From an uncultured Gemmatimonadaceae bacterium (GTDB lineage Bacteria; Gemmatimonadota; Gemmatimonadetes; Gemmatimonadales; Gemmatimonadaceae): 64,000 nt of DNA. Positions 1 through 64,000 of this stretch are shown piece after piece. Location: positions 32,001 to 96,000 of the forward strand of contig CAWFQK010000005.1 in the NCBI GenBank assembly GCA_963817955.1. The letters are read 5' to 3'. Position numbers and translations under genes: made by a program. The notes beneath the pieces were generated by a model. It was not told the DNA's origin. It was given only the letters and a program-made list of their open reading frames with translations, and did not search any database. Each line of letters opens with the position of its first letter. Position 1 is the stretch's first letter.

Positions 1-2
1 AC

Positions 3-416
3 CAGCTCGCCCGACGACATGACCGTCGCGCCCGCCTCACGCACCATCTCGATGACACCCGCCGGCACCCGATCGAGGTATGGCACAGCGTCGCCCGCCG
101 AATATTCCATTGCCACGCGCTTGCCGGCCACGTGTTTGGCCAAGAGCGACTCGAGGCTCTTCCACGAGGCGTAGATCTCGCGCGGCCACGCGGACGGCCA
201 ATGCCGCCACGGGCCGGGCTCGATGGCGTGCGAGATCGCCACTGGTGTGCCGCGCGCCGGGACGTAGGCAAAGGCGCGCCGGGTCGTCATACCGTCCAGG
301 CGCAGCAGGCCGCCGGCGATCGGATTGAGTCCACGGAAATCGTACAACAGCCACCCATCGGCGCCCGCTTCGGTCAAGGCGCGCTGCACGTCGGAGAGTG
401 TTTCAGGTGTGAGCAT
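3..416 (-). CDS. M24 family metallopeptidase (Xaa-Pro aminopeptidase-like), N-terminal part, runs off window
   Basis: Manual translation from ATG at 416: MLTPETLSDVQRALTEAGADGWLLYDFRGLNPIA...VAMEYS...VPYLDRVPAGVIEMVR, typical N-terminus of this M24 subfamily; not in the ORF track because it is truncated. Confidence 0.75.
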   Translation of the reverse strand, partial: MLTPETLSDVQRALTEAGADGWLLYDFRGLNPIAGGLLRLDGMTTRRAFAYVPARGTPVAISHAIEPGPWRHWPSAWPREIYASWKSLESLLAKHVAGKRVAMEYSAGDAVPYLDRVPAGVIEMVREAGATVMSSGEL

Positions 417-490
417 GTTTGTGGCCTTCGCGAAGGTTCGGTGAAGAGAATCCGCGGGGTGAGGCGGATGGGACAGCGGGTGCTGTGATC

Positions 491-808
491 AGTTGTGAGT
501 TGTGAGTTGTGAGTATACGGGTCCTGCGCACCAGGGTGCCTGGCTTGCAGGCCACTATCGCCGGTCGGCGAGGTTCGGGTGTCCAGTTGTGAGTCGTGAG
601 TTGTGAGTTTTTAACAACGCGCAACGCATAACTCACAACTGGCAACTCGAAACTCGCCGACCGGTGGGCCGACCGCTACGGAGCAGCCAGCGACATCCAG
701 CCGGTCGATACCCGGAGTCCAATCCCCGCCTCGCGCTGGGCTGCGCCGGTGGGCCGACCGCTACGGAGCAGCCAGCGACATCCAGCCGGTCGCGGGCCCG
801 GAGTCCAA
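491..808. repeat. Palindromic intergenic repeat element, copy 1 (REP/MITE-like) with (AGTTGTG)n heptamers
   Basis: 525-730 is near-identical to the reverse complement of 7364-7570; internal ~34-bp imperfect stem 561-664; 661-722 is duplicated at 746-808. Confidence 0.9.
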
Positions 809-833
809 GCCGAATCCTTCTCACCTGACCAAG

Positions 834-1472
834 CTAGTCCAGCCCGGCCGTTCGATCAAAGGAGCGCCAGTCGGCGCGCCATTCACAACTACCCTCGCCT
901 CTCCCTGCACAGCGCACGTGCTCCACGGCACCGATACTGCCGATCAGGCACAGGAACAACTCGCGCAATGCCGACTCGTAGAACGTACACCCGAGCGTTC
1001 CCGGCGCGGTGCCCATCGTGATGGAACGCGGTACGTCCACCATGAGATGGCTGCCAACGCGGCGGACATTGCCGCCCAGGTAGCGGCTCGCGATCTTCCG
1101 CGCGTGACGAAACGCCAGTGGCCGCGCCATCGCCGATGGGAGCAGACGCATCATCTTGCGCGTGATCAGCGAGATCGTGCCGTAGGATTGGCGTGCCAGG
1201 TAGCGGCCGCCGCCGCGGAACACCGCCTCGGCATCGGGACGCCGGCCAATGAGCTTCGCGAGCGCGATGGCTTCATCCTGGCCCGTTCGCTGTCCTCTGC
1301 GCGCTGCTTCGGTGTGCCGCTTGATCTGCGCATAGATGGTATTGCTTAGACCCAGCCGCTTGTTGCGGAGCTCATCGACATACTCCGCATCGACCTCGTC
1401 GCTCGGTGTATCTACGTTGCGGACCGCTTCAAGGAGACTGAGCGGAAAGAGGGCGTCTACGGTGGCAAGCAT
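834..1472 (-). CDS. Hypothetical protein with C-terminal V4R-like small-ligand-binding domain
   Basis: ORF 834..1484; C-terminal pattern GCTFY...VEHVRCAGRGEGSCEW resembles V4R; start at MLATVD chosen. Confidence 0.55.
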   Translation of the reverse strand: MLATVDALFPLSLLEAVRNVDTPSDEVDAEYVDELRNKRLGLSNTIYAQIKRHTEAARRGQRTGQDEAIALAKLIGRRPDAEAVFRGGGRYLARQSYGTISLITRKMMRLLPSAMARPLAFRHARKIASRYLGGNVRRVGSHLMVDVPRSITMGTAPGTLGCTFYESALRELFLCLIGSIGAVEHVRCAGRGEGSCEWRADWRSFDRTAGLD

Positions 1473-1538
1473 GTGCGTCATCAACAGGGCAAACAGCGAA
1501 GCTAGCTGTCCGTCGAGGCCCCTTCAAGCCAGTAGCTC

Positions 1539-2321
1539 ATGATACTCCGCGCAATTCTGGGATTTGTCCTTGCCGCAGGCGTCGCATGGATCGCGCGGCG
1601 CGCGCAGGGGTTGACCAGCCGTGGAGCCGGCGCGGCGACGCTCCTCGGTGGCGTCTCCACCGCCGCTGGCTGGGACTGGGGCCTGCTGCTCATCGTGTAT
1701 TTCGCTGCCGCGACCCTGCTCTCGCATATCGGCAAAGCGGCAAAGGGCGAGCGCACCGCCTCCATCATCGCCAAGGCCGGAGCACGCGACGCGACGCAGG
1801 TGCTGGCCAACGGCGTCCTGTTTGGCGCCGCCGCGCTGGCCATGCTCGTGCATCCCGACCTTCAGTGGTTCGCGCTCGGCGCCGGCTCGCTCGCGGCTTC
1901 AGCAGCCGACACCTGGGCCACCGAAATCGGAACACTCTGGGGCGGCGAGCCGAGATCCCTGTTGACATGGCAGGCCGTGCCCGCGGGAACTTCGGGCGGC
2001 GTCACCCTGATCGGGAGCGCGGGCGCTGTCGCGGGCGCGTCGTTCATAGCCCTTGTGGCCGTAGCATTTGGCTGGTCGCGTCCGCTCGGGTTCGCACTCG
2101 CCATAGGTGGATTGGCAGGCGCGCTGATCGATTCGCTACTCGGCGCCACCGTGCAGGCTCGGCGGTGGTGCGAGAAGTGCGAACGGGAAACGGAGCGCGA
2201 GACGCATGACTGCGGTGCGCCCACACGTTCGTTGCGCGGCCTTTGGTGGATGGACAATGATCTGGTCAACTTTGTCAGCAGTGCGGTCGGCGGGCTCCTG
2301 GCCATGCGGCTCGCTTCATAA
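1539..2321 (+). CDS. DUF92/TMEM19 family membrane protein
   Basis: Motifs RDATQVLANG, AADTWATEIG, VPAGTSGGVT, DSLLGATVQ, NDLVN; CxxC-containing insertion. Confidence 0.9.
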   Translation: MILRAILGFVLAAGVAWIARRAQGLTSRGAGAATLLGGVSTAAGWDWGLLLIVYFAAATLLSHIGKAAKGERTASIIAKAGARDATQVLANGVLFGAAALAMLVHPDLQWFALGAGSLAASAADTWATEIGTLWGGEPRSLLTWQAVPAGTSGGVTLIGSAGAVAGASFIALVAVAFGWSRPLGFALAIGGLAGALIDSLLGATVQARRWCEKCERETERETHDCGAPTRSLRGLWWMDNDLVNFVSSAVGGLLAMRLAS

Positions 2322-2330
2322 TTCTCGCGC

Positions 2331-3557
2331 ATGAGAACGGCCGAAGTCCTCGTTGCGGGTGGAGGGCCGGCCGGTGCGAGTCTGGCATTCGCGTTGGCAC
2401 GTGCCGGCGTCGATGTGCACGTGCTCGATCGCGCCCACTTTCCTCGCGCCAAGCCGTGCGCGGAATTCCTGAGCCCCCAGGCCTCACGATTGCTTTCCGA
2501 CATGGGAGCACTCGACCGCGTCGAGGAATCTGGCGCTGCCGCATTGGCCGGCGTCCACGTCCGCGCGCCGAACGGTGCGATGATCAAAGGCGATTTTGTC
2601 TCGTCGCATGGATTTCGTGGGTATCGCGATCGCGGGTTGTCTGTTCGACGCGAGGTGCTCGATACCATTCTCCTCGATTGCGCGCGGGCCGCCGGTGCAC
2701 GAGTGAGCGAAGGCGTTCGCGTGACTGACGTGACGCGGGACGCAGGGCGTGCAATCGGCGTGACGGCGCTGTGCGACCAGACGACGCGGCAACTGCAGGC
2801 GCGCATCATTGTCGGAGCCGACGGTTTGCGAAGTGTCGTGGCCCGCCGCCTCGGCTTGTCGCACACACAGTGGTGGCCGCGGCGACTCGCGCTCGTGTCG
2901 CATTACGCGAACGTGCTCGACATCGGCGAGTACGGCGAAATGCACGTGGAACGCGACGGGTACGTCGGCATTGCCGATGTTGGCAACGGTTTGACGACCG
3001 TGGCGCTCGTGGTACCGGCGTCCCGCTCGCGGGAGATCGCGGGCAATAAGGAGCGGTTCCTCGAGTCGTGGCTACACTCCCATCCACACCTCGCGCCCCG
3101 CTTCGCTCGCGCGCAACGCATGACGCCGGTCATGGCGACGGGGCCGTTTGCCTCGCATAGCCGGCGAGCGTGGGCGCCGGGCGCGGCGCTCATCGGCGAT
3201 GCCGCGGACTTTTTCGATCCGTTTACCGGAGAGGGGATCTATTCCGCTCTGCGCGGAGGCGAGATGCTCGCCGAGTGTGTGCGTGAAGCGCTCGCGGCAC
3301 GAAAGCCGAAAGACGCCGATGGCGCGTTCGCCAACTATGATGCGCGCCGGCGAAAGGAATTCCGCGGAAAGTGGATAGTGGAGCGTGTGATTGGCGCGGT
3401 GGTCGGCAACCGCGCGCTCATCGATCGCGCGGCACACAATCTGTCTCGACGGAAGGATCTGTCGGACCTGCTCATTGGCGTGACGGGTGATTTCGTTCCG
3501 CCGAGCACGGTGATCGGCGCGGGCTTTCTGTGGCGGGTATTTGGAAATGCAGGGTAG
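2331..3557 (+). CDS. FAD-dependent oxidoreductase (geranylgeranyl reductase-like)
   Basis: GGGPAG Rossmann motif, FPRAKPCAE, VGADG, IGDAA..FDPFTGEGI. Confidence 0.9.
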   Translation: MRTAEVLVAGGGPAGASLAFALARAGVDVHVLDRAHFPRAKPCAEFLSPQASRLLSDMGALDRVEESGAAALAGVHVRAPNGAMIKGDFVSSHGFRGYRDRGLSVRREVLDTILLDCARAAGARVSEGVRVTDVTRDAGRAIGVTALCDQTTRQLQARIIVGADGLRSVVARRLGLSHTQWWPRRLALVSHYANVLDIGEYGEMHVERDGYVGIADVGNGLTTVALVVPASRSREIAGNKERFLESWLHSHPHLAPRFARAQRMTPVMATGPFASHSRRAWAPGAALIGDAADFFDPFTGEGIYSALRGGEMLAECVREALAARKPKDADGAFANYDARRRKEFRGKWIVERVIGAVVGNRALIDRAAHNLSRRKDLSDLLIGVTGDFVPPSTVIGAGFLWRVFGNAG

Positions 3558-3565
3558 CTTTCGAC

Positions 3566-4039
3566 ATGCTCGACTCCGACACTTTCCGAAGCGTCCTCGG
3601 GCGCTTCGCCTCCGGCGTCACGATCGTGACGGCGCGTGACGCGGAAGGCAGAGATCACGGCATGACGGTGAGCGCATTCTGTTCGCTCAGCCTCGAGCCG
3701 CCGCTCGTTCTGGCGTGCGTCGATCACGCGGCGTCGATGCACGGGTTGCTGACCGGGCACCCACGGATTGGCATCAACATCCTGTCGGTCGACCAGGAGG
3801 CGTATTCGCGCCGTTTTTCCAATCGCGAATCTGATCGTTTCGACGCCATCGCGTATACCCGCGGCGACAACGGGGTCGTGTTGCTCAACGACGCCCTTGC
3901 CCACCTGGAGTGTCAGGTCACTGCGCACCATGATGCAGGCGACCACACGATCTTCGTGGCCGAGGTGGAGCGTGCTCGGCCGCGAGACGGTCGGCCGCTG
4001 CTGTACTATCGGGGCGGGTACGCCCAGCTCGAACGCTGA
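3566..4039 (+). CDS. Flavin reductase family protein (HpaC-like)
   Basis: FRSVLGRFASGVTIVT, GMTVSAFCSLSLEPPL, AGDHTIF, PLLYYRGGY. Confidence 0.92.
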   Translation: MLDSDTFRSVLGRFASGVTIVTARDAEGRDHGMTVSAFCSLSLEPPLVLACVDHAASMHGLLTGHPRIGINILSVDQEAYSRRFSNRESDRFDAIAYTRGDNGVVLLNDALAHLECQVTAHHDAGDHTIFVAEVERARPRDGRPLLYYRGGYAQLER

Positions 4040-4043
4040 TTCC

Positions 4044-4739
4044 GTGTTCGCTCCTGCGCGGCGGCGTGGCACTGAATTCCTGGACGACCCGAACGTCGAT
4101 CCCGACATTCGGCGCCGGTCGATCGACGACGTGCGTCTGTCCAATCGGGTGCTTGGCGGCCGGCGTGCAGCGTTGCTGGCGCTCCGTGCGGCGGCGCGTG
4201 GCGTGGGCCCCTCATACGTGCTGCTCGACGTGGGCACCGGCTTTGCCGACATTCCGGCACGTGCGTGTAGCGAGGCAAAGCGCAGCGGCACGAACGTGAC
4301 CACGGTTGGAGTGGATGCAGCGTCGTCGCTGCTGGTGGCTGCCGGACCGCGTTTGACCCACGCCGTGTGCGCAAACGCACTGACGCTTCCCTTTCGTGAC
4401 CGGTCGGTGGATGTGGTGTTGTGCTCACAGGTGCTACACCACTTTGACCAGGCGCATGTGGAGGAGTTGCTGCGCGAGATCAATCGCGTGGCGCGGCACG
4501 CCGTGGTGGTGAGCGACTTGCGTCGGAGCTGGTTCGCAGCAATCGGATTCTGGCTGGTTTCCTTTCCATTGCGTTTTCATCGCGTGACGCGGCACGATGG
4601 CGTCGTATCGGTACTCCGCGGGTTCACGGCCACCGAACTGCGCACGCTCGTCGAGCGTGCGTGCGGCACGACACCGGTCGTGCACGGCCGCTTGGGTTTC
4701 CGACTGACGGCGTCGTGGCAGCCGAGGATAAGCTCATGA
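4044..4739 (+). CDS. Class I SAM-dependent methyltransferase
   Basis: VLLDVGTGFADIP motif I, LPFRDRSVDVV, VLHHF, SDLRRS; GTG start estimated within ORF 3768..4739. Confidence 0.85.
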   Translation: MFAPARRRGTEFLDDPNVDPDIRRRSIDDVRLSNRVLGGRRAALLALRAAARGVGPSYVLLDVGTGFADIPARACSEAKRSGTNVTTVGVDAASSLLVAAGPRLTHAVCANALTLPFRDRSVDVVLCSQVLHHFDQAHVEELLREINRVARHAVVVSDLRRSWFAAIGFWLVSFPLRFHRVTRHDGVVSVLRGFTATELRTLVERACGTTPVVHGRLGFRLTASWQPRISS

Positions 4740-5278
4740 GCGCCCAACACGACCTGGGCCCAATGCCCAATGACCGGCGAATGACGGCGGTCGACGAACA
4801 GCTCGTCCGCGCGCCATTACCCGTGATCTTTAGTTTGGCGGCCGACGTCGAACGCTGGCCATCGCACCTCCGGCACTACCGTTTCGTTCGATTCACCAAT
4901 CGGACACGCGACGGAGGCGGGCTCGTCGAGATGTCGGCAAACCGGCCGTTCGGCCTCATTCAATGGCCGACGCGGTGGACGTCCCTGATGACTGTGACAG
5001 CGCCGGGTGGAACAACGCATCCGTCTATCCGATTCAGGCATGTAGGCGGAGTGACGACGGGCATGGACGTCGAGTGGTCGTTCCACCCCGCCACGGAGGG
5101 GACGCTCGTGCGAATCGTGCATGTGTGGAACGGGCCAGGCTGGCCGTTGATTGGTGAAGTTGCCGCACGAGGCGTGATTGGACCCGTCTTCGTGCACGGA
5201 ATCGCGTGTCGCACCCTTGCCGGGCTCGCCCACGCCGCCGAACGTTTGCCCACGGACGTATCACCGAGCGAGGTATAG
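4736..5278 (+). CDS. SRPBCC/START-fold polyketide cyclase/dehydrase-like protein
   Basis: VRAPLPVIFSLAADVERWP, MDVEWSF; ATGA overlap with the upstream stop codon. Confidence 0.8.
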   Translation: MSAQHDLGPMPNDRRMTAVDEQLVRAPLPVIFSLAADVERWPSHLRHYRFVRFTNRTRDGGGLVEMSANRPFGLIQWPTRWTSLMTVTAPGGTTHPSIRFRHVGGVTTGMDVEWSFHPATEGTLVRIVHVWNGPGWPLIGEVAARGVIGPVFVHGIACRTLAGLAHAAERLPTDVSPSEV

Positions 5279-5279
5279 A

Positions 5280-6521
5280 GTGGCTGATCGGCAACGGGTG
5301 GTGATCACGGGGATCGGGGCGATTACGCCGATCGGAATCACGCGCGAGGAATTGTGGAACGGACTCCACCGCTACCGCTCCGCAGTGCGCAGCGTGACGC
5401 GGTTCGACGCATCGATTTTCAGGAGCCGAATTGCAGCGGAGATCGACTTTGACCCGAACGATTTCCTCGAGCAACGCCGCGCGAAGCGCCTCGACCGGTT
5501 CGGTCAGTTCACGGTATCGTGTGCCCGTCTGGCGATCGAGGACGCCAGTCTCAACATGGCGGCAGAGGATCGAGAGCGTGTGGGGTCGATGATGGGAAGT
5601 GCCCTCGGTGGCGTGGGCTACGCCGAAGAGCAGTTCATGATCTTCAAGAACGAGGGGCTGAAATCCGTTTCAGCGACACTGGCGACTAACGTTTTCGCCG
5701 GCGCGGCGAGCTGCAATGTGGCAATCGAATTCGGCGCGCAGGGCCCGAACAGCACGAACGCGATGAGCTGCGCATCTGGCACGATGGCGATCGGCGAAGG
5801 GTTCCGGCAGATCCGCGACGGCTATGCCGACGTGATGATCTGCGGCGGGTCCGAGGCGCCGTTGAACCAGCTCTGCTTTGGTGCGTTCGCAATCATACGA
5901 GCGTTATCGACGCGCAACGACGCCCCGGATAAGGCATCGCGCCCATTCGACAAGACGCGTGACGGTTTTGTGATGGGCGAAGGCGCAGCGATCCTCGTCC
6001 TCGAGGAGTATGGCCGGGCGAAAGCCCGGGGCGCGCACATTTACGCCGAGATCATGGGATATTCGTTCTGCAACGACGCCTATCACATGACCGCGCCGCG
6101 GCCGGACGGATCACAGGCTGCGCGGGCCATGCGCGGCGCCCTGAAGGATGCACACATCGAGCCGCACGAAGTGGGGTACGTGAACGCACACGGCAGCAGC
6201 ACGCCGTTGAACGATTCGACGGAAACACGTTCCATTCACACCGTTTTCGGCGACCACGCGTCGTCGCTGCCCGTGAGCAGCACCAAGGCGTACTACGGCC
6301 ACGCGCTCGGAGCGTCTGGCGCAATGGAGGCGGCGATCTGCGCCCTCTCGCTGGAGCGTGGCTGGCTGCCGCCGACACTCAATCTCGAGTGTCCGGACGA
6401 GGAATGCGATCTCGACTACATCCCAGGCAAGGGCCGGGATGCGGACGTCGAGTTCATCCTGAGCAATTCATTCGGCTTTGGCGGGATCAACGCGGCGTTG
6501 GTGTTCAAGCGGCAGGGGTAA
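5280..6521 (+). CDS. Beta-ketoacyl-ACP synthase II-like ketosynthase (FabF family)
   Basis: RVVITGIG, active-site SCASG, NAHGSST, GHALGASG, SNSFGFGG; possibly a pathway-specific paralog rather than housekeeping fabF. Confidence 0.92.
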   Translation: MADRQRVVITGIGAITPIGITREELWNGLHRYRSAVRSVTRFDASIFRSRIAAEIDFDPNDFLEQRRAKRLDRFGQFTVSCARLAIEDASLNMAAEDRERVGSMMGSALGGVGYAEEQFMIFKNEGLKSVSATLATNVFAGAASCNVAIEFGAQGPNSTNAMSCASGTMAIGEGFRQIRDGYADVMICGGSEAPLNQLCFGAFAIIRALSTRNDAPDKASRPFDKTRDGFVMGEGAAILVLEEYGRAKARGAHIYAEIMGYSFCNDAYHMTAPRPDGSQAARAMRGALKDAHIEPHEVGYVNAHGSSTPLNDSTETRSIHTVFGDHASSLPVSSTKAYYGHALGASGAMEAAICALSLERGWLPPTLNLECPDEECDLDYIPGKGRDADVEFILSNSFGFGGINAALVFKRQG

Positions 6522-6645
6522 GGGGCGACCGAACAGCGACGGTCACTTTGTGCAGAGTTCCGCGACGTAGGCCCGGCAGCGTTAGTTTCCGGCAAGTTCG
6601 TCATTCTTGGTGCGGCATTCGCCACTCTTCACTCATCATATCACT

Positions 6646-7362
6646 ATGAAAGACGCCTGGCGCCATTTCGCCGCGGAGTTCATCGGGACGTTCGCACTCG
6701 TGTTCGTGGGCGGCGGCGCGATCATCACGAGTCCCCTGCTCTCCGCGCAGTCGTCGTTGATCAACATTGCGTTCGCGCACGGGTTGATCCTCGCGATAAT
6801 GATCACGGCCACCATGCGCGTATCCGGCCATTTGAATCCCGCCGTCACGATGGGATTTCTCGTCACGCGCCGGATCGAGCCGATGATGGCGGTGGTCTAC
6901 TGGATCGCGCAAATCCTGGGCGCAATCATCGCGGCATACGCGCTCAACGCGCTGTATCCGGCGAACATCGTCGAGGCAACGCGGCTCGGCGGCCAAACCA
7001 TCTCGGCCGACGTCACCATGCTCCAGGCGATCTCGCTCGAAGCCATCGCGACGTTCTTCCTGACCTTCATGGTCTTCGGCACGGCGGTCGATCCGCGCGC
7101 GCCCAAGGTTGGCGGCTTCGCGATCGGTCTCTCGCTCACGGCGGGCATCCTGGCCATTGGACCGCTCACCGGCGGGTCGTTGAACCCGGCGCGCTCGTTC
7201 GGCCCGGCGGTGGTGACGCACATCTTCGAGGGTCAGACAGCGTACTGGATTGGTCCGATGATCGGAAGCATCGTGGCCGCGCTGATCTATGAGAAGCTGT
7301 TCATGCCGCGCGAGGTTGAACCGGCCGATCACGGAACGATGCGGCCGGCCCAGCCATCGTGA
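6646..7362 (+). CDS. MIP family aquaporin
   Basis: AEFIGTF, SGHLNPAVT and GGSLNPARSFGP (two NPA boxes). Confidence 0.95.
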   Translation: MKDAWRHFAAEFIGTFALVFVGGGAIITSPLLSAQSSLINIAFAHGLILAIMITATMRVSGHLNPAVTMGFLVTRRIEPMMAVVYWIAQILGAIIAAYALNALYPANIVEATRLGGQTISADVTMLQAISLEAIATFFLTFMVFGTAVDPRAPKVGGFAIGLSLTAGILAIGPLTGGSLNPARSFGPAVVTHIFEGQTAYWIGPMIGSIVAALIYEKLFMPREVEPADHGTMRPAQPS

Positions 7363-7363
7363 A

Positions 7364-7580
7364 GGCGGGGGTTGGACTCCGGGCTCTATTCTGGCTGGAT
7401 GTCGCTGGCTGCTCCGTAGCGGTCGGCCCACCGGTCGGCGAGTTTCGAGTTGCCAGTGATGAGTTATGCGTTGCGCGTTTTTAGAAACTCACAACTCACC
7501 ACTCACAACTGGAAACTCGAACCTCGCCGACCGGCGATAGTGGCCGGCGAGCCAGGCACCCTGGTGCGCACAACCTATAC
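7364..7580. repeat. Palindromic repeat element, copy 2 (inverted relative to copy 1), interrupted by the IS; heptamer tail resumes at 8973-9008
   Basis: Reverse complement matches 514-730; (CTGACAA)3 CTCACCA CTGACCA after the IS corresponds to the (CTCACAA)n tail of copy 1. Confidence 0.88.
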
Positions 7581-7582
7581 AC

Positions 7583-8978
7583 TGTGAAGTAACGGGCTGA
7601 TAGGTGAGCAATTATCCGGGCTGATAGGTAAGCCTCGCATGGCAGCAGGGTGGTCTCTGGAGACCTGAAGCAATCCCCTCACGGGGCGGGAGTCAAAGGG
7701 AACGTCCAACGGACGTTCGGGACAAACCGATTGGTGGCGAGCAGAATCTCTCCCAGCTCGAGCGGTCCGTAGGCCACAATGAGGCGATCATCGTGCGTGT
7801 CGGTCAGGCGCACGTCTTCGCCGGCCAGGTTGTGCGAGAGCGAGTAGCTGACCTCGCGCACCTTGATCGCGCCGGCGCTGCTGACGCGGCGCACCACGGT
7901 CCCCTCCGGATAGCACATCGGGGGCAGGCGGCGCGGATAGGCCCGCGGCGAGCCGTGATAGTCCGCGCCCGGGGCGCGGTGCCCGGCGACGCTGGCGTGG
8001 GGCCGCTCGTCGTTGTATTCGCTGCGAAAGCGATCGAACCGGCGCTGCTGCGCCACGAACGAGGGCGCGGGCGGGTCCAGGGTGTGGGCCTTGAGGGTTC
8101 TGTGAAACCGCTCGTGCGCGCCGTTGGCGGCGGGCTGGCCCGGCGGCGTGTGCTCGGGCCGGATGCCCAACCGCACCCACCAGAACGCCAGGGAGCCGAG
8201 GCGGCCGATCGCGTTGGGCTGGGCGAATGGCACGCCGTTGTCCGTGCGGAGGACGTCGGGGAGCCCGTACTCGCGGAACAAGCGCTGGAAGCACTGGCGG
8301 GCCGTGGGGACCGCGGTACTGCGCAGGGCGGTGCAGCCGAGGAGAAAATGGCTGTGCAGATCCAACACGGTCAGGGGATAGCATTCGGGCCCGCCGCCTG
8401 AGAGCGCGAATTCCCCTTTGAAATCCGCCGTCCAGACCACGTTCGGGGCGGTCGCGGCGGTGCGCCCACTCGCCAGGCGGGCATGCGTCCGGCCGCGCCG
8501 GCGTCTTGAGTCGACCAGGCCGGCCCGTTTGAGCAGCGCCCCGATCGTGCTGGCGGCGGGCCACCGTCCTCCCGCCGGTTCGTGGAGCTGCAGCCAATCC
8601 CGCAGCTTCGCCGGCCCGTACAGCGGGTGGCGCTTCCGCAACGCGATGATGCGGGCGGCCATAGCGGGTGGCAGTTGGTGGCCTTGCCCATGTCGGGCGT
8701 GCGAGCGATCCGCGAGGCCAGCCGGCCCGTCGGTCGCAAAGCGGTGCAGCCACTTATGGCCGGTCTTCTCACTAATGCCAAATTCGGCGCAGACGGCGAG
8801 GAGCGACTCTCTCCGACGCATGCACTGTTGCACAAACGCCAATCGTTCCGACATCGGTGAACTCTCTTGCCAAGGCACGGACACCTCCCAGAAGATGTCC
8901 GAACGTAAGGCTGTCTCACCAAGCTCACCTATCAGCCCGGTTTGTGGCTCACCTATCAGACCGGTTTGTACCCTGACA
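7583..8978 (-). mobile_element. IS481 family insertion sequence
   Basis: Left end TGTGAAG...; reiterated inverted terminal motifs GGGCTGATAGGTGAGC/GGGCTGATAGGTAAGC on the left and GCTCACCTATCAGCCCGG/GCTCACCTATCAGACCGG on the right; exact right end uncertain (8972-8978). Confidence 0.85.
7679..8878 (-). CDS. IS481 family DDE transposase
   Basis: GTG start behind GGAGG; MPWQESSPMSERLAF HTH; WTADFKG, RTDNGVPF, NGAHERFHRTLK, YNDERPH. Confidence 0.93.
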   Translation of the reverse strand: MPWQESSPMSERLAFVQQCMRRRESLLAVCAEFGISEKTGHKWLHRFATDGPAGLADRSHARHGQGHQLPPAMAARIIALRKRHPLYGPAKLRDWLQLHEPAGGRWPAASTIGALLKRAGLVDSRRRRGRTHARLASGRTAATAPNVVWTADFKGEFALSGGGPECYPLTVLDLHSHFLLGCTALRSTAVPTARQCFQRLFREYGLPDVLRTDNGVPFAQPNAIGRLGSLAFWWVRLGIRPEHTPPGQPAANGAHERFHRTLKAHTLDPPAPSFVAQQRRFDRFRSEYNDERPHASVAGHRAPGADYHGSPRAYPRRLPPMCYPEGTVVRRVSSAGAIKVREVSYSLSHNLAGEDVRLTDTHDDRLIVAYGPLELGEILLATNRFVPNVRWTFPLTPAP

Positions 8979-9046
8979 ACTGACAACTGACAACTCACCA
9001 CTGACCACCCGTCGTCCCGCCCGCATCCAACCATTAGTTTCTCTTC

Positions 9047-9664
9047 ATGGCAGACGCTCCCGTCCCATCCCTCGCGCACGCGCGCGAAGCGAAGATCAAC
9101 GAGCTCTCGACGTATTTCACGAACGACGATCTGTCGATCGAGGAGCTGGAGCATCGGATCGAGCGAGTGTACCAGGCGGCGAGCGTCGCCGAGTTGGAGG
9201 CGATCACCGCGGATCTGCGCAGCAGCGTCGCCCTGCCGGCCACGGCGAGTAGCCGGGGGGCTGGTACATCGGTCGCCTCGAGTGAGGCGGGGAGTTCCAG
9301 ACTGCTGTCGCTCCTCAGCTCCACGCGCCGCGTCGGGCGCTGGCGAGTGCCCCCCAAGCTCGACATCGTGGCGATCATGTCGGACACGAAGATCGATCTC
9401 ACACATGCCGTGGTGCCACCCGGTGGCGTGGACATCAATCTGCGGGTGATCATGGCGTCGTTCAGGCTGGTCGTGCCGCCAGATATGCGAGTGGTCAACG
9501 ATACGCATGCCGTCTTGGCGAACGTGAGCAGCCACGCCGATGAGCTACCCCCGAACGACGCCTCCGCTGCGCCAATGCCGGTGGTTCGCCTGACCGGCTT
9601 CGCGTTGATGAGCGATGTCAACGTGGTCGTCCGACGCCGCGAGGACCCGGCGTACGACGACTAG
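9047..9664 (+). CDS. DUF1707 (SHOCT-like) plus LiaF/DUF2154-like protein
   Basis: REAKINELS...ELEHRIERVYQAASVAELEAITADL; C-terminal KIDLTHA, LVVPPD, VRLTGFALMSDVNV. Confidence 0.75.
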   Translation: MADAPVPSLAHAREAKINELSTYFTNDDLSIEELEHRIERVYQAASVAELEAITADLRSSVALPATASSRGAGTSVASSEAGSSRLLSLLSSTRRVGRWRVPPKLDIVAIMSDTKIDLTHAVVPPGGVDINLRVIMASFRLVVPPDMRVVNDTHAVLANVSSHADELPPNDASAAPMPVVRLTGFALMSDVNVVVRRREDPAYDD

Positions 9665-9716
9665 GGACACGAGACACGGGACAATTCGGTTTCACATCGG
9701 TGATCCCGCCCGGTCA

Positions 9717-9976
9717 GCGCTGAACGATGCGATGAAAGCGCTGAACGACGCGATGAAAGGGCTGTACAACGCGATGCAAGCGCTGAAATTCGCGATACCA
9801 GCGCCAAAATTCGCGATACCAGCGCCAAAATTCGCGATGCAAGCGCCAAAACTCGCGATACCAGCGCTGAAATTCGCGATGCAAGCGCCAAAACTCGCGA
9901 TACCAGCGCTGAAATTCGCGATGCAAGCGCCAAAACTCGCGATGCGAGCGTCAAAATTCGCGATGCAAGCGCTGTA
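9717..9976. repeat. 21-bp degenerate tandem repeat, ~12 units (consensus GCGCYRAAAYTCGCGATRCMA)
   Basis: Directly visible; contiguous units with no spacers. Confidence 0.95.
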
Positions 9977-9990
9977 CGGCTGACCCTCAG

Positions 9991-10125
9991 CGTGTTTCGC
10001 TGACCCGATCACGTGTTTCGCTGACCCGATCACGTGTTTCGCTGACCCGATCACGTGTTTCGCTGACCCGATCACGTGTTTCGCTGACCCGATCACGTGT
10101 TTCGCTGACCCGATCACGTGTTTCG
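9991..10125. repeat. 21-bp perfect tandem repeat, 6 units plus partial (CGTGTTTCGCTGACCCGATCA)
   Basis: Directly visible identical contiguous units. Confidence 0.97.
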
Positions 10126-10219
10126 GCGGGCACATCGCGTGTTCCGATGACCCGTTCACGCCGTCCGCTCGCCTGAGCGGACATTCTGTCCATGTATTGA
10201 CCGAGCCCCGCGACCCGAG

Positions 10220-11210
10220 CTACTGCAGCGCTTCCTTCCGAAGCAGCGCTGCCGCTTCGCGTGCAAAGTACGTGATGATCACATCTGCGCCCGCGCGCCG
10301 AATGCCGAGCAGCGAGTCCATCATCACGCGCTCACGGTCGATCCAGCCGCGGTCGGCCGCCGCGTGGATCATGGAGAACTCGCCACTCACCTGATACGCC
10401 GCGACGGGGTAGCCGGTTTCCGACTTCACGCGGTGAATGATGTCGAGAAATGGTCCGGCCGGTTTCACCATTACCATGTCCGCGCCTTCTTCGATGTCGA
10501 GCAGCACCTCGCGCAGCGCCTCGTCGGTGTTCGCGGCGTCCATCTGATAACTGCGGCGATCCCCGAACTGCGGCGTCGATTCGGCGGCTTCGCGAAACGG
10601 GCCGTAAAATGCGCCGGCGAACTTGGCCGCATAGCTGAGAATGGGCGTGTTCGAGAACCCGTGCTCGTCGAGCGCCGCGCGGATTGCCGCGACGCGGCCG
10701 TCCATCATGTCGCTTGGCGCAATGACGTCGGCGCCGGCACGGGCGTGAGAGACCGCTTCGCGCGCCAGGAGCTCGAGCGTGGCGTCGTTGTCGACATCAT
10801 TGTCGCGGATCACGCCGCAGTGGCCGTGGTCGGTGTACTCACACAGGCAGACGTCGGTAATCACCACGAGCTCCGGCACCTCGCGCTTCAGCGCCCGCAC
10901 CGCCTGCTGCACCGGTGCGTCGTCGCTCCATGCCTCGGAGCCCGTCGCGTCCTTGCGATCGGGAATGCCGAACAACAGCACACCGCCAATCCCGAGCGCC
11001 GCAGCAGCGCGGGCGTCGCGGATCAATTCGTCCACTGATGTCTGATCGACTCCAGTCATCGACTGGACGGGCTGACGAATTCCCGTTCCCGGAGCGCACG
11101 AACAGCGGCAGAACGAGCTGGGATGGCTGGAGCCACGTTTCGCGCACCATGCGTCGTAACGCGGCGGTACGACGCAGCCGCCGAGGGCGGGAAATAGGAA
11201 AGGACGGCAT
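10220..11210 (-). pseudogene. hemB: Porphobilinogen synthase with a 1-nt frameshift (possibly a sequencing error)
   Basis: N-terminus [15 protein letters not shown]...LVLPLFV in ORF 10839..11210; remainder [34 protein letters not shown] in ORF 10220..11059; removing one base of CCC 11088-11090 joins them. Confidence 0.88.
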
Positions 11211-11233
11211 GATCGAAAGCTAACGTCTCGCTG

Positions 11234-12199
11234 CTACTCCGGCTGCGGCGCAGGAACTTGCTCGGCGCGACGGAGCGCCGCCAGAATCTCGCTCGCGCCG
11301 CGATGCCGCAATTCGTTCGCCAGTCGTACGCCGCTCAGTTCCGGCTGCTCGACGTCGAGGGCGATGGAGCCGCGCAGCAGTTGCTTGCCCTTCACGTCGC
11401 CAATGAAACCGTGCAGCATCGCGCCCTGGTCCGTTCGCACCACGAGCGCCCCGATCGGTACCTGGCATCCGCCCTCGAGCGCGGCAAGGAAGGCGCGCTC
11501 CGCCGTCGTGTCGATCCGCGTCTGCTCGTCGCCGAGCGGCGCGAACGCTTGACGTGCCACGTCGTCGTCACTGCGAATCTGAATGGCGATCGCACCTTGG
11601 CCGGCGGCCGGTAGCCACTGCGGCGCGTCGAGGTACGACGTGATGCGCTGTGAGACGCCGAGCCGGTGCAGCCCAGCCGCGGCGAGGACTGCCGCATGGA
11701 CCTGTCCGTCGTCCACTTTCTTGATGCGCGTCGGCACGTTTCCGCGCAGGTCCGCGATATCGAGATCGGGACGCGCCGCCAGCAATTGCGAGCGGCGGCG
11801 CAGGCTCGACGTTCCGACGCGAGATCCCGGCGGAAGTTCATGGAGCGTACTGACGCCGATGATGTCGTTGACGATCAACACATCGCGCGGGTCTTCGCGT
11901 TCGAGCAACGCGACCAGCTCGAGCCCCGGCGGCATCTCGGTGGGCAGGTCTTTCAACGAGTGCACGCAGCAATGGACCTTGCCTCTGGCCAGATCGTGCT
12001 CGAGCTCTTTGGTAAACAGACCCTTGGCGCCGATGGCGCTCAGCGATTCGTTGAGCCGCGTGTCACCGACCGTCTTGTACGTCTTGAGCTCGGAGTCGAT
12101 GCCGCGCTCGGTGAGCAACTGCTGCACCGTTCTGGCCTGTCGGAGCGCGAGCTCCGACATTCGGGTGGCGATGATGATCGGACCGTTGCGTGTGGGCAC
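11234..12199 (-). CDS. hemC: Hydroxymethylbilane synthase
   Basis: ATRMSELALRQ, KGLFTKELE, VHSLKDLP, GTSSLRR, RGNVPTR, LEGGCQVPIG. Confidence 0.96.
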   Translation of the reverse strand: MPTRNGPIIIATRMSELALRQARTVQQLLTERGIDSELKTYKTVGDTRLNESLSAIGAKGLFTKELEHDLARGKVHCCVHSLKDLPTEMPPGLELVALLEREDPRDVLIVNDIIGVSTLHELPPGSRVGTSSLRRRSQLLAARPDLDIADLRGNVPTRIKKVDDGQVHAAVLAAAGLHRLGVSQRITSYLDAPQWLPAAGQGAIAIQIRSDDDVARQAFAPLGDEQTRIDTTAERAFLAALEGGCQVPIGALVVRTDQGAMLHGFIGDVKGKQLLRGSIALDVEQPELSGVRLANELRHRGASEILAALRRAEQVPAPQPE

Positions 12200-12216
12200 G
12201 GAAGAAAGGGTGCGGG

Positions 12217-13377
12217 TCAGGGCTGCGTCGGCGCGAGATGGCGCGTGATTGCTTCCACTAGTCCAGAAATCGTCGACTCAAATGCTTCTACGGCTACCGT
12301 CAGACCGGCAGCACGCGCTGCGTCGCTCGTGACCGGACCAATGCTTGCCGCCGGCGCCAGGTGCGCGGCATCGTCACCGACGGCATCGACGAACGCCTTG
12401 ACCGCCGACGCCGACGTGAACGTCACGAGATCCGCGCCGCCATCGAGCAGCCGCGTACGAAGTTCCGCGGCGCCGGTTCCGTCGGGGGCGGAGCGATACA
12501 AGACGATCCGATCGACGACGGCGCCCAGCTCTTCCAGGCCGTCCTGAAGCGTTTCGCGCGCGCCCTGCGCTGCCGGGTATAGCATGCGCACACCGCGTAC
12601 ATCACGCCGGCCCCGCATGGCGTCGAGCAGCGCCTCGGCCACGAAGCGGTCGGGCGAGACGTCAACGGCAAGGCCCCGGTCGAGCAACGCCGCCGCCGTT
12701 GCCGGTCCCACGGCGGCGATCTTCACGCCGGCCAGCGCGCGCGCATCGCGCGATTCGGCGCGAAGCACGTCCCAGAAGATCTGAACCGCATTCTGGCTGG
12801 TGAATAGCACCCACCCATACTCGGAGAGCCGCGCCAGCGCTGCCCGTAGCTGAGCAGGATCCATCACTTCGATCCGCGTGGCCGGCATTTCCCACACGGT
12901 AGCGCCCTCTGAGGACAGCAGGCCACTGAGTGACGCCGCCTGCGAGCGCGCGCGCGTCACGACGATGCGCTTTCCGTGCAACGGACGTCGGGTGATGCCG
13001 GCCGTCACACCGGGAACGATTTCAAAACGAACACCGGCTCCGGTCAGCGCCTGCGCCTCCTCGCTGCCGCGGCCGAAGACCAGTGCGTCGCCGCCGTTCA
13101 GGCGTACGACGCGTTTCCCCTCCCGGCCGAGCCGCACGAGCAGGTCGTTGATGACGTCCTGTCGCGCCGATTCGGCCGCGTCTCCACGCGTGCCCACGTT
13201 GTGCATCTCGGCGGGAGTGCGGCGCTCATACGCCGAAGCGAGCGCGAGCAACGCAGGATTCGTCTGTGCGTCGTATACGATGGCGTCGGCGTTGACGAGT
13301 AGCTCGGCACCGCGCAGCGTCAGCAACCCTGGGTCGCCAGGTCCCGCGCCAACGAGGTAGACGATGCCCTCGGTCAT
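12217..13377 (-). CDS. hemD: Uroporphyrinogen-III synthase fused to a truncated uroporphyrinogen-III C-methyltransferase (CobA) domain
   Basis: VYLVGAGPGDPGLLTLRG N-terminus; HemD motifs RIVVTRAR, LFTSQNAV, AAVGPATA, VTFTSASAV, SIGPVTS. Confidence 0.88.
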   Translation of the reverse strand: MTEGIVYLVGAGPGDPGLLTLRGAELLVNADAIVYDAQTNPALLALASAYERRTPAEMHNVGTRGDAAESARQDVINDLLVRLGREGKRVVRLNGGDALVFGRGSEEAQALTGAGVRFEIVPGVTAGITRRPLHGKRIVVTRARSQAASLSGLLSSEGATVWEMPATRIEVMDPAQLRAALARLSEYGWVLFTSQNAVQIFWDVLRAESRDARALAGVKIAAVGPATAAALLDRGLAVDVSPDRFVAEALLDAMRGRRDVRGVRMLYPAAQGARETLQDGLEELGAVVDRIVLYRSAPDGTGAAELRTRLLDGGADLVTFTSASAVKAFVDAVGDDAAHLAPAASIGPVTSDAARAAGLTVAVEAFESTISGLVEAITRHLAPTQP

Positions 13378-13511
13378 TGCGACCGCGTCACTCCGTCGAG
13401 CCGTGCCCGCAGCTTGCGCGCCCGCGCCCACAGGGTCACGGCATAGGCGAAGTAGATGATCGCTGCGACCGCGTAGCCGGCGTAGTAGGAGCTGGTCGTA
13501 TCAGGCATCAT
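13374..13511 (-). CDS. ccmD: Heme exporter protein D-like small membrane protein
   Basis: 45 aa, one TM segment plus basic tail, overlaps the ccmC end. Confidence 0.65.
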   Translation of the reverse strand: MMPDTTSSYYAGYAVAAIIYFAYAVTLWARARKLRARLDGVTRSQ

Positions 13512-14247
13512 AGGCTCCGTCGGCGTCGAGCGACGTAACGAGTTCGCGGAGAACCCCAAGGCGATACCGCGCTCGAATGAGCGCGACACAGAACAACGTG
13601 AATGCGCAGAACGCCAGCACGAACGTGATCAACATCTCCGACGGCAGCGACGGACGGTCCGGCTTGAGCACGACCGGCATGGGGTGCAGGCGCGCCGCGA
13701 AGAAGTAGACGCTCAAGTGAATGAACGGAATCAACAGCGCGCCCAGAATGCTCAACACCGCCGAGTAGCGCGCTCGCATCGCGGCATCATCGATGCCGTC
13801 GCGCAGAATGAGATAGGCAGCGACGATGAACCACAGGAAGAGCGTGAGCGTGAGCCGCGCGTCCCACCAGGCCCACCAGGCGCCCCAGATCTTGTGCGCC
13901 CAGATCGGGCCTGTGGTGAGTACAACGGTGAGAAACACGATGCCGACTTCGGCGCTTGCTTCCGCGAGACGGTCGGCGCGCTCGTCGTGCAACCACAGAT
14001 AGACAATCGACATCAGCGCGGTGAGCCCCACGGCGATGTACGCACTCAGCGCCGCGGGCACGTGGATGTAGTAGATCTTCTGCGCCGCGCCTTGCAGCGC
14101 TTCGAGCGGCGTGAAGTACATGGCGCGAATGTAGACGCCGATCACGGCCAGTACGGCAATGCCGAAGAACCAGTCGAACACCGGTTTGGGCTGGAGCGGC
14201 AGGTGCGCCGGCTCGACGACCGCGTCGCGGGAGTGGACAGATGTCAT
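13501..14247 (-). CDS. ccmC: Heme exporter protein C
   Basis: IYYIHVP, TGPIWAHKIWGAWWAWWDARLT tryptophan-rich motif, LHP. Confidence 0.93.
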   Translation of the reverse strand: MTSVHSRDAVVEPAHLPLQPKPVFDWFFGIAVLAVIGVYIRAMYFTPLEALQGAAQKIYYIHVPAALSAYIAVGLTALMSIVYLWLHDERADRLAEASAEVGIVFLTVVLTTGPIWAHKIWGAWWAWWDARLTLTLFLWFIVAAYLILRDGIDDAAMRARYSAVLSILGALLIPFIHLSVYFFAARLHPMPVVLKPDRPSLPSEMLITFVLAFCAFTLFCVALIRARYRLGVLRELVTSLDADGAYDA

Positions 14248-14939
14248 TCTTCGAGCGTGAAAGGAAACGCGAGCGTACACGCGACGATGAACACCAGATC
14301 GAACGCGATGAGGATCTTCAGGAACGGGACGGCTTCGGCAAGCGGACGGCTGGCAAGCACGCGAGTCGTCGCTTGCGCAGCATTCATCAGAATGGGAACA
14401 AAGAAGGGCAGACTGAGCATCGGCAACAGCAATTCGGCTAGCCGGGTGTTCACGGCCATCGCACTGAACAATGTGCCGACGGCAACGATTCCGACCATCG
14501 CCAGCAGCACGATGCCGCTGACGACCAGGAGCGGCCGACCCACCGGCAGGTTGTAGAATAGCGCCAATGCGGGAATGGCGACGGCTTGAATAGCGCAGAG
14601 GAACAGAAAATTCCCGAACGCCTTGCCGAGGTAGATCGCCTCGCGGCTGATCGGCGAGACGAGCAGCGCATCGATGCCGCGATCATGCTCCTCCAGTCCG
14701 AACGCACGCTGCAGCCCGAGAAGCGCCGAGAATGCCAGCACGACCCACAGCACTCCCGGCGCCCGCTCGGCGGGAGCGATCACCGATTCGTCCCACGAGA
14801 AATAGAAGATACAGAGAGCCAGCACCGCGAAGACGAGGGCCGAAAGAAACGCCGTGCGCGTACGGAACTCGATCGCCAGATCCTTCCGGGCCACGAGCCA
14901 CGCGGCTCCGAGCGTGCCAGGCGCGCGAAGCCCGCTCAT
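14244..14939 (-). CDS. ccmB: Heme exporter protein B
   Basis: KDLAIEFRT, PGVLWV, RAFGLEE..G, LLLPMLSLP. Confidence 0.92.
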   Translation of the reverse strand: MSGLRAPGTLGAAWLVARKDLAIEFRTRTAFLSALVFAVLALCIFYFSWDESVIAPAERAPGVLWVVLAFSALLGLQRAFGLEEHDRGIDALLVSPISREAIYLGKAFGNFLFLCAIQAVAIPALALFYNLPVGRPLLVVSGIVLLAMVGIVAVGTLFSAMAVNTRLAELLLPMLSLPFFVPILMNAAQATTRVLASRPLAEAVPFLKILIAFDLVFIVACTLAFPFTLEE

Positions 14940-15688
14940 ACGCCGACGCTCATCGAGATTCGCGACGCGCCGTCGTTGCCGATGACGAGCGCGCGATAAT
15001 CGGCGAAGTAGCGTCGCGGGTCGAGCGACGCGGCGGTGTCGTGACGAACCAGGCGACCACCGAGCATGATCGCGGCATGGGATGCCACGGCGAGGCCTTC
15101 GTCGACGTTGTGGGTGACCAGGAGCAGCGCGGCGCCCGCCGCGCGCAAGGTGCCGAGCATGTCCGTCAGCGCAGCCCCGCCGGCAGCGTCGAGGCCAGTG
15201 TACGGCTCGTCGAGTAGCACGACGCCTGGCCCGTGCACGATGGCTCGAGCGATCGAGACGCGCTGCTGCAATCCACGGCTCAGAGCGCGCACCGGCGCGT
15301 CGGCACGATCAAGGATACGCATCCGCTCGAGCGCGCGAGTCGCCGCGGCACCGTAGTCTGTCACGCCATACAGCCGAGCCGCGAATTCCACGTTTTCGCG
15401 GGCAGTGAGCGCGCGGTACAGCATGCTCTGGTGCGAGATCAGCCCCACCTGGGCACGTGCGCCGGCGTCGTCGCGCAGAGCACGGCCACCAACGTGCACA
15501 CTCCCCGTCGTCGGCCTGAGCAAGCCGGCGATGACGCGCAGCAACGTCGTCTTGCCGGCGCCGTTCGGACCGAACAGTGCCAAACAGTCGCCGGCAGCAA
15601 GTGAAAGGTCCACGCCAGCCACCGCTCGCCGTCGGCCATAGGTTCTGCTGACGCCGGAAACCTCGACCACCGATGGGGTTAGGGGCAT
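14936..15688 (-). CDS. ccmA: Heme ABC exporter ATP-binding protein
   Basis: [22 protein letters not shown]; first gene of the ccm operon. Confidence 0.9.
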
Positions 15689-15741
15689 GCTGCAAAGATA
15701 AGCGATCCGCGGACAAGGCTTCGGCTGGCTATGAATTGACC

Positions 15742-15837
15742 GTTGCTGGTTGCCGGTTGCTCGTTGCCGGCTGCCCGTTGCACATTCCGGCGTACTGCGA
15801 GCAACGGGTAACGAGCCACCAGTCACCAGCGACCAGC
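15742..15837. repeat. Imperfect palindrome with heptamer (GTTGCYS)n arms
   Basis: GTTGCTG GTTGCCG GTTGCTC GTTGCCG... with complementary arm GAGCAAC GGGTAAC GAGCCAC CAGTCAC CAGCGAC ending at the acs ATG. Confidence 0.7.
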
Positions 15838-17802
15838 ATGTCTGAGATCGACGCCCTTCTCCAAGAGCACCGCAGGTTCGCCCCGCCCGACGCCTTCCGC
15901 CGTGGCGCCCACGTTTCCGACCACGCGCTCTACGAGAGCGCCGCACGGGATCCCGAGGCGTTCTGGGAAGCGCAGGCCAGAGAGCTGGAGTGGTTCAAGA
16001 AATGGGACCGCGTGCTGGACTGGAAACCGCCGCATGCCCAGTGGTTCCTGAACGGAAAGCTCAACGTTTCCGTGAACTGTATCGACCGTCACATCAAGAC
16101 GGCGCGACGCAACAAGGCGGCGCTGATCTGGGAAGGCGAACCGGGCGACCGCCGAACGTTGACGTACTGGGACTTGTACGTCGACGTGCAGAAGTTCGCT
16201 AATGTCCTCAAGAAACTCGGCGTGGTGCGTGGCGACCGCGTGGCCATCTACATGCCGCTCGTGCCCGAGGTGGCGATCGCCATGCTCGCCTGCACGCGGA
16301 TTGGCGCAATCCACTCTGTGGTGTTCGGCGGATTCTCCCCTGAGTCGCTGAGCGATCGCATCAACGATGCGCAAGCGAAGGTATTGATCACGGCCGATGG
16401 CGGCTATCGGCGCGGCGCCATTGTTCCGCTCAAGCGGAACGCGGACAAGGCGCTCGAGGACTGTCCGACCATTGAGCACGTGGTCGTGGTGCAGCGGCGT
16501 CCGGGTGCCGGGGGCGATGAAGCATTCGCCGATATGGTCGAAGGTCGCGACCACTGGTGGCATCGCCTGATGCGCGAGTCGTCCGCTGTGTGCGAGCCCG
16601 AGCAGATGGACGCAGAAGACGTGTTGTACATCCTGTACACGTCGGGCACCACGGGGCAACCGAAAGGCATCGTGCACACCACGGGCGGCTATCTCGTGGG
16701 CGTGACTGCGACGAGCAAGCTCGTGTTCGACCTGCAGGAGGATGACGTGTTCTGGTGCACCGCCGACGTCGGCTGGGTCACGGGGCATTCATATGTCGTC
16801 TACGGACCGCTCGCCAATGGCGCAACGTGCCTGATGTACGAAGGCGCTCCCGATTGGCCGGAGAAAGATCGCTTCTGGGAGCTCTGCGAGCGCCACGGCG
16901 TGACGATTCTCTATACCGCCCCCACAGCCATTCGCGCGTTCATGAAATGGGGGGATCAGCACCCAGCCAAGCACGACCTCTCGCGTTTGCGACTGCTCGG
17001 TTCCGTCGGTGAACCGATCAATCCCGAAGCATGGATGTGGTATCAACAGCAGATCGGCGGCGGCCGCTGTCCCATTGTCGACACATGGTGGCAAACGGAA
17101 ACCGGCGCGATCGTCATCTCGCCGCTGCCCGGCGTGACTGAAACGAAACCGGGCAGCGCGACGATGCCGCTGCCCGGCTATAGCGCAGCGCTCCTCGATA
17201 CCGCCGGCAATGAGATCGAGGTCGGCGGCGGACTGCTCGCGCTCACGCGTCCGTGGCCGGCGATGCTGCGCACCATCTGGGGTGACGACGAGCGATACGT
17301 GCAGACATACTTCACCAAGTGGGCGAACCGGCCGGATCTCTACTTCCCGGGCGACGGCGCGAAGCGCGATGACGATGGATACTATTGGATTCTCGGCCGC
17401 GTCGACGACGTGCTCAACGTCGCCGGCCACCGCATTGGCACGATGGAGGTGGAGTCTGCACTGGTGGAGCATCCAGCCGTTGCCGAGGCGGCGGTCGTCG
17501 GCAAGGCTCACGAGCTCAAGGGTCAGGCTATCGCCGCGTTCGTCACGCTCCGCGAGGGATTCAAGCACAACCACGAGTTGCGTGAGGAGTTGCGAGAATT
17601 CGTCGCCGAAAAGATCGGCGCGATCGCGCGCCCCGACGACATACTCTTCTCCGCCGATCTTCCCAAGACGCGTTCAGGAAAGATCATGCGTCGGCTGCTG
17701 CGTGACATCGCCGAAGGCCGCGCACTCGGTGATACCACCACGCTCGCCGATCCACACGTCGTGGCCGCGCTGAAGGACCAGTACGAGGCACAGGAGAGTT
17801 GA
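15838..17802 (+). CDS. acs: Acetate--CoA ligase
   Basis: [44 protein letters not shown]. Confidence 0.96.
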
Positions 17803-17907
17803 GGGACAGGGGGTACGGGGATAGGCTGAGTCTGCCGGCTTATCCCCTATAGCCCGGTACGGAACGTGCCCCCTGTTCCAATCAACCCGTAGCCCTAGAT
17901 TGGATTC

Positions 17908-18297
17908 ATGTTGGCTTTTCTCCGCCGATTCTTTCCTGAACGCATTTTCCGTCGCAAGCTCGAGCCCGCCGCGGATCGCCGTTTGCGACTCGCACAGGCA
18001 CGCGCCGAAGAGGCAGTCATTCGCGCGCATGTCGACAATGCACTGATGTTCGTCGATACGCTGGCTGAAGACATGACGTTTGACCGTGCGATCGACAGCT
18101 ACGTTCGCGAGATGGCGATTCCCGAACCGCTGGCGAGCACGATCGCGACTCGTACACTCGTGGTTCTCGGGCAGGACTTGGTGCCCTACCGCAAGCGCGC
18201 GGTCGACGGCGGCGACGACGACAACCCAGACGAGCGTCCGAAGCTGCGATTGAATGACGCGCAGCGCGCAACGTCGAGAACGGTGAAGAGGGCGTGA
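17908..18297 (+). CDS. Hypothetical protein
   Basis: 129-aa ORF with protein-like composition, followed by a terminator. Confidence 0.7.
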   Translation: MLAFLRRFFPERIFRRKLEPAADRRLRLAQARAEEAVIRAHVDNALMFVDTLAEDMTFDRAIDSYVREMAIPEPLASTIATRTLVVLGQDLVPYRKRAVDGGDDDNPDERPKLRLNDAQRATSRTVKRA

Positions 18298-18323
18298 AAA
18301 AAGCCGGCATTACGCCGGCTTTT
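18298..18323. terminator. Bidirectional intrinsic terminator
   Basis: AAAAAGCCGGC-attac-GCCGGCTTTT between convergent genes. Confidence 0.85.
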
Positions 18324-18355
18324 CCATTGGCTATCCGAGCAGTGACTCCAAGCGA

Positions 18356-18799
18356 TCACTCTGGCACGCACTCCACCACGGCGCGCTGCTCTCGCCAATC
18401 AAGCTGTGCGAGCACGAAGAGGAGCAATACCATCATCGCCGATCCGATGCACCACTCACACCATGCGTGGATGACGTACGCCTCGAGGTAGTTGAGCCAC
18501 GCAGTAAAGAGGACGCCCCATCCCGTCAGCACCAGCATCGCCAGGGAGATCGCTCGCGAATCAGCAAAACGTTCCTGAAGCCCAGCGATCGACAGCGCGA
18601 GCATCCCCACGTAGAACCCCGTGCCCCACATCGCCACCGGTACGCCGAGGAACATGGCCCAGCGGCTGGTCTGCACCTGCTCGCACGAGCCGACATTGCA
18701 GGCAAGCGAGCCGACAAAGCCGTAGTGGTACAGCGTGAGGTAGACGCCAAGGAACAGCCCCGCGAGGCTGATCAGCGCCGACCACATGCGCGTGTTCAT
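18356..18799 (-). CDS. Vitamin K epoxide reductase (VKOR) family protein
   Basis: CNVGSCEQVQTSRWA loop cysteines, CEWC motif, four TM segments. Confidence 0.92.
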   Translation of the reverse strand: MNTRMWSALISLAGLFLGVYLTLYHYGFVGSLACNVGSCEQVQTSRWAMFLGVPVAMWGTGFYVGMLALSIAGLQERFADSRAISLAMLVLTGWGVLFTAWLNYLEAYVIHAWCEWCIGSAMMVLLLFVLAQLDWREQRAVVECVPE

Positions 18800-19608
18800 T
18801 CGCCCTTCTTCGCCGGCACGTGCGAGGCGCCCTGCTTGCCAGTGTCACTGCCCGCCGGCACGCTCTTGCCCGACGCGGCGATGGCATCATCGACCATCTG
18901 CTTGAACTGATCGTACGTGAGGAACTCCTCGATCTGTTTCGTGCCGAAGATGAACGTGGGCGTGCCACCCACCTGGCGCGCCATGGCAAGCTTCCAGTGC
19001 GCCTGCACCTTTGCCTGCGTCTTCTTGGTATCGACGCATTTATTGAACTGATCGGCGTTGATGCCTGGCACCTGATCGCCGACCTCCTTCAACACCTTGT
19101 CGGGATTGCTCGTTGCCTCGGTGTTCCAGCGGTCCTGGCTCCCGAAGATTGCGTCGTGGAGCTCCCAGAATTTTCCTTGCTCGTCACCACAGGCCGCGGC
19201 CCGCGACGCGTTCCACGTATTCCGGTGCATGTCGAGAGGAAAATCGATGAAGCGCATCCGGATCCGACCGGTGGCGACGAGGCGCGTACGCACGTCGGGC
19301 TCAGTCAGCGTCACGAACCGTCCGCACTGCGGACATTCAAAGTCGCCGAATTCGGTGACCTCTATGGGCGCCGAGGGGCTGCCCATCACGTATCCTGCTG
19401 ACGCGACCGTCGGGAGCGTCGAGTCGATGGGGCTCGCGTTGGCGACGCCGCTCGGGCGGGTCGACGCGTACGTGAGCGCGGCGACGCCAACAACGGCGAT
19501 CACCGCGATGATGAGATAGAACGCGCGATTTGACGTCGATGCCTTCTTCGACGCCTTCACGACTCCTGACTGTCGTCCTCGTCCGGTATCCACTCGCTTA
19601 TTTGCCAT
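18796..19608 (-). CDS. DsbA family thioredoxin-fold protein
   Basis: N-terminal TM anchor, GSPSAPIEVTEFGDFECPQC, GGTPTF. Confidence 0.9.
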   Translation of the reverse strand: MANKRVDTGRGRQSGVVKASKKASTSNRAFYLIIAVIAVVGVAALTYASTRPSGVANASPIDSTLPTVASAGYVMGSPSAPIEVTEFGDFECPQCGRFVTLTEPDVRTRLVATGRIRMRFIDFPLDMHRNTWNASRAAACGDEQGKFWELHDAIFGSQDRWNTEATSNPDKVLKEVGDQVPGINADQFNKCVDTKKTQAKVQAHWKLAMARQVGGTPTFIFGTKQIEEFLTYDQFKQMVDDAIAASGKSVPAGSDTGKQGASHVPAKKGE

Positions 19609-19862
19609 TGGCCTTCGTTGTCTTGTTGGGCCTCGCGCACGATGCGCCGATTGTCGGCGACTTCCGGCGTATCATACGTGATGCGGACTTCATAGTGAAA
19701 GAGCTCGCTGCGCACGTCGCCGATCAGGCGCATCAGCTCGCCGGCCTGCTCCAGGAGTCTGCCCTGTCCGTCCAGCTCGCGAATGCGATCGGCCAAGGCT
19801 CGTAGGAGCGCCTCGAGTTGGCGCGCCCGTCCCTCGTCGTACGTCTGCTCCTGCTCCGACAT
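19557..19862 (-). CDS. Hypothetical protein
   Basis: ATG MSEQEQTY preceded by GGAGG; helical acidic protein. Confidence 0.65.
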   Translation of the reverse strand: MSEQEQTYDEGRARQLEALLRALADRIRELDGQGRLLEQAGELMRLIGDVRSELFHYEVRITYDTPEVADNRRIVREAQQDNEGQWQISEWIPDEDDSQES

Positions 19863-20042
19863 GTCGCCAGCCTCCGACCGCCGCGAATTCGGCCGTCTCA
19901 ACCATGGAGAAAGATGCTATCATGGTACCTAGGTTGCGCAAGGAAGTTGCCGAGTGCGACGGGAGAGGGGAACGACCGGTCATGAGCCGAACCTTCGACG
20001 CTATCGCGATCGCCAACCTTCCATCTCCAATTTCTCATCTCC

Positions 20043-20894
20043 ATGGACGCAGACCTCCTTCGCATTCCCGTCGGTCCTGGTTCCATGCACGTGGAGCGCT
20101 ACGGACATGGCGGCGCGCCGATATTGCTGGTACACGGGTTTGGCACCTGCAGTTTCCTCTGGCGCGAGGTCGGCCCGATACTCGCAATGGCGAACCGAAC
20201 GGCGTTCGCGGTCGACCTTTTCGGCTACGGTGAGTCCGATCGCCCGTTCGACGCACAGTATGGCATCGCTGCGCAGTCAGACTATCTCGACCGCGCCCTG
20301 ACGGCGCTCCGGCTCACCAAGGCCACGGTGGTCGGCATTGATCTCGGTGGTGCGATCGCGATGCACCTGGCATTCAACCGGCCGGATCGGGTGGAGCGTC
20401 TGGTGCTCATCAATCCGATCGCGTTCGATGACATCCCGGCCGACGACATCAAGAGAATGCAGCGCAACACCGGACGGTATGCATTCAAAATCTCGCGTGG
20501 CGTCTTGGGCGCGGCGCCGCTCATGCGCGAACTGCTGGAACGCAGCGTCGCCGACGAGTCGAAGATGCCGGACGCCCTGCTGGCGCGGTACCTGGCGCCC
20601 TTCGTCGGCGAGGACGGGCTGAACCATCTCCTGGCACTGGCTCGTGCCGTGGACGACGAGGACATGGCCGAGGTGGATCTTGGCCAGATCGACTGCCCGA
20701 CGCTGGTCGTGTGGGGCGATCAGGACCCGTTTATCGGCCCCAAATTGGGCGACGAGGTGGCGGACACAATTCCCGGAGCCCGCCTGGTGAGGCTGCCCGG
20801 AACGGGGCGACTGGTCCCGGAGGAGGCTGCGCCGACATTGGCCAGCATGATCCTCGAATTCGTAGGCACGGCGGTCATGGCACGCACGGACTGA
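20043..20894 (+). CDS. Alpha/beta fold hydrolase (atypical catalytic residues)
   Basis: LLVHGFG, AVDLFGYGESD, VVGIDLGG, PTLVVWGDQD. Confidence 0.88.
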   Translation: MDADLLRIPVGPGSMHVERYGHGGAPILLVHGFGTCSFLWREVGPILAMANRTAFAVDLFGYGESDRPFDAQYGIAAQSDYLDRALTALRLTKATVVGIDLGGAIAMHLAFNRPDRVERLVLINPIAFDDIPADDIKRMQRNTGRYAFKISRGVLGAAPLMRELLERSVADESKMPDALLARYLAPFVGEDGLNHLLALARAVDDEDMAEVDLGQIDCPTLVVWGDQDPFIGPKLGDEVADTIPGARLVRLPGTGRLVPEEAAPTLASMILEFVGTAVMARTD

Positions 20895-20980
20895 GCGGAA
20901 CGCATCATGCTCTGAATTCGGCAGCGAATCTGTGCCTAAGTGCGTTAGATTGTTATCTCTCTCTCCCATAACCCCTAAGC

Positions 20981-21247
20981 ATGGCCAAAACGAAGAACCG
21001 TACCATAAAGGCCCCCGCGACGCCCTCGCCGTATGAGGAGGCTCGCGATGAGCTGTTCCAGCATATTATGCGGTGTGGCGTCGTCGAATCCGTTCCTGAG
21101 CATCGAGACGAGTGGTTCAACGAAACCATGGGCTACATGACGGACCGTTATCCTGAGCTTTCCGCTGAGCAGATCAAAGAGCTGCGGAAACTGGGTGAGC
21201 GTTTCGCTCAGCCGCCGAAGAAGCGCGACGACACGGCTGCTGCGTAG
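20981..21247 (+). CDS. Hypothetical protein
   Basis: 88-aa ORF followed by a terminator. Confidence 0.75.
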   Translation: MAKTKNRTIKAPATPSPYEEARDELFQHIMRCGVVESVPEHRDEWFNETMGYMTDRYPELSAEQIKELRKLGERFAQPPKKRDDTAAA

Positions 21248-21262
21248 CACCGCTGGACATCC

Positions 21263-21287
21263 AACGCCCCCGGAATGGGGGCGTTTT
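21263..21287 (+). terminator. Intrinsic terminator
   Basis: AACGCCCCC-ggaat-GGGGGCGTT-TT. Confidence 0.8.
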
Positions 21288-21376
21288 CGTTGTTCCCGGC
21301 GTTGGCCTTGGCGTTGACACCGAGCAATACATGGGGCCGCCGCGCACGCCATACTTCGATGTTTCTAAACCAATCG

Positions 21377-21405
21377 TTGCGCGGCAAGCCCGATCGGACT
21401 ACTCT
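21377..21405 (+). promoter_or_regulatory. Putative sigma70 promoter
   Basis: TTGCGC-N17-TACTCT immediately 5' of RNA motif copy A. Confidence 0.55.
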
Positions 21406-21410
21406 TAGAG

Positions 21411-21486
21411 GAGCGACACACGCGCTGTTCGCGTGGACAAGTTCCGATCGACCAGGGGCCTGCCGAAATGCGAGCAGGCTCTTTTT
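21411..21486 (+). ncRNA. Candidate structured leader/sRNA motif, copy A, ending in a terminator
   Basis: Shares GAGCGACAC, CACGCG/CGCGTG stem, GGAYAAGKTCCG, AGGGGCCTRCCGA and TCTTTTT with 22825-22896(-); hairpin GGGCCTGC/GCAGGCTC followed by T5. Confidence 0.55.
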
Positions 21487-21612
21487 GCGTTGTGTCGCGC
21501 TCGTGGTCTGCGAGCTGCCTGGCGTGGGGGGTCTCACTCACGCGCACGTTGTGTCTCGGCTCGTACGGCTATACCGGACTCCGACCACAGCAAATTGTAC
21601 AAGGAGTTCGAT

Positions 21613-21825
21613 ATGCGTACGACTGGTTCCGTTAAGTGGTTCAACGACGATAAGGGCTTTGGCTTCATCACGCCGGAAGGCGGCGCCAAGGATTGCTTCG
21701 TCCATCATTCCGCCATTCAGGGCAGCGGCTTCAAGACGCTGGCCGAGGGCGAGCGCGTCGAGTTCGACATCGTGCAGGGCCAGAAGGGCCCGGCCGCCGA
21801 GAACGTGACGAAGCTCAACGCGTAA
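21613..21825 (+). CDS. Cold-shock protein (CspA family)
   Basis: [40 protein letters not shown] ribosome-binding site. Confidence 0.97.
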
Positions 21826-21924
21826 TCGACCGACTGGCTCCGTTCGCGGAGCTGGTCAGCGCCGCGCGTTCGAGTGATCATTGCTTGAATGCGCGGCGTC
21901 GTCTTGATCTTCAACTGAGGCAAA

Positions 21925-22122
21925 ATGCCAGAGATTCATCTGAACGAAGCCGATCGCATGGACTGGGCGCTCAAGACGTTCAAGCGCCAGATGCAGAAGT
22001 CGGGAATTCTTCGCGAGCTGCGCAAGCGTCGGCATTATGTGAAGCCGAGTGAAGCGCGACAGATCAAGGCGAAAGCCGCACAGCGTATGCGCGCCAAGGC
22101 AGCCCGTCAGCGTCCTCGCTAA
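21925..22122 (+). CDS. rpsU: 30S ribosomal protein bS21
   Basis: ALKTFKRQMQKSGILRELRKRRHYVKPSE. Confidence 0.93.
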   Translation: MPEIHLNEADRMDWALKTFKRQMQKSGILRELRKRRHYVKPSEARQIKAKAAQRMRAKAARQRPR

Positions 22123-22227
22123 CGGGCTAGTCGCCTTACTTCACGCTTGAACTGGTAGACGCGCGAGGCAGCGCGTCGATTTCGCTATTGTGTGAACAGC
22201 GTAGACGTCAGTACGCCGAGCACGACC

Positions 22228-22755
22228 TCAGCCAGCGTCGGAGAGCTCGCGACGCGCGATATCCAAGCGCTCGGCGCAGTGCTTCGCGAGCTCGGGCGAG
22301 GTCAGACCACCAAGATCTACGCTCTTCGGCCGCCAGACCCAACTCGCCTCGTTTGAGGCGACGGCAATGAATACGTCTTCCCAAGCGGGAGACGCTGTCT
22401 GTTGGCCATTCTGCATCGGACGTTCTGGCGAGTGCGCGCGACGCGTACCGACGGTGCCGCGCCAGACGATGATCAGCAACTCACCTTCGGCGACTGAATC
22501 CGGCGTGCTCCGAAGCCACGCGAGCGTCAGCGCGACAGGTCCAAGTTGCAGGATGAATCGGCCGGGTGACAGGCGTACCTCAGGCTTCTCTCCATCGGCC
22601 ACTGGAGCCGTCTTGGAAACGTACGCGACGATCTCGTCGCCGAGTCGTGTCAGCTCTCGCGTACACGCGGCGAGCGCGCGATGCGAAGCGAGAAATGAAA
22701 GCGGATCCGACCTGTCACGCTCCGCAAAGTGGTGCGTGGGCGAGATTGCAGTCAT
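22228..22755 (-). CDS. Hypothetical protein
   Basis: ORF 22228..22788; ATG MTAISP preceded by GGAGG. Confidence 0.7.
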   Translation of the reverse strand: MTAISPTHHFAERDRSDPLSFLASHRALAACTRELTRLGDEIVAYVSKTAPVADGEKPEVRLSPGRFILQLGPVALTLAWLRSTPDSVAEGELLIIVWRGTVGTRRAHSPERPMQNGQQTASPAWEDVFIAVASNEASWVWRPKSVDLGGLTSPELAKHCAERLDIARRELSDAG

Positions 22756-22824
22756 CGAGCCTCCGTTCGGACGATAGAGTGCCGCCAATTCCGTGCTGAC
22801 GGTCGATCGGGCGGCAGCAGAACC

Positions 22825-22896
22825 AAAAAAGAATCGCTGTCGGTAGGCCCCTCGTGCCGGACCTTATCCACGCGGCGTTCTGCGCGCGTGTCGCTC
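22825..22896 (-). ncRNA. Candidate structured leader/sRNA motif, copy B
   Basis: Reverse complement GAGCGACACGCG-cgcagaacgc-CGCGTGGATAAGGTCCG-gcacg-AGGGGCCTACCGA-cagcgat-TCTTTTTT. Confidence 0.55.
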
Positions 22897-22900
22897 TATG

Positions 22901-22929
22901 AATCTAGTCAGTTGCACACCGATTGGCAA
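22901..22929 (-). promoter_or_regulatory. Putative sigma70 promoter
   Basis: TTGCCA-N17-TAGATT on the minus strand immediately 5' of motif copy B. Confidence 0.6.
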
Positions 22930-22997
22930 TCGGGTTTCAAACCCTCTAAACCATTCAATGCCGTGCGTTTACACGGCTCCGGCGCGCCACATGCACG

Positions 22998-23483
22998 TCA
23001 GCGCCACGTGCGCGACGACGTTCGCAACACAATACCCACTCGAGTGCCGCCACCGAGACCGACTTGAATTGCCGGGGTGATCGCGCCGCGCATTCGTCCC
23101 TCGATGTCTACGACAGCCGTGAGGTACGGTCGCACATTCCGGTCGCCGCTCGTGTACGGAACGCTCACACCACCGCCGAGAGAGAGTCCCACGGGCACCT
23201 CCCGAAAGGGATCGAGGAGAAAGCGAGCGATCGCGTCTACGCGCCCGCTCGCATGCGCAGCTGTGCCGCGCCACGTGGCGCCTGCCGCACCATCCACACC
23301 CATGCGCACGTACATACCAAACGGAATCACGATGCCGGCACCAGCTTCAGCGGCTGTACCGTTGCCGATGATGGCGTCGGCGCGATACTCGGCGTAGCGC
23401 GGCGGTGGCGCGTTCTGAGCGCGGACCGCGCGTGCGCCAACGAATGTTGCGGCCGCGAGCAGCGCACCGTGGAGCACCCTCAC
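22998..23483 (-). CDS. Hypothetical exported beta-rich protein
   Basis: Signal-like LLAAATFVGARAVRA-Q followed by Gly/hydrophobic beta-strand pattern; start approximate. Confidence 0.55.
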   Translation of the reverse strand: MRVLHGALLAAATFVGARAVRAQNAPPPRYAEYRADAIIGNGTAAEAGAGIVIPFGMYVRMGVDGAAGATWRGTAAHASGRVDAIARFLLDPFREVPVGLSLGGGVSVPYTSGDRNVRPYLTAVVDIEGRMRGAITPAIQVGLGGGTRVGIVLRTSSRTWR

Positions 23484-24007
23484 GAGACGCGCGCGCGCCA
23501 CAGCGCGTAAGCGTAGTCCACGATCGAATACGCGGACACGATGCCGACCGCCCACAGAAATGGAGTGACCCAATCGGGAAAACGAAGCAGCATGATGAAT
23601 GTTGCGAGCTGCAATACCGTGACGAGCTTCCCCGAGTTTCGCGCCTTGAACTCCACCGGCCGGAGCCACGGCACCGCGCGCGCGACGAGGAAGCCGACGG
23701 CCGTCATGAGATCGCGCGAGATCATGACAAAGTAGCCGACCGTGGAGAGCGCACCATCAAACAAGAAGGTGGACACGGCGACGAGCACGAACACCCGGTC
23801 GGCGATTGGATCGATCAGCGCGCCCCACCGCGATGTCCACTTGCCGCGACGCGCCACCCAGCCGTCGAGAAAGTCCGTCATCGCGGCGACGCCAACGAGC
23901 CCCAACCGCGCGTCGACGCCGTCAGCCCACACAAAGGCTACGGCGAGCACAACGCGCGAGGAGGAGATGATGTTTGGGAGATCGCGGAATTTCGCGCGCG
24001 GCGCCAT
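23480..24007 (-). CDS. CDP-alcohol phosphatidyltransferase family protein
   Basis: LPNIISSSR, TDFLDGWVARR...WGALIDPIAD signature. Confidence 0.92.
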   Translation of the reverse strand: MAPRAKFRDLPNIISSSRVVLAVAFVWADGVDARLGLVGVAAMTDFLDGWVARRGKWTSRWGALIDPIADRVFVLVAVSTFLFDGALSTVGYFVMISRDLMTAVGFLVARAVPWLRPVEFKARNSGKLVTVLQLATFIMLLRFPDWVTPFLWAVGIVSAYSIVDYAYALWRARVS

Positions 24008-24096
24008 GGGTCAATTCTAATGGGCGCCGTGCCCCGCTTGCCAGCGAGTTTCGGCCCTCGTAGCTTCGCCAGTCTCCGCTCTCGTTGAGGCAGCGT

Positions 24097-24561
24097 ATGG
24101 CCGACGTCACCGATCTCCTAAAAAGAGTGGCAATCTTCAAGGATCTGGATGATGACGAGCTCGCCCAGGTGGCCGAAGTCTGCACGGAGGAGAAGTTTGT
24201 CTCCGGTGAATACATCTTTCGCGAGGGCGAACACGGCAACCGGCTCTATCTGATCGTTGAAGGTCAGGTCCGCATCAGCCGCGATGTGCCAGGCAGCGGC
24301 GAGGAAGCGCTCGCCGTGCTCAAGCCCGGTTCCCTGTTCGGGGAAATGGCGGTGTTCGATCGGACCGAGCGCTCGACCGACGCGATTTCCAATGGGGGCA
24401 CGACGGTGCTGACGATCAGCCGCGCCGATTTCGAGATGCTGCTCGACTTCAATCGCGAGTTGGCGTACAAGGTGCTATGGGCATGCATACGTCTGTTGTC
24501 CATGCGACTTCGCTCGACAAACGATTCGCTGCGGTCGATCCTGGCGATGTCGATGTTCTAG
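24097..24561 (+). CDS. Stand-alone cyclic nucleotide-binding domain protein
   Basis: IFREGE, LYLIVEGQV, FGEMAVFD..ERS; no HTH. Confidence 0.9.
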   Translation: MADVTDLLKRVAIFKDLDDDELAQVAEVCTEEKFVSGEYIFREGEHGNRLYLIVEGQVRISRDVPGSGEEALAVLKPGSLFGEMAVFDRTERSTDAISNGGTTVLTISRADFEMLLDFNRELAYKVLWACIRLLSMRLRSTNDSLRSILAMSMF

Positions 24562-24694
24562 AACCGTTGCTCGTTGCTCGTTGCTCGTCCTCGTTACCGG
24601 ATTCTTGTTCAGCGCCTATGCTTCTGCGCTCCCGATTCATTCTCACGGCTACACTCGTCGTCGCGTGCAGCCCGTCCGCGCGAATGTCGCACGC

Positions 24695-25042
24695 GTGACG
24701 GTGGACGCGTCACACACCCATCTCACCGCTGAATTCCTCGGTGTGCCCGCCGAGCAGTTGCGCGACGCGACCTTGCTCGGCGGACTATTGATCGCCGCCG
24801 CGAGCGCGGCGGGGTTCAGTCTGCACGGGGTGCCGTCGATGCGCGTAGAGCCCGGAGATGCCGTTTCCTGTATGGTGCTGCTCGACAGCGGCCATATGGC
24901 TCTGCATTCCATTCCGGAACGTCAGGCTCTGCTGTACGACGTCGTTGCGCCGGCTTCGCACGACTTTCGCAAAGCCTTGGATGTGTTCGCCCGCCGACTC
25001 TCGGCGCGCGACATCAAGAGCGACACCCGCGGCCGCGGATGA
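24695..25042 (+). CDS. S-adenosylmethionine decarboxylase (SpeD/SpeH)-like protein, degenerate
   Basis: HLTAEF.G, AAASAAG, VSCMVLLDSGHMALHSIPE...YDV resembles the SpeH fold but lacks the ESH cleavage motif. Confidence 0.65.
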   Translation: MTVDASHTHLTAEFLGVPAEQLRDATLLGGLLIAAASAAGFSLHGVPSMRVEPGDAVSCMVLLDSGHMALHSIPERQALLYDVVAPASHDFRKALDVFARRLSARDIKSDTRGRG

Positions 25043-26559
25043 GATCCTTGCTCGCGCCAGCGCACCTCGCGCTGACGGTCATCATTCTGATCTGGGACAT
25101 CGTGTTGGCGGGGCGCATTGCGCAGAACCGCCAGGCGCCGCGCGTCTTTCAGGCCATATGCGGCCTGGCGGCGCTGCTCGTGCTTCCCGGGCTCGTGTTC
25201 AACCTCGCGACATCGACCATGATCACGGGCCGCGCCGTGATCGCAATGGATTGGCTGTGGCCGGCCGTGCTGGTATTGATCGCCATACAGGCGTTATATG
25301 CGCTGGCCCGCAGGCTGGTGAACATCGTGTGGGGAATTCCGATCGCGGTGTACGACATTCTCATCGCCACCATCGGCGTGGTGCGCTACATGGTAGCACA
25401 CGGCCATACACCGGCCAAACCGCTGGTGGTGCTGCTGGCGGCGCAGAGCCTGGGGATGGTGTTTTCCACGGGTACTTCAAGCGTTCTGGCGACTCCGTTG
25501 TACGTCAACATGCCCATGGTGTCGCCCGCTTTCCCCGTGCTGCGCAAGCTGACGGGATCGTTCCGATTGTTCATGACAGCGCTGGCCATCTTGTGGATGG
25601 TGATACTCGTGACAATCGGTGCGCCGAACGCCGTGACGCAACTCCGCAACTCCGCAGTGCACCGGCACGATCAACTTCGCGAGCGCCCCGACGCCGACTT
25701 CGCAGTTGGACTCAAGATTCTGCCGGATCTCGCAGGTCCGCCGCCGGCCCTGGCACTGAAGAATGACTCCGCACTCGTCGACACGCTGGACGTAGATGCC
25801 ATAGAAATCGTTGTCGCACCCGGAGCGGGAAAGGCGACCATCGATTCGCTCGCGCATGTGTTTGGATCGCCGCGTCGCGACAGTACCACGTTGATCGTGG
25901 CGATTGGCTACCGGGGCGAGATCTTCCCGCAGTTGAGCCCGTTACCGCTCGACGAAGCACAGCGTCTCGCGACGCTGCGGCGGGTCATGACAACGCTTCA
26001 CCCCGACATCATTCTGCCAGCGGAAGACCCGTACGGCAGCGGAGAGCGTTCCCTCGGGTTGCTCCCTGTGCAGCAATGGAAGACCTATCTCACCGACGCA
26101 GCGCGCCTGGTAAAGAGCATCAACCGCAACACACGGGTCGGGGTCGCGGCGTCATCGTATCGCACGACGGACAGCGCCCTCTACGCGTGGGCGGCTTCAC
26201 CATCGTCGCCGATCGACATCGTCGGGTTTTCGCTTTTTCCATCGCCGTATACCGGCGGCGGAATCGAGTCAGACACGCGCACCGCCGACCGATGGATGCG
26301 CGCGACCCCATCGCGCAAGGAGCATTGGGTGTTCGCAACGGGTGGCTATCCCCTCGCCTTTGGGGAGACGAGTCAGGAGGAAGCCGTGTGGCAGGTCTTC
26401 GCCTGGGCGACCGATCATCCAGCAATCAAGGGCGTGGTGGTATACGAAGCGGGCGACTACGGTCAGTCGCGTGGCTTGCGGGCGCCGAACGGACGGTTGA
26501 GGCCCGTGACGCGCACGGTGATGCGAGCCATTCAGCAAATTCGGGAATCGGCGCGATGA
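25039..26559 (+). CDS. Membrane protein with C-terminal glycoside-hydrolase-like domain
   Basis: About six N-terminal TM segments; C-terminal DIVGFSLFP, IKGVVVYEAGDY, GLRAPNGRLRP resemble a clan-A TIM-barrel end. Confidence 0.55.
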   Translation: MRSLLAPAHLALTVIILIWDIVLAGRIAQNRQAPRVFQAICGLAALLVLPGLVFNLATSTMITGRAVIAMDWLWPAVLVLIAIQALYALARRLVNIVWGIPIAVYDILIATIGVVRYMVAHGHTPAKPLVVLLAAQSLGMVFSTGTSSVLATPLYVNMPMVSPAFPVLRKLTGSFRLFMTALAILWMVILVTIGAPNAVTQLRNSAVHRHDQLRERPDADFAVGLKILPDLAGPPPALALKNDSALVDTLDVDAIEIVVAPGAGKATIDSLAHVFGSPRRDSTTLIVAIGYRGEIFPQLSPLPLDEAQRLATLRRVMTTLHPDIILPAEDPYGSGERSLGLLPVQQWKTYLTDAARLVKSINRNTRVGVAASSYRTTDSALYAWAASPSSPIDIVGFSLFPSPYTGGGIESDTRTADRWMRATPSRKEHWVFATGGYPLAFGETSQEEAVWQVFAWATDHPAIKGVVVYEAGDYGQSRGLRAPNGRLRPVTRTVMRAIQQIRESAR

Positions 26560-26569
26560 GCCGTGCGCT

Positions 26570-26725
26570 TCACGGCCTCGGTGGCGGGTCGTCGTCGTGC
26601 AGCATGCGCACACTCGGTGTGTCGAGGTCGTCGAACTGACCGCGGGCAGTGGCCCAGACAAACGCCGCCACGGCGACGCCGACGATGAGAAGGGCAAGCG
26701 GGAGGACGATATACAGAACGCTCAT
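26570..26725 (-). CDS. ccoS: cbb3 oxidase assembly protein CcoS
   Basis: [12 protein letters not shown]...FVWA...GQFDDLDTP. Confidence 0.9.
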
Positions 26726-29166
26726 GTCTCCTCTCTGAATGTTCTCGCTCGCCATGACGTGAGCACGACGGTGATCGAGCTGGCCGGCATCAGCACGGCA
26801 GCGACGAGCGGCGTGAGCCGCCCCGCGACGGCCATACCGGCGCCCAGGATGTTGTAAGCGAGGGCGAACGCGACATTCCATTCGATGACACGCAGGGTGC
26901 GTTGCGCGCCGTCGATGAGCCGCACTAACGGCTCCAGGCCAGGGCGCGTGAGGTAGACGTCCGCCGCCGCGAGGCAAGCTTCCGCTCCGCCATGCACGCC
27001 GACACCAACCGAGGCTGCCGCCATGGCCGCGGCGTCGTTGATGCCGTCGCCAACCATGACGACGGGCCCGCGCGCCCGAGCGGCTTCGATCACCTGCCGT
27101 TTGACTTCCGGTGTCGCACCACCGATGCAGCGCTCCGGCGGGATGCCGACGAATGCTCCGACGTCGCGGGCCACGGCCGCCGAATCTCCCGACAGTAGGC
27201 TGATTGTCCAGCCCCGGTCGCGCAGACGCGCAATGGAGACGCGCGCATCTGCGCGTACCGGATCGCCAATACGGCCGCGTGCGACGACGACGCCATCGAC
27301 GGCAACGGCGACCGGTGTGAGCGCGCCCCCATGGCTATCGCTCGTCTCGCCTCCTCGCGCGTGGCGTGCAACGAATGCCGGCGCTCCGATCACCACATCG
27401 TGTCCTTCCACACGACCGGCGATGCCGTCGCCCATCGCGTGCGATACGCGGCTCGCGGCCGCCGGTGACACCTCTGGCCAGGCACGCTGGAACGCGGAGG
27501 CGATCGGGTGAGACGATCCGTGCTCGAGCGCGAGCACGAGCGGACGCACCCAATCAGGGCCAGTCCATGCCACGAGCGTCGTACGCGCTTCCGTGATCGT
27601 TCCGGTCTTGTCGAGAAAGAGATGCCCGGGACGAGCGAGGCGTTCCAGCGCGTCGCCGCCCTTCACGAACATGCCCGAACGCGCGGCCCGGCCGATCGCC
27701 ACTGACACGGCGAGCGGCGTGGACAACGCGAGTGCACACGGGCAGGTCACGATGAGCACCGCGACGGCGGTGTCGACGGCGCGCGAGGGATCCACGAGGC
27801 GCCACACGACGAACGTCGCCGCGGCGAGCACCAGGACGGCTCCGACGAACCACGCCGCCAGGCGATTGGCCAGCAGCACGATCGGTGCGCGGCGAGCCGC
27901 ACTCTCTTCCACCTGCCGCATGATCTTCGCCACACGGCTCGTTTCGCCCGCTTGTGTCACGCGAGCCTGCACCGGTGTCGAGAGGTTCACCGTGCCCGCG
28001 AACACGGCTCCGCCCTCGCACACTGACACCGGGCGAGACTCGCCGGTGAGCAGCGACAGATCCACCTGCGTCGAACCCGAGACGATCACGGCGTCGGCGG
28101 CAAACGTCTCGCCGGCGCGAACATCCATGCGCATGCCAGGGAGCAGCGCTTGCGCCGGTATCTCCTGGACGCCGCCAGCCTCGCCAACGACGCGAGCCGT
28201 GCTCGGCGTGAGCGAGAACAGCAGCTCGGAGCTGTCCGCGGCGGCGCGCTGCCCCCGCTGCTGCAGATAGCGACCGACGAGGAGCGCAAAGATCAGCGCC
28301 GCCAAACCATCGAAGTAGATCGGGCCAGACCCTCGGATGGTGTTGATCGCGCCCTGCGTATACCCGGCCGCCAATCCGAGGGCGATAGGAACATCCATGT
28401 GCAGCGTGCGAGCGCGGAGGGCCGACCAGGCTCCCGCGAGGAAGACTCGGCCCGGCCAGAACAGCGCCGGCGTGACGAGCCCGAAGCTGATCCAGCGGAA
28501 GAATCGTGTGAACTGCGCGTCCATGCCGCCAATCCAGCCGCTGTACAGCGCCAGCGCGGCGAGCATCACATTGACGGCAATCGCACCGGCAACACCGATG
28601 CGCACGAGCATGGCGCGGTCCTCGCGCCTCCGCATGGCATCACGGGTCACCCCGCGAAACGGATGCGGTGCGTAGCCAAGCGAATCGAGCGTGCGCGCGA
28701 TGGCCGACAACCGGACGGTCGACGGATTCCACACGACGCGGGCCAGCGACCGGCGGATTTCGAGTTCGGTCCTCTGCACACCGGCAATGACGAGTGGCAC
28801 ACGCTCTACCAGCCACACGCATGACGCACAGTGTACGCCCTCGAGATACAGCTCGATTTCCGCCAGCCCGTCCGGCAGGGCGCGAACGTACAACTCGCTG
28901 AATGCGGCGTGATCGAACTCGTCGAAGTTTCTGCCACTCACGCGCACCGGCGAATCGCGGCGTTCGGCGAAATCGTAGTAGTGATCCAGCCCATGGTCGT
29001 GCAGGATCGCAAACGCGGTGCGACATCCCGTGCAGCAGAATTGCGTGGTTTCCTGCAGGTCGACCGCGCCAAGTGGCACGTCGAGTCCACAGTGTGTGCA
29101 TGTCGTGCGCGCCGTTGCCGGCGAGCCCACGAGTGACGCCAGTGACATCGTGTCACCGATCGGCAT
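26722..29166 (-). CDS. ccoI: Heavy-metal P1B-type ATPase CcoI/FixI
   Basis: CTHCG, FCCTGC, HCASC, TGES, CPCAL, DKTGT, GDGIND. Confidence 0.93.
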
Positions 29167-29857
29167 GCACGCCGCTCATGTGCGCATGTTGACCGATGGC
29201 CGGTGGGTGAAGCTTGCCGGCGATCGACAGGAGCCCGAGCACCAGCACGACTGTGGCGCTGACAACGGGAAGCCGGCGACGCATGGGGCCGAACAGCCGC
29301 GCCGCACCAGCGCCGATGACGACCAGCGCTGGTACCGTTCCCACCCAGAACGCCATCATCACACCGGCGCCGGCCAGTGCGCTCCCGGTGCCTCCCGCCA
29401 CGACGACGAATGTGTATAGCCATCCGCACGGCAGCAGCGTCGTGAGGAGTCCAATGAGCATCGCACGCGCGGCGGGGCGGCGGTCGCGCCCCGCGACGAG
29501 CAATTGGCCAATGAAACGCCGCGCCCACTCCGGCGCGAGCGTCACGGGAACACGGAGGCCAACGGTGGCGCCGATCGCGCTGCCCGCCCACAGGATCATC
29601 AGCACACCGGCGACCACGGCCGCCAACTGCCCGACGCCTGCCAGATGACCCACGTCGTTCACTCGTGCGCCCGCCACGCCGGCGAGGGCCCCGAGCAACA
29701 CGTACGACACCAAACGTCCACCATTGTATGATGCATGCGTGTGCCACGTGCGGGTGGCATCCGCCGGACTGTACAGGCAGGTGAACGCACCGCACATCGC
29801 GGCACAGTGCACGCTTCCCAAGAGGCTCGCCACGAGGATCCCGACGACGAGGGTCAC
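29153..29857 (-). CDS. Sulfite exporter TauE/DsbD_2-like cbb3 accessory membrane protein
   Basis: GSVHCAAMCG, YNGGRLVSY, LLPCGWLY. Confidence 0.88.
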   Translation of the reverse strand: MTLVVGILVASLLGSVHCAAMCGAFTCLYSPADATRTWHTHASYNGGRLVSYVLLGALAGVAGARVNDVGHLAGVGQLAAVVAGVLMILWAGSAIGATVGLRVPVTLAPEWARRFIGQLLVAGRDRRPAARAMLIGLLTTLLPCGWLYTFVVVAGGTGSALAGAGVMMAFWVGTVPALVVIGAGAARLFGPMRRRLPVVSATVVLVLGLLSIAGKLHPPAIGQHAHMSGVHADR

Positions 29858-30342
29858 GTGGTTCGACCAGCGGCGACTGCCTCGATTCGGGAGATGCTCG
29901 TGAAGCGCTGTGCTCCGCGCGACACGTCGAAGCGGAATTCCCATTCGCCGGTTTGGGTGACCGGCAGTTGCACAGAATACGCAGCGGGTCTGCGATCGAG
30001 CGTGGCATGGACGATGGCCGACGCGCGTGCGTTGTAGAACGCGGAGACCCGTACCGTCGCGTCGCGAATCGGCGCTCCGACGGAATCGACGAGCACGACA
30101 TCGAGCCGGGCCCCGTTGTTCGATGACATGGCCCCGAGTCGCGGCTGCAGACGCCAGCCAAGCCGCTGGTTCTCACGCGCCTGAGCCATGGTGCTGTCCC
30201 AACCGATCGCCTTCTTGTAGTAATCCTGCTCGACGGAGAATGACGGATCGTCGCCGGCGATCACCGCCATGCAGACATCCACACCGACCGTCGTGGCGAG
30301 AATCGCCATGACCGCAATGGGCCATCCCGCTCCGCGCTTCAT
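29854..30342 (-). CDS. ccoH: FixH/CcoH family protein
   Basis: N-terminal TM, VEQDYYKKAI.WD, operon position. Confidence 0.75.
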   Translation of the reverse strand: MKRGAGWPIAVMAILATTVGVDVCMAVIAGDDPSFSVEQDYYKKAIGWDSTMAQARENQRLGWRLQPRLGAMSSNNGARLDVVLVDSVGAPIRDATVRVSAFYNARASAIVHATLDRRPAAYSVQLPVTQTGEWEFRFDVSRGAQRFTSISRIEAVAAGRTT

Positions 30343-31769
30343 CGATGTCCCTCCCGTGCGCGTCGTTCCGACTCGTCCTGCTGCTCCTTCTCGGGACCTA
30401 CCAGGCGATAGGGAATCGTCTCGTGATATCTGGCTTCGTCGGTCACGGTGAGCATCACATGGCGTTCGCCATCGTGAAACGCGGATTCCGGCACCAGAAT
30501 GAACAGGCTGGTCGTCTCGGTTGCGCCAGAGGCCACGGACAGCGGCAGCCCGGGTTCGATGACCTGGGCATCCTCCGCCCCGGTGACGGCGACGCGGTAC
30601 TGATGGTCGACGCGCGAGCGATTGGTGATCTTCACTCGCACTTGATTGGCGACGCGGCCGTCGGCTTCGATCACGTACGGCTCCCCCTGTCCGCGCAGCA
30701 CGGTGACGTCCGCCGGGGGCTCGGTATCGAGCGCATACACGAAACCGCCGAGACTCAGCGCGAGCGCCAATGGATAGAGCACGACGCGCGGGCGCAGCCG
30801 CCGAACGCGTTCACCCATCAATGCCGCCGTCGATGTGTAACGAATGAGTCCGCGAGGCTTGTCGATACGTGCCATGATGCCGTCGCACGCATCGGCGCAT
30901 TGGGCGCAATGGATGCACTCCATCTGCAACCCGTCACGAATGTCGATGCCAGTGGGACACGTGAGCGTACAGGCGCCGCAATCGATACAGTCTCCGGCAT
31001 CCGGGGGACGCACCTTCCCTTTCATGCGCGGCTCGCCGCGCGCACGATCGTAGGCGACAACGAGCGACTGCTTGTCGAGGAGCACTGATTGCCAGCGCCC
31101 GTACGGGCAGGCGACGATACACGTCTGTTCGCGAAAGAACGTGAAGTCGAATACGATCGCCGCCGTCACCAGCGCCATGATGGCGAACGACGTCGGATGC
31201 TGCACGGGGGAGCGGCGCACCCAGTCTGCGAGCTGGTCCACTCCCACGAAGTAGGCGAGGAACGTGTGTGCGAGGAACAGCGCGAGCACGAGGTAGACGC
31301 TGTACTTCGCGAGACGCCGCGGGTGCAGCTGGCCGCGCGCGTGCTCCTTGTCCAACTGTACCGAGCCACTCCGGCCTCCTTCCAGCCACCGCTCGAGCGG
31401 CCGAAAGAGGAACTCCATGTACACCGTCTGCGGGCACGCCCAGCCGCACCACACCCGGCCGAACAGCGCCGTGAGCAGGAAGATGGTGATCAACACGCTG
31501 GCAATGAGCAGCATGAGCAGCAACGTGTCGGTCGGCAGGAACGTGGCGCCAAAGAAGGTGAATTGGCGCTCTGGCAGATCGAGCAGGATGAGCGGCTTTC
31601 CTCTCATCCGCACATACGGGATGACAAAGAACACGAGCATCAATCCGTACGCTGTGATACGCCGGCGTCGAAAGTACTTCCCGTATGACGGCTTGGGCCG
31701 CAGCCAACGGCGCGACCCGTCTTCATTCAGAGTCGGCAGTACGCGGCCGACTACCGCCGGCGCGCTCAT
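30339..31769 (-). CDS. ccoG: Cytochrome c oxidase accessory protein CcoG
   Basis: GRVWCGWACPQT, CIVACPYG, DCIDCGAC...CPTGIDIRDGLQMECIHCAQCADAC. Confidence 0.95.
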   Translation of the reverse strand: MSAPAVVGRVLPTLNEDGSRRWLRPKPSYGKYFRRRRITAYGLMLVFFVIPYVRMRGKPLILLDLPERQFTFFGATFLPTDTLLLMLLIASVLITIFLLTALFGRVWCGWACPQTVYMEFLFRPLERWLEGGRSGSVQLDKEHARGQLHPRRLAKYSVYLVLALFLAHTFLAYFVGVDQLADWVRRSPVQHPTSFAIMALVTAAIVFDFTFFREQTCIVACPYGRWQSVLLDKQSLVVAYDRARGEPRMKGKVRPPDAGDCIDCGACTLTCPTGIDIRDGLQMECIHCAQCADACDGIMARIDKPRGLIRYTSTAALMGERVRRLRPRVVLYPLALALSLGGFVYALDTEPPADVTVLRGQGEPYVIEADGRVANQVRVKITNRSRVDHQYRVAVTGAEDAQVIEPGLPLSVASGATETTSLFILVPESAFHDGERHVMLTVTDEARYHETIPYRLVGPEKEQQDESERRAREGHR

Positions 31770-32335
31770 CGTGCCGTTACCAGCACTCCTTGGGGGGCTT
31801 TCGGATTCTTTGGCGTCGTGCCTTCGAGCGACTTCACATAGACGACGACGTCTTTGACCTGATCGGGCTTGATCAACTTGCCCCAATTCGGCATACCCTT
31901 CGCGAGGACCCCTTCGCTCACCGTCTTGTAGATCTCAGGCAACGAATTGCCGTGCAGCCAATACGCGTCAGTGAGATTGGGACCGATGATCCCGCCGCCG
32001 TCCGGGCCATGACAGGGGGTGCAGTTGGCGGCAAATACCGCCTTGCCGGAATCCAGAGCTTTTGGATCCCTGGCCAGCGCGGCGAGCGCCGCGGCACTGA
32101 CGGTTCCGCTGCCTTGCGGCCAGCGCTCTGCCGCGGCGGCAACCTGTCGCTCATACTCCTTGACGCGTCCAGGTCCGCGCAGCGTACGCGTGGGCTCGAA
32201 GGCGTAGAGCACGGCGAAGGCGATCGTGCCGTAGAATATCCATACCCACCAGCGCGGCAGCGGGTTGTCGTATTCCTGTATGCCATCATAAGCATGCTCG
32301 AGCAGACGATCCTGATCCGTTTCACCGTTCGACAT
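31766..32335 (-). CDS. ccoP: cbb3 oxidase subunit III (single heme)
   Basis: HAYDGIQEYDNPLPRWW, CTPCH, GPNLTD, KGMPNW. Confidence 0.92.
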   Translation of the reverse strand: MSNGETDQDRLLEHAYDGIQEYDNPLPRWWVWIFYGTIAFAVLYAFEPTRTLRGPGRVKEYERQVAAAAERWPQGSGTVSAAALAALARDPKALDSGKAVFAANCTPCHGPDGGGIIGPNLTDAYWLHGNSLPEIYKTVSEGVLAKGMPNWGKLIKPDQVKDVVVYVKSLEGTTPKNPKAPQGVLVTAR

Positions 32336-32549
32336 GCTTCGCTCCTCGCACGTCGTGCGTGGATGGAGGATTAGCGGCATTGCCGGATCCGTCCTCGAAT
32401 GGGAGCCGCGTCTGGTCAGCGAAGCTGCGTTTGCTCGACATCAGCAGACGTACGATCAGTGCGACGAACACGAGAAAGAAGATCACGAGCGCGATCTCGG
32501 CGTACACGGCAAGGCCAGACCCGCTCACCACATCGGAGATGGACTTCAT
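32322..32549 (-). CDS. ccoQ: cbb3 oxidase subunit CcoQ
   Basis: Small TM protein IALVIFFLVFV...RLPFED between ccoNO and ccoP. Confidence 0.8.
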   Translation of the reverse strand: MKSISDVVSGSGLAVYAEIALVIFFLVFVALIVRLLMSSKRSFADQTRLPFEDGSGNAANPPSTHDVRGAKHVER

Positions 32550-34807
32550 CACGGCGCCCCGGTTGTAGCGACCGACGTTGCCTTGATGTCCCGACCCAGC
32601 CGCTGCAGATACGCCGTGAGCGCCACGATTTCCTTGCGCTGCAGTCCCGCCGGCCCACCGTTCTGGGCAATGCCGTCGGCAACCTGCTTCGCCTGCGTTT
32701 CCGCCATCGCCTGCGCGGCGCCCGGCTTCACCGCGTCGCCGTACGGCACGCCCAGCATGGCCATCGCATCGACATGCCGCTGCATCACGTTGAAGTCGAG
32801 AGTGTTCGTCAACAGCTGCGGGAACGCTGGCATGATCGACTTCGCAGTGATGGACCGCGGATCCTGCATATGGCGCACGTGCCAGAGGTCGGGATATTTG
32901 CCACCCTCGCGCGCCAGATCGGGACCTATCCGACGCGAGCCCCACAGGAACGGATGGTCGTAGACGAATTCGCCCGGCTTGGAGTATTCACCGAAACGCT
33001 CCGTTTCGTGACGGAACGGGCGAATCATCTGCGAATGGCAGTTGAAGCACCCTTCGCGAACGTAGATGTCGCGTCCCGCCAGTTCGAGCGGCGTGTAGGG
33101 CTTCACCGACGCGATCGTCGGCACGTTCGAGCGAATGAGGAATGTGGGAATGATCTCAAACAGCGACGCGACGCCCACGGCGATGACGGTCGCACCGCTG
33201 AACAGTATCCACCGCCGCTCCCACGTGCGGTGCCAGCCGAGCGCAACGAAACGAGCCCACGCACCAACGGGCGGCGACTGACCAGCGGGCTCCCGGTATT
33301 CCTTCTCGAGCCGTGGCGCTTGAATGACCGGCACGTCGTACTGCGCGGGCCGCGTCCGCCATGTCATGAGGATATTCCAACCGAGGATCAACATGCCGAT
33401 GATGTACAGTCCGCCACCGGCCGCGCGCATCCAATACATGGGAACGAGCTTGACCACCGTCTCGATGAAGTCGGGGTAGGCGAGACGGCCCGTCGAATCA
33501 AAGGCGCGCCACATGAGGCCCTGTGTCACGCCAGCGCTGTAGATCGCCACCACATAGAGCAGAATGCCGAAGCTCGCCACCCAGAAGTGAAGCTCCGCGG
33601 CCTTCTTGCTGTACAGCTTTGTCTGGAAGATGCGCGGCAACAGCCAATAGATCATGCCGAACGTGAGAAAACCGTTCCACCCCAGCGTGCCGGTGTGTAC
33701 GTGTGCGATCACCCAGTCGGTGTAATGGGCCAGCGCGTTGACGCTCTTCACGGAGAGCATTGGTCCTTCGAAGGTCGCCATTCCGTACGCGGTGATGGCA
33801 ACCACGAAGAACTTGAGCACTGGTTCTTCCACCACCTTGTGCCAGGCGCCACGCAGGGTGAGCAGGCCGTTGATCATGCCGCCCCACGACGGCATCCAGA
33901 GCATCACACTGAACAGCATACCGAGTGTCGACGCCCACTCCGGCAACGCCGTGTAATGCAGATGGTGCGGCCCCGCCCAGATGTACATGAAGACGAGGGA
34001 CCAGAAATGCAGGATGGACAACTTGTACGAATAGACCGGTCGCTCGGCCGCCTTCGGCATGAAGTAGTACATCAGGCCGAGGAAGGGCGTGGTGAGGACG
34101 AACGCCACGGCGTTGTGCCCGTACCACCACTGCATGAATGCGTCTTGCACGCCCGCATACAGGGAGTAGCTCTTCAGGGGGCCAGCGGGAAGCGCGAGAT
34201 TGTTGAAGATGTGCAGCACGGCGACGGTGACGACGCTGGCGATGTAGAACCAGATCGCAACGTAGAGGTGCCGCTCGCGACGCTTGGCAATAGTGCCGAA
34301 CAGGTTGACGGCGAAAGCCACCCACACCACCGCGATCGCAATGTCGATGGGCCATTCCAGTTCTGCGTACTCCTTTGCCTGCGTGAATCCGAGCGGCAGG
34401 GTAATCGCCGCGGCAACGATGATTGCCTGCCAACCCCAGAAGTGAAACGCGCTGACTCTGTCGGAGAACATCCGCGCCTTGCACAAGCGCTGCAACGAGT
34501 AGTAACAGCCTGTGAAGAAGGCATTGCCCGCGAAGGCGAAGATGACCGCGTTCGTGTGCAGCGGCCGCAGACGCCCGAACGACAGCCACGGCGTGACGTT
34601 CAGTGACGGGAGAACAAGCTCCGTCGCGATGAACAGACCGACGAGCATGCCCACCAGACCCCAGACAAAGGTGGCGAGCATGAACTTTCGGACGATCGCG
34701 TCGTCGTACGAGAACGAATCGAGGAGGGGATTCTGCGAGGCGGTCGGCGCGTACCCGGTCCGCCCGGCGTGACCCACGGCTGGTGATGCACCCTCATGAG
34801 GTGTCAT
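32549..34807 (-). CDS. ccoN: cbb3 oxidase fused subunits I/II
   Basis: RLRPLHTNAVIFAF, QWWYGHNAV, WAGPHHLHY; C-terminal CcoO YTPLELAGRDIYVREGCFNCHSQ, GPDLAR. Confidence 0.96.
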   Translation of the reverse strand: MTPHEGASPAVGHAGRTGYAPTASQNPLLDSFSYDDAIVRKFMLATFVWGLVGMLVGLFIATELVLPSLNVTPWLSFGRLRPLHTNAVIFAFAGNAFFTGCYYSLQRLCKARMFSDRVSAFHFWGWQAIIVAAAITLPLGFTQAKEYAELEWPIDIAIAVVWVAFAVNLFGTIAKRRERHLYVAIWFYIASVVTVAVLHIFNNLALPAGPLKSYSLYAGVQDAFMQWWYGHNAVAFVLTTPFLGLMYYFMPKAAERPVYSYKLSILHFWSLVFMYIWAGPHHLHYTALPEWASTLGMLFSVMLWMPSWGGMINGLLTLRGAWHKVVEEPVLKFFVVAITAYGMATFEGPMLSVKSVNALAHYTDWVIAHVHTGTLGWNGFLTFGMIYWLLPRIFQTKLYSKKAAELHFWVASFGILLYVVAIYSAGVTQGLMWRAFDSTGRLAYPDFIETVVKLVPMYWMRAAGGGLYIIGMLILGWNILMTWRTRPAQYDVPVIQAPRLEKEYREPAGQSPPVGAWARFVALGWHRTWERRWILFSGATVIAVGVASLFEIIPTFLIRSNVPTIASVKPYTPLELAGRDIYVREGCFNCHSQMIRPFRHETERFGEYSKPGEFVYDHPFLWGSRRIGPDLAREGGKYPDLWHVRHMQDPRSITAKSIMPAFPQLLTNTLDFNVMQRHVDAMAMLGVPYGDAVKPGAAQAMAETQAKQVADGIAQNGGPAGLQRKEIVALTAYLQRLGRDIKATSVATTGAP

Positions 34808-34910
34808 CCCACGAACATTGTTGGCGTGACCCCGGGGTAGTGTCCGGCGACGCTCGCATCACTGAAGGAGCTTTCCTGACAACCGGTAAGTCAGCGGCTT
34901 GGTCGATCTC

Positions 34911-37541
34911 CTACAATCGTCTCCCCCTCACGATTCCCTCTACGCGGCGGCTCGGATCGAAGAACTTTTCCGCGGCGCGCACCATGGACTCGGCGGTCAC
35001 GGCAAGCACGCGCGAATCGTACTCCGACAATTCGCGGAGCGTCCCGAACAGATACGCGTCCACCATGTCTCCGAGCACCGCGCCACCGCTTTGCTGGCGA
35101 ATCGCATGTACACCAACGGCATAGCGCTGTGCGCGCTCGAGCTCTTCGGGCGAGACCAACTCCTCCCGGAACCGGCGGAACTCCGCGAGCAGACCGTCTC
35201 GCGCAGCGTCCTCTTGCTCCGGCGACGTGGCGATGTATGCGCCGAAGGTGCCGGCAACCTGGCGATCGGCGATGAAGGCGTTCACCGTGTAGCAGAGCGA
35301 TCGCTTATCGCGAAGCTCATCAAAGAACCTGCCGCCGAGGCCGCTGGCGACACTCGCGATCATGGCGGCCGAGAACCGATCGTCATCGTTCCGCGCGGGC
35401 CCCTGAAACAGCAGCGCCAGAGCCGACTGCGCGCGATCCCGGGTCTCGACGCACGTCGTCAGGGTGTGCGGCCAGTCCGGTACCGGAATGGTCCGCGGCT
35501 CCACGTGCCGCAACTCGCTGAACGCGCGCGCGGCCAGATGCGCGAATTCATCGGGATCGCCGTCACCGACAATCGCGATCACCGACGCGGCGGTCATGGC
35601 ACGCTCGGCGTGCCAGGCGCGCACGTCACGGACGCTGATCCGGGCGAGCGTCTGCTCGGTGCCACTGGCGGGAGTGCCGTATGGATGTCCGGCAAACGCC
35701 GCCTGTGTCGCCAAGCGCAGGGGGTACCGGTACATGTCGTCGCGCACGGCGATGACGTCAGCCAGCGCGATCGCCCGCTCCGTGTCGAGCGCCGCCTCGT
35801 CGAACGTCGAACGCTGCACAACATCCGCGAGCAGTTCGATGGCTCCGGCTGCATAGCGTCCCGGTACCGAGATCGACCAGCCAAAACTCTCCGATCCTGC
35901 CGCTCCACCGACGCTGCCACCGAGCATCTCCCCTTCCTCGGCAATCTGCAACGCACTGCGCGTCGTGGTACCCTTGACCGCCGTTCGCATGAGCAGCGTC
36001 GTCAGACCGGCGCGCTCGGGCGACTCCTCGGCCGCGCCGCCCATCATGAACACGCCCGCATGCACCAGCGGAGCATTCGGCTTGATGCGCACGAGAATCG
36101 GGACGCCATGCGCAGTGCGGTACACACGGACACCAGCGTCTTCGCCTTCGAACGTGGGCGTTGGAGCGACCGGTAAGACGTGCGCCTCGTACGGCGCGGC
36201 CGCCGGGAGTGGCTCCGGACACGGCTCGTGATCGAGCAGAACGCGCATCGTGTCGGCATCGGCCGCAACCGGCGCGCTCTCGATCGGCCGATAGATGACG
36301 ACCCCCGTGTTGTCGGGATCGAGATAGCGTCTTGCGGCCGTGACGATGTCGTCGCGCGTCGTCGTCAGCAACCGCTCGAGATAGCGGTCGCCCATACGCC
36401 AATCTCCCAGTGCTTCCCATTCTGCCAGATAGTTCGCCTGCCCTTCCATGTCTTCGAGCCGTCGCACGAACTGCGATTCGTAGACTCGCTTCGCACGCTC
36501 CACTTCGAGCTCGCCGATATCTCCGTTCCGCACGGCTCGAAGCTGATCCCAGATCGCGCGCGACGCGTCGGCCGTGGATGTCGCCGTCGTCTCGGCATGG
36601 ACGACGAACACGCCGATTTCGGTGGGCGTGTAGTTGTACGCCGATACCGACGATGCAAGTCGCCGCTCGCGTACCGCGCGATACAGGCGCGACGCGCGGC
36701 CGCTGCCAAGCACGGCGCCAAGCAGGTCGAGCGCCGGCGTGTCTGGATGGGTCGTGCCGGGCGTACGCCACCCAAAGGCGAGCTGCGCCTGTCCGATGTC
36801 ACCAGTCCACTCGCGGTAGCGGAAGCCAGACACTCCCTCCTCTGTAAGGCCGGGATGCCGGGAGGGTTCGCCGGCTGGCAACACGCCGTACTTCTGCTGC
36901 ACTTCGGCGAGCACGGCGTCCGTATCGAAGTCCCCGACGATGGACAGCACCGTGTTGCCGGGGTGATAGAAGTTCCGGTAGAAGGCCATGAGCGCATCGC
37001 GCGTCAGCGCGCGCAATCCAGACTCACGTCCGATACGCCACCGACGAATGCGGTGCCGGTCATGCAGCAGCTCGTACAATGTTTCCGTGGCAACCGCCGT
37101 CGGGTTATCCGCCTTCCGCTTGGCTTCCTGAATGATGACTTCGAGCTCGCGCGCCAGTTCGTCCGTGTCGATGAGCGAGCGGGCGTATGCGTCGGCTTGT
37201 ACGTCGAGTCCTTGAACCAGCCCGGACGACGGGAGAACCGTGTAGTAGCTCGTGTGATCGTAGATCGTGGCGGCATTGAGATAGCCGCCGACCGCCTTCG
37301 TCTGCTTCGCGATCTCGCCGACGCCGCGCGAGGGCGTACCCTTGAAATACATATGTTCCAGCACATGCGCGATGCCGATCACCTCGTCGGTCTCGTCGAA
37401 GTACCCGGCGTTCACGTACGTGACGATCGCGACGACGGGCGCTGACGCATCGCGGCGGATCAGGACGGTGAGTCCGTTCGCCAAACGGGTACGAATCACC
37501 GACGACGGATCGATGATGGAGAGCGGAGACGTTGCGGTCAC
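34911..37541 (-). CDS. M16 family (pitrilysin-like) zinc peptidase
   Basis: LANGL, GIAHVLEHMYFKGT (HxxEH), duplicated M16 domains. Confidence 0.93.
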   Translation of the reverse strand: MTATSPLSIIDPSSVIRTRLANGLTVLIRRDASAPVVAIVTYVNAGYFDETDEVIGIAHVLEHMYFKGTPSRGVGEIAKQTKAVGGYLNAATIYDHTSYYTVLPSSGLVQGLDVQADAYARSLIDTDELARELEVIIQEAKRKADNPTAVATETLYELLHDRHRIRRWRIGRESGLRALTRDALMAFYRNFYHPGNTVLSIVGDFDTDAVLAEVQQKYGVLPAGEPSRHPGLTEEGVSGFRYREWTGDIGQAQLAFGWRTPGTTHPDTPALDLLGAVLGSGRASRLYRAVRERRLASSVSAYNYTPTEIGVFVVHAETTATSTADASRAIWDQLRAVRNGDIGELEVERAKRVYESQFVRRLEDMEGQANYLAEWEALGDWRMGDRYLERLLTTTRDDIVTAARRYLDPDNTGVVIYRPIESAPVAADADTMRVLLDHEPCPEPLPAAAPYEAHVLPVAPTPTFEGEDAGVRVYRTAHGVPILVRIKPNAPLVHAGVFMMGGAAEESPERAGLTTLLMRTAVKGTTTRSALQIAEEGEMLGGSVGGAAGSESFGWSISVPGRYAAGAIELLADVVQRSTFDEAALDTERAIALADVIAVRDDMYRYPLRLATQAAFAGHPYGTPASGTEQTLARISVRDVRAWHAERAMTAASVIAIVGDGDPDEFAHLAARAFSELRHVEPRTIPVPDWPHTLTTCVETRDRAQSALALLFQGPARNDDDRFSAAMIASVASGLGGRFFDELRDKRSLCYTVNAFIADRQVAGTFGAYIATSPEQEDAARDGLLAEFRRFREELVSPEELERAQRYAVGVHAIRQQSGGAVLGDMVDAYLFGTLRELSEYDSRVLAVTAESMVRAAEKFFDPSRRVEGIVRGRRL

Positions 37542-37647
37542 GTTTGTAAAGTCGAAAGAAAAGACGAAAATGCGACGAACGGCGGATCACCGGCGCGAAC
37601 ATGCGCGAGATCCGCCGCCAGGCGCGGGCGTATAACAGTATATCGGG

Positions 37648-38676
37648 TCAGGGCGGCGGCAGGGCTCTCGTGCCCAATGCGGCCGGGTTCGGGTTCGCAG
37701 GTACGGCCGGCGTGCAATTGCTCCACGGCCCCTGCCCCGCGCGACTCAAGAAGTTCGTCGCCTCCTGTACGCGATTCAGCCGCATCAGCGTACAGCCGAG
37801 GTAGCCCTGCGCCGTCTTGTCGGTTGGATCTGCCTGCACCGCGCGCACGTAGAAGCGGCGAGCGAGCTCGTAGTTCCGCTGCGCGAGGAGATTGGCGCCC
37901 ATCTCGCGCAATGCCGTGGCGCTGTTCGGATCCGCCTGCAGAGCGAGCTGCAATTCCTGAGACGCAAGCGAGAAATTGCCCACTTCGCGCGCCATGCGCG
38001 CGAGGTAGATGTGCGGCAGGGACGCATGCGGGTCGTCGCGCACCGCTTTGTTGAACGCGCTTACTGCCGCCTCTCGCTGGCCACGGCGATAGGCGTCGAT
38101 GCCTTGCTGCAGCGCCGCGTTTTCATCTCCGCCAGAAAATGCGTAGTACGCGCCGACGGCGACCGCCGCGATGACGACGACACCGAGCACGAGCGCCCAC
38201 AACGGGAACCGCCGTGGACGCGGCGGCGGTGCGACTTCTGCGGGTTCGGCCGCGGCAGCAGCGGCGAGAGGTGCCGAGGCGGCACGATCCTGCATCGGCA
38301 CACGGGGCAGCTCGATGCCAAGATCGCCCATGCTCGCCGTGTCGAGCTTGAGATATGCGGCACGCGCGGCGTTGATGTCGGCATCAGTCGGACGATAGGC
38401 CGTGTCCTGGACGCGGTCGTGCACCGCCTGAAACTCCGCCAGCGCGTTCGCCTGATCGAAATTGATCAGCTGGCGTTGGCGTGCTTCACGGATCAGAGCC
38501 TGGCCGGTGAGCACGGAACTGCCGACGAGCGCGCGAAGCGCGGCTTCTATCGCGCTCCATGTTTCGATCAGGTCGGCGGCAAGATCTTCGCTGCCGCGTC
38601 CGATATCGAGGCGCGCGATGGCCGGGCGCGCTGCATCGAGTGCAGCGCGCGCGCCCCTCTGTGCTGGCGTACTCAA
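37648..38676 (-). CDS. Membrane-anchored TPR protein
   Basis: Central TM segment, C-terminal TPR-like repeats. Confidence 0.8.
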   Translation of the reverse strand: MSTPAQRGARAALDAARPAIARLDIGRGSEDLAADLIETWSAIEAALRALVGSSVLTGQALIREARQRQLINFDQANALAEFQAVHDRVQDTAYRPTDADINAARAAYLKLDTASMGDLGIELPRVPMQDRAASAPLAAAAAAEPAEVAPPPRPRRFPLWALVLGVVVIAAVAVGAYYAFSGGDENAALQQGIDAYRRGQREAAVSAFNKAVRDDPHASLPHIYLARMAREVGNFSLASQELQLALQADPNSATALREMGANLLAQRNYELARRFYVRAVQADPTDKTAQGYLGCTLMRLNRVQEATNFLSRAGQGPWSNCTPAVPANPNPAALGTRALPPP

Positions 38677-39809
38677 CGAACGATCCGGAGCAGCCCCGCT
38701 ACAGCGCTACCGCGGATGAAGCTTTCCGCGTCGTTGATTGGGATGCGAACTCCCGTTTGCCGGAAACCATCACGCGACATTCCGGTCATGAACTCGTACA
38801 TGGTATGGCCGGGATTTCCCTTCTGATCACGGATATGGCGCACGATCTCCTCCCAGGACCCGTCAAACGGCGTCCCGTCGTTCACGATGATCTGATGCTC
38901 CGGAAGCTCCTTGGTCTCGACGAGCGAGTTGAGGAGCGTGCCAAAGAGCTCGAGCTGGCCCCGAGCCGTCTCAGCCGCCGGTGCAGTATCCGCGCCTGAC
39001 TGCGGATCCAGTTCCATGAGCATCGTATCGATATCGTCGACATCGCTGGCAAGCTCGGCAAGACGATCGTCCCAGGGCTTCAACTCCGGGTCATTCTCCT
39101 CGAGGTGGTAGAGCGACCGCTTGAGCTCGATCAGCCGCCAGATGCCGAGCTCATCCCAGTGATCATCCGGATTGGTACGCTCGAAATGGTACAATGCGGC
39201 TTCGTACTCAGTCTGATCGTACAGAATGTTTGCGAGATAGATGCGCCCTTCTGCATGGTCATTGTCGAGCTGCAGCGACCGGCGCAGCGAACCGATCGCC
39301 GCGTCGTCCTCGCCGAGCCGATGCTGCGTGTACCCGACACACGCAATGGCCTCAGCCGAGTCCGGCACCTGGCGCACGGCGGTCTCGAAGAACTCCTTTG
39401 CCGCCTCGAAGTATTCGGGCTTGTCGCGAAGCGAGGCTTCACGGAAGAGCGAACGCCCGACCTGCAACATGAGGTCGACATCGTCCGCGTAGCCAAGTTC
39501 CAGCGTGCGACGAAAGCAGCGCATGGCCGCGTCGTCCTGACCGAGCTTGAGAAGTGTCTCACCGAGACCGGCGAGACCGTCTTCATGCTCTGGTTCGAGA
39601 ACGAGCGCCTGCTCAAAGCTAGTGCGCGCCCAGCCATATTCTTCGCACGCCAGCTGGGCGTACCCTACCCCGACATACAACTCTACCGAGCTCGGATAGA
39701 GCGCGAGTCCTTCCCGGAGAACCGAGAGCGCATCGTCATACTGCCCTTCGTTGTAGAGCTGATGAGCGCGTTCATCGTACTCCTCAGAACTCAGGAACGG
39801 GTTGGCCAT
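38673..39809 (-). CDS. TPR protein
   Basis: Repeated helical A..F..AL...P motifs. Confidence 0.82.
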   Translation of the reverse strand: MANPFLSSEEYDERAHQLYNEGQYDDALSVLREGLALYPSSVELYVGVGYAQLACEEYGWARTSFEQALVLEPEHEDGLAGLGETLLKLGQDDAAMRCFRRTLELGYADDVDLMLQVGRSLFREASLRDKPEYFEAAKEFFETAVRQVPDSAEAIACVGYTQHRLGEDDAAIGSLRRSLQLDNDHAEGRIYLANILYDQTEYEAALYHFERTNPDDHWDELGIWRLIELKRSLYHLEENDPELKPWDDRLAELASDVDDIDTMLMELDPQSGADTAPAAETARGQLELFGTLLNSLVETKELPEHQIIVNDGTPFDGSWEEIVRHIRDQKGNPGHTMYEFMTGMSRDGFRQTGVRIPINDAESFIRGSAVAGLLRIVR

Positions 39810-39904
39810 CTTCAGCAAGCCTCCAGCTCATGAGGGTACTGCTATAGTACCATCACTGCACAAGGAAGTTCAATGGCGCGTATGTTTGGCGCGCCCTCTT
39901 TTTT

Positions 39905-40032
39905 GAGTGGCGAACGGGTGGTCGGTGGAGCGTCGGACAGAGACTCGATTACGACGGGAGTCGGAATGTTATGCCTATTGCCGACGCACATCAGTCAGTC
40001 GTCCACCGCTCCACCGGCCCACCCGTTCACTC
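39905..40032. repeat. Long imperfect palindrome
   Basis: GAGTGGCGAACGGGTGGTCGGTGGAGCG pairs with CGCTCCACCGGCCCACCCGTTCACTC; inner stems GGAC/GTCC and GTCGG/CCGAC. Confidence 0.7.
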
Positions 40033-40047
40033 ATAGTATCGCGCCAC

Positions 40048-40962
40048 TTACAACGCGGACTCGCTTGCGCAACAGATCGTTGCAATTTCTCCCGCGAGCA
40101 ACGCATTCTGCTCGAGTAACGCGAGATTGGCATCGAGCGAACTTCCACCGGTTAAACGAGTTACGGCCGCAAGCAGAAACGGTGTGATGGCCGCGCCGCT
40201 AATGCCACTCTCCCTCGCTTCCGCTTGCGCCTGCTGGACCGCCAGGTCCACGTCGGCGCGAGGAAGCGCGTGGGCCGCAGGAGGAGGCTGCACGACGAGC
40301 AAGGACTGAGGGCGCCCGAGCGCGCGGTGCGCGCGAAACATGGTCACGATCTCAGCGACGTCGTCGGCCCGTGCGTCGAGCACAATGCCGGTTTCGGCGC
40401 AGAAGAAGCCAGGCAGTTCGCTCGTACGATAGCCGATGACGGGCACGCCGAGGCTCTCCAGACGTTCCCACGTTGCCGGCAGATCGAGAATCGATTTTGC
40501 GCCGGCGCAAACGACGATCATCGCGCTACGCGCGAGCTCAGCCAGATCGGCTGACTCATCGTACGGCACGTCACGGTGCACACCGCCAATGCCTCCGGTG
40601 GCGAAGACTTCGATACCGACGGCACTCGCAAGCGCCAATGTCGCAGCGACGGTCGTGGCGCCGTCGCCCCGCTTGGCTACGACCGACGGGATGTCGCGTG
40701 CCGAGACCTTCCGCACCCCGTCGCGCCGGAGAAATCGCTCGAGTTCATCAGGCTCGAGCCCCACGGCTGGGGTCCCCTGCACAATCGCAGTGATCGCCGC
40801 GATGGCCCCAGCGCGTTGCACCGCCCCAGTCATTCGTTCAACGGCTTCGCGATTCTGCGGTATCGGCAAGCCCTGGGCGAGAACTGAGCTCTCGAGTGCG
40901 ACGACTGGCCTGCCAGCACTGAGCGCAGCTTCGATTTCGGTCAGGACGCGAATCAAGGTCAT
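40048..40962 (-). CDS. psuG: Pseudouridine-5'-phosphate glycosidase
   Basis: PVVALESS, GATTVAAT, FATGGIGGVHR, SADL.EL, GAKSILD, ITPFLL. Confidence 0.95.
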   Translation of the reverse strand: MTLIRVLTEIEAALSAGRPVVALESSVLAQGLPIPQNREAVERMTGAVQRAGAIAAITAIVQGTPAVGLEPDELERFLRRDGVRKVSARDIPSVVAKRGDGATTVAATLALASAVGIEVFATGGIGGVHRDVPYDESADLAELARSAMIVVCAGAKSILDLPATWERLESLGVPVIGYRTSELPGFFCAETGIVLDARADDVAEIVTMFRAHRALGRPQSLLVVQPPPAAHALPRADVDLAVQQAQAEARESGISGAAITPFLLAAVTRLTGGSSLDANLALLEQNALLAGEIATICCASESAL

Positions 40963-41037
40963 GTATGGGGCTAGGGACGCGTGAAGGAAAGCGCGAGACC
41001 GGGGAGGTAAAAACTAACAACCCTCGGACCTCGATCC

Positions 41038-41643
41038 TCAGCGCACCCCCGCCGTCGTTCCCGACTGAATCGGTGTCGCAGTGACGATCAACCGCTCCGG
41101 CGCAGGTCCAAGGTATCGGATCGGCCAGCACGTGGTGAGCGTCAAGGTTGCGTTCGACGTCCGGAACAATGCCGGATCGTCTTTGCCCAGGATGCGCTTG
41201 CCGACGACCACCCAGTCCTTGCGGTAGACGCCCGACTCGGTCGCGATCGTATCGCCCAATTCCAGCGCGTCCAGATGGTTGAAGTGCCGATCGCGATGTG
41301 CTGAGATGACCGAGTTGCCCGGCTCTCCCGGAAATGCGCTGCCGGGAAGATGCCCCGGACCGGCGTTGAGATCGTCGCCGTCAACACCTTCCAATACGAT
41401 CGCGTCGAGATCCAAGCGCGGAATTACCAGCCGCGCGACGGGTGCCCCTTCAACGAGTGGTTCGCGGTGACCATGGTGGAGTGATACCGACCGCGCGATG
41501 ACTACGGCCTCCCTCGCATCGGCCGCATCCCACGCTGCCCGGGCCCGGTCCGCCCGAACCATGCCGATGGCGTACCGGCCGATAGCAAATGACAGCAGCA
41601 GTCCGCCAAGGACGTACAGCGTGAATCCGACGGCTTTACGCAC
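41038..41643 (-). CDS. Class D sortase
   Basis: ARLVIPRLDL, GPGHLPGSAFPGEPGNSVISAHRD (His), LTLTTCWP (Cys), PERLIV (Arg). Confidence 0.92.
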   Translation of the reverse strand: MRKAVGFTLYVLGGLLLSFAIGRYAIGMVRADRARAAWDAADAREAVVIARSVSLHHGHREPLVEGAPVARLVIPRLDLDAIVLEGVDGDDLNAGPGHLPGSAFPGEPGNSVISAHRDRHFNHLDALELGDTIATESGVYRKDWVVVGKRILGKDDPALFRTSNATLTLTTCWPIRYLGPAPERLIVTATPIQSGTTAGVR

Positions 41644-42046
41644 GGTTGCGCGGCGGACCGGCGGAGCGACCACCCGCCAGCAGAAACGTACCGAGCAATA
41701 GTGACACCGCTCCGACCAATGCGAGCAGGGGCAGCCAGCTCGCCGTTGCCGGCGCACGGGTGCCGCTCACAAACGCCGTGGTCGACTCAGGCGCCGTCGG
41801 CGCATTCGCCAGCGTATCGATGGCTGGCGGCGGCGCGGGGACTCCTGCAGCGGAGTCAACCCAGGTCTTCATGTTGGTGAGCTGCGTGTTCACGATACTA
41901 TCCGTCTTCGCCTTCTGTTGCGCGACGGCGGCTGTTACCGAGTCCGCAATCTTCTTTTGCGGCGGAATGAACGTCGTGAACTGCGCAGCGGCGATGTTCG
42001 TCGCGCCAACGATCAGTGCGAGCGACAAGCAATGACGGAACGCCAC
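41636..42046 (-). CDS. Secreted protein with sortase-type C-terminal sorting signal
   Basis: Signal peptide ...IAAA-Q; C-terminal APATA + TM (WLPLLALVGAVSLLLGTFLL) + Arg-rich tail; GAGGAGG ribosome-binding site. Confidence 0.75.
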   Translation of the reverse strand: MAFRHCLSLALIVGATNIAAAQFTTFIPPQKKIADSVTAAVAQQKAKTDSIVNTQLTNMKTWVDSAAGVPAPPPAIDTLANAPTAPESTTAFVSGTRAPATASWLPLLALVGAVSLLLGTFLLAGGRSAGPPRNRA

Positions 42047-42161
42047 GGTGTGAATCCTCCTCTCCCCACCGACCAGCGCATACGCCAGGCCACCACCATG
42101 AACGACCCGAGCGAACCCTACTTCTCAGGCCAACGCCCTCATGAGTTCGTCGGAATGGCAC

Positions 42162-43352
42162 TCACGTGACAGTCCCTCGCGTGGTTTCGAATGGCTTCCA
42201 GCTCTCATCGCGCAGAATTGCGTCGATCATGTCCACGGCGCGCTCCAACTCATCGTCCTTCGTATAGAAGTGCGGGCCAATGCGAATGCCGGCGTTCGGG
42301 CGATAATCCACGATGATGTCGTTCTTCAACAACGCCTGCGCAACGCCATAGGCGTGGGGCACGTCGAAGGCGACCGTGCCGCCACGACGGTCGGCATCAC
42401 GCGGCGCGCTGACGGCAAAGCCATGCGCGTCGGCGAGTTGGATGAGCCGCGTCGTCTGCCGAATGCTCTTCTCGCGAATCGCGGCGACCCCCGCCCGGCG
42501 GACAATGCGCGGTCCCTCGATCGCGGCGAAGAGCGCGGGAATGGGTGGCGTGCCATTCAGCCAACGCCAGGCATTGCCCGCATACTCCATGTTGGATTCA
42601 AAGGCGAATGGCCGCTCGTGCGCCTGCCAACCGGTGAACGACGGCGTCAGCGCGGCACCCGCCTCCGGCGATACGTACAGAAAGGCGCCGCCCGGACCGC
42701 CGCACAGCCACTTCAATACGCCGCCGCTGACGAAATCCACGCCAAGGGCGGTGACGTCCAGGGGCATGACGCCCACCGAATGGAACGCGTCGAGCGACAC
42801 GCGCGCGCCGACCTCTCTCGCGCGCGCACAGATCGCCGCCACGTCCATGATGAACGCCGACCGAAAGAGCACGTGCGAGATCGCCACGAGTTGCGTCCGG
42901 TCGTCGATGGCATCGATCACGCGCTGTGTGTCGATGCCGATGCCGTCATCACTCGGCACCACCACGATGCGTGCGCCGAGCCGGGTGGCGAGCTGATCGT
43001 ATACGTAACGGACGGAGGGGAAATCCAGCTCCGTCATCACAATGGTATCGCGTGCAGACGGGTACTCGAGCGCCGACAGGACCGCAGTCTGCGCGATCGT
43101 CACGTTCGGCAGCATCGCGATCTCGCCGCGGCCAGCCCCGATCAATGGCGCGATCTCGTCGCCAACCGCGACCGGCATCTCCCACCAACCCCGGGCCCAC
43201 GCACGCACACCGAGCGTTCCCCATTGATCGGTGTACTCCGTGAGCCGATCGGGAACAGCGCGCGGCATGGCGCCGAGCGAATTCGACACGAGATAGTTCG
43301 TGCGCTCGAGGATCGGGAACTCGGCGCGATAGGTGAGCAGCGGGTCGGTCAC
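42162..43352 (-). CDS. Class V PLP aminotransferase, kynureninase-like
   Basis: YRAEFPI, YLVSNSLGAMP, LDAFHSVG, GGVLKWLCGGPG. Confidence 0.85.
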   Translation of the reverse strand: MTDPLLTYRAEFPILERTNYLVSNSLGAMPRAVPDRLTEYTDQWGTLGVRAWARGWWEMPVAVGDEIAPLIGAGRGEIAMLPNVTIAQTAVLSALEYPSARDTIVMTELDFPSVRYVYDQLATRLGARIVVVPSDDGIGIDTQRVIDAIDDRTQLVAISHVLFRSAFIMDVAAICARAREVGARVSLDAFHSVGVMPLDVTALGVDFVSGGVLKWLCGGPGGAFLYVSPEAGAALTPSFTGWQAHERPFAFESNMEYAGNAWRWLNGTPPIPALFAAIEGPRIVRRAGVAAIREKSIRQTTRLIQLADAHGFAVSAPRDADRRGGTVAFDVPHAYGVAQALLKNDIIVDYRPNAGIRIGPHFYTKDDELERAVDMIDAILRDESWKPFETTRGTVT

Positions 43353-44668
43353 GCGGTGGTATCGATGTTGAGAGTTCGACGGTAGGATAGGCTGCCAACG
43401 TATACCACGATTGCCACGCCAAGCACCACGAGCAACGCTTTCCATTCGCTCGCCGCCAGGCTCGTGAGCAGCCAGACGATCACCGCCAGCGCAAGCACCG
43501 GAACGAGCCCGGAAAAGGGCACGCGAAAGGGCGTGCCGCTCTCCTGTATGCCGCGACGGCGGAGCTGTACAACGGCCATGCAACACGCCGCATACACGAG
43601 CAGGATGGAACCGTTGGCAATGATCGCCAACCGCTCGAAACTTCCACTCACGGCGAGGGCGATGACGATGATTGTCTGCACGATGATCGCGACATACGGC
43701 GTGCGGAACGTCGAGTGCACCGCCGCGAGCTGCGGCGGAAGGAACCCATCGCGGCCGAACGCGAACAGCATGCGGGGCACCGCGAGCGTCATACCACTGA
43801 CGTAACCGAACATTGATACGGCCGATCCCACCAGGATGAGCGTCCGCCCGGGCGAGCCCATCACGACGGCCGCCGCCTCGGCAAGCGGAGTCTTCTGTCC
43901 GGCCAGCGCCGAGCCAAGGATGCCCTGCGTCACGACTTGGACGAGGAGATAGAGCACCGTCACGCCGAGCATCGCAATGAAGATCGCGCGTGGAACCGTA
44001 CGCGCCGGATCGTCCACTTCGCCGCTCGGCACGAGCGCCGATTCGACACCGAGAAAGGCGAAAATGAGCACCGTTGACGCGCGAGCAATGTCGCCGGCAC
44101 CGGGAGTGGACGTCCACACCAGGTTCTGGCTTCGAGCGGCAAAGATGCCGACTCCCACGAGCAACAACAGCGGCAGCAGCTTGGCCACCGTCATCACGAC
44201 ATTGAACCGGTTGGCACCGCGCACGCCCGCGATGTTGAGCGCACCCAAGGCAACGAGGATCACCGTGAGCGCGATCGAGCGACTGCCGCCGACGCCTAGC
44301 GCGGGAATGAGGGCGCCAAGCGCGTCGGCGAAGAACGACGAAACCGCGGCCGTCGCCGCCGTGATGCCCGCCCAGAGCATGACGCCGGTGAGGAAGCCGA
44401 CCAATGGGCCAAATGCCACCTCGACATAGGCATACAGCCCGCCGGTAAGCGAAACCCGGCTGCCCGCCTCTGCGAAGCAAAGGACGATCAGGGCCATGGC
44501 AATCGCGCACACGACATAGGCGATAGGGGCGGACGCGCCGAGCGCGCTCGCCGCCGCCGCCGGCAGCCGGAAGATGCCGCCGCCAACCGTGATGTTGACG
44601 ATATTGGCGGCGAGCCCCCACACTCCGAGGGCGCGGATCAGGGAACCTTCGTTCCGCGTACGTGTCAT
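43349..44668 (-). CDS. APC family amino acid permease
   Basis: VGGGIF.LP, FAEAGS...GGLYAYV, FAFLGVE, about 12 TM segments. Confidence 0.92.
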   Translation of the reverse strand: MTRTRNEGSLIRALGVWGLAANIVNITVGGGIFRLPAAAASALGASAPIAYVVCAIAMALIVLCFAEAGSRVSLTGGLYAYVEVAFGPLVGFLTGVMLWAGITAATAAVSSFFADALGALIPALGVGGSRSIALTVILVALGALNIAGVRGANRFNVVMTVAKLLPLLLLVGVGIFAARSQNLVWTSTPGAGDIARASTVLIFAFLGVESALVPSGEVDDPARTVPRAIFIAMLGVTVLYLLVQVVTQGILGSALAGQKTPLAEAAAVVMGSPGRTLILVGSAVSMFGYVSGMTLAVPRMLFAFGRDGFLPPQLAAVHSTFRTPYVAIIVQTIIVIALAVSGSFERLAIIANGSILLVYAACCMAVVQLRRRGIQESGTPFRVPFSGLVPVLALAVIVWLLTSLAASEWKALLVVLGVAIVVYVGSLSYRRTLNIDTTA

Positions 44669-44787
44669 TCCCCAAGAGTAGAGGCCGCTGTTTGTGGCCG
44701 CCACCACTGAAATGCGGGAGGTCGGCCCAGAATTTGTGGCGCGGATCTTTCCCTGCGACCCTGCGTCCCCCCTTTGAGGAGATCACA

Positions 44788-45201
44788 ATGCGTCACTCCG
44801 CACGTCTCGCGGTGCTCGTCCTGTTTGCAGCAGTTACGCCTATGCGCGCCCAGAGCCCCTTCTCGGGCCTCCCCGCCGATACCTCGTCCCACGTCGTCGC
44901 CGACAGCGGCTTGGCGGCGCCTAGCGCATCCACGGCGCCCACATTGGCCGTTGAGCGCTCAAATGTGGCTGGCGCCCCCGTCACAGGGCTGCGGGCCGGC
45001 GCATACACCCGCGAGAGTGCGCGCCCTATGCAACCCAATATGGCGGTCACGCATGCCAACCTCGGTCAATCCCGCGCCATGATGGTCGTGGGAGTGGCAG
45101 CGCTCATTGCCGGCGCAATCATTGGCGGCACGCCCGGCACCTTGATCATGGTGGGCGGCACGGTGGTCGGGCTGGTGGGGTTATACGACTATTTGCAGTA
45201 G
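44788..45201 (+). CDS. Hypothetical exported/membrane protein
   Basis: GAGGAG ribosome-binding site, signal peptide, C-terminal hydrophobic hairpin. Confidence 0.7.
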   Translation: MRHSARLAVLVLFAAVTPMRAQSPFSGLPADTSSHVVADSGLAAPSASTAPTLAVERSNVAGAPVTGLRAGAYTRESARPMQPNMAVTHANLGQSRAMMVVGVAALIAGAIIGGTPGTLIMVGGTVVGLVGLYDYLQ

Positions 45202-45389
45202 GATTGACCGTCGAGGATGGAGGGCGGAATATCGCATTAAGGTGTAGTAATTTCGTGGAGCGTTACGCCTGATATGCCGATACGTCGTAGTAGGTAGCGG
45301 CGTATACAAATCTCGATCTCCTCGAGGGAGCGGTGCCGGGAGTGGCCGACGCTCGCAGACCAAGGCTCAACCTTCAACGTGCACCTGTG

Positions 45390-46481
45390 ATGTCTCGACC
45401 GCCCGATCGCCGCATCGCCCTCGTCCTTGGCGGAGGAGGGATGAAGGGGTTCGCCCACATCGGCGTGATGCAGGCGCTCGAGGAGCGCGGTATCGAGCCG
45501 TCGCTGTACGCGGGCACGAGCATCGGGGCCATGCTGGCCTCGGCGCGAGCGGGGGGGATGACCCCGGACGCGTTGGCGAAACGAGCCACGGCCCTGCGCC
45601 GGCGCGACCTGTTCCGCATCAATCATTTTGGCATGCTCATGGAGCGCATGCGGTCACCCTCGATCTACCTCGAGGATCCGCTACGCGATCTCTGTCGCTC
45701 GGTGGTGCCGGCCGGCAACTTTTCCGACTTGCCACTGCCGCTGCTCGTCAACACCGTGGATCTCGAGCACGGCTCGCCCGTGATCTGGGGGTTGCCGGGA
45801 TTGCGGGACGTTTCCGTACAGGACGCCGTATACGCGTCGTGCGCGCTGCCCGGCTACTTCCCGCCGGGAAGAGTTGCGGACCGGTTATGTGTCGATGGCG
45901 GCGTGATCGATAATTTGCCGGTCGCCATCGCCGGGCTCAATGCGGACCTCATCATCGCGGTGGACGTCGGCAGCACCGATCTCCGCCCGATCAGCGACGC
46001 GATGTCGCTCGGCTTCGCCAATATCTACATGCGCGCGGCGACGACAATGATGCATGCGCTCCAACAGTTCCCGCTCACGCGCTGGGACGGCCCGCCCATG
46101 GTGCTGATTCGTCCGCGGTGTGGCGAAGACTGGCTGAGCTTCGGCAACATCGAGGACACGATTTCTGAAGGACATCGCGCCGCCCTCAAGGCGCTCGAGG
46201 ACATCGACGCGTTTTACGACCAGCCAGGCGGCGTATACCCGCGCCGCCGCTTCGAGGTGGAGGTGGATCGCGACCGCTGCATCGGCTGCGGTTTGTGCGT
46301 GTCGCTCGCGCCCAACCTCATGGGTCTCGATGGCCAGGGGAAGGCGTACGCGCGGACGCGCACCACGGACTGGTCACCGGCCGACGGCGACTTCGTGCAC
46401 TACTGTCCGGCCAATGCGATCACGGCGCGCAAGACCGAGCGGATCGTGCCGCTCAAAGCCGGCGAGCGCGGCGCGGCGTAG
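45390..46481 (+). CDS. Patatin-like phospholipase with C-terminal ferredoxin domain
   Basis: GGGGMKG, GTSIG, DGG; C-terminal VDRDRCIGCGLCVSLAP...CPANAI. Confidence 0.9.
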   Translation: MSRPPDRRIALVLGGGGMKGFAHIGVMQALEERGIEPSLYAGTSIGAMLASARAGGMTPDALAKRATALRRRDLFRINHFGMLMERMRSPSIYLEDPLRDLCRSVVPAGNFSDLPLPLLVNTVDLEHGSPVIWGLPGLRDVSVQDAVYASCALPGYFPPGRVADRLCVDGGVIDNLPVAIAGLNADLIIAVDVGSTDLRPISDAMSLGFANIYMRAATTMMHALQQFPLTRWDGPPMVLIRPRCGEDWLSFGNIEDTISEGHRAALKALEDIDAFYDQPGGVYPRRRFEVEVDRDRCIGCGLCVSLAPNLMGLDGQGKAYARTRTTDWSPADGDFVHYCPANAITARKTERIVPLKAGERGAA

Positions 46482-46500
46482 TCCGAGGCCGACTGTTCGC

Positions 46501-47529
46501 CTACCGCTTGTCCCCAATCACCCCGAGCACGATACGCTCGTAGCCATCGACCGCGGCCCGTAGTTCATCGATCGAGATGAACTCGTCGTCGCGATGCGCG
46601 ACATGGATGGAGCCCGGGCCGTAGAGGTAAGGCGTGCCCCAGTTGTCGAGCGCGGGAATATCGGTGGCGAAAGCAGCGACGGACGTTGGAAATCCCTCGA
46701 GCGTGCCGAGCTTCACCGGCGGCACAACCGGTCCCCATTCGAGCTCGGCGCGACCGTCGGCCCAGCGCTCGATCATGCCCTTGACGTCCTCGGGCGCGGT
46801 GACGAGTCGGATCATCAACCGCGCCTCCGCCCACGGTGCGACGACGTTATCCGCCACGCCCCCCGCCAACCCGCCAATATTCACCGTGGTGTCCCCGAGC
46901 AGCGCGTCGCACGGAAAGTCGAGAGTGTCGAGCTCCGCGAGCAGGCGTACCAGGTCGCGAGTCGCCGAATGTCCCAGGTGCGGATAGGCTGAATGCGCCG
47001 CGGTGCCCGTCGTGCGCACGATGACGCGAATTGCGCCCTTCGTGCCGACGGCGAGCGTGCTCTCCGTCGGCTCGCCATCGATCATTACGCGGCAGGTTGG
47101 CGGCACGTGCCTGGCCGCGATGGCGTCATTCGCGGCGTGTGCGCCATCGTGCGTCACCTCCTCGCCGACCACGAAGAGCATGGCCACCGGCTGGTTCGCG
47201 CCCCGGAGTCGCTCGGCGGCACAGATCATTGCCGCGGCAATTCCCTTTGCGTCACACGCGCCGCGGCCGAAGATCTTCCCGTCTGCGACACGCGGCGCGA
47301 TGAACGGAGGCACCGTGTCCAGATGAGTCGACAGCGTGACTAGCGGTGCCTCTGTCGCGGTCGCGAACAGGTCGTCGCGGCCTTCGCTCACCGGGATGCG
47401 CTGCGTGCGCCACCCGCGCGAACCGAGATATTGCTCCAGCCAGGTGATAACCTGGCCTTCGCGTCCGCTCGTCGAATCGATCGACATGAGCGAGACGGTC
47501 AACTCTATGGGATCGCTGGGCGTATTCAT
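46501..47529 (-). CDS. M20 family metallohydrolase (ArgE/DapE-like)
   Basis: STHLDTVPP, GRGACDAKG, VGEE, DGEPT, AAHSAYP, AHRDDE. Confidence 0.9.
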   Translation of the reverse strand: MNTPSDPIELTVSLMSIDSTSGREGQVITWLEQYLGSRGWRTQRIPVSEGRDDLFATATEAPLVTLSTHLDTVPPFIAPRVADGKIFGRGACDAKGIAAAMICAAERLRGANQPVAMLFVVGEEVTHDGAHAANDAIAARHVPPTCRVMIDGEPTESTLAVGTKGAIRVIVRTTGTAAHSAYPHLGHSATRDLVRLLAELDTLDFPCDALLGDTTVNIGGLAGGVADNVVAPWAEARLMIRLVTAPEDVKGMIERWADGRAELEWGPVVPPVKLGTLEGFPTSVAAFATDIPALDNWGTPYLYGPGSIHVAHRDDEFISIDELRAAVDGYERIVLGVIGDKR

Positions 47530-47593
47530 CACGGCAAGATCGATGGCCCCGCCAAGGGGCGCAATGTCCTTACTCTCCCCCCCGGAGATTTCC

Positions 47594-50500
47594 ATGTGTC
47601 GTCCAGCCGCCGCCCTTCGTACGTCGTTCGTCTTCCTGCTCGCCGTTACCGGCGTATTGCCGGCACAAGGTGCTCGTAGCGCATCGAGCATCCCGACGCC
47701 GCAACAGGCCACCGCGCCTACCAGTCATGCCGCGCGTACGATGACCGTTGCTGACTACGCACGCTGGCGCACGATCCGTGATGTCGCAATAAGCGATGAC
47801 GGGGCATGGGCGAGCTACGGCTACCAGCAGCGCAGTGTTGACGACACGCTGTTCGTGAAGAATCTCGCCACCTCCGCCGAGCAGAAGATTGCCCGAGCCT
47901 CGCGGGCGCAGTTCTCCGACGACAGCCATTGGATTGCGTACTTCGTCGCGGGGCCGATCAAACCGAACGCGCAACCTGGGGCAGCCGATCAGGCGGCGAC
48001 TGGGCCGGCAAAACTGGAGCTACGAAATCTCGCCACCGGCGTCCTCGTGTCGTGGGACAACGTCGCGTCGTTCGCGTTCTCCAGAGGCTCCCGTGCCCTG
48101 GTGGTTCGCAAGGCGCGGCCGGGCGCACAGCCGGCAGCGACGGGCGGTCGTGGTGGGGCAGCGACGGGCGCGCCACCGAGTGGCGGACGCGGTGCGGCCG
48201 CGGCAACACCCGTTGCCGGCACCGACATGATCCTGCATCACCTTGCCGATGGAGTGGAGGAACTGGTCGGCAGCGTGAACGCCGCGGAGTTCAATCGCCC
48301 CGGCACCGCGCTGGCGTACACCGTGGCCTCGTCGGACCGCGATGGGAACGGGTTGTATCTCGTGTCCACGAGCGATTGGTCGCGCCGGGCGGTCGACAAC
48401 GCGCGCGCCGACTACTCGCGTCTCACGTGGGACGATTCGGGTACCGCCGTCGCTGCGCTACGCGGAATGGATCGCCGCGGCTTCATGGAAAAGGAGAACG
48501 CGCTGGTGGCCGCGACCGGTATCAGCGGTAACGCGATCGCGCCGATCGTGCTCGGACGACAGCAATTGACCGGGCTACCAGATAGCCTGGTGATCAGCGA
48601 GAAGGGCACGCTGGCGTGGAGCTCGGACCGCTCGCGCGTGTTCATTGGTCTCAAGGAGCAAGCGGCACGACCGTCGCCGCGTCGTGATTCCACGGTCGCC
48701 GTGGAACCGGTCGGTAACGTGGACGTCTGGCATTGGAAGGATCCATACATCCAATCGGCGCAGATGGTTCGGGCGCAGCAGGATCGGAATCGCACCTACA
48801 CGGCGAGCGTCCTGCTTGCCGACAAGAAGGTGGTGTCGCTCGGCGACGCACGCATGGATCGCGTGCAAGTGGCGAAAGACGGCCACTACGCCATCGGTCA
48901 GGACGACAAGGACTACGTCGACGACTGGAAGCCGCAGCTCACGGACATATATCGAGTCAACACCACTACCGGCGAGCGGACACTGATCCTGAAAGGACAG
49001 GAGCGTTCCCTTGGCCTGTCGCCGGACGGCAAGTATTTCCTGTACTGGAAGGGCGGTCATGTGTGGTCGTACGACATTGCGGCGAACAAGCACACCAACA
49101 TCACCAAGGCAGCTCCGGTGAGCTTCGTGAACGCCGAGGAGGATCACGTCGGCGAACGACCGTCGTACGGCATCAGCGGATTCACGAAGGACGGCAAGTC
49201 GGTGGTACTCGACCACCGCTACGATATCTGGGTGGTGTCGCTCGACGGCAGCGCCGCGCCGCGAAACTTGACGAATGGCGCGGGCGCGAAGGGCGAGATC
49301 CGGTTCCGGTACCAGCGCCTGGACGCCGACGATAACGCCGCTGGGCCAGCACCGGGAGGAGCCGGCGGCGGACGCGGTGGCGCCGCACCATCGGTCATCG
49401 ATCTGTCGAAGCCGGTGCTCCTCACCGCATACGGCGAGTGGACGAAGAAGGCGGGGTATTACCAGCTCGACGGCGAAGCGCTCACGCCGCTCGTCTATGA
49501 GGATCGCTCGTTCGGCCGGCCCATCAAGGCGAAGAACGCCGACCGCGTGCTCTTCACGCGCGAGACGTTCGCCGAATTCCCCGACTACTGGGTGAGCGAC
49601 ACGCGATTCTCTGCACCGCGTCGTGTGACCGAGGCGAACCCGCAGCAGGCGGAGTTCAAGTGGGGACATCGCATCCTCATCGACTACAAGGACAAGGACG
49701 GTCACAAACTGCAGGGCACGCTCGCCGTGCCGAACGACTATCAGCCCGGCGAGAAGCGGCCGATGCTCGTGTACTTCTACGAACGATTGTCAGAGAACCA
49801 GAATCACTACGAGGTGCCGCGCTATGCATCGGCGCCACAGTACGCCGACTACGTGAGCAACGGGTACCTGGTGTTGCTCCCGGACATCTACTACCACACG
49901 GGACGGTCGCACACGGACATGCTCAACTCCGTCGAAGCGGCGGTGCGCCGCGTGGAGGCGCTTGGGTATGCGGATCCCAAGCGGGTCGGTCTGCACGGCG
50001 GCAGCTACAGCGGACAAGGTGGCGCATACATCGCGACGCAGTCAAAGATGTTCGCGGCGGTCGCGGTCCGCGCTGCGGCGGTAGACCTCGTGGCAGACTT
50101 CAACCAACTCTGGAAGACGTCGGGCACCAACCAGCATCGCTACGACACATATGGACAGGGACGCTTCGGCACGAATCCGTATGAGAATCTGCCCTTATTC
50201 ATGGACCAGTCGGCGGTGTTCCATGCCAAGGACATGAACACGCCATTGCTCATCCTTCAGGGCACGAACGACGGGTCGACGGAGTGGCTGCAGGGCGTGG
50301 AGTTCTACAACGCGCTGCGCTTTCTGAAAAAGCCCGTGATCTTCCTCTCGTACGAAGGTGAGGGCCACGGGTTCACGCGCTACGACAACCAGTACGACGT
50401 CGAGGTCCGCATGCACCAGTTCTACGATCACTATCTGAAGGGCGTGCCGGCGGCGGACTGGATCGCGAATGGAATTCCGTTCCTCAACAAGAAGACGCCC

Positions 50501-50623
50501 ACTGGGGCAGCCGCGCAGCCGGTGCAGCTCATGGGCGGCGGCGCGGGAATCGGGACACCGATGTCCGGCGGCGGCAGCGGTGGCGGCGGCGCCACTCCGC
50601 CGAGTGGGCCGCCGAATCCGTAA
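47594..50623 (+). CDS. S9 family (prolyl oligopeptidase-like) secreted serine peptidase
   Basis: Signal peptide, beta-propeller region, GLHGGSYSG nucleophile, QGTNDG, GEGHG. Confidence 0.88.
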   Translation: MCRPAAALRTSFVFLLAVTGVLPAQGARSASSIPTPQQATAPTSHAARTMTVADYARWRTIRDVAISDDGAWASYGYQQRSVDDTLFVKNLATSAEQKIARASRAQFSDDSHWIAYFVAGPIKPNAQPGAADQAATGPAKLELRNLATGVLVSWDNVASFAFSRGSRALVVRKARPGAQPAATGGRGGAATGAPPSGGRGAAAATPVAGTDMILHHLADGVEELVGSVNAAEFNRPGTALAYTVASSDRDGNGLYLVSTSDWSRRAVDNARADYSRLTWDDSGTAVAALRGMDRRGFMEKENALVAATGISGNAIAPIVLGRQQLTGLPDSLVISEKGTLAWSSDRSRVFIGLKEQAARPSPRRDSTVAVEPVGNVDVWHWKDPYIQSAQMVRAQQDRNRTYTASVLLADKKVVSLGDARMDRVQVAKDGHYAIGQDDKDYVDDWKPQLTDIYRVNTTTGERTLILKGQERSLGLSPDGKYFLYWKGGHVWSYDIAANKHTNITKAAPVSFVNAEEDHVGERPSYGISGFTKDGKSVVLDHRYDIWVVSLDGSAAPRNLTNGAGAKGEIRFRYQRLDADDNAAGPAPGGAGGGRGGAAPSVIDLSKPVLLTAYGEWTKKAGYYQLDGEALTPLVYEDRSFGRPIKAKNADRVLFTRETFAEFPDYWVSDTRFSAPRRVTEANPQQAEFKWGHRILIDYKDKDGHKLQGTLAVPNDYQPGEKRPMLVYFYERLSENQNHYEVPRYASAPQYADYVSNGYLVLLPDIYYHTGRSHTDMLNSVEAAVRRVEALGYADPKRVGLHGGSYSGQGGAYIATQSKMFAAVAVRAAAVDLVADFNQLWKTSGTNQHRYDTYGQGRFGTNPYENLPLFMDQSAVFHAKDMNTPLLILQGTNDGSTEWLQGVEFYNALRFLKKPVIFLSYEGEGHGFTRYDNQYDVEVRMHQFYDHYLKGVPAADWIANGIPFLNKKTPTGAAAQPVQLMGGGAGIGTPMSGGGSGGGGATPPSGPPNP

Positions 50624-50749
50624 CGCGGGTGCTCGGGGGCAGTGTAGATTAGACGCAGCCTGACGGCCGGAACTATTCGGGCCGTCAGTGGCTCCGTCTG
50701 TCACCCTCGCATCGGCCCAATGCGTTGGCCGAACCGAGAGACGAATTCC

Positions 50750-53473
<2,724 letters not shown>

Positions 53474-53501
53474 GCCGCGGCCCGAATCGTCTGCAGCAGG
53501 A

Positions 53502-53559
53502 CACCAAACCGAAACTGCGTGACGGCGATTGCTCGCCGTCACGCAGTTTCGGTTTGGTG
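53502..53559. repeat. Perfect 27-bp inverted repeat (4-nt loop)
   Basis: CACCAAACCGAAACTGCGTGACGGCGA-ttgc-TCGCCGTCACGCAGTTTCGGTTTGGTG between convergent genes. Confidence 0.92.
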
Positions 53560-53622
53560 CTACCGACTTGGTGCTACCGACTTGGTGCTACCGACTTGGT
53601 GCTACCGACTTGGTGCTACCGA
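53554..53622. repeat. 14-bp tandem repeat x5 (TTGGTGCTACCGAC)
   Basis: Directly visible; begins inside the right arm of the hairpin. Confidence 0.95.
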
Positions 53623-53646
53623 GTCACCCGAGTGCGGGTTCCGCGC

Positions 53647-54135
53647 CTACCAGGGCACCTTCTTCACGTCCACGTTGTTACCGATCACGGCGCCGAGAAT
53701 ACCGCCAGCCGCCGCACCGATGAGTCCGCCCTTGATCTTGTCGCGGCTCGAGACGGCACCAATCACTGCGCCAGCGCCGGCACCTATAGCTGCGTCACGA
53801 CCGGTGTTCTTCTCCGTGTGCGCCGCAACGGGAGCCGGATAGTACCCGCCGTTCGAAGACGAGCTGTTCGACGACCGGCTTGCCGTAGACGTCCGGCGGG
53901 ACGGTGCACGGTAGACGGGTTGCCGCGCGGTCGTCGCCCGAGGCGCATGTTGTGGCTGGGCGGCGTAGCCGGCCTCGGTGGGCGAGATGACCTGTTGTGC
54001 GTTGTACGGCTGAGCCTGCGACGCAAGAGCGAGGTCATTCTTCAGAGCGTCGTCGACCGCAGGCGAGCTATTCCGTCCGCACGCCGCCGCCAGCATTGCT
54101 GCGGGCACAAGGAGCATCAAATTCATTCGTCGCAT
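53647..54135 (-). CDS. Lipoprotein with glycine-zipper (YMGG-like) domain
   Basis: Lipobox LAAC; RDAAIGAGAGAVIGA...GGLIGAAAGGILGAVIG. Confidence 0.85.
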   Translation of the reverse strand: MRRMNLMLLVPAAMLAAACGRNSSPAVDDALKNDLALASQAQPYNAQQVISPTEAGYAAQPQHAPRATTARQPVYRAPSRRTSTASRSSNSSSSNGGYYPAPVAAHTEKNTGRDAAIGAGAGAVIGAVSSRDKIKGGLIGAAAGGILGAVIGNNVDVKKVPW

Positions 54136-54425
54136 TAGTTCTCCCGCAAAGGCCCAACCCACGCTCCATACGTATGGCAGGGACCGTTCCGCGTGCTAAG
54201 TCAGGATTGGCGCGGTTCCCGCCATTGACTGTCCCATAGAGTGACAGATGCTGTCCTCATTGGTGGATTGGAAGAGTGTGACCAGGCACACATTGCGCTC
54301 ACGGCGCACTGCCGCCATGTTGGCGCCAAGGTCATTGGGAGGGAGTTTCCATGGGTCAAACTGACAAAAAGCTGTCGTGCTCGGCGTGAGCACCCACGCC
54401 GACGCGACGCTCAACGGAGGCGCCA

Positions 54426-55754
54426 ATTAACACGGCAACACGACCGGGATCGACGAGCCGGCAGTTGCTGGTGGACATGTACGACGCCGCCTGCACCGCG
54501 TCGTCGTCCACCCAGGCGACGACGCGCGCCGTGGACGCGTTGACCATCGATCGCTCGTCTCGCGTCTTCCTGTTCTCATTCGGCAAGGCGGCAATGCCGA
54601 TGGCCTCAGCCGCGGTCACATCGTTGCTGCGCTCGCTGCACACGATCGTCGGCGGCGTGGTTGTCTCGCCCGACGGCGGCCCGACGCCCTACCCGACCCT
54701 GGTCAGCATGAAGGGCAACCACCCGATCCCCGGGCGCGACTCGTTCGCCGCGGCGGCCAAGATTGGCGAGTTCACGCCTGGACGGAGAGGAAACGATGTG
54801 GCGGTCGTGCTGCTCTCCGGCGGCGCGTCGAGTCTGATCGGCGCGCCGCTACGCGGTATGAGTGAATCGGATCTGTCATTGCTCTACGAACTGCTGCTCG
54901 GCTCCGGACTCGATATCGTGTCGATGAACGCGGTGCGAAAGCGTTTCTCGCGGTGGTCCGCTGGACGCCTCGCGCTCGCACTGGCTCCCGCTGCGACGCA
55001 CTGTCTGGCAATCTCCGACGTCCCGAACGATGACCTTGGCGTGATCGGTTCCGGGCCGTGTGTCGCAGACGCCACGACCGTGAAGGAAGTGTCGGCGATC
55101 CTCGAGCACGCCGGCCTCATGACACGCATTTCGCAAACACATCGGGACTACCTTTCCGCGGTCACGCGCGGCGTGATTCCGGAGACACCGACGCGCGCAC
55201 ATCCCGCGTTCGCGCATGTGACAGCGCGCGTCGTCGGCAACAATCGCATGGCGGTGGACGGCATCGCCGCGCACGCCGAGTCGCTCGGACTCAGCATCGT
55301 GAAAAGCACGGAACGCTTGCGCGGCGCCGCGGCACGCGCCGGTGAAACGATTGCCGGCGAGCTGGTCGCCGCGCGCGCGAATGGCGTCAGCGGGCGCTGT
55401 TTCATCTGGGGCGGCGAGACAACGGTCGCGCTCTCCAGCGGCCATCGTCCCAACGGCGGCGGACGTTGTCAGGAACTCGCGCTTGCGGCAGCGCGCGTGC
55501 TGCACGACGCTGGGGTATCGTGCGCTGACATCACGCTGCTCGCCGCGGGCACCGACGGCCGCGATGGGATCACAGACGCCGCTGGCGCGGTCGTGGACGG
55601 CACGACGTGGAGCACCATTGCCGCGTCGGGACGCGATCCATCGCAGGCGCTGGCGGTGCACGAATCGTACGCCGCGCTGCGCGCAGCCGACGCATTGATC
55701 GCGCAGCGCGACACCGGAACCAATGTCAACGACGTGGTGGTAGCGATCGTGTAG
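54426..55754 (+). CDS. Glycerate kinase type 2 (DUF4147/MOFRL)
   Basis: FGKAA, GNHPIP, LLSGGASSL, ISDV, GGETTV, GGRCQE, GTDGRDG, TGTNVND; start either ATT 54426 or TTG 54465. Confidence 0.88.
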   Translation: MNTATRPGSTSRQLLVDMYDAACTASSSTQATTRAVDALTIDRSSRVFLFSFGKAAMPMASAAVTSLLRSLHTIVGGVVVSPDGGPTPYPTLVSMKGNHPIPGRDSFAAAAKIGEFTPGRRGNDVAVVLLSGGASSLIGAPLRGMSESDLSLLYELLLGSGLDIVSMNAVRKRFSRWSAGRLALALAPAATHCLAISDVPNDDLGVIGSGPCVADATTVKEVSAILEHAGLMTRISQTHRDYLSAVTRGVIPETPTRAHPAFAHVTARVVGNNRMAVDGIAAHAESLGLSIVKSTERLRGAAARAGETIAGELVAARANGVSGRCFIWGGETTVALSSGHRPNGGGRCQELALAAARVLHDAGVSCADITLLAAGTDGRDGITDAAGAVVDGTTWSTIAASGRDPSQALAVHESYAALRAADALIAQRDTGTNVNDVVVAIV

Positions 55755-55771
55755 GCATTAGTTTTCCCCGC

Positions 55772-56707
55772 ATGACCACCGCCCCATTTACCGTCGGCAT
55801 CATTCAGGATGGCGCCAGCGACGACGCGGCGGCGACGATCGACGCCACGGTGGCGCGCGTGCGCGAGGCGGCGGCGCGAGGCGCGCAAATCGTCTGCCTC
55901 AAGGAGCTGTTCAACGCGCCGTACTTCTGCAAGTCGCAGCGGTGCGAGCGGTTCGATCTCGCCGAGTCGATTCCAGGCCCGACGACCGATCGCATGCAGA
56001 CGCTCGCGAAGGAGCTCGGCATCGTGCTCATCGTGCCGATCTTCGAGAAGCAGGCGCGAGGCGTCTATCGCAATTCGGCAGCGATCATCGACGCGGACGG
56101 GGCGATGCTCGGCGTGTATCGCAAGATGCACATTCCCGACGATCCACTGTTCAACGAGAAATACTACTTCACGCCGGGCGACGCAGCGGTGGACGATCGC
56201 ATTGACCGCATTGGCGGAGTGGCCAAGCAGGCGAGCGGCTTCCGCGTCTGGAAAACAAGGTTCGCCAATATCGGCGTGTTGATCTGTTGGGACCAGTGGT
56301 ACCCCGAGGCGGCGCGCATCACGGCGTTGCTCGGGGCCGACATCCTGTTCTACCCGACGGCAATCGGTTGGCATCCGGCCGAGAAGGCGGAGTTCGGGTT
56401 GGCACAGGTGGAGGCGTGGCGCACCATGCAGCGTGCGCATGCCATCGCCAACGGCGTCTTCGTCGCATCGCCGAACCGCGTGGGACACGAGGACGAGCCG
56501 GGTACGAACGGCATCGAGTTCTTCGGCCACTCGTTCATCGCCGACCCCTTCGGCCGTATCCTGACTGAAGCGGGCACACAGCCCGAGATCCTGATCGCGA
56601 CCTGCGACCCGCAGGTGATCGAGGATACGCGACGCAACTGGCCATTCCTACGCGACCGCCGCATCGACGCGTACGCGCCGATTCTCAGTCGGTATCTCGG
56701 CGCCTAG
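55772..56707 (+). CDS. aguB: N-carbamoylputrescine amidase-like carbon-nitrogen hydrolase
   Basis: ELFNAPYFC, YRKMHIPDDP..NEKYYFTPGD, ICWDQWYPE, YPTAIG; adjacent to agmatine deiminase. Confidence 0.85.
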   Translation: MTTAPFTVGIIQDGASDDAAATIDATVARVREAAARGAQIVCLKELFNAPYFCKSQRCERFDLAESIPGPTTDRMQTLAKELGIVLIVPIFEKQARGVYRNSAAIIDADGAMLGVYRKMHIPDDPLFNEKYYFTPGDAAVDDRIDRIGGVAKQASGFRVWKTRFANIGVLICWDQWYPEAARITALLGADILFYPTAIGWHPAEKAEFGLAQVEAWRTMQRAHAIANGVFVASPNRVGHEDEPGTNGIEFFGHSFIADPFGRILTEAGTQPEILIATCDPQVIEDTRRNWPFLRDRRIDAYAPILSRYLGA

Positions 56708-56715
56708 TCACCGAC

Positions 56716-57759
56716 ATGACCTACCGTTTCCCCGCGGAGTGGGAACCGCACGACGCTACCTGGATCGCCTGGCCGCATCACGAGCCTGACTGGCCCGGGA
56801 AGCTCGAGCCGATTCCGTGGGTGTATGCCGAGATCGTGCGCGTGCTGCAGCAGCACGAGCGCGTCGACATCCTGTGTCACAACGAGGATGTGCGCGACGC
56901 CGCACGCCGCACGCTCGACGCGCACGACGTGCGCGGGAACCATCGGCTGCACATCGTGCCGACCGATCGGGTGTGGGTGCGCGACTCTGGTCCAACGGGA
57001 GTCCTCGCCGATGATGGCTCGGTCACGCTCGTCAACTGGCGATTCAATGCGTGGGCGAAGTATGCCAACTTCGAGCGTGACGCGGAGGTCGGGTCGGCGG
57101 TGGCACGTATCACCGGGTTGCGGCGCGTCGAGCCAGATCGCCCCGACAGCGGGGGGCGCGTCGTGCTCGAAGGCGGAGCGATCGAGACGGACGGTGCCGG
57201 CATGATGCTGGCCACCGAGGAATGTCTCCTCTCGCCAATTCAGGCTCGGAATCCGGGACTCACCCGCGCCGGGTACGAGCAGGTATTTCGCGACATCCTC
57301 GGCATCCGCGAGACGATCTGGCTCGGCCAAGGCTGTGTCGGTGACGATACGCACGGGCACGTCGACGACATCGCGCGTTTCGCCGCGCCGGGCACGATCG
57401 TACTGGCGTTCGAGGAGGATCCGGCGGATGACGAGAATCACCGCCGCTCGGTGGACAACTACCGGCGTCTGCTGCTCGCCGGCGGCGAGCGCGGGACCCT
57501 GCGCATCGTGAAGCTACCATTTCCGCGGCCGGTGATCATGAATGGTGAACGGCTGCCGGCGAGCTATGCGAACTTCTACATCGCCAACGGCGTTGTTATT
57601 GTTCCCACATTCAACGATCGCAATGATCGGGTGGCGCTGAACTCGCTCGCCGCGCTCTTCCCGGACCGGCAAGTCGTCGGCATTCACGCCGTCGACCTCG
57701 TGTGGGGCCTTGGCACGTTGCATTGTTTGACGCAGCAACAACCGCGGGCAGGGTCGTAG
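56716..57759 (+). CDS. aguA: Agmatine deiminase family protein
   Basis: FPAEWEPH, WVRDSGP, LEGGAIETDG, DTHGHVD, ASYANFY, GTLHCLTQQQP. Confidence 0.92.
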   Translation: MTYRFPAEWEPHDATWIAWPHHEPDWPGKLEPIPWVYAEIVRVLQQHERVDILCHNEDVRDAARRTLDAHDVRGNHRLHIVPTDRVWVRDSGPTGVLADDGSVTLVNWRFNAWAKYANFERDAEVGSAVARITGLRRVEPDRPDSGGRVVLEGGAIETDGAGMMLATEECLLSPIQARNPGLTRAGYEQVFRDILGIRETIWLGQGCVGDDTHGHVDDIARFAAPGTIVLAFEEDPADDENHRRSVDNYRRLLLAGGERGTLRIVKLPFPRPVIMNGERLPASYANFYIANGVVIVPTFNDRNDRVALNSLAALFPDRQVVGIHAVDLVWGLGTLHCLTQQQPRAGS

Positions 57760-57786
57760 CGCGTTGTTCGTCTCCCGGTCTCCCGC

Positions 57787-58806
57787 CTATCGTCCCGCCA
57801 CCCCGTAGGCCTTCAGCTTTCGCGCCAACGTTGGACGGGAGATGCAGAGAATGCGGGCTGCGGCACTCTGATTGTAGTCCGTGAGCTGGAGCGTCAGTTC
57901 CAGGGCTTCGCGCTCGATGTCGCGCAAGCGCTTGCCGTCGGCGGGAATGCGTATTTCGCCGAAGGTCACGGCGCCCCGCACGGCGCCATTGCCGTTCCGC
58001 CGCTGGTTGATGATGAGATGTTCGGCGCTGATGAGCGGGGTGTCGCACACCACCATCGCGCGTTCGACGACGTGCTTGAGCTCTCGCACGTTGCCCGGCC
58101 AACGATGCGCGCGGAGCACGGCGATCGCGTCCAGCCCGAGCTGGCGTCGCGGCAGACCCTGCAACCGCGCCGACTCGTGCAGTAGATGGTCGGCAATGAG
58201 ACGCACGTCGTCGTCGCGCTCGCGGAGCGGCGGCAATTCGATGCGCAGCACGCTGAGACGGGCGAGCAGATCCTCGCGGAATGAGCCCGCCGCCACACGA
58301 TCTTCCAGACGCGTCTTGCTCGCGGCGATCACGCGGCAGTGCACCACATTGCCTGTCGCCCCATTGCCCAGCCGAGGAATGCTGTATTCCTCCAGTGTGC
58401 GGAACAGCCGACTCTGCAACACCAGCGGCAGCTCTCCCACCTCGTCGAGATACACCGTGCCGCGGCCCGTCAACTCGAGCACCCCGACCTTCCGCGTGCC
58501 ATCGGTGCGCGATGGCGCGGTGCCGAACAGCTCGACCTCGAGCAATGGCGCCGGAATGGCCGCGCAGTTGATCGCCACGAACTGCGCGTTGGGGTTCAGC
58601 CCGGCGTTGTGAATGCAACGCGCGACCAACTCTTTACCCGTGCCAGCTTCGCCGGTCAGCAGCAGAGCGCGCAACGGGGTCGTCGCGACGCGACACGCCA
58701 CGTGCAACGCGTGGCGCATGCCGGCACTCGCCGCGATGACCGCCGCGAATTCTCGCTCGCTTCCACGGTCGGCAGGAAGCTGCCGCTGGACAGATGGCGC
58801 GGTCAT
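57787..58806 (-). CDS. Sigma54-interaction (AAA+) Fis-HTH regulator lacking GAFTGA and a sensory domain
   Basis: GEAGTGKE, FVAINCAAIP, YLDEVGEL, WPGNVREL, NQSAAARIL.ISRPTL. Confidence 0.88.
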   Translation of the reverse strand: MTAPSVQRQLPADRGSEREFAAVIAASAGMRHALHVACRVATTPLRALLLTGEAGTGKELVARCIHNAGLNPNAQFVAINCAAIPAPLLEVELFGTAPSRTDGTRKVGVLELTGRGTVYLDEVGELPLVLQSRLFRTLEEYSIPRLGNGATGNVVHCRVIAASKTRLEDRVAAGSFREDLLARLSVLRIELPPLRERDDDVRLIADHLLHESARLQGLPRRQLGLDAIAVLRAHRWPGNVRELKHVVERAMVVCDTPLISAEHLIINQRRNGNGAVRGAVTFGEIRIPADGKRLRDIEREALELTLQLTDYNQSAAARILCISRPTLARKLKAYGVAGR

Positions 58807-58913
58807 GCGCTGGCTCCACGAAGAAGATGTGCACCCGGCATCATGCTTTCGGTCTCAGCTGACTGCACGGGTATATATTCTAGTATCGGCATATGAGTGG
58901 TCGCATCGCAGGG

Positions 58914-61900
58914 TCAGGCCGCACTTGCGCCAACGAGCGTGACATGTAATGCCGACAGACGCGCGGCCACGCCGACGAATCCCAAGGCTTCGACCTCCGG
59001 ACTGATCTGATCGATGAGTTCGAGCAGTGCATCGGTGGCACAGTGCAGCGACGGTGCGCACTCGGCCACCAGGTACGCCGCGACATAGGGGTCGTGCCGG
59101 CTGGCGATCGCGACCGCCTCGTGCAACAGGCGCATCGCGTGTGCATAGTCCCCCCGCTCGGCGGCAAGACGAATGCGCAACGCATCCACCAGATCGCGCC
59201 CCTGGAACCACCAGTCCGGACGCGGTTCGACGTTGGCGCGGATCCACCGCATGGCGTCTTCGGCCACGGAACGCGCGCCAACCGCCAGCGCGGCGAGTGC
59301 CTGTCCGGCGCGCGCGCCCAGCTCCACGTCCGGCTGTCCGATCCGCCCTGCGACAGCCAGAACCTGATCGTACAGCGCCGATGCCGTGGCCCAATCCTCC
59401 GCCTCGCGAGCCAGATGCGCCATGTTGTATAGCGTCGCGAGGCGATGCGACTCGTTGGACGATTCCGTGAACCGTGCCAACGCTTGGTCGTACCGTTCGC
59501 TCGCCAGATCCAATTGTCCGCGCCGCAGGTACAGCACGCCGAGATTCAACGCGGCCAGACCGGCGAGATCGACGGCGTGGGCGCTGTTCGCCGCTTCGAG
59601 TGCATGATCGTATGCCCCCTCGGCCGCAGTGACTTCGCCTGCACGCTGATGGATGATGCCGATGTTGATGTGGCACCGCGCTTCGCCGCAGCGGTCGCCG
59701 GCGGTGCGGAACAGCGACAGCGCGCGCTGATAGAAATCGCCCGCTTCACGCGACCGTCGGTCGATCATCGACGTCCCGAGCCGCGTCAGCGCCTCGGCGA
59801 GCAATCGCCCGTCGTCCGCTTGTTCGGCCGCCGCGACGGCATCGCGTGCCATCTGTTCCGCCTCGCGCCATTCTCCCAGCCGGCCCTGATACTGCGAGAT
59901 CATGTTGAGGAGCGCGGCTTCTTCGGAGCGGTCGAGCAGTTGCCGCGCCAGGGTCAGCAACTCGCGGCACGCCGCGATCGTCTCACCTGCCGGCTGTCCC
60001 TGGAGCGCGCGCGTGCGTTCGCGCATGCGGCGCAATCCAAGAATCGCATGATTCTCGGAACGCCCGGCGAGTCCGGCCAATGCGCGGTCGCACAGCTCCT
60101 CTGTCAAGGCATAGCGACCCTCGGTTTCCGCGACTTCGGCGAGATAATGCAACGCGCCCCCCCGCTGCTCGGGATCGCTGGCCGTTTGCTCGGCGATCTC
60201 GAAGAATTGCCGCGCCTCGGAGTGGGCGTACATCGACAGTGCGGCAGTGCCAGCCGTCATCGCATGCCCATAAGCCTTCTGCGGAAGACCGGCCTGATGG
60301 TAGTGCGTAGCGATTTCGGCTGCATTGCCGGGGGTGCGTTGCTCCAACGCCGCGGCTATGCGCTCGTGAATGCGCGCCAATCGTCGCGGATTGATCGCGC
60401 GCCGCACGGCGTCGACCAGCAGCCCGTGCGTGAAAGAGAACGCGCTGCCCGTCTTCTCCTGCCACGGCTCGACAACGGCATGGGCAATCCCCTCATCGAG
60501 TGCGTCGAGCACGTCGTCTTCGTTGCCGGCGCCGGCTGCCATCGTCAGATCGATGTCGAACACGCGTCCGATGACTGCGGCCGTATTGAGAATGCGGCGC
60601 GTCCCGTCCGATAGGCGCTCGAGGCGCCTGTCCATGAGACCGGTGACCGCCGCCGGCAGATCTCCCTCGCGCTCCGGACGCAATGCCCAACGACCGTGCT
60701 CGTACCGCACAGCACCGTCGTCGGTCAGCATGCGGACGAGCTGCGTAGCAAGGAGCGGGTTGCCCTCGGAGTAGCGCTGCAGGTAAGCGAGCACTTCCGG
60801 GCTGGCATCTCCACCGAACACGTTGAGCAGCCACACACGAAGCTCAGCTTCCGTGAGTCGCGGCAGCGCAATCTCATGGAAACGCTCATCGCGCAGCAAA
60901 CGATTCCGCCGCTCCGATGCCTCGCCGTGTGTCTCCTCGGCACGCATCGTGAGACAGATCAGGATGCGTTCCGTCTCGAGCTGCGCCACGACGTGCTCGA
61001 GCACGTCCCACGTGGCCGAATCCGACCATTGCATGTCGTCGAGCAGCACGATGATGGGGCGCGCCGACGCCGCCAGGCGCAGGAACGCGACAATCTCATC
61101 GAACAGGATGTATTTGTTCCCGGTTGGCTCGTGTACAGACGTCTCGAGCGCCGGCACGAGGCGCGACAGCTCGCGCCATTCCTGGTCCGCGACAACCCCG
61201 AGTTGGTGAATCGCGGTAATCGCTTCGGCCCATGGCGCGTACGGCGCTTTGGCATCGGCTTCGCTACAGCGTCCCGATACCAGCGATCCGGTGCGCAACC
61301 GTACCTCGTTGGTCAGCCGGCGCACGAGTGTCGACTTGCCGACGCCGGCTTCGCCGATGACGCACACCAGCTGAGGTCCGCCTTCCAGCGTCGAGTCGAG
61401 CCACCGGATCAACCGATCGAGTTCCTCTTCGCGTCCGACGAACTGCTGCAGGTTGATCGCCGGCTCGCGCGACTCCTCCTCACTTTCCGACGCCGAGACG
61501 ACGGTATCTCGCCCGCGGCGCTTCGCTTCGTAGAGCGCTCGATCCGCGGCCTCGAACAGCGCGTCGAAGTCATTGTGCTCAGCCCGCGCCGCCGCCACGC
61601 CGATCGACATCGTGACGGAGATCGAGCCCGAGCGTTCACGCAGCGGCACCGAGGCGCGGCGCACCGTGCCGCGGATACGCTCGGCGAGTTCCGCCGCCTC
61701 GGTGATCTGCATGTGTGGGAGGAGAATGATGAACTCGTCCCCCGCATACCGGCCAATGATGCCTGCCGCCGACGCGATCTCGCGGAGCGTGCCGGCAACG
61801 ACACGGAGCACCGCGTCGCCCTGCAAATGGCCGTGCGTGTCATTGACGTGCTTGAATTCGTCGACGTCAATCACGATCAGCGACACGGTCGCGAATGGAC

Positions 61901-63638
61901 CGCGCTCGGCGAGGATCTTGTTCGCCACATCGACGAACGGACGCCGCGTCAGGAGTCCCGTGAGGTCGTCGCTCGGGCCGGAGACACTGAGATCGCGCGC
62001 GGCCGTCCTGTCGGCCGCCGGCGCGTCGTGCGCCGGCGTGTTGTGAATCACCCGTTGCCGCAGCGACGGCGCACGCGTGCGCATCAGGTCTTCAAAGAAT
62101 CCGAACAGCTCCGGATCGAACTGCTTGCCCACGTCGGCACGCATGATCTCCAGGGCAGCCTCGTGGGCAAGCGCGCCCTTGTAGCTGCGCTTGGAAGTGA
62201 GCGCATCGTAGACATCGGCGATGCACAGCATGCGCGCGGCACGCGGAATATCCTCACCGGCGAGTTGATCGGGGTAGCCCTGTCCATCCCAGCGCTCGTG
62301 GTGCGAGCGCACCATCGGCACGACATCGCCCGGGAAGTCCATGTCGGCGAGCATTTCGACGCCGGCGAGTGGGTGGCGCTTGATCAATTCCCACTCATCG
62401 GGCGACAGCTTGCCGGGTTTGTTCAGGATCTCCGGCGGAATGATGAGCTTGCCTACGTCGTGCACGATGGCGCCAATACGGAACCAGAACAACTCGCGCG
62501 GCGACAACCCGGCACGCAGCGCCAGCGCGCACGACAGATCCGCCACGCGCTCGCAGTGCCCCTGGGTGTACCGGTCCTTCGATTCGATCGATCCGCTCCA
62601 GTGGCGAACCGCATCAATGAAGTGGCGCTCGAGACGGGCGTTGCGCCGATCGATATCGGCGAGGTCGCGCTTGGCGCTGAGCTGCGTGAAGATGCGGTGA
62701 CCGCGATTGAGGTGCATGAGCGCATCGCGGTGGCGTCCCTGTTTTCGGCACAGCTCCGCGTGCTCGCGCGCCGTTTCGGCGGAAAGCAGCAGATCGCGTC
62801 GATCCACGGCAACGGACTGCGCGCGGTGCAGGTGCTCCTCGGCCACCGCAAATTCACCCATCTCGCGCGCCACCGTGCCGAGGTGCTTCTCGATCTCCCC
62901 TAGGGCGAACGCGTCCTGCGTCTGCGCGGACAACGATGACGCGAGTTCGCACGACTTGCGCGCTGCCGCATAGTCGCCGCGGGCAATCTCCAGCTCGGCC
63001 CGGTTCACCTCCAACAACACGCGGGCAGGAATGTCGCCGAGCGCATCGGCAATCTGCACCCCCTCCTCAAAGGCGCGCGATGCATCTTCCCAACGCTCGA
63101 GGTCTGTGCAGAGCATGCCCATGTTATTGAGTGCCATGAGCACTTCCTTGGGCGCTCCGAGCGTACGAAATTCGGACAGACTGGTGCGATAGTATCGCAG
63201 CGTCTTGTCGTGATCGCCGCGCGTTTGGGCGATGACGCCAAGGTTCAAGGCGGTCATCGCGGCCAGCCGCGTCTCGCCAGCGTCTATCGCGTGCGAGCGA
63301 GCCTCGAGGTAGAGCGCCTCGGCCGTATCGAGTTCACCGCGCTGCTGATAAACGATTGCCTTGACGTTGATCGCGTGGCCAATGCCGCTGGGATCGCCAG
63401 CCAGCTCGGCGATGGCGATCGCTGCCTCGAGGCAATCGAGTGCCGCGTCGGCGTCGGCGTCGGCGCCGACCTGATACGTACGAGCCACCCAGCGAAGCAG
63501 CGATGACGCAACCTTGCCGTCCTGTACCCGCCTCAGCGAGTAGAGCGCCCGTTCATAGAGCGAGCGCGCATCGTCACGCCGCCCTTCTCGCTCGGCGAGT
63601 TGGGCTTGCTGAATGAGGACGTCGACCGGGAGATGCAT
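58914..63638 (-). CDS. Multidomain TPR / HD-GYP / GGDEF / STAND-type ATPase / TPR protein
   Basis: GHCERV, HDVGK, HHERWDGQGYP, ADVYDAL; DLTGL, FKHVNDTHGH, RYAGDEF; FVGREEE, GEAGVGKST, LLDDMQWSD, GNPL; TPR-like repeats at both ends. Confidence 0.9.
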   Translation of the reverse strand: MHLPVDVLIQQAQLAEREGRRDDARSLYERALYSLRRVQDGKVASSLLRWVARTYQVGADADADAALDCLEAAIAIAELAGDPSGIGHAINVKAIVYQQRGELDTAEALYLEARSHAIDAGETRLAAMTALNLGVIAQTRGDHDKTLRYYRTSLSEFRTLGAPKEVLMALNNMGMLCTDLERWEDASRAFEEGVQIADALGDIPARVLLEVNRAELEIARGDYAAARKSCELASSLSAQTQDAFALGEIEKHLGTVAREMGEFAVAEEHLHRAQSVAVDRRDLLLSAETAREHAELCRKQGRHRDALMHLNRGHRIFTQLSAKRDLADIDRRNARLERHFIDAVRHWSGSIESKDRYTQGHCERVADLSCALALRAGLSPRELFWFRIGAIVHDVGKLIIPPEILNKPGKLSPDEWELIKRHPLAGVEMLADMDFPGDVVPMVRSHHERWDGQGYPDQLAGEDIPRAARMLCIADVYDALTSKRSYKGALAHEAALEIMRADVGKQFDPELFGFFEDLMRTRAPSLRQRVIHNTPAHDAPAADRTAARDLSVSGPSDDLTGLLTRRPFVDVANKILAERGPFATVSLIVIDVDEFKHVNDTHGHLQGDAVLRVVAGTLREIASAAGIIGRYAGDEFIILLPHMQITEAAELAERIRGTVRRASVPLRERSGSISVTMSIGVAAARAEHNDFDALFEAADRALYEAKRRGRDTVVSASESEEESREPAINLQQFVGREEELDRLIRWLDSTLEGGPQLVCVIGEAGVGKSTLVRRLTNEVRLRTGSLVSGRCSEADAKAPYAPWAEAITAIHQLGVVADQEWRELSRLVPALETSVHEPTGNKYILFDEIVAFLRLAASARPIIVLLDDMQWSDSATWDVLEHVVAQLETERILICLTMRAEETHGEASERRNRLLRDERFHEIALPRLTEAELRVWLLNVFGGDASPEVLAYLQRYSEGNPLLATQLVRMLTDDGAVRYEHGRWALRPEREGDLPAAVTGLMDRRLERLSDGTRRILNTAAVIGRVFDIDLTMAAGAGNEDDVLDALDEGIAHAVVEPWQEKTGSAFSFTHGLLVDAVRRAINPRRLARIHERIAAALEQRTPGNAAEIATHYHQAGLPQKAYGHAMTAGTAALSMYAHSEARQFFEIAEQTASDPEQRGGALHYLAEVAETEGRYALTEELCDRALAGLAGRSENHAILGLRRMRERTRALQGQPAGETIAACRELLTLARQLLDRSEEAALLNMISQYQGRLGEWREAEQMARDAVAAAEQADDGRLLAEALTRLGTSMIDRRSREAGDFYQRALSLFRTAGDRCGEARCHINIGIIHQRAGEVTAAEGAYDHALEAANSAHAVDLAGLAALNLGVLYLRRGQLDLASERYDQALARFTESSNESHRLATLYNMAHLAREAEDWATASALYDQVLAVAGRIGQPDVELGARAGQALAALAVGARSVAEDAMRWIRANVEPRPDWWFQGRDLVDALRIRLAAERGDYAHAMRLLHEAVAIASRHDPYVAAYLVAECAPSLHCATDALLELIDQISPEVEALGFVGVAARLSALHVTLVGASAA

Positions 63639-63684
63639 CGTCGCAAACCACGCTGTGGGTGAACAGCCGGGAAGAACGCGGACA

Positions 63685-63714
63685 GTGGAGGCACGTGTAG
63701 TCACATGCCTCCAC
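63685..63714 (-). other. 13-bp RNA hairpin between the peptide ORF and the giant gene
   Basis: Minus strand GTGGAGGCATGTG-acta-CACGTGCCTCCAC, fully paired with one G.U only on this strand; no U tract. Confidence 0.7.
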
Positions 63715-63732
63715 CATCAGTATCGGCAGCTT

Positions 63733-63831
63733 TCAGCCGGACGCGAGCATATACCCGGAGAAATGCCAGATATCGAAAGTCACTTGATTGCTCCACGGGG
63801 AAAGGTCGGCGTTGGGCAGGTCGTTGATCAT
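63733..63831 (-). CDS. Putative short peptide MINDLPNADLSPWSNQVTFDIWHFSGYMLASG
   Basis: 32 codons (or 61 from ATG 63918), co-oriented with the giant gene, followed by a hairpin; no clear ribosome-binding site. Confidence 0.45.
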   Translation of the reverse strand: MINDLPNADLSPWSNQVTFDIWHFSGYMLASG

Positions 63832-64000
63832 GGCATTACCGTGGATCAGGTCGATCGCGGAGAACCGGGTGGGTTCCGGTCTGCGACGGTAGTTTGAGGC
63901 CCTTGACATTGATGACATTCGTCATGGAACTCGTGTCGATGCAATCCGGATCATCTGGCGTCGGATCGCAGGCTGTGCCGGCGGCCACATTGTAGCCGCT

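Follow-up and report, generated by a model that had tools for sequence, protein, structure and literature searches.

The RNA motif described here, present in two copies in the analysed window (the whole 64,000-nt stretch of DNA), is read with moderate confidence as an attenuator of a cold-shock-type regulon of the order Gemmatimonadales, a leader acting in cis whose intrinsic terminator would be conditional. Judged by sequence, it belongs to a family of lineage-specific leaders that extends throughout Gemmatimonadales and is much larger than the two window copies. The leader probably switches cold-shock-type genes on together, and the putative regulon consists of csp, rpsU, infA, a fatty-acid desaturase gene and a few lineage-specific genes. 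Direct support exists for the anatomy of the leader, for its promoter, gene set and taxonomic range, and for covariation in the helices P1 and P0 and in the terminator stem; from these sequences we infer termination and its regulation.

Gemmatimonadota are abundant soil bacteria, in which, to our knowledge, almost no regulatory RNAs have been recognised. The motif would be a lineage-specific RNA marker of a regulon; among the products of the likely cold-shock set that it names are a giant enzyme resembling cyclic-glucan synthases and three conserved proteins whose function is unknown. It would also provide a compact and mutable module (promoter, hairpin, invariant core and terminator) for cold-shock switching outside the model phyla, one in which control by premature termination can be tested against the control of mRNA stability or translation seen in E. 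coli. More than 140 examples have been collected, and their number and diversity suffice for a curated Rfam entry.

Leader copies and genes in the window

Both copies lie where the initial annotation had placed them, copy A on the + strand and copy B on the - strand. The features of the locus are given below, with scores from R1, the covariance model derived from copies A and B, and from R2, the refined model that includes the terminator.

21377..21405, +: predicted promoter of copy A, with -35 box TTGCGC (21377-21382), a 17-nt spacer and -10 box TACTCT (21400-21405), an arrangement common to 112/129 related leaders
~21411-21413, +: predicted transcription start of copy A
21411..21486, +: leader motif copy A (R1 102 bits, R2 94.7 bits), with 5' end GAGCGA
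21419-21424 with 21430-21435, +: hairpin P1 of copy A
21436-21447, +: single-stranded core of copy A, GACAAGTTCCGA, followed by a variable linker
21456-21463 with 21474-21481, +: terminator hairpin of copy A, followed by the U tract TTTTT (21482-21486)
21491..21498, +: 3' strand of P0 of copy A, with partner 21413-21418, extendable to 21420
21499..21612, +: remaining csp 5' UTR, with more hairpins inside
21613..21825, +: csp, 70-aa cold-shock domain protein (Pfam CSD, E 3.2e-31)
21925..22122, +: rpsU, ribosomal protein S21 (Pfam Ribosomal_S21, E 1e-16)
22228..22755, -: gene behind copy B, encoding a 175-aa conserved hypothetical protein
22825..22896, -: leader motif copy B (R1 93 bits, R2 37.6 bits), with 5' end GAGCGA, P1 3' arm at 22874-22869, the altered core GATAAGGTCCG, a terminator 5' arm retained within 22854-22843, the 3' arm missing, and a U tract at 22830-22825
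~22896-22894, -: predicted transcription start of copy B
22901..22929, -: predicted promoter of copy B (consensus scan match 9/12), with -35 box TTGCCA (22929-22924), a 17-nt spacer and -10 box TAGATT (22906-22901)

The promoter boxes and spacers of both copies agree with those originally named; a consensus promoter scan of the window reported the promoter of copy B and not that of copy A. A CCAAT sequence upstream of both window copies was considered and rejected as an element of its own, as it is part of, or adjoins, the -35 box and as such is not conserved in relatives. The pattern formed by the two shared blocks has exactly two matches in the 64-kb window, compared with 0.00 expected (100 shuffles), and the description of conserved blocks alternating with loops of differing length holds over 83 aligned columns with a mean column identity of 84%. 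Likewise, the hairpin and U tract of copy A do stand ahead of csp, 127 nt from the ATG at 21613, and copy B does have a U tract with no strong hairpin, the 3' arm of the hairpin being the part that is missing. Copy B, not copy A, is the atypical member of the window pair, and two changes in its otherwise invariant core produce a tighter core-to-arm hairpin.

In the window, rpsU lies downstream of csp and is co-directional with it. The two transcription units are convergent, so that csp, rpsU and the 175-aa gene (1.4 kb) lie between copies in inverted orientation. The motif had been described as duplicated: a whole-genome profile search does recover the two copies, and the description is incomplete in that a third, divergent copy (G000:C1, ~4922-5002; 20.1 bits) precedes another csp-rpsU pair on a different contig. 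A BLAST search of its own genome with copy A returned only copy A itself and missed copy B, the method being too insensitive.

RNA structure and covariation

The order of elements is promoter, 5' AGCGA, P1, the almost invariant core GACAAGUUCCGA, and a GC-rich hairpin with a U tract, in a leader of approximately 80 bases (75-80 nt at the predicted start of the mRNA). Covariation, whose absence had been named as a ground for refutation, is present in both hairpins, P1 and the terminator stem. Among 30 sequences taken at family and order level, changes on both sides occur in 16 of 17 pairs, compared with 6.7 +/- 1.5 in shuffles, and 92.9% of cells are paired, compared with 21-65% when the partners are slid; the terminator stem has eight pairs, seven of which covary in this set. 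A structure-blind MAFFT alignment of 84 csp leaders displays both-side changes in 6/7 pairs of P1, 4/8 of the terminator and 4/6 of P0. Since G-U pairs are many, the RNA strand is fixed.

In csp and rpsU leaders the helix P0 is formed by the first six bases and the segment directly behind the U tract, and it spans the terminator; in copy A its formation is possible only in read-through RNA. It is missing from the leaders of the KR-rich and 175-aa-family genes and from most GH94 leaders.

Promoter and taxonomic range

Counts of genes, promoters and U tracts refer to a set of 129 distinct leaders. The arrangement TTGnnn-N16-18-TAnnnT precedes 112 of them, with a spacer of N17 in 107/129 and of 16 or 18 nt in 5 more, and in the leaders of relatives the distance from the end of the -10 box to the G of GCGA is 5-11 nt, with a mode of 7. 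With hexamers 16-18 nt apart and at a near-fixed distance from the predicted 5' end, the promoter is of the sigma-70 type by its sequence.

The expectation that further homologs exist was borne out, as R1 matched over its full length in 22 of 30 further genomes of the genus (1-5 per genome), and R2 gave matches in 28/62 genomes of the family and in 5/61 and 1/27 genomes of two sister families (6/88 together); in nine other families of the phylum R2 matched 0/48 genomes. In a pattern scan covering 185,579 species, all confirmed matches fell within Gemmatimonadota. The exact two-block pattern, which is too strict, occurs in none of 40 relatives. Core conservation is overstated in one set of 69 sequences, because the pattern used to gather them requires a set core and arm.

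The motif had not been recognised as a known Rfam family, and Rfam 15 agrees: it has 0 matches at the gathering score in the whole window, none at E <= 10 in 21300-23000, and none at E <= 0.1 in 20 related loci. A search of the literature available without subscription found nothing on the motif. Absence from Rfam, the homologs, the covariation and the placement relative to genes together support the original proposal of an undescribed structured RNA in predicted sigma-70 leaders.

Downstream genes

A co-directional downstream gene was assigned for 126 of the 129 leaders, with csp behind 84, infA behind 10, a giant GH94 gene (2885 aa, glucan synthase-like) behind 9, rpsU behind 8, the 175-aa family behind 6 and a small KR-rich gene behind 4, the remainder being others; representatives of the gene classes were confirmed by Pfam. 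Behind csp, Pfam analysis of 43 ORFs from 43 leaders identified a desaturase in 12, S21 in 5 and IF-1 in 4, with one of the five S21 genes lying behind a desaturase in the same run-on ORF. The cold-shock label derives from the roles of these gene families in other phyla. Placement at random relative to genes, raised earlier as a sign of a mere repeat, is contradicted by the position of the copies immediately ahead of a coherent set of genes read in the same direction. The motif lies between a promoter (112/129) and a co-directional coding sequence, the position of an attenuator. Start codons are found 20-153 nt past the U tract, and for the small KR-rich gene the distance is only 24-30 nt, which leaves no room for a second promoter. 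This genome has six csp paralogs, five of which are without an R2 match at E <= 0.01, and one of these five carries only the weak third copy.

Terminator and candidate antiterminator

In a genome background of 63-65% G+C, 108/129 leaders have at least five T within 9 nt after the stem, and the median stem energy of the terminator is -17.4 kcal/mol at 37 C. By sequence, the family has the form of an intrinsic (Rho-independent) terminator, with a GC-rich covarying stem and a U tract; window copy B, which is without the 3' arm, does not. Weak U tracts also occur, with at most three T in 6/129 leaders and with several leaders of one genus reading CCCGTTTG, and the hairpin may therefore have a second role.

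The core is likely the control strand and a putative antiterminator. Its segment CA(A)GUUCC can pair with the terminator 5' arm GGGGC(C)UG through 7 pairs, wobbles included, with one mismatch, and when the nascent RNA is folded, core and 5' arm are paired in 69/113 leaders. This pairing is possible in 92.7% and 84.7% of cells, compared with 20-59% when slid, and the core-arm hairpin, at -5.2 kcal/mol when computed for 37 C, reaches -10.0 at 15 C. The helix is without covariation (1 and 0 pairs with changes on both sides, no better than shuffles), because both strands hardly vary; in distant members in which the terminator arm does vary, the two outer core-arm pairs break.

Proposed mechanism and alternatives

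Under the attenuator reading, transcription would start at the sigma-70-type promoter, at about the A or G before GCGA. P1 would fold first and leave the invariant core exposed, and a marginally stable core-arm helix would form ahead of the terminator. The GC-rich hairpin and U tract would then halt most polymerases and release a short RNA, and under the inducing condition polymerase would read through into the gene. The trigger may be low temperature, cold-shock-domain proteins (Csp or IF1-type), or both. After read-through in the leaders of csp and rpsU, P0 would form between the very 5' end and the segment behind the U tract, closing a three-way junction and burying the 5' end, and for this reason the full-length mRNA should be stabilised.

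Some points weigh against the attenuator reading. At all temperatures computed, the stability of the terminator far exceeds that of the putative antiterminator; cold alone need not favour read-through. A Csp that melts the terminator of its own gene would constitute positive feedback, which is odd for homeostasis, and P0 is optional, being missing from several gene classes.

A more specific possibility, regarded as unlikely, is a cold-ON RNA thermometer that acts on transcription and needs no protein, in which the wobble-rich core-arm helix lasts long enough to block the terminator only when cold. If this were true, one RNA module would sense temperature directly and co-induce csp, infA, rpsU and the desaturase across the order, with P0 afterwards locking the read-through transcript and making it more stable.

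A comparably doubtful alternative is that the leader binds protein and controls the stability or translation of the mRNA, not termination. A protein of the Csp, IF1 or S21 type would then dock on P1, the core and the P0 junction, or these parts would shield the RNA from ribonuclease, and the hairpin and U tract would be structural or Hfq/Csp-binding and seldom terminate. Such a function would account for the invariance of the core well beyond the needs of a 7-pair wobble helix, for the burial of the 5' end by P0 in full-length RNA only, and for the retention of the hairpin while U tracts have degraded in some lineages. It also has precedent in PMC1636342, in which the tightest binding by a cold-shock protein is reported for T-rich single strands (dT7, KD 1.8 nM) and a 5'-proximal 'cold box' stem-loop is reported, from work cited there, to stabilise the E. 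coli cspA mRNA. Against it stands the run of five or more T right behind a GC-rich stem in most leaders, which is the signature of a working terminator. A role of the core as an anti-Shine-Dalgarno strand was also rejected, its pairing with the ribosome-binding site in 80 leaders being no more than that of a shuffled core (-5.3 vs -5.5 kcal/mol; coding windows -6.6).

The initial annotation had offered a riboswitch, an attenuator, a protein-binding leader or an sRNA family, and the attenuator or leader options are favoured, with a free-standing sRNA and a metabolite riboswitch disfavoured. It is improbable that the copies are trans-acting Hfq-type sRNA genes that merely lie upstream of csp and other genes. 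An own promoter, a 5' hairpin, a single-stranded seed, a terminator with a U tail and 1-5 copies per genome would all suit that reading, and a terminated short product is expected under the attenuator model too; yet a co-directional gene starts 20-153 nt downstream in 126/129 leaders, the shortest distances leave no room for a promoter, and P0 joins the 5' end to sequence past the terminator. Ten-mers complementary to the core number 4, 4 and 11, compared with shuffled means of 3.6-6.0, own copies included, which is a weak test, and neither 9-mers nor 10-mers of this kind are enriched in the genome.

Still less probable is a small-molecule or ion riboswitch with the three-way junction of P0, P1 and the terminator hairpin as its aptamer and the invariant core as its ligand pocket. 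The highly conserved joining strand of that junction, and a terminator placed where an expression platform would be, are what such an element would have, but csp, infA, rpsU and the desaturase have no metabolite in common and just two helices precede the decision point. Moreover, P0 can close only once the terminator has been made, and several gene classes do without it; it therefore cannot belong to a sensor that decides termination.

A DNA-level feature, whether an operator with a palindrome or inverted repeats bounding a mobile or duplicated segment, is hardly credible: the window copies are inverted repeats around 1.4 kb and the P1 palindrome lies just downstream of the promoter, but the profile search gives only two copies in the genome, other genomes carry copies singly and on different contigs, and the pairing is kept through differing sequences with many G-U pairs, which are possible on one strand only, a covariation that contradicts a protein operator, which would conserve sequence and not pairing.

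Comparison with known systems

The E. coli 'cold box' lies near the 5' end and is common to several cold-shock mRNAs, and we know of no intrinsic terminator in the E. coli cspA leader. The present motif is likewise conserved and placed at the very 5' end of several cold-shock leaders, as in the cspA 5' UTR, and likewise includes a 5'-proximal stem-loop; the E. coli element is reported to influence what becomes of the mRNA in the cold (PMC1636342). The two are likened by position and gene set, as elements that work alike; relatedness is not implied. The motif is not a member of the cspA thermoregulator family RF01766, whose match at 21496-21861 scores 48.1 bits, below the gathering score of 78, starts past the U tract, downstream of the motif, and is aligned mostly to the csp coding sequence; in 10 related loci the scores are 24.9-69.7 bits.

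The Csp-responsive terminators of E. coli lie inside the metY-rpsO operon region and are not known to form a shared leader module. According to work cited in PMC1636342, E. coli CspA, CspE and CspC antiterminate at intrinsic terminators upstream of cold-induced genes, so that there, as proposed here, intrinsic terminators gate cold-shock genes, and in E. coli RNA-melting cold-shock-domain proteins override them. In contrast, the terminator of the present leader is part of a conserved RNA family that stands before csp itself, and a role of Csp in it is proposed by inference only.

With attenuators and the expression platforms of riboswitches, the motif shares a leader close to the promoter, a GC-rich hairpin followed by a U tract ahead of the coding sequence, and an upstream strand that can pair with the 5' arm. 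Unlike them, it has no recognisable aptamer, leader peptide, tRNA-binding element or known protein-binding element, its alternative helix is without covariation support, and P0 bridges across the terminator.

Qrr and OmrA/B are multicopy Hfq-type small RNAs, and they resemble the motif in having their own promoter, a 5' hairpin, a single-stranded stretch, a terminator with a U tail and paralogous copies. The present motif differs from them in being fused to the 5' end of a co-directional gene (126/129) and, in many leaders, in pairing with sequence past the terminator.

The 175-aa protein

The protein encoded behind copy B, which would be 186 aa long with the TTG at 22788, further upstream, as its start codon, belongs to no Pfam family. 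Its AlphaFold model has a pLDDT of 80, and a Foldseek search of the PDB with this model gave nothing at E <= 0.001, the best match being frataxin (E 0.026). At least 220 homologs are found, every one named hypothetical, and homologs of the family stand behind the motif in 5 further leaders.

Distribution and novelty of the leader motif

The leader motif of about 80 nt that occurs twice in the window represents a real, conserved and undescribed RNA family of Gemmatimonadales. Both copies were confirmed in the sequence where the initial annotation had placed them, in two convergent units with the following features.

21411-21486 (+): leader copy A
21613-21825: csp, downstream of copy A (Pfam CSD)
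21925-22122: rpsU, downstream of copy A together with csp (Pfam S21)
22896-22825 (-): leader copy B
22755-22228 (-): gene for a 175-aa protein, downstream of copy B, no Pfam family

A two-block pattern matched exactly 2 times in the 64-kb window (0.00 expected), and a profile search of the source genome returned copies A and B as the only matches. The motif had been proposed to lie outside known families, and Rfam 15 accordingly gave no match at gathering score across the whole window; at E <= 10, the sole relevant match was the enterobacterial cspA thermoregulator, below its cut-off (48.1 against 78 bits), which begins at 21496, past the motif, and lies mainly over coding sequence. The outcome was the same in 20 related loci, and a full-text literature search found no description of the motif.

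Further homologs were recovered. A covariance model built from copies A and B (R1) was matched over its full length in 22 of 30 other congeneric genomes (1-5 matches per genome), and 50 of these matches were aligned. A refined model including both hairpins (R2) matched in 28 of 62 genomes of the family and in 5/61 and 1/27 genomes of two sister families; in a phylum-wide draw, it matched in 12/31 and 6/71 genomes and in none of 48 genomes of nine further families, all these R1 and R2 counts resting on samples that include some incomplete genomes. An exact pattern scan over one genome for each of 185,579 species yielded at least 120 stretches. Among the matches listed, 80 stretches were taken, and R2 confirmed 69, all labelled Gemmatimonadota, Gemmatimonadales, Gemmatimonadaceae or Gemmatimonas, with a single exception that carries the label 'bacterium' alone. 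The remaining 11 loci consisted of all ten with other-phylum titles and one 'uncultured bacterium'; chance would give about this number.

The source genome carries six csp paralogs. With filters off, a divergent third leader copy (20.1 bits) was found outside the window before a second csp-rpsU pair (contig C1, about 4922-5650; locus L215, 523-1250), whose Csp and S21 are 91% and 57% identical to those of the window. This copy builds its first hairpin (P1) from the 5' GCGA itself, has a terminator stem of different sequence, and resembles a variant in loci L059 and L061. Two weak motif-like matches, in L078 (1103-1180, -; 23 bits) and L087 (1895-1972, +; 21 bits), are situated between csp and the gene for a Cu/Zn superoxide dismutase. 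Each has a terminator hairpin preceded by a degenerate portion, and could be either a decayed copy or an ordinary csp terminator.

Architecture and covariation of the leader

The anatomy was derived from 147 matches, representing 129 distinct extended sequences. A promoter of the form TTGnnn, 16-18 nt, TAnnnT precedes 112 of the 129 leaders (spacer of 17 in 107), and the distance from the end of the -10 box to the G of GCGA is 5-11 nt (mode 7), a spacing from which the RNA should start at about (A)GCGA. The elements follow in the order 5' AGCGA, P1 (about 7 pairs), a single-stranded core GACAAGUUCCGA whose fifth base is the sole variable position, a variable linker of 7-13 nt, a GC-rich hairpin of 8 pairs, and a U tract; within 9 nt, this tract has at least 5 T in 108/129 leaders and at least 4 in 123. 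Copy A folds as initially described, with a 6-pair hairpin followed by a terminator-like one and its U tract, while the second hairpin of copy B is missing its 3' arm, in agreement with the earlier remark that it has no strong hairpin.

Covariation was found in both hairpins. In 30 family- and order-level sequences, aligned by fitting to the model, 16 of 17 pairs changed on both sides, against 6.7 +/- 1.5 in shuffles (0 of 500 reaching 16), and 92.9% of cells were paired, against 21-65% with slid partners. A structure-blind MAFFT alignment of 84 csp leaders gave both-side changes in 14 of 21 pairs against 8.0 +/- 1.6, with 88.2% of cells paired; these statistics are inflated by the relatedness of the sequences, and genus-level sets are less variable than wider ones. 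The slid controls and frequent G-U pairs support selection on the RNA of the motif strand.

A third helix, P0, is formed by the first six bases (GCGAYR) and a segment 4-10 nt past the U tract (in the window, predicted at 21413-21418 with 21493-21498), and is possible only in read-through RNA. In the blind alignment, one of its pairs occurs as C-G (24), U-A (24) and U-G (9), and another as A-U (21), G-C (14) and G-U (5). The duplex energy is -8.7 kcal/mol with its own partner, compared with -6.6 for shuffled, -7.1 for reversed and -7.5 for foreign partners. At least 5 pairs are present in 59/84 csp, 8/8 rpsU and 8/10 infA leaders, and P0 is mostly missing in the other classes.

Beyond P0, the csp leaders of the window (21499-21612) and of relatives contain more conserved hairpins, including one widely conserved unit, CCaUCGUGAGGG...GAUCACGA. 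Over its whole length of about 200 nt, the csp 5' UTR thus comprises several structured modules, the first alone being common to other genes.

Genes downstream of the leader

Genes were assigned by motif search on 700 nt downstream, the remainder being read manually, and Pfam searches on representatives confirmed CSD, S21, IF-1, FA_desaturase and Response_reg.

Genes following the leader (129 leaders)
csp: 84
infA: 10
Large protein (2885 aa): 9
rpsU: 8
175-aa family: 6
KR-rich 53-56-aa protein: 4
70-aa protein: 2
81-aa protein, desaturase, response regulator: 1 each
No resolved gene: 3

The flank was long enough to identify the ORF that follows csp in 43 leaders; it encodes a fatty-acid desaturase in 12 of them, S21 in 5 (one sharing a run-on ORF with the desaturase that precedes it) and IF-1 in 4. 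The distance from U tract to start codon is 20-153 nt (medians: csp 132, rpsU and infA 53, KR-rich 25), and regulon membership varies from genome to genome. In E. coli, Bacillus and cyanobacteria, cold induces Csp proteins, IF1, S21 and desaturases, and by analogy we infer that the gene set is of cold-shock type. The 2885-aa protein (L216 175-8832, genome G017, contig C2; likewise after 8 other leaders) combines GH94 supersandwich, GH94 catalytic and glucoamylase domains, an architecture that we take to be that of cyclic beta-1,2-glucan synthases; its leader would place an enzyme of envelope glucan synthesis in one set with csp, infA and rpsU.

Several small proteins recur. The 175-aa protein is one of a family of at least 220 proteins called 'hypothetical', and those few members that carry an organism label are from Gemmatimonadota. 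Members also follow 5 other leaders and, in a further one, lie behind rpsU. No Pfam domain was found in it; its AlphaFold model (pLDDT 80) consists of a helix, a six-stranded sheet and a helix, with a weak frataxin-like structure match (E 0.026). The lysine- and arginine-rich 53-56-aa protein (L040 1611-1769, L042, L051, L053), for which no Pfam family was found, begins MPKKPNYNFEKRRKE... and starts 24-30 nt past the U tract. Two further families were seen repeatedly, one of about 70 aa (L149, L166) and one of about 81 aa (L111; also after infA in L013 and after rpsU in L039).

Proposed mechanism

The promoter, the covarying GC-rich hairpin with its U tract, genes that would be reached solely by polymerase reading through these elements, and the bridging helix together point to a conditional terminator in the leader. 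The principal rival is a platform that would act on stability or translation and would not involve regulated termination. The gene adjacency, P0, the gene set and the strand-specific pairing together speak against a free-standing sRNA, a riboswitch or a DNA repeat. Judged from sequence, attenuation of cold-shock-type genes, by an element of a known kind, is the most likely role of the family.

For such an attenuator, the competing structure would be a helix of 7 pairs between the core and the terminator 5' arm, with two or three wobbles among them and a single mismatch, which falls exactly on the core's one variable base. Nascent-RNA folds contain this helix in 69 of 113 cases, and 92.7% and 84.7% of cells are able to pair, against 20-59% when slid; it showed no covariation in either alignment tested, since both strands are nearly invariant. 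Its computed stability doubles from -5.2 kcal/mol at 37 C to -10.0 kcal/mol at 15 C, and despite this gain it is far less stable than the terminator. The best guesses for the trigger, by analogy, are cold itself or RNA-melting cold-shock-domain proteins, which PMC1636342 describes as antiterminators in E. coli.

In copy B, two core substitutions create a tighter 6-pair hairpin with the terminator 5' arm; together with the loss of the 3' arm, this single case fits a locked-on variant.
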